In this document: positions 1-30,108 of the stretch, piece by piece
Numbering within the stretch: the first letter of the stretch is position 1
Layout of the letters: each line of letters opens with the position of its first letter
Virus record (IMG/VR): IMGVR_UViG_3300010376_000101
Location: 1-30,108 of that record
Reading direction: 5' to 3' (one strand)
Origin: a virus
Lineage: Duplodnaviria > Caudoviricetes
DNA length: 30,108 bases
The notes under the pieces: generated by a model
What the model was told of the DNA's origin: nothing
Seen by the model: the letters and a program-made list of their open reading frames with translations, nothing else
Databases searched by the model: none
Program-made: the position numbers and the translations under genes

Positions 1-9
1 GATCTTCAT
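1..9 (-). CDS. 5' end of a leftward gene (partial, MKI...)
   Basis: Minus strand reads GGAGaatcacATGaagatc (SD plus ATG at 9); the frame runs off the window. Confidence 0.5.
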
Positions 10-51
10 GTGATTCTCCAGTGATTGATGCTGCAACAGACTGACACGCTG

Positions 52-195
52 TCAGTCCGTGGTGCAGCCGGTGGTGACGGCGTAGCCCTGCATGATGATG
101 CGGGCCACCGCCGCGTCGCGGGCATCCTCGCTGACAAACAGGATGACGGTGTTGCGGTACAGCCTGAAGCATTTGAGCCAGTAGCGTTTGCGCAT
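52..195 (-). CDS. Small hypothetical protein, 47 aa (MRKRYWLKCFRLYRNTVILFVSEDARDAAVARIIMQGYAVTTGCTTD)
   Basis: Hand-translated and not in the ORF track. AGGAG SD 7 nt upstream of the ATG, GC3-rich codons, directly downstream of the strong promoter at 289-317. Confidence 0.65.
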   Translation of the reverse strand: MRKRYWLKCFRLYRNTVILFVSEDARDAAVARIIMQGYAVTTGCTTD

Positions 196-288
196 GTTCA
201 TTCTCCTGTGATTGGCTGGCGCACATTCTGACAGGCTGTCATTCAGTGCGCCATGTTTATTGCACTGTCAACCGGATACTGCACTAAC

Positions 289-317
289 ATCATAACATAG
301 TACAACGTATTCGTCAA
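289..317 (-). promoter_or_regulatory. Strong sigma70-type leftward promoter
   Basis: Minus strand TTGACG-17 nt-TATGAT with an extended -10 TGn. Confidence 0.75.
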
Positions 318-335
318 GGGGCAAATCGCGGCGGA

Positions 336-1139
336 TCATGCTGACGGCAGCGGATAATCCGGCAGACGATCCGGCACACCATGCGCGTGCGCGAGCGCGG
401 CACTGCGCTCCTGCGTCTGCGCGTTCAAGGCATCGCCCCACAGGTCGAACGCATGCGCCGGGGCGGCTGCCTGCGGCACAACCGCCGCCAGCGCGTCGTA
501 ACGGGTGCGGAAGGCGTCGGCATGCCCGCGCACATGATCGACCATGAAGGCCGACCAGACCTCGGGCGTGCGGCGCAGCACGGCACCGGCGAGCCTTGCC
601 GAGACGTGACGCGCGTAGGTCGCCACGACAACCGCCGGTGCGGCATGGGTAACCTTGCCAGAAAGCGCTGCAGCGGCTGCGGCACAGGCGGCAAAGGCAT
701 CCCCCTCACCCATGCCCGCGAACGGGTCAGGCATGGCGGCAAGCAGTTCTGCACGGGTGCGGGCGATCAGCGTGACGAGCGCCATGCGAATCTGGCGCTG
801 CGCTTTCGCGGACAGGTTGTCCGTGTGCGCCGCCTCGTCGCGGTTGCTCACGCCAAGCTGGATACGATGCTGCAGCATGCTGGCCGCACGCCACGATTCG
901 CCGGTTACCGGCACCGCGTCGCGCAGCATGGATCTGAGGCCCGGCCACTGCACACCCAGCGCACGCAGCGCGGATTCGAATTCTGCGAGCCGCAGGCCGG
1001 TGCCCGACTGCGCGGCACCACGCAGCACGCGGCCTGCACGATCCACACTGCAGCCCCACAGGTCGGCAAAATCCGCCGTGGTGAGATGCGGCCAGCGCTG
1101 GCGCAGCAAGTTAATCAACTCGGTTTGTAAATTGTCCAT
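336..1139 (-). CDS. Hypothetical protein with possible N-terminal helix-turn-helix (267 aa)
   Basis: Start moved to ATG 1139 (AGGAG SD 9 nt upstream). N-terminal TTADFADLWGCSVDRAGRVLRG resembles an XRE/Cro-type HTH; the remainder is Ala-rich and helical. Confidence 0.65.
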   Translation of the reverse strand: MDNLQTELINLLRQRWPHLTTADFADLWGCSVDRAGRVLRGAAQSGTGLRLAEFESALRALGVQWPGLRSMLRDAVPVTGESWRAASMLQHRIQLGVSNRDEAAHTDNLSAKAQRQIRMALVTLIARTRAELLAAMPDPFAGMGEGDAFAACAAAAAALSGKVTHAAPAVVVATYARHVSARLAGAVLRRTPEVWSAFMVDHVRGHADAFRTRYDALAAVVPQAAAPAHAFDLWGDALNAQTQERSAALAHAHGVPDRLPDYPLPSA

Positions 1140-1587
1140 GACTATTGACTCCTGAAAGCGATTGAAAATCTCTGTCCCATGACAATGATACAGTGGCAAG
1201 CATAACCCGCGCGGGTTTGCGCTGTCTATATCCCACTGCCCCATGTCCCATGGAAAATATCCCTTAGCGCCGCACAGAAAAAATTCGTGGGACAAAATTG
1301 TTTTGCGCGCAAAACACGTTTTGAATTTTTCGTGTCCACACGCGCGCGTACGACAGCATGGGACATGGGCAAATACATTGTTAATAATATATAAAAGTAT
1401 TGATTATTATAGATGTAAATAGAATTAATGCCGTCCCTCTGCAGTATTTTTGCGTATGCCGTAGCAGGTTTTTTTAACGCTACACTGTGTCTGCTGTCCC
1501 AAAACAGACGTGTTTTGCCCCAAAAATTTGCCGTGATTCCAAATTTTGTAACTGGTATCAACGCGCCAAACGGCGTTTTTTGCTCTC

Positions 1588-1620
1588 GTGCAGTGTGCAG
1601 TGTGCAGTGTGCAGTGTGCA
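1588..1620 (+). repeat. Tandem heptamer repeat (GTGCAGT) x4.7
   Basis: Read directly: gtgcagt gtgcagt gtgcagt gtgcagt gtgca. Confidence 0.95.
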
Positions 1621-1681
1621 TCGATCAACGTAATGACAGTGCGTCATTCTGTTTACACCCAAATCTAAACCGTCCAAATGC

Positions 1682-1704
1682 AAAAAGCCGCTCCGAAGAG
1701 CGGC
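1682..1704 (-). terminator. Rho-independent terminator
   Basis: Minus strand GCCGCTC-TTCG-GAGCGGC-TTTTT (7-bp stem, cUUCGg loop, U tract), about 20 nt after the stop of 1726..2520. Confidence 0.85.
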
Positions 1705-1725
1705 AAAGTTTGTCCCATGTTTTGC

Positions 1726-2520
1726 TTATGCGACACGCGAAAGTTGGCCTTTGCGCGTACTTTGGAACCATTCGACAAGCGCCGCGCGATTGCGCGTATC
1801 GTTGTTTGCCCACGCGAAAATCGCTGCGATGTCTGCATCGTACTTGCACAATGCCGCGTGAATGTCACCCGCGCGCGGCTTGTCCGCCAACAAAGGCGAC
1901 TTGTCGCCGACAATCGCAGACGGGTTAACACTTGACGCGTTAGCAGTATCCTTCGCGATGGTTTCGTTCGTTGCAGGCGTGGTTGTGACAGTCGCGCCAG
2001 TCTTTTCCTGCTTTGCTGCAGTCGTGCGACCATCGACCGGGGCCGTGCCGTTTGCGACCTGTGCGGCTTTTTCATCGGCGCGTTTTTCCGCAATCGCCTT
2101 TGCCGCCTTGCTTTCCGAAACCGGCACGACATAACCGCCCGCGACGGCGCGACCGCGCACGGACCGTGACCAGTAAGTGTTGAACGCGTCAGACTGGCGC
2201 TTTGCCCATGCTTTGCCTTCATCCGAATCCGGCAATGCCTTGCTCGGGAAACGCAGCGCATAGTCCGCCATGTAAAGCGCCTTGTGTGCGTCGCGCATCT
2301 TGTTGTACGCGTCAACCGTTTTGCACGGTTTGAGCATGACAAGCGCACGCTTGTCCAGATCGGCGGCGATGGTTTCGCCCGCATAGGTCAGGCCGATGAA
2401 TTCGCGGATTGCGTTGTACGCGTTATGCGCGTTTTTCGCCTTGCTCGTGACCGCGACATCGGACGTGGGCAACGTTGATTCAACCTTGATGCCAAGCGCC
2501 TTGAAATTCAGTTCAAACAT
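1726..2520 (-). CDS. Hypothetical Ala/Lys-rich protein, probably an early gene (264 aa)
   Basis: Start moved to ATG 2520 (GGAG SD). Has its own promoter upstream and terminator downstream. No recognised domain. Confidence 0.8.
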   Translation of the reverse strand: MFELNFKALGIKVESTLPTSDVAVTSKAKNAHNAYNAIREFIGLTYAGETIAADLDKRALVMLKPCKTVDAYNKMRDAHKALYMADYALRFPSKALPDSDEGKAWAKRQSDAFNTYWSRSVRGRAVAGGYVVPVSESKAAKAIAEKRADEKAAQVANGTAPVDGRTTAAKQEKTGATVTTTPATNETIAKDTANASSVNPSAIVGDKSPLLADKPRAGDIHAALCKYDADIAAIFAWANNDTRNRAALVEWFQSTRKGQLSRVA

Positions 2521-2601
2521 TTTGATTCTCCAATCATTAGGGGGACGGCGCACGGCACCATGCCGCGCTACCGCTACAACCAACTACATACAACAGGCTC
2601 C

Positions 2602-2630
2602 ATTGTGAACCTGCTAACGGCTAGATGCAA
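2602..2630 (-). promoter_or_regulatory. Sigma70-like leftward promoter
   Basis: Minus strand TTGCAT-17 nt-CACAAT upstream of the 1726..2520 gene. Confidence 0.55.
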
Positions 2631-2684
2631 AACGACTTTCTACAACTCCCTACGGAATGACGCGCCGTCATTTTGTGCGGCGAC

Positions 2685-2783
2685 CACCCCGGCCCCCACC
2701 CCGCCGGATGGTACCATCGAAGCACCCCGGGGTACCCCGCGCTCACCGCACAGTCTTGGGCCAACTACCCCTAAACGCGTTTA
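2685..2783. other. C-run and palindrome cluster, candidate packaging-initiation or genome-terminus region
   Basis: C tracts at 2685-2705; palindromes GATGGTACCATC (2707-2718), CGGGGTACCCCG (2728-2739) and TAAACGCGTTTA (2772-2783). Non-coding and at a compositional boundary. The function is inferred. Confidence 0.35.
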
Positions 2784-2812
2784 ACATCCAGGCGTTAGCT
2801 GGCCCCGGTTTT

Positions 2813-3001
2813 TCATGCTTTACACTTAGCTGTTAACGACACGAACACGTGTGCCACCCGGACCACTTCGACCTGAACCCTGAGCATGTCGCGACCGCCG
2901 TTCGAGACGGTGAAGCGCACCGCATCCTCGGTGCACACGAACTGCTGTCCCGGCGGCACACCGAACGAGTACCCGGCCCATGAGTCAGTCTGGCATGACA
3001 T
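2813..3001 (-). CDS. Small hypothetical protein
   Basis: ORF in series with the two upstream minus-strand genes; weak SD, start uncertain. Confidence 0.35.
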   Translation of the reverse strand: MSCQTDSWAGYSFGVPPGQQFVCTEDAVRFTVSNGGRDMLRVQVEVVRVAHVFVSLTAKCKA

Positions 3002-3017
3002 GCTGTTGCCGTTCGTC

Positions 3018-3236
3018 TCAGGGCACATCGGCCACCTCCAGCCAGACGCGCTGGCACACACGGGGCAGGCTGCCGTCCGCGATCACCTCGAACTCCATGC
3101 TGGCCACCTTGTAGCGGGCCTGCCGCACGAACACCGCCGCCCCCACGTGCAGGGTGTGGCAACTGTGCACCGTCAGCAGCAGCGTGTCGCCCGACACGAG
3201 CCGGAACTCCACCAGATCGTCCATGCCGTAGCTCAT
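3018..3236 (-). CDS. Small hypothetical protein (72 aa)
   Basis: ATGA overlap with the stop of 3233..3886, AGGAG SD, GC3-rich codons. Confidence 0.7.
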   Translation of the reverse strand: MSYGMDDLVEFRLVSGDTLLLTVHSCHTLHVGAAVFVRQARYKVASMEFEVIADGSLPRVCQRVWLEVADVP

Positions 3237-3886
3237 GATTGCTCCTGACCACCGTGGTCGAGCGGCGTGGTCATGTCCACTCCCCGGTGCATCACCGGAA
3301 CATCACTCTTGCGGCTCTCGTCAATCACCCGGTTCGCGAGGCTGCGCAGCACGTCCTCGCCCTGTGCCGCCACCGTGTAGCGCGCGCGGAACTCGGCCAC
3401 TTCCGCAGGGGTCGGTGCCGGGGCCACCGTGTCCTGCCAGTGCGGCATGTCGCGTTCCACCTCGCCGCGCAGGTCCAGTGTCAGCACGGGACGGCCCACC
3501 AGCACGTTTTCCAGTGTGGTGATGAGGTGGTGTTCCATGCGGTCGGCAAGGCCCCGCATGGCGGGCGGGCACCAGTCCACCGCCACTTCCCACAACTCAT
3601 ACGTCGCGAGGTGCAGGGCCTCGTGGCAGGCGATGCGGTTCAGATGCTCGTCAGTGACCGACACGTTCCAGCTATCACTGATATCGAGCGTGAAGCGCTG
3701 CTCGTTCATCTTCACGTTCACGCAGGCGTTGTACGTCTCGACGTGGATGAAGCGGGTGGACTCCCAGTGCCACTGCGTAAGCTGCAGGGTGGTGAGCCAC
3801 GAGGTGAAGTATTTGACGAACTGGTGGAACCCGGCGTCGGTCAGGGTGTAACGCGCCTTCAGGTGCTTGTCTTCATCGACTGGCAT
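3233..3886 (-). CDS. Putative zincin-like metallopeptidase-domain protein (HEXXH)
   Basis: AAGGAG SD; motif IACHEALHL with a downstream Glu (RMEHH) as possible third ligand. Confidence 0.7.
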   Translation of the reverse strand: MPVDEDKHLKARYTLTDAGFHQFVKYFTSWLTTLQLTQWHWESTRFIHVETYNACVNVKMNEQRFTLDISDSWNVSVTDEHLNRIACHEALHLATYELWEVAVDWCPPAMRGLADRMEHHLITTLENVLVGRPVLTLDLRGEVERDMPHWQDTVAPAPTPAEVAEFRARYTVAAQGEDVLRSLANRVIDESRKSDVPVMHRGVDMTTPLDHGGQEQS

Positions 3887-3915
3887 GGTTATGCTCCTTG
3901 GAGTTGCTGCTGTTA

Positions 3916-3939
3916 ACGTAATGCAATATTGCAGTACGT
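3916..3939. promoter_or_regulatory. Operator-like palindrome in the divergent intergenic region
   Basis: ACGTA-A-TGCAATATTGCA-G-TACGT: 24 bp with one mismatched pair, between divergent genes starting at 3886(-) and 3961(+). Confidence 0.5.
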
Positions 3940-3960
3940 CGCCTGCTCAGGGGAGGTTAC

Positions 3961-4716
3961 ATGGCGCGTGCACCGAAACCAATGGATTTTTCCAAGGCGC
4001 TTGCGCTGCTGAAGGTCGGCGCGACGGTAGCCCGTGAGGGCTGGAACGGGCGGGGCATGTTCCTGTACCTCGTTCCCGGCTCAACCTTCAGGGTTGAAAA
4101 GGGGCGGCCCATGGCGGCGCACTGGCCAGTCGGGCGCGCCGTCGCCTACCATGCCCACATCGACCTGTTCACCCCGACCGGCATGCCGGGGGGTTACAGC
4201 GTGCCGTGGCTCGCCAGTCAAACCGACCTGCTGGCGACTGACTGGATCAAGGTCGATGCCGCTGCGCTGATCCCGCCGCCCGAAAAGGTCAGGGTGCTGC
4301 GCGTCAAACCCGAGACAAGGAGCGCTACCGTGAAAGTCCCGAAGTCGAACACCCGTGCCACCCCGGCCAAACCCCCTGCGCCGAAAAGAAGCGCCGGTCA
4401 GACCCCGGCCCCCCGCTCGCGCGGATCGAGTCCCAGCGCCAGCGGCGCGGCGGCGAAGAAGGCCGCGCCGCGCACCAGCAAGGCGGCCACCCCCACCACC
4501 GTCACGCGCCGTGCGGCGCGCCCCGGCTCGCCGTCCGCACAGGCCACGCCCCCCGGTCTGCCCGGTGGCATCGGCGATCAGGGGCCTGCGGGTCCGGTGC
4601 CCCCGCCCGGCAAGCGCATCCCGCCGGGCGCTGCGGTGCCCCCGTCGCCCATTCCGCCTGCCGTTCCCCCTGCCGACATGGCCGGGCCGAACAGCGGCAT
4701 GCCGCCGGGAGACTGA
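3961..4716 (+). CDS. tad2: DUF2829 / Thoeris anti-defence Tad2-like domain with a long basic Pro-rich C-terminal extension
   Basis: N-terminal signature MDFSKALALLKVGATVAREGWNGRGMFLYLV...PWLASQTDLLATDW matches the DUF2829/Tad2 pattern (F.xAL..LK.G..V.R.GWNG..MF ... W..SQTD.LA.DW); GGGGAGG SD. Confidence 0.85.
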   Translation: MARAPKPMDFSKALALLKVGATVAREGWNGRGMFLYLVPGSTFRVEKGRPMAAHWPVGRAVAYHAHIDLFTPTGMPGGYSVPWLASQTDLLATDWIKVDAAALIPPPEKVRVLRVKPETRSATVKVPKSNTRATPAKPPAPKRSAGQTPAPRSRGSSPSASGAAAKKAAPRTSKAATPTTVTRRAARPGSPSAQATPPGLPGGIGDQGPAGPVPPPGKRIPPGAAVPPSPIPPAVPPADMAGPNSGMPPGD

Positions 4717-4718
4717 CC

Positions 4719-4937
4719 ATGCGCATCCGCATCGAATGGGAAGACGACCGTCCCGAGCCGTACTGCCTGTCGGTGAAGCACTTCGACCGCAGCGGCAGCG
4801 GCGCGCTGCGCGGCCAGCCCACCATCGTTGAACTGCGTCCCGGTGTGACGCACATCGCCGAAATCGGCGCGCACGACGACCTCGTGCTGGAGCCGCACCT
4901 GCACCCGCTGCCGCTGCAGTATCACGGGCAGGATTAA
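4719..4937 (+). CDS. Hypothetical protein (72 aa)
   Basis: GGGAG SD, starts 2 nt after the previous stop, GC3 bias. Confidence 0.7.
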   Translation: MRIRIEWEDDRPEPYCLSVKHFDRSGSGALRGQPTIVELRPGVTHIAEIGAHDDLVLEPHLHPLPLQYHGQD

Positions 4938-4946
4938 CACCCTGTT

Positions 4947-4976
4947 TTGACATCCCCTTTCGTCCATGTCTACCCT
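4947..4976 (+). promoter_or_regulatory. Sigma70-like promoter upstream of the putative terS
   Basis: TTGACA-18 nt-TACCCT. Confidence 0.5.
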
Positions 4977-4997
4977 CCCCCACAAGGAGGGTCAGAC

Positions 4998-5519
4998 ATG
5001 GACGAATGGCTCAAGCCCAGCGGCATGCCGGTGTTCGACCGGTACGACCCGCGCATGATTCAGGAACTCGTGCTGCTGGACGACGCCGAGGCCGTCACGC
5101 TTGCGCGCTGGGGCCTGCCGCCCGACGAGATGGAGCGCTCGGCGCTCTTGCGCGCGCAGTGCGACGAACTGGCCGGTGAACTCAAGCGCAGCGGGCAGAC
5201 GGCGAAAATCAAGGCGCGTCTGGCCTGCGAGACGCTGATCGGCGAGGCGTTCCGGCGCGCCAAGGCGTCGGTAACACTAGGTGATGTGCTGGACGCGCTG
5301 CGGGTGCTGGGCAAGCTCGGCGATCTGGAGCCGCGCAACGACGCCGCCAAGGTCACCGGCACGATTGTCAGGGTGGACCTGAATTTCGCCGGGCTCGGGT
5401 TCGCTCCGGCGGCGGCTGCCATGCAGATGCGCGCCGCCCACCTGCCCGACGCCGAGGACGTGATCGAGGGGGCCATGCCGGTGGCGCTCGCTGACCTGCC
5501 CGTGGAGCCGCTGGAATGA
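4998..5519 (+). CDS. Probable terminase small subunit
   Basis: Start moved to ATG 4998 (AAGGAGG SD). Helical 173-aa protein with a C-terminal beta-strand-like segment (TIVRVDLNF), two genes upstream of terL. Assignment mainly by position. Confidence 0.55.
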   Translation: MDEWLKPSGMPVFDRYDPRMIQELVLLDDAEAVTLARWGLPPDEMERSALLRAQCDELAGELKRSGQTAKIKARLACETLIGEAFRRAKASVTLGDVLDALRVLGKLGDLEPRNDAAKVTGTIVRVDLNFAGLGFAPAAAAMQMRAAHLPDAEDVIEGAMPVALADLPVEPLE

Positions 5520-5752
5520 ACTGGCGCGTGCTGCTCTCGTGGGTCATCGTGATCGCCGCGTTCGTCTTCGCGGTGATGCTGCTGATGAACCTCGCGGCCT
5601 GCACCTACATCGAAACCTACGGCAACGGCAACACCGTCACCACCACGACCGATACCGGGGTGGTGGTGCCCATCGTGAAAGACCCGGCCCGGCTGCAGAT
5701 CAACCGGCCCGGCGACCAGCACAACTACCACTATTACGGGAAGGACGAATGA
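5516..5752 (+). CDS. Small putative lipoprotein (78 aa)
   Basis: Basic N-terminus, hydrophobic stretch and lipobox LAAC (Cys29); ATGA overlaps with both neighbours. Confidence 0.7.
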   Translation: MNWRVLLSWVIVIAAFVFAVMLLMNLAACTYIETYGNGNTVTTTTDTGVVVPIVKDPARLQINRPGDQHNYHYYGKDE

Positions 5753-7182
5753 GCCTCGCGTTCACCCCGCCGGGGCCGGTGGCCGCGCGCTTCATGGCGT
5801 CGCTCGCGCCGGTCGAGATCATTGCCGGGCCGCTGGGCAGCGGCAAATCCACCACGTGTCTCTTCAAGCTGCTGGCCGTGGCGCTGGCGCAGCCGGTGGT
5901 CAACGGCGTGCGGCGCGCGCGCATGTGCGTATTAAGGAACACGGCGGCGCAACTCAGGGACACCATCAAGCCGGTGATCGACTCGTGGTTCGTGGAAGCG
6001 CCCGAGCAGCCCCTCGGTAGCTGGGCGCTCACCGAGATGAAGTTCCGCCTGAAGATGCAGTTGCCGGACGAGACGATTCTCGACATGGAGTTCTGGTGCA
6101 TGGCGGTGGACGAGCCCAAGGATGTGCGGCGGCTGCTGTCCATCGAGTTCACGGCGGCGTGGGTGGAGGAAGGCCGCGAAATCAACGCTGACGTGTTCGC
6201 GGGCCTGCAGGGGCGCGTGGGCCGCTACCCGGCAGTCGTCAACGGGGGCGTCGCGTTTCCCATCGTGATCGTCTCCACCAACTACCCGAACGTGGGCAGC
6301 TACTGGCACGGCGTGATGCTCGCGCCGCCTGCCGGGTGGGAGGTGTTCGAGCAACCGGCGGCCATCCTGGACGACCTGTCACTGAACCCGCTGCGGGAAA
6401 ATCCGAACCTTCCCGACGATTACTATGACCGGCTGATATCCGGCAAGACCGAGGAATGGCTCAACGTCTTCCTCAAGTGCAAGTTCGGCACTGATATGGC
6501 AGGGCTGCCAGTCTACCGTTCCTCCTTCAACCGCCAGATGCACGTCGCCGCCGACAAATTCGAGCCGCTGCGCCACCAGTCGTACCCGCTGGTGGTGGGC
6601 ATGGACAACGGTCTGACGGCGGCGGCGGCAATCCTTCAGCAGGATGTGCGCGGTCGTCTCCGGGTGCTGGGCGAAGCGTTCGTCCCCGAGGGCACCACGA
6701 TGGGGGTCGAACGCTTCCTCGACACACTGCTGATACCGAAGCTGCGAAACGAGTATTACGGGTGTCGCATCATCTTCAGCCTCGACCCCGCCTGCTTCCA
6801 GCGTCAGCAGCGGGACGAAACCACCATCGCCGATGCGGTCAAGGCTCGCACCTATACGGTTGAGCGTGCCGTCACCAACTATACGGAGCAGCGCATCGGT
6901 GCAGTAGAGCAGGCGCTGGTCCGGCAGATCGACGGTAAGGGGTATTTCCAGATCAACCCGGACTGTACGCATCTCATCAACGCCTTCGAGTGGGGGTATC
7001 GCTATGCCCAGCACCGCGACGGCACACCGAACTCAGAAACCGACCCGGTGAAGAACATCTTCAGCCACATTTCCGATGGCTGCCAGTACGGTGTGCTGCA
7101 CTGGCACGCGCCGATGCGCGAACTGCGTACCCAGCAGCGCAAGGTCAAGGCGTCGCCGTACCACTGGGGCAACCTTCAATAA
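5749..7182 (+). CDS. terL: Terminase large subunit
   Basis: Start moved to ATG 5749. Walker A GPLGSGKST, Walker B AAWVEE, nuclease acidic motifs VGMD, SLDPA and SHISDGCQY; directly upstream of the portal. Confidence 0.93.
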   Translation: MSLAFTPPGPVAARFMASLAPVEIIAGPLGSGKSTTCLFKLLAVALAQPVVNGVRRARMCVLRNTAAQLRDTIKPVIDSWFVEAPEQPLGSWALTEMKFRLKMQLPDETILDMEFWCMAVDEPKDVRRLLSIEFTAAWVEEGREINADVFAGLQGRVGRYPAVVNGGVAFPIVIVSTNYPNVGSYWHGVMLAPPAGWEVFEQPAAILDDLSLNPLRENPNLPDDYYDRLISGKTEEWLNVFLKCKFGTDMAGLPVYRSSFNRQMHVAADKFEPLRHQSYPLVVGMDNGLTAAAAILQQDVRGRLRVLGEAFVPEGTTMGVERFLDTLLIPKLRNEYYGCRIIFSLDPACFQRQQRDETTIADAVKARTYTVERAVTNYTEQRIGAVEQALVRQIDGKGYFQINPDCTHLINAFEWGYRYAQHRDGTPNSETDPVKNIFSHISDGCQYGVLHWHAPMRELRTQQRKVKASPYHWGNLQ

Positions 7183-7194
7183 GGAGTTAACACA

Positions 7195-9624
7195 ATGGCC
7201 GGGAACGCAACCGCCCCCTTTGCCATCGCGCCGCCGGGGCAGAGCCAGCCAACCACACCCGCACCCGTGTTCCCGTCAGGTTCCGGCGGTGGGCCGGGCA
7301 GCGCGCCCACCGGCACGCAGAGCCTCGGTGCCACCAACCCGCAGGGCGCGGGGCTGGGCGGCAGCCAGATGCCGCGCGCGACGAGCGTGGGCGGCGTGCT
7401 CGCGATCAAGAACGCAGCGGCCACCACGCAGACCATCATCGCCGAACAGATTCGCGCGGCGGCTACGGTGAACGCCACCAGCGTAATGATGGGGCTGGTG
7501 GGGACGCTCAGGCAGTGGTGGTTCTGGAGCCGCACCGCCAAGCAGCAGACCATCAGCGAGTTCATGCTGCAGTGCATCCGCCAGCGCCGGGGCGAGTACG
7601 ACCCCGCCAGCCTCGCGCAACTGCAGCGCGACGGCGGCTCGAACATCTACATGCGCCTGACCGACAGCAAGTGCCGCTCGGCGCTCGCGTGGCTGCAGGA
7701 CATCCTGCTGTCCACTGACGAGGATGACAAGCCGTGGGCGATCAAGCCCACACCGATTCCCGACCTGCCGCCGGACCACCAGGAGGCGATCATCAACGCG
7801 GGCGCGCAGACCGTGCAGCAGATGCAGCAGAGCGGCATCACGCTGAACATGGCGCAGATCGAAGACCTGCTGCTGGAGATGAAGTCGGTCACGCTGAACA
7901 AGATGTACGACGAGGCCAAGAAGTCCACCGACCTGATGTCGAAAAAGATGCAGGACCAGTTGATCGAGGGCAACTGGATGAACGCGATGTCGGAGTTTCT
8001 GAACGACTTCGTGACGTTTCCCTCGGCCATCCTGAAGGGGCCGGTGATCCGCAACAAGCCGCGCCTCGCGTGGGTGCAGCGCGCCGGGCAGTGGGCCTGC
8101 GACGTGCAGATTCAACTGGTGATGGAGTGGGAGCGGGTCGATCCGTGGAACCTCTATCCGTCGCCCGCCGCCGTTACGCCGCAGGATGGCTACCTCATCG
8201 AGTACCACATGCTCGAACCGTTCGAGCTTGAAGAATTCATCGGCGTCGAGGGGTACAGTGACGCGGCGATCCGCGCCGTGCTGATGGAGTACGGGCCGAC
8301 CGGCAAGAACGGCACGCAGGACTGGACCACGTGGGAACTGACGAAGAACCTCGCCGAGGGCAAAAGCACGACTGCCGTCTCGAACAACATCGAAGGCAAG
8401 ATCGCGGCGCTGCAGTGCTGGGGCAAGGTCAGCGGTCAGGAACTGCTGGACTGGGGCATGGACGAGTCGCAGGTGCCCGACCCGACCAAGAACTACGAAA
8501 TCGAGGCGTGGCTGATCGATCGCTGGGTCATCAAGGCCGTCATCAATCCCGACAAGCTCGGACGCCGCCCCTACTACATGTCGAGCTTCGTGAAGACGCC
8601 CGGCAGCTTTTGGGGGCAGGGGCTGTGTCAGGTGATCCGCGACATCCAGTCGATGTGCAACACGGTGGCGCGCGGTATCGCCGACAACGTGGCGCTCGCC
8701 AGCGGCCCGCAGGTGGCGATCAACGTCGAGCGCGTGCCGATGGGGCAGGACATCACGCGCCTCACGCCGTGGCAAATCTGGCAGACTACCAGCGACCCGA
8801 TGAACAGCGCCCAGCCGCCGATCATCTTCTTCCAGCCGGACGACCGCACCGCGCAGTTGCTGAACTGCTACAGTGCGTTCGCGGCGATGGCCGACGACAT
8901 CACCGGCATTCCGAAGTACCTGTCCGGTCAGGTCGCGCCGAACATCGGGCGCACCGCGAGCGGCCTGCAGACCATGATGCAGAACGCGGGCAAGACCCTG
9001 AAGCAGGCCCTGAAGCAGATCGACACTGATGTGATCGAGCCGAGCGTCACGCGTCTCTACTATTACAACATGCTCTACGGAACCGATCCTGATCTGAAGG
9101 GAGACGTTAACATCTATGCCCGTGGCTCTGCGCAACTGATCGCACAGGAAGCGGCAGCGCAGCGGCGCAACGAGTTCCTGCAACTCGTGCTGAACAGTCC
9201 GGTTGCGCAGCAGGTGGTGGGCCAGAAGGGGACAGCGGCACTGCTTCGTCAGGCGTCGAAGGGTCTGGATGTCGATCCGGACGACCTCGTGCCACCCGCC
9301 GCGATTGCCGACCTGCAGGCGCAGATTTCCCAGCGCATGGCGGCTGCGTCTGCCGCGCAGGCAGCGATGCAGGGTGGCGGCACGCCGCCGCCGGGCTCAC
9401 CACCTGCGCCGATGGGTGGCATCCCCGGTGTGGGCACACCGATGCCACCGCAGGGCACGCAGGGCGTACCGGCACAACCCGGCGGCATGCGCGGCCTGCC
9501 CGGCATGCCCGCACCGCAGGCGGTCGCCCCGCCCCAGCGCGCGGCCATGCCGATTCCGCCCGCCCGCATGCTGCCTTCGGGCGGCCCGGTGGCTAATGCC
9601 TTCCCGGCACGGAGGGCGGCGTGA
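7195..9624 (+). CDS. Portal (head-tail connector) protein with Pro/Gly/Gln-rich termini
   Basis: 809 aa following terL, AAGGAG SD; portal-like motifs RVDPWNLYPSP, PGSFWGQGL...IRDIQ and ADDITGIP...RTASG. Confidence 0.85.
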   Translation: MAGNATAPFAIAPPGQSQPTTPAPVFPSGSGGGPGSAPTGTQSLGATNPQGAGLGGSQMPRATSVGGVLAIKNAAATTQTIIAEQIRAAATVNATSVMMGLVGTLRQWWFWSRTAKQQTISEFMLQCIRQRRGEYDPASLAQLQRDGGSNIYMRLTDSKCRSALAWLQDILLSTDEDDKPWAIKPTPIPDLPPDHQEAIINAGAQTVQQMQQSGITLNMAQIEDLLLEMKSVTLNKMYDEAKKSTDLMSKKMQDQLIEGNWMNAMSEFLNDFVTFPSAILKGPVIRNKPRLAWVQRAGQWACDVQIQLVMEWERVDPWNLYPSPAAVTPQDGYLIEYHMLEPFELEEFIGVEGYSDAAIRAVLMEYGPTGKNGTQDWTTWELTKNLAEGKSTTAVSNNIEGKIAALQCWGKVSGQELLDWGMDESQVPDPTKNYEIEAWLIDRWVIKAVINPDKLGRRPYYMSSFVKTPGSFWGQGLCQVIRDIQSMCNTVARGIADNVALASGPQVAINVERVPMGQDITRLTPWQIWQTTSDPMNSAQPPIIFFQPDDRTAQLLNCYSAFAAMADDITGIPKYLSGQVAPNIGRTASGLQTMMQNAGKTLKQALKQIDTDVIEPSVTRLYYYNMLYGTDPDLKGDVNIYARGSAQLIAQEAAAQRRNEFLQLVLNSPVAQQVVGQKGTAALLRQASKGLDVDPDDLVPPAAIADLQAQISQRMAAASAAQAAMQGGGTPPPGSPPAPMGGIPGVGTPMPPQGTQGVPAQPGGMRGLPGMPAPQAVAPPQRAAMPIPPARMLPSGGPVANAFPARRAA

Positions 9625-9752
9625 AGCGACGTATCGCCATCCGGTGGACATGCTCGAACTACTGCCACCACCAGCACCGCACCCGGTTCGGTGCGTGGCT
9701 GTGCGGGCGTGTCCAGTACCTGTGGCACCGGCTGCTTCGCCTTGACAGTTAA
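9621..9752 (+). CDS. Small Cys/His/Trp-rich hypothetical protein, 43 aa (MKRRIAIRWTCSNYCHHQHRTRFGAWLCGRVQYLWHRLLRLDS)
   Basis: Hand-translated. GGAGG SD, GTGA overlap with the portal stop, fills the gap. Confidence 0.6.
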   Translation: MKRRIAIRWTCSNYCHHQHRTRFGAWLCGRVQYLWHRLLRLDS

Positions 9753-9770
9753 CAATCACATGACTAACGT
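9742..9770 (+). promoter_or_regulatory. Sigma70-like promoter upstream of the scaffold/capsid genes
   Basis: TTGACA-17 nt-TAACGT; the predicted TSS falls almost on ATG 9779. Confidence 0.55.
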
Positions 9771-9778
9771 TCCGACAG

Positions 9779-9985
9779 ATGCTGAACACTGACGCCAACA
9801 CCCAACGCGGGCTGGCGCAACTCAGCCCGGCAGTGAAGGCCATGCTGACCGACGAGTTGATGACGGTCCTCGACCAGCTTATCGAGGCCCCTGACACGGT
9901 GCTGCTGTACCGTTTGCAGGGCCGCGCGAAGCTGCTGAAAGACGTGCTTCGGATGATCGAACACGCCGAGTCCCATCAACGCTAG
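9779..9985 (+). CDS. Small helical protein between portal and scaffold
   Basis: 68 aa with motif LYRLQGRAKLLKDVL, typical of the small ORF found after portals in podoviruses; no SD (possibly leaderless). Confidence 0.7.
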   Translation: MLNTDANTQRGLAQLSPAVKAMLTDELMTVLDQLIEAPDTVLLYRLQGRAKLLKDVLRMIEHAESHQR

Positions 9986-9995
9986 GAGTCAAGAC

Positions 9996-11078
9996 ATGCC
10001 TCTCCCGAAATCGGTTGTCGCCCAGGCCGCCGAGGCGGACCGTATGGTCCGCGTCATCAACGGCACCGCGCAACCCGGTGACGAAACTGCCGGGGTGGAC
10101 CCCGCCACCCTCCCACCCGCGCTGAACGATGTCGCGCCGCCCGGCCAGCCTGCCAAGCAGGCACGGCAGCGCGTACCCGCGCCACAGCCGCCCGCGCCGC
10201 CTCCGGCGACACCCCCTGCACACCATGCGCAGCCTCCTGCCACGCCTCCAGCCCAGCCCGGCGAGACGTGGGAGCAGCGTTACCACGTGCTGCAGGGCAA
10301 GTACAACGCCGAGGTGCCAGCCCTGCAGACCCAGTTGACCAACGCGATGGCCGCAATGGGCAACATGGGCCGCGAACTGGACAACCTGAAGACGCAGGTG
10401 GCACAGCGCCCGGCAGCCCCACCCCAGCAGCCCACGGCCCCGCCGCCGAGCTTCAGTCCCCAGGACGAGCAGACGTGGGGCGCGGACATGCTGGACATGG
10501 TGCGCCGGGGCGCGGCACAGGAAGCGCAGCGCCTGATGGAGCCGGTGGTGGCCGAGAACACGCGGCTGCGCGCCGAACTGGCGACGCTCAAGGGGACCAC
10601 GGATCGTGTCGTGCAGACGCAGCAGCAGACCCGCGAGGAAGTGTTCTACCAGCGTCTGGCCGAACTGATCGGCTCCGACTGGCAGCAGCAGAACAACGAC
10701 CCCGGTTTTCTGCAGTGGCTTGCCGTAATGGAGCCAATGCTGGGCAAGACCCGGCAGGAGCTTATCAAGCAGGCCGCCGAAGCGCTCGACGCGCAGCGCG
10801 TCGCAGTGTTCTTCAACAGTTACCGGGCGACGTTGCCACCCCCTGCGGCAACACCGCCTCAAACCGAACTCGGGCGGCAGGTCACGCCAACGGGCACACG
10901 CGCAGCGGCGCAGCCGGTCGCAACGGGTAGTGCAGGGACAATTGAAATCTGGTCGCCGGACGAGATTAACCAGTTCTACACGGACGTGTCGCGAGGCAGG
11001 TATCGCAACAACCCGCAGGAACAGGAGCGTCTGAACAAGGCAATCACGCAGGCCGTCGCTGAAGGACGCGTCAGATAG
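9996..11078 (+). CDS. Capsid assembly scaffolding protein
   Basis: Pro/Gln-rich N-terminus, WEQRYHVLQGKYNAEVP coiled coil, C-terminal AVAEGRVR; directly upstream of the major capsid; AGGAG SD. Confidence 0.8.
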   Translation: MPLPKSVVAQAAEADRMVRVINGTAQPGDETAGVDPATLPPALNDVAPPGQPAKQARQRVPAPQPPAPPPATPPAHHAQPPATPPAQPGETWEQRYHVLQGKYNAEVPALQTQLTNAMAAMGNMGRELDNLKTQVAQRPAAPPQQPTAPPPSFSPQDEQTWGADMLDMVRRGAAQEAQRLMEPVVAENTRLRAELATLKGTTDRVVQTQQQTREEVFYQRLAELIGSDWQQQNNDPGFLQWLAVMEPMLGKTRQELIKQAAEALDAQRVAVFFNSYRATLPPPAATPPQTELGRQVTPTGTRAAAQPVATGSAGTIEIWSPDEINQFYTDVSRGRYRNNPQEQERLNKAITQAVAEGRVR

Positions 11079-11115
11079 TCCAACGGTGGGCGGCGTTACT
11101 CAAGGAGAGTAGGCG

Positions 11116-12081
11116 ATGCCCACCGTATTCCCGATCCTGCCGGGGTCACCGTTCGACGTGACCCCGGAATATTCCGGCAACTTCATTCCGGCCATCTGGT
11201 CGGGCAAGCTGCAGGAGAAGTTCTACGCAGCGTCCACGTTCGCTGATGTGGCCAACACCGACTGGGAAGGCGACATCAAGGGCATGGGCGACACTGTGTA
11301 CATCAACACGATCCCGACTGTCGTCATCAACGACTATCAGGTTGGGATGACCCTGAACTATCAGGTGCCGACCTCCGACAAGCTCGCCCTGCAGATCAAC
11401 CAGGGCAAGTATTTCGGCGTGCAGGTCAATGACGTGCTGTCGTATCAGGCCAAGCCGAACCTCATGGACATGTTCACCGCCGACGCGGGCGAACAACTCA
11501 AGGTGGCCATCGACCGCGACAACTGGGCGGCGACGTTCAATCAGGGCAGCGCCGCCAACATGGGTGCCAACGCAGGTGCCATCAGCGGTGCCTACGACCT
11601 CGGCACGGACGCAGCCCCGGTTCACCTCTCGGGCGCGAACATCCTGCAGGTGATTACCTCCCTGTCGTCTGCACTCGATGAGCAGAACGTCCCCGAGTCG
11701 GACCGGTGGCTCGTCCTCACGCCTTACGACCGCCAGATGCTGATGGCCTCGCCGCTTGCACAGGCGCAGTTCATGGGCGACCCGACCAGCATCATCCGCA
11801 ACGGGCGTATCGGCACTATCGACCGTTTCACGGTCTACGTGTCGAACCTGACGCCGCAGGGCGCAGCAGGCATGAACTGGGACGGCACGGCCAACGCAGC
11901 GCTGCCGAAGCGGCATACAATCATCGGTGGCCACAAGTCGGCGCTCTCCTTCGCCAGCCAGATCAGCAAGGTGGAAAGCCTGCCGAACCCCACGGACTTC
12001 GGTCAACTGGTACGTGGCCTCAATGTCTACGGTCGCCTCGTGAGCAAGCCGGAAGCGCTCGCACTGGCCATCGTGAACTAA
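11116..12081 (+). CDS. Major capsid protein
   Basis: FIPAIWSGKLQEKFY...NTDWEGDIKGMGDTVYI...LDEQNVPESDRWLV...FGQLVRGLNVYG pattern of P22/N4-like coat proteins; AAGGAG SD. Confidence 0.9.
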   Translation: MPTVFPILPGSPFDVTPEYSGNFIPAIWSGKLQEKFYAASTFADVANTDWEGDIKGMGDTVYINTIPTVVINDYQVGMTLNYQVPTSDKLALQINQGKYFGVQVNDVLSYQAKPNLMDMFTADAGEQLKVAIDRDNWAATFNQGSAANMGANAGAISGAYDLGTDAAPVHLSGANILQVITSLSSALDEQNVPESDRWLVLTPYDRQMLMASPLAQAQFMGDPTSIIRNGRIGTIDRFTVYVSNLTPQGAAGMNWDGTANAALPKRHTIIGGHKSALSFASQISKVESLPNPTDFGQLVRGLNVYGRLVSKPEALALAIVN

Positions 12082-12091
12082 GGAGCGCGCC

Positions 12092-12478
12092 ATGAGCATT
12101 GCATCGAAGATGTCTGCAATGGGGTTGTGGCCGGAAGCGTTTCAGGACGTGCAGTTCGTGCACGCGGCGGGCACCACCGAGGCGACCGCCAACCGCGCGG
12201 AACTCTCGGCCACGCTCGTGATCGCGGGCGGCACGGGTGGCGTCGTCATGGATGGCGGCGGCTCGCCCGGCGACGAAATGATGGTCGTGAACGCCACCGC
12301 CGGATCAGCGAACCTCTACCCGGCAGTCGGCGCACAGATCAACGGCGCTGGCGCGGGCACGGCGCTCGCCGTGACGAACGGCCACGCCACGACCCTGCTC
12401 TGCCTCGTGCCGGGCCACTGGTTCGTGGTGGCGGACGTAGCGCTCACCGGCACGATCCCGACGCAGCCATCGCCGTAA
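12092..12478 (+). CDS. Putative capsid decoration/cement or minor virion protein
   Basis: Ala/Gly/Thr-rich beta-type protein directly after the major capsid; AAGGAG SD. Function by position only. Confidence 0.55.
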   Translation: MSIASKMSAMGLWPEAFQDVQFVHAAGTTEATANRAELSATLVIAGGTGGVVMDGGGSPGDEMMVVNATAGSANLYPAVGAQINGAGAGTALAVTNGHATTLLCLVPGHWFVVADVALTGTIPTQPSP

Positions 12479-12488
12479 GGGGCGCGAC

Positions 12489-13220
12489 GTGGGAGCCTAC
12501 GTCACGTGCCAGATGGTCAATGAACGCGTCCTGTACCAGATGCAGGACGTGGGGATGCCCGCGAACCCGCAGAGCGGTACGCCCACGCCCGGCGGGATCG
12601 TGACGCAGTATGGAAACATCCGCTGGACCGTCGAGGAAATTCTTGACTGGATCACCGACGCCCAGCGGGCTATCACCCTGCTGCGCCCGAACTCGAACAA
12701 CTTCGTCGGCGTCATCCCGCTCGCGCAGGGACCGCGCCAGAAGCTGCCCAACGGCGGCTGGTTCCTGCTGACCGTGAACAACAACATGGACTCGACCGGC
12801 ACGAAGTACGGGCGCGCCATCACGCTGACCACGTTCGACATGCTCAACCGCGAGAATCCGAACTGGCGCAGCGACCCGCCCAGTTCCATCGCGTACAACT
12901 ACACCTTCGACCTCACGGACCAGAAGGCGTTTTTCGTCTGGCCTCCTAACGATGGCACCGGCTACTGTGAGTGCAACTGGGTCAAGACGCCCGACCAGCA
13001 CACTGACATGACGCAGATCATCGAGCTTGACGACATCTTCATGCCGATCATCGTTGACTACTGCTGCATGCGCGCGTCCATGAAGGACGCCGAGTATGGT
13101 CCGGGGCTGGAGTATTCGAAGTATTTTCAGGGCCTCTTTATGGCGCAACTCACCGGCAAGGATCAGGCAGAGAAAGAGCAGTCGCCTGACGCCGCGCTAC
13201 CGACAAAGAGTAACCGCTGA
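12489..13220 (+). CDS. Head-tail adaptor-like protein (DUF6682-like)
   Basis: GTG start; RWTVEEILDWITDAQRAITLLRP and IVDYCCMRASMKDAEY motifs; typical position after the capsid. Confidence 0.65.
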   Translation: MGAYVTCQMVNERVLYQMQDVGMPANPQSGTPTPGGIVTQYGNIRWTVEEILDWITDAQRAITLLRPNSNNFVGVIPLAQGPRQKLPNGGWFLLTVNNNMDSTGTKYGRAITLTTFDMLNRENPNWRSDPPSSIAYNYTFDLTDQKAFFVWPPNDGTGYCECNWVKTPDQHTDMTQIIELDDIFMPIIVDYCCMRASMKDAEYGPGLEYSKYFQGLFMAQLTGKDQAEKEQSPDAALPTKSNR

Positions 13221-13930
13221 TGCAACCCGTCACGCCACTGACGCCCCAGCCGCTACCGCGCGCCTACACCTCGTTCGAGTCGATGTGCGACGAGGTGCGC
13301 ATCTATGCGCCGAACGTGAGCGACCGGCAGGCGCTGCACGTGGTGCGTCTGTCGGCCATCGACTTCTGCAGGCAGACCGGGTTGTGGATCGACTACATGA
13401 CGCCCATCGTCGGGCAGGCCATGCAGCCCGAGTACGACATCCCGACGCCCGCGAACTCGATCATCAGCTACCTGTCGGAGTGCTGGTATGGCAGCGTGCG
13501 TATCGACCCGCAGAGCATCGAGCAGTTGAAGAAGCGCTATGTGAATGACTGGACCGACATCTCGATCTACAACGGGCCGCCGGTCTGGTACACGCACACT
13601 GACCTGTGCCGTATTCGCCTCGTGCCATGCCCGCGTGACAACACCGCGACGCCGCTCGACGCGATCACCGGATTCATGTGCCTGCAGCCGACGCTCGACA
13701 GCCTCGGCATGCCCAGCGAAATCGCCGTGCGCTGGATCGAGGGCATCGGCTTCGGCGCACGCGCGCGGCTGTACCAGACACCGGACACACCGTTCTACAA
13801 CCCGGCCATCGGTGCGCAGTACGAGCGCAAGGCGATGAACGAAATCGCCAAGGCGAAGATTCAGGCGAACATGGCGCGCGGGCGCGGGCCACTCACGATC
13901 AACAAGAAGCCGTGGCCGTGGGGAGCATGA
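13220..13930 (+). CDS. Putative tail adaptor / tail tubular protein
   Basis: TGATG coupling, SAIDFCRQTGLW motif; assignment by position. Confidence 0.55.
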   Translation: MQPVTPLTPQPLPRAYTSFESMCDEVRIYAPNVSDRQALHVVRLSAIDFCRQTGLWIDYMTPIVGQAMQPEYDIPTPANSIISYLSECWYGSVRIDPQSIEQLKKRYVNDWTDISIYNGPPVWYTHTDLCRIRLVPCPRDNTATPLDAITGFMCLQPTLDSLGMPSEIAVRWIEGIGFGARARLYQTPDTPFYNPAIGAQYERKAMNEIAKAKIQANMARGRGPLTINKKPWPWGA

Positions 13931-13931
13931 C

Positions 13932-14378
13932 ATGACCTGCTGCAATGACAATGTGATCCAGCTAGTGCAGGGCGACACGCGGCCATCGCTGCAACTCGTG
14001 CTGTATGACGCACAGAACAACACCGCCTATGACCTGAGTGACATCGGCACGCAGGTGTTCTTCATCCTGAACAGGCAGGGCAGCACGAATGCCAAGGAAG
14101 CGATCCTGTGCCAGAAGCTGCCGGGCACCGTCGATGCCAATGGTCAGGTCACCTACCCGCCCGCATTCAGCGTGCCGGGCTCGGGTGGCCGCGTTGAGGT
14201 GCACTGGACCGATACCGCGCTCGATACCTCGGGGAGCTTTAACGGCAAGCTGCAGATTTACTGGAATGACGGCACGATCCAGACTACCTTCGACAGCATG
14301 ACGATCCAGATCAGTCCGGCGTGGACCGGCCTGCCGATGGGTCCACAACTGCCGCCAGCGGTGGGAGCGATGGCATGA
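13932..14378 (+). CDS. BppU-N-like virion protein
   Basis: IQLVQGDTRPSLQLVL and GKLQIYWNDGTIQT resemble the BppU N-terminal Ig-like domain. Confidence 0.55.
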   Translation: MTCCNDNVIQLVQGDTRPSLQLVLYDAQNNTAYDLSDIGTQVFFILNRQGSTNAKEAILCQKLPGTVDANGQVTYPPAFSVPGSGGRVEVHWTDTALDTSGSFNGKLQIYWNDGTIQTTFDSMTIQISPAWTGLPMGPQLPPAVGAMA

Positions 14379-14998
14379 AGTGCGATACGCGTGCGCTCAC
14401 CTACCAGTGGTGGAGCGAGCATCTGAAGGCACAGCAGACCGGTGGCAGCACCTGCATGCAGGCGCAGCCGCAGGAACTGTTCACCTTCGACACGTACCCG
14501 CAGAGCCGGTCGCTGAACCGCATGCTCAACGATGACCAGCCGGTGGTGGATAACTTCTGGTGGCACTTCACGCTGGGCCTGAAGGATTTTCCCGACACCG
14601 TGGTGATGGCGGACGACTGGGAGCGTGTGGTGCACTACGAGCGCACGTTCGTCAGTTCGGTAGTGCCGGTCGATGCCTTCCAGATCGACGTGAAGTGGAT
14701 CAGGCGTTTTTATGACGACCCGGTAGTTATAACTGACGCGGTGAAATTTTACATAAGACCCGCAGTCAAGCAGGACATCGTGGTGATGGACGATGCCCTC
14801 ACATGGAAGCTGCACAAGGTGTTCGCCGACACCGTGATGATTAGCGACTCGTTTACCAACGGCCACAATCAGGCCGAGTCGGACAGCGCGACGGTCACCG
14901 ATCACGGTGCGATTCTCAGCCAGAGCTATTTCGATCATACCGGCAGTCCTAACGGTTACTTTGCCGCCGACTACTTCGGCTACGGCTATACGTGGTAG
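14375..14998 (+). CDS. Putative virion structural protein
   Basis: Start moved to ATG 14375 (ATGA overlap, GGGAG SD); loose D-x-V-V-x-x-D repeats and a C-terminal YFAADYFG. Confidence 0.6.
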   Translation: MKCDTRALTYQWWSEHLKAQQTGGSTCMQAQPQELFTFDTYPQSRSLNRMLNDDQPVVDNFWWHFTLGLKDFPDTVVMADDWERVVHYERTFVSSVVPVDAFQIDVKWIRRFYDDPVVITDAVKFYIRPAVKQDIVVMDDALTWKLHKVFADTVMISDSFTNGHNQAESDSATVTDHGAILSQSYFDHTGSPNGYFAADYFGYGYTW

Positions 14999-15006
14999 GA
15001 GCGCTC

Positions 15007-15450
15007 ATGTTCAACGATTTCGTCAAGATGCGCGGCAAGGTGAAGATCGCGCTGTATCGAGCCGATGGCACGCGTGAATACCGCTGCTGGAACAACCTCG
15101 TGATGACCGTGGGCAAGTCCTTCATCGCGAGCCGCATGGTGGGCGCGACGCCCTCCGTCATGACCGGCATGGCCGTGGGCACGGACAGCACGGCTCCGGC
15201 GGTCGGGCAGACCACGCTCGTCGCCGAAGTGGCGGGCAGCCGTGTGAACTTCGACAGCGCAGGCGCTGCCGGTCAGGTGGTGACCTACACGGCCACCTTT
15301 GGTCCCGGCATCGGCACGGGTGCGCTGCAGGAGGCGGGCATCTTCAACGACCCGGCGGCGGGCATCATGCTCGCGCGGGTGACCTACCCGGTGGTCAACA
15401 AGGGGGCCAACGACACCATGTCGGTGACGTGGACCGTGACGGTGACCTGA
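15007..15450 (+). CDS. Tail-fibre attachment / collar-type protein
   Basis: ATG 15007 with AGGAG SD; NNLVMTVGK...MAVGTDSTAP...LQEAGIFN motif common in phage tail proteins. Confidence 0.65.
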   Translation: MFNDFVKMRGKVKIALYRADGTREYRCWNNLVMTVGKSFIASRMVGATPSVMTGMAVGTDSTAPAVGQTTLVAEVAGSRVNFDSAGAAGQVVTYTATFGPGIGTGALQEAGIFNDPAAGIMLARVTYPVVNKGANDTMSVTWTVTVT

Positions 15451-15451
15451 C

Positions 15452-15709
15452 ATGTCCACACCATCCGAAATGGCCGGGCTGGTACCTGCGCCGAACGTGC
15501 CGCTGAACCCGGCGCAGACGCAGCTAACGCTGCGGCTCGTCAAGGGTACGCCGCTCACGAATCAGGAAGGCGACAACAACTGGACCAACCTGAACGCGGG
15601 CAAGCTCGACGTGGCCAACAACCTCGGCGATGTCACCAACGTGCCGCAGGCGCAGATCAACCTCGGCGTGCCCGATGTCGCCATCGTGTACGCGATTGCC
15701 TTGGGGTAA
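15452..15709 (+). CDS. Short tail-fibre-related protein (85 aa)
   Basis: KGTPLTNQEGDNNWTNLN, NNLGDV...AQINLGV fibre repeat and C-terminal YAIALG. Confidence 0.65.
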   Translation: MSTPSEMAGLVPAPNVPLNPAQTQLTLRLVKGTPLTNQEGDNNWTNLNAGKLDVANNLGDVTNVPQAQINLGVPDVAIVYAIALG

Positions 15710-15712
15710 GCC

Positions 15713-16042
15713 ATGCCCTCAGTCCTGACCTCGACTCCCGCCGCTGCCGTGGGGCAGAGCAAGGTGGTCGTGTACACCGCGCCGACGAGTCCGGCCACGA
15801 CTGCGACGATCATTGGCTGCACCTGCTCGAATACCGGTGCAGCAGTCCAGCATGGCAGCGTGTTCATGCGGCGCGCCGCTGTTGATTATTCAATCATCAC
15901 CAACGGCGTCATACCGGTGGGCAACACGCTCGCCGTAGTCGGCGAGGAAGGCAAGACCGTGCTGCAGCCGGGCGACTCCATCGTGGCAGTCGTGGACGTG
16001 GGCACGATGGATGTGATTGTGTCGCATCTGGAGCAAACGTAA
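15713..16042 (+). CDS. Small virion/tail protein (109 aa)
   Basis: VYTAP...ATIIG...KTVLQPGDSI pattern; coupled to the next gene (TAATG). Confidence 0.65.
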   Translation: MPSVLTSTPAAAVGQSKVVVYTAPTSPATTATIIGCTCSNTGAAVQHGSVFMRRAAVDYSIITNGVIPVGNTLAVVGEEGKTVLQPGDSIVAVVDVGTMDVIVSHLEQT

Positions 16043-17166
16043 TGGCCTACATCGGTCCGCGCCCCTTCCCGTTCTTCGTGCCGCCGGGTGCGTTGCTGCC
16101 GGGCTCGGTGAACTGGTCTGCGTTCGATGCGCCGACCGTCGCCGCGATGACGGCAAACCGTAACCGGATCATCAACGCAGAGTGTCGTATTGCGCAGCGC
16201 GGTGGCAGCGTAGTCGTTGGCGCGAACGGTAACTTCTTTGGCGGTCCTGACCGGTTTCAGGCTACCATCGGTGCGAGTGCGGGCGGCCAGTACACGCAGT
16301 ACGCCGGGAACACCATGACTTATGGTGGCTTTCAGCGCTACACCGTTCAGCAAACGGTCAATACACCGATTGCCAGCATGGCGGCTGGTGCCTACTGGTC
16401 CGGCATCCAGCAGACCATTGAAGGTTATAACGTCTACGACTTTATTGGCCAGCCATGCACCCTATCGTTCCTGTTCCAGTCGAACGTGACGGGTAATTTC
16501 AGTGTGTCGATGTCGGATGCGCCAGCGGCAAACTCCATTGTCAGCACCTTTAACTATCCCGTGGCGGGCGTGGTACAGCGCGTGGTGCTGAACTGGCCGC
16601 CCGTTGCTGCAAATATTCCGAACACCAGTGCAGCGGGCCTGATCCTGCGCATCGCGCCGTTGAATCAAGCGCAGTACCAGACCAGCACCTTGAACGCGTG
16701 GCAGGTGGGTAACTTCCTGACCGCTGCGAATGCAGTGAACTGGGGTGCGGCGGCGAACAACTACATCGCCGTGGCTGATCTGCAACTGGAACTCGGTTCG
16801 ATTGCCACGTCGTTTGAACGTCGCTCGATCCAGCTTGAACTGTTGACGTGCCAGCGCTATTACAACGCAATGGGTCAACTGTTTGGTGCCGGGTATGTGC
16901 AGAACAGCTTGACCAGCGCGGTTTATATCATACCGATTTCGCCGGTCATGCGCGCTGCGCCGAGCGTTACATTCTCTGGCACGTTCACGTTTGGCGCAGC
17001 GACGGCAGGTGGGCAAAACCTGCCATCTACTTCGATGGTTAACGCGTCGGTGACACCGGCTATGTTGTACGTGCAGGCAACCGGACTGTCCGGTGTTGCT
17101 AGCGGGCAGGGTACGATTCTCTCGGGCCTCGGTGGTTCGGTGATCGCTTTGAGCGCGGAGCTTTGA
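16042..17166 (+). CDS. Tail fibre / receptor-binding protein, paralogue 1
   Basis: MAYIG start; RNRIINAECRIAQRG...LQLELGSIATSFERRSIQLELLTCQRYY...SAEL architecture. Confidence 0.8.
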   Translation: MAYIGPRPFPFFVPPGALLPGSVNWSAFDAPTVAAMTANRNRIINAECRIAQRGGSVVVGANGNFFGGPDRFQATIGASAGGQYTQYAGNTMTYGGFQRYTVQQTVNTPIASMAAGAYWSGIQQTIEGYNVYDFIGQPCTLSFLFQSNVTGNFSVSMSDAPAANSIVSTFNYPVAGVVQRVVLNWPPVAANIPNTSAAGLILRIAPLNQAQYQTSTLNAWQVGNFLTAANAVNWGAAANNYIAVADLQLELGSIATSFERRSIQLELLTCQRYYNAMGQLFGAGYVQNSLTSAVYIIPISPVMRAAPSVTFSGTFTFGAATAGGQNLPSTSMVNASVTPAMLYVQATGLSGVASGQGTILSGLGGSVIALSAEL

Positions 17167-17167
17167 C

Positions 17168-18454
17168 ATGGCCTACATCGCCGGTAACCCGCTCCTGTCG
17201 GTCGCGCGCCAGTTGACAGAAGGGGCTGCGCAGCAAGGGCAGAATACCATCCCGATTCCGGGTGGCATGGTGCCCACCATGAACGATGTGTTCGTGGGTG
17301 GTGCGTGCCTGTCGCAGGGCGACTACGACGACAGCGACGGTGCGCAGATCAAGCTCACGAAGGCGATGAATGCAGGCACGCAGTTTCGCGTGGTGAGCTA
17401 TGCGCCTGGGCAGACCGTACAGCCAGTCGGCGGGCAGCTTGCAGGCTTTCGCAACCGGCTCGTGAACGGCGATATGCGCGTGGCGCAGTACCAGTCGAGT
17501 GTGACGAACAACGCAGCGGGTAAGGTTTATGGACCTTACGACCGCTGGGCAACGAACACCAGCACAACGGGTGCAGTGACTGCACAGTTTTTGGCGATGC
17601 CGTGGGGGCCGTTCACGCGCGCCGGTCTGCAGGTAAAGGTTGTGACTGTGCCAACCTTTACTGGCAACCTGTTCTGGCAGCCGGTTATGCAGTTGCTGGA
17701 AGGTTTCGATACCTACGATCTGGTGGGTGCGCCGCTGACGCTATCGTTTTTGTTCCAGTCAAATGTCGCCGGATTGTATTCGGCTACGCTACAAGATTCG
17801 GGCACGCAGTCGTGCACGATGACGTTCAACTACCCCGTGGCAGGCGTCACGCAATGGGTAAGCATTACGTTTCCGACGCTGCCTACGAGCCTGACCATTC
17901 CGAACTACGGTGCGATGGGTATTACGCTGCGTATTGGCCAGATCGGTGTGGGTAGCGCTGTTTCACCCACAGTCGGGCAGTGGATTTCAGGCACGACCAT
18001 TATTGCAGCGAACAGTGTGAACTGGGCGACGGCGGTCAATAACTATATCGCTGTTGCAGAGGTACAGCTTGAAGCTGGCGCACTGGCGACAGCGTTTGAA
18101 CGTCGTCCGATCCAGTACGAGATGTCGCGTTGTCAGCGCTACTATTGCAAGTCCTATGCGTATGGAAACTACGCAGGTACAAACACCGGGCTTGCTAACG
18201 GCATCATTGAGGCGACCGGTAACCCGGCCAACGCGACGATTGCCTCGATTCGCTTCCCGGTGCAGATGCGCACGCTGCCTACGGTAACAGTGTATGACGG
18301 TGCCGGTGTGGCAGGACAGGTTTCAGTGGACGGCGTGGTAGCAGGCACATCGGCAGGTGTTTCGATAGATAACCAGTCCGAGAATGGTTTCAAGGTTTTT
18401 GCTGCGAGCCATTTCCGGGTGAGCGCGCATTACACCGCACAGGCAGAGCTATGA
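17168..18454 (+). CDS. Tail fibre / receptor-binding protein, paralogue 2
   Basis: MAYIAG start; FRNRLVNGDMRVAQ...VQLEAGALATAFERRPIQYEMSRCQRYY...QAEL. Confidence 0.8.
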   Translation: MAYIAGNPLLSVARQLTEGAAQQGQNTIPIPGGMVPTMNDVFVGGACLSQGDYDDSDGAQIKLTKAMNAGTQFRVVSYAPGQTVQPVGGQLAGFRNRLVNGDMRVAQYQSSVTNNAAGKVYGPYDRWATNTSTTGAVTAQFLAMPWGPFTRAGLQVKVVTVPTFTGNLFWQPVMQLLEGFDTYDLVGAPLTLSFLFQSNVAGLYSATLQDSGTQSCTMTFNYPVAGVTQWVSITFPTLPTSLTIPNYGAMGITLRIGQIGVGSAVSPTVGQWISGTTIIAANSVNWATAVNNYIAVAEVQLEAGALATAFERRPIQYEMSRCQRYYCKSYAYGNYAGTNTGLANGIIEATGNPANATIASIRFPVQMRTLPTVTVYDGAGVAGQVSVDGVVAGTSAGVSIDNQSENGFKVFAASHFRVSAHYTAQAEL

Positions 18455-19437
18455 CACAGGCACAGAACCTCGCTGACCTGTCGCAGCTTTTCACGAAGTG
18501 GCCGCTGCCGTTTCGGAACAAGCTTATCAACGGCAAGTTTCCGATCTGGCAGCGCGGTGGTGGTCCATTCAATGTGCTGACCGGCACCGTGACTTACACA
18601 GTGGACCGCTGGTACACGTGGACTAATGGCGCGACGATTACGGTAGACCTGAATCCGCCGTCGCCGCACCCCGGCTTCGCGCAGAGCTACCACGCGAAGG
18701 GTGCGGCAGGCACTACGCGTATTAATGTCGGTCAACGCATTGAGTCAGCGAATGCGTACGACTTGGCCGGGCCGGATGGTCAGGGTCAACTATGCACAGC
18801 AAGTGGCTGGATATGGTCGTCACAGGCGATCACACCGCAGTTCCTGATCTATATCCCAGGTGCGAGTGATAACTTCGCAACTACCACAGTCGTCACGAAT
18901 GTCGTGTTACCGCCGCTCGTGGCGAATACATGGACATACTTCAGCACTACGTTCATGTCGAGCAGCCAGTATCACCTTGGCTGCCAGTACGAAATTGATT
19001 TTCCTGTGACGGGCGCAGGGGATATTGCCGTAACGGGTTGCCAGCTTGAATCTGGTTCGGTCGCTACGCAGTTCGAGCATCGCCCGTGGAATCTTGAAAT
19101 GTACATGTGCCAGCGCTATTACCAGCAGGTTAATAGCGGTAATCCACGGTGCTGGGGTGGTATAACCGGCGCGAATACGGCGGACTTCATTCACTACCCG
19201 CCAGTCGGCTTCCACCACGCACCGACCGTAGGGCTGTACCAGAGTGGCGCAGGCACGCTGATGGAGTCAATGCCGTTTGTACAGGCCATTACAGCAACGT
19301 TTACGCTTAGTAGCGTGCACGTACCTGCGGTTGGGCCGCTCGACTTTCAGTTACAGGTTGCCAGTCCGTCGCCTGCCATTACCCTTGCATGGCCAGCCAC
19401 ATGGCTGGGTGGCCTGACCTTGAACGCGGAGCTTTAG
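18451..19437 (+). CDS. Tail fibre / receptor-binding protein, paralogue 3
   Basis: FRNKLINGKFPIWQRG...CQLESGSVATQFEHRPWNLEMYMCQRYY...NAEL. Confidence 0.8.
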   Translation: MTQAQNLADLSQLFTKWPLPFRNKLINGKFPIWQRGGGPFNVLTGTVTYTVDRWYTWTNGATITVDLNPPSPHPGFAQSYHAKGAAGTTRINVGQRIESANAYDLAGPDGQGQLCTASGWIWSSQAITPQFLIYIPGASDNFATTTVVTNVVLPPLVANTWTYFSTTFMSSSQYHLGCQYEIDFPVTGAGDIAVTGCQLESGSVATQFEHRPWNLEMYMCQRYYQQVNSGNPRCWGGITGANTADFIHYPPVGFHHAPTVGLYQSGAGTLMESMPFVQAITATFTLSSVHVPAVGPLDFQLQVASPSPAITLAWPATWLGGLTLNAEL

Positions 19438-19438
19438 C

Positions 19439-19618
19439 ATGGCCAACTATTTCGTTGTACCGCTGCAGCCGACCGATCCGCCGGACACGAAGAACATGAT
19501 CGTGGACAAGGATCGGATGTGCTGGATTCCGCCCGATCCGCTGAACACGGACTATGCGGCGTACCTTACGTGGGTGGAGGAAGGCAACACTGCACCGCCC
19601 TGGACACCCGGAGGCTGA
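19439..19618 (+). CDS. Small tail-fibre assembly/chaperone-like protein, 59 aa (MANYFVVPLQ...WIPPDPLNTDYAAYLTWVEEGNTAPPWTPGG)
   Basis: Hand-translated (below the track cutoff). The IP.DP.N.DY..YL.W...GN motif is typical of ORFs following this fibre type. Confidence 0.75.
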   Translation: MANYFVVPLQPTDPPDTKNMIVDKDRMCWIPPDPLNTDYAAYLTWVEEGNTAPPWTPGG

Positions 19619-19619
19619 C

Positions 19620-19796
19620 ATGGCCAAGAAGAACTGGATCGCCGACGCTATCCAGAAACCCGGCTCGTTACGTAGGTCTTTGGGCGTATCCGGCGACCGC
19701 CCGATTCCTGCCGCCAAACTGAACGCCGCCGCGAAGAAGCCCGGCGTGACCGGCCAGCGTGCCCGGCTGGCCAAAACCCTGAAGGGCATGAAGTAA
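19620..19796 (+). CDS. Small basic phage protein, 58 aa (MAKKNWIADAIQKPGSLRRSLGV...RARLAKTLKGMK)
   Basis: Start moved to ATG 19620 (GGAGG SD); resembles a recurrent small basic family of uncultured phages. Confidence 0.8.
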   Translation: MAKKNWIADAIQKPGSLRRSLGVSGDRPIPAAKLNAAAKKPGVTGQRARLAKTLKGMK

Positions 19797-19806
19797 GGAG
19801 CCTGCG

Positions 19807-20844
19807 ATGACCGGGCACGTCAAGACCGCCGACAACGCGTTCGGCAACATCGCCGCCAGCATCGGCACGACCGACACCACGATTGCACTGCAGTCGGGGC
19901 AGGGCGCGCGTTTCCCGGCTGCAGGGGCAGGCGCGAACGGCGACTGGTTTTACCTGACGCTGATCGACCCGAACAGCGGCACGCTCGAAATCGTCACGGT
20001 TACCAACCGCTCGACCGACATCCTGACGGTGACACGCGGCACCGCCAGCACCGCGCCGCACGCGTTCCCGGCAGGCAGCGGCTGCGAGGCGCGGCTGATC
20101 CAGAATATCTTCAACACCGATTTCATCAACGCGTTCATGGCGCGTGACGGTCAGTATGCAGCCACCGCGAACCTGAACATGGGTGGCTTCAGCATCACCA
20201 ACCTGCTGCAGATCACTGACCCGACCAGCCCGGTGCTGGTTGGCACCCTGCGCAACATCATCGTCGGAGGCACCATCATCATGTGGCACGGCAACTGGAC
20301 CACCAGCGGCGCGGCGCTGACCGCGCAGGGGTGGCTCTACTGCGACGGCACCAACGGCACGCCGGACCTGCGCAACGTGTTTCCGTGCGGTGTACCCACT
20401 GGTACGGCCCAGTCCGGCGCGGGTGGCGGCACGCACAGCCAGACGATCAGCGTCGGCAACATGCCGAGCCACGCCCACGGCGTGAATGACGGCGGCCACA
20501 ACCACGGGTTTAACGACCCCGGCCACGCTCACGCCGTGAACGACCCCGGCCACCAGCACAGCATGCCGAAGAACGCTTCGGCGCAAGCGGGTAGCGACAA
20601 CGGTGGGATGCCTATCGGCACCGACCAGCCGTACTACTCGACGGGCCGCAACCCGCTGCCGACCAACGGCGCAGGCACAGGGATCAGCATCGCGGGCTCC
20701 GGCACCGGCTGCTGGCTGTCGGCGAGCGGCGCGAACATCAGCATTCAGGCGAATGGCGGTGGCGCGCCGTTCGATAACCGCCCACAATACGTTGGGTTGC
20801 ATTTCCTGATGATGAAGCCCGGCGGACCCCCCGCCCTTGAGTAA
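19807..20844 (+). CDS. Tail fibre with tail-collar domain and HxH repeats
   Basis: LEIVTVTNRSTDILTVTRG N-terminal module; collar motif GWLYCDGTNGTPDLRN; HAH/HNH/HAH/HQH at 9-aa spacing; C-terminal FDNRPQYVGLHFLMM. Confidence 0.85.
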   Translation: MTGHVKTADNAFGNIAASIGTTDTTIALQSGQGARFPAAGAGANGDWFYLTLIDPNSGTLEIVTVTNRSTDILTVTRGTASTAPHAFPAGSGCEARLIQNIFNTDFINAFMARDGQYAATANLNMGGFSITNLLQITDPTSPVLVGTLRNIIVGGTIIMWHGNWTTSGAALTAQGWLYCDGTNGTPDLRNVFPCGVPTGTAQSGAGGGTHSQTISVGNMPSHAHGVNDGGHNHGFNDPGHAHAVNDPGHQHSMPKNASAQAGSDNGGMPIGTDQPYYSTGRNPLPTNGAGTGISIAGSGTGCWLSASGANISIQANGGGAPFDNRPQYVGLHFLMMKPGGPPALE

Positions 20845-20854
20845 GGAGAAAGTC

Positions 20855-21172
20855 ATGGCAGGCGAACGTATCAAGCCACGTGCCGACATGGATTCGCTGG
20901 GCGGCACGTCCGGCACCGAGTACCGCCAGTGCAGCGCGCCGCGCTCGCAACTGAAGGACGACCACACCCCGTGGGGGCAGGCCGTCGAATCGCAGGACCG
21001 CTCACAGGCCACGCGCGTCTATCCGAAGCCGGAAGGCAGCGGGGCCGATGCTGTCGAGGCCGGGGCCAAGGGCGTGTATCCACGCACTTTCCCCAAGGGT
21101 GGCTGGTACGATCCGGCATCCCCTGCCGAGAACCAGCTTAACAAGGAAGAAAAAATCCTGAGCGGTGAATGA
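20855..21172 (+). CDS. Hypothetical protein (105 aa)
   Basis: Start moved to ATG 20855 (TAAGGAG SD). Confidence 0.7.
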   Translation: MAGERIKPRADMDSLGGTSGTEYRQCSAPRSQLKDDHTPWGQAVESQDRSQATRVYPKPEGSGADAVEAGAKGVYPRTFPKGGWYDPASPAENQLNKEEKILSGE

Positions 21173-21198
21173 TATGGCAACTACGTCAGGAGGCAGCC

Positions 21199-21411
21199 GT
21201 GGCAAACCAAAAGTCCAGCCCAAAAGGCAGGCCATCAGTGTTGGAAGTGAGCATCAAGCGCCGCCCGATGACGATGGCCGAATTCGAGAAGACGAAGCAG
21301 GACCGGGATCAGGACCGGCGTTCGGGCCTGAAGGAGGGGAGCCCGGCGGAGCAGCGGCAGGACCGGGCAGCCCTGAACCGGATCAACCGCTCTCGCGGGC
21401 GCAACAGGTGA
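21199..21411 (+). CDS. Small charged protein, 70 aa (MANQKSS...MTMAEFEKTKQDRDQDRRSGLKEGSPAEQRQDR...)
   Basis: AGGAGG SD 5 nt before GTG 21199 (alternative ATG at 21169); GC3 bias lies in this frame across about 21247-21411. Confidence 0.65.
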   Translation: MANQKSSPKGRPSVLEVSIKRRPMTMAEFEKTKQDRDQDRRSGLKEGSPAEQRQDRAALNRINRSRGRNR

Positions 21412-21557
21412 TTGCAGCGTACCCCGGCAGCCTCGTCGGCGGACGGCACATCATCCGCCTGGACGGCGTGCACACCGTCATCGCCGAACTGAAGAAGGGC
21501 GAGTGGGTGCTGACCTTCAAGGGCGAGCAACTGGCGAAGGAAATGTTCGGGAGATGA
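21408..21557 (+). CDS. Small hypothetical protein (49 aa from GTG 21408; frame also open from ATG 21174)
   Basis: GTGA overlap with the stop at 21411; GC3 bias in this frame only from about 21410. Confidence 0.55.
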   Translation: MIAAYPGSLVGGRHIIRLDGVHTVIAELKKGEWVLTFKGEQLAKEMFGR

Positions 21558-21558
21558 A

Positions 21559-23493
21559 ATGCCCGCCGTCAAGCTGGAAAACTTTCAGGGGATCATCCCG
21601 AAGGCCCCACCGACCCTCCTGACCCCCCAGCAGGCGCAGCGCGCCGACAACATCCGGCTGTACGGCGGGGAACTCCTGCCGTGGCGGAAACCTTCGTTTG
21701 TTTACAAACCTGCCAACGTCAATCCCGTGGTGTCGATCTACCACGTGATTAACACGTCCAACGGGCAGGACCGGTGGCTCACGTTCGAGGCGGATACGGA
21801 CGTGCAGCTTGGGCCGGTGCCGAACCCGCAGGAACAGCGCCTGTACATGACGCAGGCCGGGCACGCGCCCATGAAGACCGACTGGGCGATGCTCTCGACC
21901 GGCAGCGGGCCTTACCCTGCCTCGACTGTACCGATGGGGGTGCCGAACCCGGCTACCGCCCCGACGCTCGCGGCGAACGGCACGGGTAGCGGCACCGCGA
22001 TCACGCGTGCCTACGTGTACACGTGGATCAACATGTTCGGCACCATCGCCGAGGAAACCGGGCCGTCCAACGCCGCGACGGTGAACTGGCAGAGCGGGCA
22101 GACCGTGACCGTCTCGGGCTTTCAGGCTCCCCCCGGCGCGCCGCAGAACATCCAGTACATCCGCATCTACCGCACGGTGACGGGCACCGACCCGACGCAG
22201 GTGAACTACTACGAGGTCGCGCAGATTCCCGTGGGCACCGCGAGCTTCGTGGACAACATCAGCGACGCGGCGATTGTCGGCAGCCCGCTCTCGACGGTCG
22301 GTTGGGGGCCGCCGCCCACCGACCTGCAGGGGCTCGTGAGCCTGCCCAACGGCATGCTGGCAGGCTGGTCCGCCAGCAATCAGGTGTGGTTCTGCGAGCC
22401 GTACAACCCGCACTCGTGGCCTGCGAACTACATGCAGCCGCTGTCGTTCGACATCGTGGGGCTGGCGGTCTACGAGCAGAACCTCGTCGTCATGACGAAC
22501 ACCTGCCCGTACATCCTGACCGGCATCCACCCGGCGCAGATGACGGTGACCCGCATCAACCTGTGGGAGCCATGTGCCTCGAAACGCTCGATTGCCGGTG
22601 ACCTGTCGGGCGTCCTGTACGCATCGCCCAACGGCATTGTCGGCATCAGTTCGATGGTGCAGGGCGTGATTACCACGGGGCTGATGCGCCGCGACGAATG
22701 GCAGAAGTGGTTCGATGCTGTGCACATGATCGGCGCGATCTACAACGCACAGTATTTCGGCTTCTTCCCCGACACCAACGGCGACAGCTTCAGCGGCGGC
22801 TGGGCCATCGTGCTGGACAAGGCTGACAACCCGTACATGCAGGCGTCGGTGAACATGGACGTGGCGAGCTTCGCGCACGCGCCGCCCTGTGGCCGCATGG
22901 ACCAGTACGCCACCGCCGTGGTGGTGGACCGCGTGAACGCGGCGATGTACTACGTCGATCACCTCGACAACACCATCTACCAGATCGACGGCGACCCGCT
23001 CGACTACCAGATCGGCGACTGGTACAGCAAGCGCTTCGTGCTGGCGCGGCCCGTGAACATGGCTTCGATCCAGACCGATGCGGACTACGAAGCAGACGAC
23101 ACGCCGCTGTATCAACTCGTTGCACGCTACGAGACGCAGAACCAGCAGTGGCTGGCAGCGCATACGAGCGGCCCGTTCGGCGGGACACTGAACAGCACGC
23201 AACTGAATGGTGGCGGCAACCTCACCGGTCTTGGCAGCACGATGGGTACGCTCAATGGCAGCTACCAGATTTGGGACGTGCCGAGCATCTTCGACTTCCG
23301 CAGTGTGAACGTGAAGGTGTACGCCGACGATCAACTGGTCTTCACGTATAACCCCATCAGTCTGGACCCGGTGCGCATGCCTGCGAACTACAAGTGCCGC
23401 ACGTGGGAAATCGAGATATCGGCGAACTTTCGCGTGCGCACCTGTGCGCTCGCCACGTCGATGTTTGAACTTGGCAAGACAGGACAAGGGTAA
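21559..23493 (+). CDS. Tail nozzle / tail tubular protein B-like (644 aa)
   Basis: FQGIIPKAPPTLL, RAYVYTWINMFG..EETGPS and WFCEPYNPHSWP motifs; size and position before the ejection genes. Confidence 0.75.
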   Translation: MPAVKLENFQGIIPKAPPTLLTPQQAQRADNIRLYGGELLPWRKPSFVYKPANVNPVVSIYHVINTSNGQDRWLTFEADTDVQLGPVPNPQEQRLYMTQAGHAPMKTDWAMLSTGSGPYPASTVPMGVPNPATAPTLAANGTGSGTAITRAYVYTWINMFGTIAEETGPSNAATVNWQSGQTVTVSGFQAPPGAPQNIQYIRIYRTVTGTDPTQVNYYEVAQIPVGTASFVDNISDAAIVGSPLSTVGWGPPPTDLQGLVSLPNGMLAGWSASNQVWFCEPYNPHSWPANYMQPLSFDIVGLAVYEQNLVVMTNTCPYILTGIHPAQMTVTRINLWEPCASKRSIAGDLSGVLYASPNGIVGISSMVQGVITTGLMRRDEWQKWFDAVHMIGAIYNAQYFGFFPDTNGDSFSGGWAIVLDKADNPYMQASVNMDVASFAHAPPCGRMDQYATAVVVDRVNAAMYYVDHLDNTIYQIDGDPLDYQIGDWYSKRFVLARPVNMASIQTDADYEADDTPLYQLVARYETQNQQWLAAHTSGPFGGTLNSTQLNGGGNLTGLGSTMGTLNGSYQIWDVPSIFDFRSVNVKVYADDQLVFTYNPISLDPVRMPANYKCRTWEIEISANFRVRTCALATSMFELGKTGQG

Positions 23494-23723
23494 TGAGCGC
23501 AGCGGAAAAGAAGATGTCGATTCCATCAGCGAATCAGGGCACCCTCCAGAACACGCAGGAAGCCCAGCGCTTTCTGGAGGCGGTCAAGCAGAATGTTGAC
23601 GTGATAACGGGACGGGCACATGGCACGACCGAGATTGATACGATCCCACAGGGCGCTACCCTCGTTACCGTTATCGCCCGAATCAACCAGATCATCACGC
23701 GGATTAACTCATCGGGGACGTGA
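23493..23723 (+). CDS. Small helical protein following the nozzle (76 aa)
   Basis: TAATG coupling; FLEAVKQNVDVITGR. Confidence 0.7.
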   Translation: MSAAEKKMSIPSANQGTLQNTQEAQRFLEAVKQNVDVITGRAHGTTEIDTIPQGATLVTVIARINQIITRINSSGT

Positions 23724-23724
23724 C

Positions 23725-24186
23725 ATGTATGTAACGGGCGAGCAGAAGATGGAGTATTACCAGTTTGCGTCGAAGCTGCTGGAGTGCAGGCTGCGCCCCA
23801 CCTATGACTCACGCATCCTCACCACCATTGACGAATTCGGCGAGCCGCTGGGCTGCATCGTGTACCGCTACATCACCGACAAGAACCTTGAGATGATGGT
23901 GGCGCTGCCGTATGGTGCGGGCGGCGTGTCGCGCGAGTTCGTGCACCGGATGTTTCACTTCCCCTTCGTGCAGCTGCGCCTGCCTCATATCTCGACCGTT
24001 GCGGACGAAGCCAACGAGGCGAGCGTGAAGCTGACACTGCACGTAGGTTTCACCATCGAAGGACGCATGCGCCGTATCTACAACGGGCGGGACGGCATCA
24101 TCTTCGGGATGTGCCGCGACGAGTGCCGCTGGATCGGCCCACGCTTCAGGAGCGAACATGGGCAAGAAATCCACACCGTCGCCTGA
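23725..24186 (+). CDS. GNAT-fold acetyltransferase-like protein
   Basis: Start moved to ATG 23725; NEASVKLTLHVGFTIEGRMR is a RimJ/RimL-type GNAT motif; same position as T7 gp13 / P22 gp14. Confidence 0.75.
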   Translation: MYVTGEQKMEYYQFASKLLECRLRPTYDSRILTTIDEFGEPLGCIVYRYITDKNLEMMVALPYGAGGVSREFVHRMFHFPFVQLRLPHISTVADEANEASVKLTLHVGFTIEGRMRRIYNGRDGIIFGMCRDECRWIGPRFRSEHGQEIHTVA

Positions 24187-25180
24187 CGCGGGTATCGGCA
24201 CCGCTGCACAGCAGATGGCGAACATCTCGCAGGACGAATGGAATTGGTTTCAGAACCAGTACCTGCCGAGCCAGAACGCGCAGCAGCAGGTCGTGCAGGG
24301 CACGGCCAACACCATGCTGTCGAACTATCTGAACAACTACATTCCCAACATGGAGCAGCAGTACACGACCACTCAGCAGCAGGCGGGTCAGGTCGAGGAC
24401 CAGCAGCTTGCGCAGATGACCGCGCAGGCGCAGCAGGCCCAGCAGCTTTACGGCGCGTTCGATACGAGCTACCTGCCGCTGTATGGCCAGATCGCAAGCG
24501 AAGCGGCGGCCAAGGGCGGGCAGGCCGATCAGGACTATCAGGCGATGCTCGCACGCGGCGACGTGGCACAGCAGTACGCCAACGCGGCTACCCAGCAGCA
24601 GCAGTACCTCGCGCAGTACGGCATGAGCCCCACGAGCGGCATCGCCGTGGCGGGCCAGCGTCAGACCGCGATCAGCCAGGCGGCACAGGAGGCCGCCGCG
24701 CAGACCGCCGCGCGTCAGGCCGCCGTGAACCTCGGCTGGACGTGGCAGACCACCGCCGCGCAACTCGGGCAGGGGCTGCTGTCGGCGGGTTCGACAGCCT
24801 ACGGCAACGCTGCGACCGCCGGTCAGAACGCCGTGAACACCGCGATCAACACCATGAACGCAGGCTCGAACGTGACTGCCGGGTATGCCGGTGCGCTGAA
24901 CACCGCCGCCGCGCCGATCCAGTCGGAAGCGGCCATCGCCAACCCGCTGTCGCAGGGCACGCAGGCCGCCACGGGTGCAGCGTCCGGCAGCGCCACGGCC
25001 CTGAACCAGCAGTACCAGACCCAAGGCCAGATCGCGGGTGCACAGCAGCAGGGCTTCGGCTCGATGGTGGGCGGCCTGCTGGGCGCGGCGGGCACCATCG
25101 GCGGCGCGATGCTCGGCGGCCCGGCGGGCGCGGCAGTGGGTGGTTCGCTCGGCAGTGCTGCGGGCAAGGCCATCGCGTAA
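24158..25180 (+). CDS. Ejection (DNA transfer / internal virion) protein
   Basis: MGKKS start, Gln/Ala-rich, C-terminal Gly-zipper hydrophobic segment; AGGAG SD. Confidence 0.75.
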   Translation: MGKKSTPSPDAGIGTAAQQMANISQDEWNWFQNQYLPSQNAQQQVVQGTANTMLSNYLNNYIPNMEQQYTTTQQQAGQVEDQQLAQMTAQAQQAQQLYGAFDTSYLPLYGQIASEAAAKGGQADQDYQAMLARGDVAQQYANAATQQQQYLAQYGMSPTSGIAVAGQRQTAISQAAQEAAAQTAARQAAVNLGWTWQTTAAQLGQGLLSAGSTAYGNAATAGQNAVNTAINTMNAGSNVTAGYAGALNTAAAPIQSEAAIANPLSQGTQAATGAASGSATALNQQYQTQGQIAGAQQQGFGSMVGGLLGAAGTIGGAMLGGPAGAAVGGSLGSAAGKAIA

Positions 25181-25190
25181 GGAGACGATC

Positions 25191-27521
25191 ATGGCATACG
25201 GCAGTTTTGGCGAGGGCTTCGCCTCCGGCATGCAGGCAGGCAGCGAGGTCGGCCAGCGCGCGATGAACGCGTACTACGGTGCGTATGAGCGCAATGCCAA
25301 CGCTGCCGTCGCTGACCAGTTGAGGAACCCCGGCACGTCCACCAATACCTTCACGCCCGACCAGCTTCAGCAGCAGTACGGCGTGGATGCGGATACGGCC
25401 AACCAGATTTTTCAGGTCGCGCAGAACGATCCGAACAAGGCGCTGCAGATGGTCAACGCCTTGCAGTCTGCAAAAACCAGCGGAGTGCAGCAGGGCACTG
25501 CCATTGCAACGGGCGACACCGCTGGGGTGACCACGGCCCCTGTGCCGATGACCTCGCCCGCCTCGCAGGCCATCCCCGGCGCTGTAGCCCCCACAGCGGG
25601 CTCGCCGGTCATGGCTGATACATCCGGTGTCGGCGGCGTCACGGGCGGCACCACGGGCGCGGGAGGCCCTGCAGCGCCGCCTGTTGCCATCCCCACGACC
25701 GGCGGTGCGGGCGCAACGGTTGCGAATGCGCCGATACCCGCACCCGGCATGACCGCCGGTCCCCTCACGCAGGCCATCGGTGAAGGTGCACCGACGCCCC
25801 CGAGCGTTGCCGCTCCAGCGGCAGCACCTCCTTCGGCCATCCCTGCCGGTGCCCCGCAGGCAGCGGGTGGTGTGCCTGCAGCCGGTGCGCCTGCGTCCGG
25901 CTTCAACATTGGCATGGTCCCCGAGGCGTATCGCGACGCGTTCGCGCAGGCCATGAAGGATCACCCCAACGTGCCGCCCGGCGTGGTGGCGTCGATGATC
26001 CAGCAGGAATCAAGCTGGAATCCGAACGCCGTGAACAAAACAACCGGCGCGACCGGCATCGGGCAGTACATGCCGGACACCGCACAGCGCCTCGGGCTCG
26101 ATCCGCATGACGCTGCCGCCAGCATCGAGCAGACCTTCGCCGACTTCGACCGGCGGCTGCAGGGCGGCAGCAGCGTAACCGACGCCATCAAGGGGCACTA
26201 CGGCGGCGACGACCGCAGCCAGTGGGGGCCGAATACTGCCGCCTATGTCGGGCAGGTCGCCCAGCACTACGGCCAGTACGGTGTGGATTCGAGCAACCTC
26301 GCAGCGCGCCCCGCCACGCCGACCACGGCGGCTGCGCCCGCTGGCGGCACCACGCCGCAGGGTCCGCAGCGCGACGTGCTGAACGCCGATAACCGCATCG
26401 CCGAGCGCCCGTTCTACGGCACGGGCTCGACCCTGAAGCTGAACAGCGACGGCTCGATTTCGATCCAGCATCCGAACTCGACGGCGGACGGCTGGCGCAA
26501 TGCCGCGCAGAACTTCCTGCGCTTCGGCCACATGGCGGAAGCCGGTCAGGCGATGGACCGCTACTACGAGGCGCGCGCCGACGAGGTGCAGCAGCACGTG
26601 CGCGACGTGATGACCTCGAACCTGACCGATGACCAGAAGGTGGGCGCGCTGCACAACACTACGGGCCTGCAGATTTACAAGGTGGGCGACGGCCAGTATG
26701 TGTCACCGGAACTGACCGGCGCGCCGGACGCGAACGGCCAGTACCGGCGGCTGTCGATGAACGACCTGGGCAACTACGCGACGGCGCTGGCCACCAAGGG
26801 CGGCCTGATGGCGTATGACCAGCACCAGCAGCAGATGGCCACGCAGCGCGCGCAGGCTTACGAGGCGACGCGCCGGGGCGATTACTACGGCGCGATCATC
26901 CCGAGCCGCGAGGACATGGCCGCCGCGCGTCTGGCCGCACGCGGCGGTGCAGGCACCAAGCCGCCCGAAGGCAACATGGGCGAGTGGAACAAGACCGACA
27001 ATACGGTGCCGGTGCGCATGCCCACCGAGGACGGCAACGACTTCGTGACCCGCACCATGACCACCAACCCGCTGGGCGATGGACTGGCCAGCCAGCAGGC
27101 GGTCAGGCAGCTTGCGGACGACAAGGCCGAACTCGTGAAGAACCCCGACCCGCGCGTGAACGGCGCGGGCCAGTTCAAGATCGTGCCGGTGATCCGTGGC
27201 CTGCAGTACGATCCGCGCTCGAACCAGACGCAGGTGCCGCGCACCGCGCAGGGCAAGTACGATACAGGCGCGGGCGAACTCGGCTACCAGTTGCAGGTCC
27301 AGCAGCCGGACGGCACCTACCAGACGGTCGCCATCGACCCGCGTGCGGACAACAACACCATCTACCGGGGAGCCGGAGCCGGGCGCTACCCGACACTGAA
27401 GGCTGCGCAAACTGCAATGGATCGAGTCCAGAAAGTCACCACGCCGATACCCGGCCTTGCCCCGTCATCGGTAGGCTCCGTGCTGGGCGCGATCCCCGCG
27501 CCCGAACAGCAGCTTTACTGA
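25191..27521 (+). CDS. Internal virion protein with lytic transglycosylase (SLT) domain
   Basis: Start moved to ATG 25191 (TAAGGAG SD); SLT motifs MIQQESSWNPNAV, GATGIGQYMPDTA and HYGG...TAAYV. Confidence 0.88.
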   Translation: MAYGSFGEGFASGMQAGSEVGQRAMNAYYGAYERNANAAVADQLRNPGTSTNTFTPDQLQQQYGVDADTANQIFQVAQNDPNKALQMVNALQSAKTSGVQQGTAIATGDTAGVTTAPVPMTSPASQAIPGAVAPTAGSPVMADTSGVGGVTGGTTGAGGPAAPPVAIPTTGGAGATVANAPIPAPGMTAGPLTQAIGEGAPTPPSVAAPAAAPPSAIPAGAPQAAGGVPAAGAPASGFNIGMVPEAYRDAFAQAMKDHPNVPPGVVASMIQQESSWNPNAVNKTTGATGIGQYMPDTAQRLGLDPHDAAASIEQTFADFDRRLQGGSSVTDAIKGHYGGDDRSQWGPNTAAYVGQVAQHYGQYGVDSSNLAARPATPTTAAAPAGGTTPQGPQRDVLNADNRIAERPFYGTGSTLKLNSDGSISIQHPNSTADGWRNAAQNFLRFGHMAEAGQAMDRYYEARADEVQQHVRDVMTSNLTDDQKVGALHNTTGLQIYKVGDGQYVSPELTGAPDANGQYRRLSMNDLGNYATALATKGGLMAYDQHQQQMATQRAQAYEATRRGDYYGAIIPSREDMAAARLAARGGAGTKPPEGNMGEWNKTDNTVPVRMPTEDGNDFVTRTMTTNPLGDGLASQQAVRQLADDKAELVKNPDPRVNGAGQFKIVPVIRGLQYDPRSNQTQVPRTAQGKYDTGAGELGYQLQVQQPDGTYQTVAIDPRADNNTIYRGAGAGRYPTLKAAQTAMDRVQKVTTPIPGLAPSSVGSVLGAIPAPEQQLY

Positions 27522-27533
27522 CGGGAGCCAGCC

Positions 27534-30108
27534 ATGTCTGATGTCGTTGGCAACCCCTTCATGATGGACCCTTCGGCCTACGTACCATCGCCGGGCGCTG
27601 CGCCGCAGGGCGCGGTCACTGGACCGCCGCCGGGCATGGCCGTTGCGCCGTGGCAGGCCCCACGTCCCATCCCGGTTCCTGCGGGCGCTGTACCGACGCC
27701 CGGAGTCGGTCGTCCTGACTTCGTAACGACTGCACCCAGCGTGCAGCCCGCCAACATGTCCGACGACGCTGCCGAGGCAATGCGCAAGGCCGGGATGATG
27801 GACGTGGGCAGCGAGTACGCGCACACCTATCAGGACACGTCGCCTAACGCGCAGGGCCAGTGGAGCGACGTGGCGCGCGCTACCGGCCAGCGGCTGGTGG
27901 GTGCTGCCGAGGCGTTGTACGGCACGCTGGCGGATTCGCCCGAGGCGCGCCAGAACGCGGTGATCGCCGCACAGAACGCGCAGGCGTATGAAGCCAACGC
28001 CGCGCGTCAGGGCATGCCACAGGGACTGTCGGACATCCACGGTGTGGGCGACCTCGGCAAGATCATCGGCAAGGGGCTGATCGAGGGTGCGGGCAACATC
28101 GCGCCGATCGTCGGTGGCGGACTGGTGGCCGGTATTCCCGGCATGGTGGCGGGCGTCGCCGCCGACGCGCTGGTGCACTCCGGCACGAACCTGATGGATC
28201 AGGGTGCAGCCGGTCAGGCAATGGATGTTACGAGCGCGCTGGGCTACTCGATTCCGCAGTCGCTGCTCGATGTCGGCACCGCCGAAATGACCGGGGGCTC
28301 CGGTATCGGCGCGTCGATGCTCAAGGCGATCAGCGGCGGCGCGCGGGCCGGTGAGGCAGCCGCCGCTGGCGGCGCGAACTGGCTGATGCGCATGGGCGCA
28401 GGCGCGGCGGGCGAGGCCGTCGAACAGGCGGGCGTGGGTGCCGGGCAGGCTGCCCTGCAGGACCTCGCGACGAACCGCGACGTGACCTCGCATGACGTGC
28501 TGGAGGGGGCCATCCTCGGCGGCATGGCGGGCATCCCGTTCGGCGCGGCACGCGGCTTCCACGCCTCGACCGCGAAGCCGCCCATTCCCGAGGTCGAACC
28601 GACCAACCTGCTGCAGGATCAGGCAGGCACCGTGCTGCAACTCAAAGCGCCTGAAGCGGTTCCGCAGCTACCGGCACCGGCTGAACGCGGCGCGGCACCG
28701 CAATTGCCTGCACCCGCCGAGGTGCCGCGCCTGCCCGCGCCGCTGGGCTATGGCCAGCCGATGGTGGGGCCGCCGCCCGAACTGGTCGGACCGCACCCCT
28801 ACGCGCCGCAGCCGCAGACCATGATGCCCGCCGCGAACGTGCCGCGCACGCCGCCAGCCGGTGCCGATCAGGCTGCCATCCAGTCGCTGCAGGGCATCAC
28901 CGACACCCGTGGTCTGCCGCCGCCACCGGCAGGCGGTGCTGCCCCCGGTGGCCCGGCATCGCCGGTAGCGCGTGGTCCTGCATCGCCCATGGGCGGACCC
29001 GCCACACTGCCGATTGCACGTCCCGGCGAGGTGCCGCCGCTCGTTGGTCCCACCCGCCCGATTGAGGTGCCGCCCAGCAGTGCAGGTGGAGGCCCGCGAC
29101 CGGCGGCTCCGACCCCAACTGTACCAGCCATGCCGCCGCGCGCACAGGCCGCACTCGACCGCGCTGCTGCCTCCGCTGCCGCCGACCGCGCAGCCGCTGC
29201 CCGGCAGAGCGCCGCAGCAGCGCTGGCACAACCGCCTGTGATCGAGCGCACGCCCGTGCCTGGTGGGCGCACGCCCGAGGAAGCTGCACGCATGCAGGTC
29301 GCCGCCGCCCCCATCGTGGACACCATGCGCCAGGCATGGGCCGACCACAACAACGGCAGCGGCGCGGGCTTCGTGCAGGCGATGGGTAGCGTGCTGCAGC
29401 AGGCACGCGGCGACGCCGACCGCGCCGCGCAACTGATCCGCGACAAGGCCAGCAGCCGCACCAGCGTGAGTTACGACCGCCTCGACGCCATGCATCAGGC
29501 ACTGACCGGCGAGACGATGGAGCAGCATGCGCAGGGGCTGGCAGGACCGCCGTCGCCTGCCACCAGTGCACGCCAGCTACGCGTGGACTATGCGGCGACC
29601 GATAACCCGGCCACCCGCGACGCCCTGAACGCGGCGCACCAGCAGATCACCGGACAGGGCATTGATGACTTCAACGCTGCGCGTCGCGAGGCGCACGCCA
29701 CCGGCACTGCCGAAGCACCCGACACGGCGGCCAGCGTGCGCCAGCTACGCGTCGATTACGCCTCGACGGAAGACCCCGCAGCGCGTGAGGCGCTGAACCG
29801 CGCCCACGAAGCGCTCACCGGCCAGTCCATCGAGGATTTCAACGCGGCACGCCGTGCCGCACACGAAGGAGAGGGAAATGCCCCTGAAGTCCGGCAACAG
29901 CAGGCAGACAATCTCGGAGAACATCTCGGAGATGGTGAAGGCGGGGCACCCGCAGAAGGAGGCGGTGGCGGCGAGCCTGTCGAACGCGCGGCGAACCGGC
30001 CCGAAGCCGTTCAAGCAGCCGAGGGAGTCGGCCAACCCGTTCGCCCGCCTGCCGAAGAAGCCGCGCCGCGCCCGGTAAGCGCGATCAGCCGCTGGATGCA
30101 GACGGCAC
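27534..30108 (+). CDS. Large internal virion / ejection protein (partial, >858 aa)
   Basis: Hand-translated with no stop from ATG 27534 (GGGAG SD) to the window end; Gly/Ala-rich membrane-like segments, Pro-rich linker, internal repeats. Confidence 0.85.
29559..29864 (+). repeat. Internal coding duplication, period 168 nt (56 aa)
   Basis: [46 protein letters not shown] vs [46 protein letters not shown] (32/46 identical by hand). Confidence 0.9.
29878..30078 (+). CDS. Nested small basic protein, 66 aa ([39 protein letters not shown]...), in the +1 frame inside the large ejection ORF
   Basis: AAGGAG SD 6 nt before the ATG; 64 of 66 codons end in G/C; resembles the recurrent phage MPLKxGxS...IS.NI...G.PQKQAVA family. 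Confidence 0.8.

Follow-up and report, generated by a model that had tools for sequence, protein, structure and literature searches.

A small phrog_2423-family gene nested out of frame in a probable giant ejection-protein gene of a podophage

What is known of nested genes in phages comes mostly from single cases, such as Rz/Rz1, and the usual account is that a new frame arose within an old gene. The end of a contig from a soil podophage raises the question of whether the order can be the opposite, that is, whether a complete small gene has been taken into a much longer one with both frames still in use. The window analysed here is the whole stretch of 30,108 bases (IMG/VR record IMGVR_UViG_3300010376_000101), a single contig with structural matches to terminase, portal, capsid, tail fibres, internal virion protein, GNAT and SLT. 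An earlier note, made from the sequence alone, had proposed that an intact small gene is trapped at this end in a linker of a giant ejection protein.

The longer frame starts at an ATG at 27534 and, as had been stated, runs stop-free to the end of the window (27534..30107, plus strand), giving at least 858 codons up to the contig edge. It comes after plus-strand genes for an internal virion or nozzle protein (21559-23493, phrog_511), a GNAT acetyltransferase (23620-24186, phrog_4470) and a virion protein (24158-25180, phrog_8003), and is preceded by that of a virion protein with a lytic transglycosylase (SLT) domain (25191..27521, plus strand; PF01464, E 6e-10; phrog_2013). On the basis of the protein encoded at 21559, the closest GenBank phages were Bcep22, Itty13, POI1126 and Ralstonia phages (∼31% identity), and the gene order of the 21559..25180 block is that of Bcep22 gp67-gp75. 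This is the position of the DarB-like gene in Bcep22-like phages, and the outer ORF occupies a place in gene order equivalent to those of Bcep22 gp75, JC1 gp69 and phi24B gp47. The DarB-like JC1 gp69 has been detected in virions (PMC9144972), and phi24B gp47 was identified by proteomics and proposed to be an ejection protein (bioRxiv 10.64898/2026.04.10.717836). Because synteny with Bcep22-like phages puts a giant DarB-like gene here, the outer ORF is expected to be giant, and it likely encodes a DarB-like, polyvalent ejection protein. Unlike DarB-like proteins, however, its visible 858 residues gave no match to methylase, helicase or LPD domains with PHROG and Pfam profiles. The visible part also had no PHROG match of its own, no significant pairwise match among 30 giant proteins and no match in GenBank phages; no homologue of its C-terminal part was found among longer proteins, and the single match of that part was weak (P0026, E 1.7e-4). 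Elsewhere in the window, three tail-fibre-like paralogues lie in tandem at 16042-19437, each matching phrog_4492, and a 342-codon frame at 24238-25266 was dismissed as a shadow frame.

Within the outer ORF, in its +1 frame, lies a separate ORF of 66 aa (29878..30078, plus strand, ATG to TAA). As previously described, it has its own Shine-Dalgarno sequence, AAGGAG (29866..29871), which is located 6 nt before the ATG and is read as Glu-Gly-Glu in the outer frame. The pairing energy of this sequence (-8.8) is the same as that of the portal gene (-8.8) and similar to that of the capsid gene (-8.9), and it ranks second among the 37 ATGs within the outer ORF. The inner gene is wholly contained in the outer ORF and carries its own start signals, as expected of a nested same-strand pair. 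Across the same bases (29877..30077), the outer frame encodes 67 residues, including 12 Asp and Glu, 12 Gly, 12 Ala and 9 Pro, with large hydrophobic residues at only 2 of the 67 positions. The acidic peptide quoted in the earlier note is present in this translation, and by its composition the linker is probably disordered or flexible.

A recount of codons confirmed that 64 of the 66 inner codons end in G or C; the remaining two end in A and none in T. The expectation from the codon usage of the phage was 53.5 (P about 1e-4). Over the overlap, the outer frame turned to A/T-ending codons as had been noticed, with only 36 of 67 codons ending in G or C (37 of 68 in another count) compared with 50.8 expected from its amino acids, and the lowest of 5000 draws was 38. 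After the inner stop, 9 of 10 outer codons again end in G or C, a recovery that is visible although ten codons are too few for much weight. On the other hand, the stop-free outer frame, which had been offered as evidence, proved to be mostly a mechanical result. Each outer codon takes the third base of an inner codon as its first, and thus an inner gene without T-ending codons leaves an outer frame that cannot contain a stop. Given the inner protein, an open outer frame has a chance probability of 0.16-0.21, and given the outer protein, a 66-codon inner frame has one of 0.72; neither is beyond chance. Thus, neither open frame counts as evidence alone, whereas the codon pattern exceeds chance.

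An assembly indel, by which the outer ORF would stop before the inner gene, had been named as a possible refutation and was not seen. Run X1, possibly the source sample itself, yielded a contig of 3326 bases that matches 29721-30108 without any difference or gap, which speaks against an assembly indel near the inner gene. As to the contig extension that had been suggested, the DNA continues ∼2.9 kb beyond 30108 by the length of the X1 contig. The outer frame itself was followed to 30108 and thus extends at least 10 codons past the inner stop, up to the contig end. A metagenome scan for a longer contig recovered only the contig of the window (L134), and runs X2 and X3 contained no piece covering the inner gene. 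The gap in X1 coverage at 29552-29720 carries no weight.

Residues 1-44 of the inner protein match positions 1-44 of the 52 positions of phrog_2423 (E 4e-13), a PHROGs family listed as function unknown, whose conserved N-terminal core it shares. It matched 23 database proteins, and all 23 of these candidates were relatives. All 11 invariant family columns are present in the inner protein, in an alignment that includes the query, and residues 41-66 have no good match in any relative. The protein is basic (15 Lys and Arg against 4 Asp and Glu), and structure prediction gave a two-helix hairpin (residues 9-21 and 26-40) followed by a low-confidence basic tail (mean pLDDT 81). Its nearest Atlas clusters were viral proteins of 49-63 aa. 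It did not match DUF6496 (PF20106) at E 0.1 and did not reach the gathering cut-off; two of its relatives were above the cut-off, on positions 36-58 only, the last 23 of that model. No solved structure was found by sequence, nor by fold at E 0.001.

The earlier suggestion that the inner peptide resembles a small basic family usually found free-standing agreed with the distribution of phrog_2423, a widespread family whose members are mostly independent genes of late operons. In scans without a codon filter, copies nested in a long ORF numbered 0 of 13, 0 of 120 (for 40, only short flanks were available) and 0 of 19; in contrast with the copy in the window, nearly all members found in this way were free-standing or N-terminal in longer proteins, and nesting is a minority state of the family. 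Of 31 GenBank matches, the five inspected were all annotated as separate genes, located in head modules, after an endolysin, at the end of a late region and among tRNAs. One free-standing copy is gp338 of Caulobacter phage phiCbK. Among 80 phrog_2423 loci, 22 encoded at least 100 aa. The family was observed as the N-terminal part of longer proteins at L010 (4925-6280), L015, L018, L025, L049, L063 and L082, and one copy is the N-terminus of a head maturation protease. A scan of 42 neighbour or fusion proteins gave named matches that were mostly portal, terminase, capsid, adaptor, tail and other structural proteins, together with two GroES and one endolysin, and 13 proteins had no match. From these contexts we tentatively propose that the inner protein might be a basic helical hairpin made late in infection, with a role in assembling the head or in binding DNA within it.

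Nesting of this family was nevertheless recurrent. IMG/VR was scanned with search patterns in which T was disallowed at many third positions. Eleven further contigs carried phrog_2423 inside a giant ORF, 3 of the 37 loci from a first pattern scan (L198, L201 and L204) and 8 of the 97 from a further scan (L255, L268, L274, L275, L279, L296, L304 and L314). Such a pattern skews the codon usage of the inner genes it recovers, yet it has no means of producing long outer frames; at the 11 loci, the outer frame stays open over 383 codons or more on the upstream side and over 337 to 1311 or more on the downstream side. Homologues of the inner ORF, which the earlier note had suggested should be checked for their context, are thus usually stand-alone and on these contigs nested. 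Six loci were excluded from the nested set, including four with short or shadow frames (L178, L244, L253 and L310), one on the same contig as L201 (L322) and one with 300-base flanks only (L324). PHROG profiles matched four of the 11 outer proteins (L198, L275, L279 and L296) to the DarB-like phrog_10089 and gave no match for six; an SLT domain is present in one.

The 12 nested copies (this phage and the 11 others) allowed the two frames to be compared. Inner identity was 0.53 and overlapping outer identity 0.31. Variability by base was lowest at the outer wobble position (0.35, compared with 0.42 and 0.52 for the others), whereas in an outer-only control the wobble position was the most variable (0.61). 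Silent differences were found at 778 of 1651 identical inner residues. Because the inner frame is better conserved, the outer wobble is least variable and silent differences are common, these comparisons indicate that the inner frame is under purifying selection across the 12 copies. The frame-specific selection analysis that had been suggested was thus answered in part: the inner frame is conserved more, as measured among distant copies rather than as dN/dS among close relatives. Outside the pattern-fixed part, T-ending codons in eight nested copies numbered 9 of 235 in a raw count without amino-acid correction (host T3 0.08-0.45), and the inner frame appears to have been recoded so that the outer frame stays open. 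A tree was built from the cores of 13 nested copies and of 70 out of 196 free-standing ones. It required 11 changes for the nested copies, which came together as a single group in 0% of 200 bootstrap trees and clustered no more strongly than shuffled labels (67 of 500 as low); this tree rests on 38 columns, with which a single origin of the nested copies is still compatible.

The bases in front of the inner gene provided a further link to other phages. A helical motif, L-x-x-x-H-x-x-L/I-T-G, is present in three copies in the outer frame (29481..29822, plus strand; starts 29481, 29625 and 29793), of which the last two sit in a 56-codon duplication (starts 29571 and 29739) and the third ends at the Shine-Dalgarno sequence and ATG of the nested gene. 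This in-frame duplication (29571-29876) lies immediately upstream of the nested gene; the two long contigs of X1 end either side of its first copy, and the copy number may vary. A profile of the 130 residues preceding the nested start in 12 related giant proteins, searched among 298 targets, matched the outer protein with E 5e-7 and a score of 24.4, compared with 7.0 for the best of 500 block shuffles, with single domains being weak (i-E 0.01-1.2). The match provides moderate evidence that the outer protein is homologous to the giant ORFs of these relatives through the helical repeat. In the 12 relatives, a different nested family of ∼80 residues starts at the same position, and the giant frame continues through the nested gene for hundreds of codons or more; one of them, L160, has LPD39 and a DarB-like C-terminal region (phrog_10089) further on. 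Because the profile match ends at the nested start and the relatives carry another family there, the nested site is likely homologous while its cargo differs, with phrog_2423 here and an unrelated 80-aa family in the relatives.

We also measured how often giant ORFs contain such genes, using 36 giant ORFs (83,460 codons) and 141 control ORFs (85,476 codons). Shine-Dalgarno-led ORFs of at least 40 codons numbered 69 in the +1 frame and 0 in the +2 frame of the giant set, which includes four nesting-selected loci, near-duplicates and a few non-ejection ORFs; there were 12 in the +1 frame of the controls and 18-38 in 30 synonymous shuffles. When the codon signature was included, 49 were found in giant ORFs, compared with 5 in controls and 2-9 in shuffles. 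Three nested +1 families were recurrent: one of 80 residues, one of 50 residues that is basic (weak phrog_1375) and one of 102-107 residues. For the first two (families A1 and B) in AT-richer hosts, an open outer frame had a chance probability of at most 0.002 in 20 of 20 copies. The third is found in the DarB-like genes of Itty13, POI1126, PEp14 and Atu_ph08, and Bcep22 and Gervaise have a nested ORF of similar size. GenBank feature tables of the checked phages list the giant gene only and none of the nested +1 ORFs. The giant gene of 933W has no convincing nested ORF, and thus nesting is not universal.

Several additional observations were made on these genes. In each of six cultured phages, the DarB-like gene contains an unannotated, Shine-Dalgarno-led +1 ORF of 102-107 aa, located at L211:14338-14658, L214:30588-30908, L215:26794-27108, L216:26896-27216 and L217:31020-31334 on the plus strand and at L218:34200-34505 on the minus strand. 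The last of these is the 102-aa ORF of Atu_ph08, a phage of Agrobacterium tumefaciens C58. Three of the six have weak TnpV scores under the cut-off, and four match the phrog_938 C-terminus; TnpV membership of this ∼105-aa family was rejected, the best E value of 4e-4 being under the cut-off. Nested families of ∼80 aa (no family match) and ∼50 aa (basic, weak phrog_1375) occur at L135-L167, for example at L141:17690-17929 and L141:18803-18955, in giant genes with a host GC3 of 0.19-0.87, and some giant genes hold at least three nested ORFs. Shorter Shine-Dalgarno-led +1 ORFs with the codon signature, none of which had a family match, are present at L211:12559-12720, L216:25192-25368, L217:28782-29009, L171:17523-17669 and L172:18770-18943. 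In the Itty13 record, a giant plus-strand ORF of more than 4100 codons (L214:25574-37909), DarB-like by BLAST to L275, is unannotated, and three opposite-strand ORFs are listed instead.

Taken together, 29878-30078 is a complete phrog_2423-family gene with its own Shine-Dalgarno sequence, lying one base out of frame in a longer ORF, and both frames are likely translated from one late message. The earlier proposal of an intact small gene trapped in an ejection-protein linker is supported by the nesting of the same family on 11 contigs and by selection that appears to act mainly on the inner frame. It is unlikely that the small gene is instead an ordinary, separate one and that the outer gene ends nearby, through a lost stop or a short tail, its frame being open only because the inner gene lacks T-ending codons. 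Such an arrangement would agree with the chance level of 0.16-0.21 for the open outer frame and with the 26 of 80 free-standing copies that directly follow a long ORF in the same frame, but the giant frame of the 12 profile relatives reads on past the nested gene, phrog_2423 is fully nested on 11 other contigs, and synteny calls for a giant gene at the outer ORF. The inner GC3 above the prediction from phage usage (P about 1e-4) and the G/C endings of 9 of the 10 outer codons that follow the inner gene point the same way.

It is more improbable still that the inner ORF is a silent relic of a captured gene and that only the outer linker is used. The intact start, stop and Shine-Dalgarno sequence, the last being among the strongest of the phage, the retention of 11 of 11 invariant family columns (query in the alignment) and the conservation of the inner frame above the outer one in nested copies outweigh the absence of a good match in relatives for residues 41-66, which a relic would account for. 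Least credible of all is that a +1 ribosomal frameshift gives a truncated ejection protein a second, basic C-terminus encoded by the inner frame, in place of a separate small protein. In its favour, fusions of phrog_2423 with other proteins are frequent (at least 100 aa at 22 of 80 loci), and the different, ∼105-aa nested family found in four GenBank phages aligns with the final 100 positions of the long phrog_938, so that such a fusion is annotated somewhere. Against it, the inner gene has its own Shine-Dalgarno sequence and an ATG at the normal N-terminus of the family, known phrog_2423 fusions are N-terminal rather than C-terminal, and the GGGAAAT before the ATG, which we take to be a heptamer of the minus-1 type, runs into a stop four codons later and does not occur in any of the 11 further nested copies.

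For the preferred reading, a complete gene inside the giant ORF, the following course of events can be suggested. The inner frame would yield a small basic protein and the outer frame what is likely the flexible acidic linker of a giant ejection protein. One late transcript through the giant gene would serve both starts; no internal promoter was detected in a scan of 27400-30108, which gave 0 promoters and 0 terminators. We infer that the small gene is the older frame, across which the giant protein came to be read. If no codon of a gene ends in T, its shifted frame is stop-free and consists mostly of G/C-starting codons (Gly, Ala, Glu, Pro, Gln and Asp), and it could form a tolerable spacer in a giant protein; a small gene could thus be absorbed with neither product lost. 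A polyvalent gene that is growing might absorb a small neighbour when the gene in front is read through, or a small gene might be inserted into it; T-ending codons would be selected against once this had happened. Among free-standing loci, a long ORF in the same frame enters the first codons of the small gene in 26 of 80, many of which are kin, compared with 3 for the other frame, and at L179 and L181 it extends 35 codons into the small gene. These loci are possible precursor states. The long ORFs that enter the small gene in the same shifted frame at L179 (2480-5455) and L181 (3956-7105, minus strand) are large glycosyltransferase ORFs.

A broader view, which we find plausible though a little short of probable, is that giant ejection genes are hidden operons. 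The linkers would be shifted-frame shadows of captured genes, a slot consisting of a Shine-Dalgarno sequence and an ATG after a helical domain would swap cargo between lineages, and the nested proteins would be made and packaged together with the giant protein.

With regard to known systems, the layout of the inner and outer genes is the same as that of the lambda-type Rz/Rz1 spanins, in which a whole small gene lies in another frame on the same strand within a larger gene (PMC9144972, PMC10269572). Bcep22 has such an embedded spanin pair, gp81 within gp80. However, Rz1 is the lipoprotein partner of its host gene, whereas the inner gene here belongs to an otherwise free-standing family, its host encodes a giant virion protein, the host frame looks newer, and the site carries different genes across phages. 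In addition, the inner protein is basic and has no hydrophobic leader, whereas an embedded spanin pair has an inner lipoprotein with a signal peptide within a membrane-anchored outer protein of the lysis module, and neither frame matched spanin families in PHROG profiles. A separate gene within another gene, or its out-of-frame reuse, is also treated in PMC8788219, where IS1414 appears only as a cited title; unlike the present locus, the cases in the available text of that source are not phage virion genes, and no site there recurs with different cargo. A search of the open literature gave no account of genes nested within giant genes of this kind, and the passages cited above on DarB-like proteins list none.

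The order of events usually assumed for nested phage genes appears to be reversed here, and recurrently so, with old small genes absorbed by giant injected proteins and kept working. If true, this would account for the odd acidic linkers of giant ejection proteins and would provide a simple way for overlapping genes to arise, as a consequence of the genetic code itself. It would also add unannotated proteins to the cultured phages Atu_ph08, Itty13, POI1126, PEp14, Bcep22 and Gervaise.
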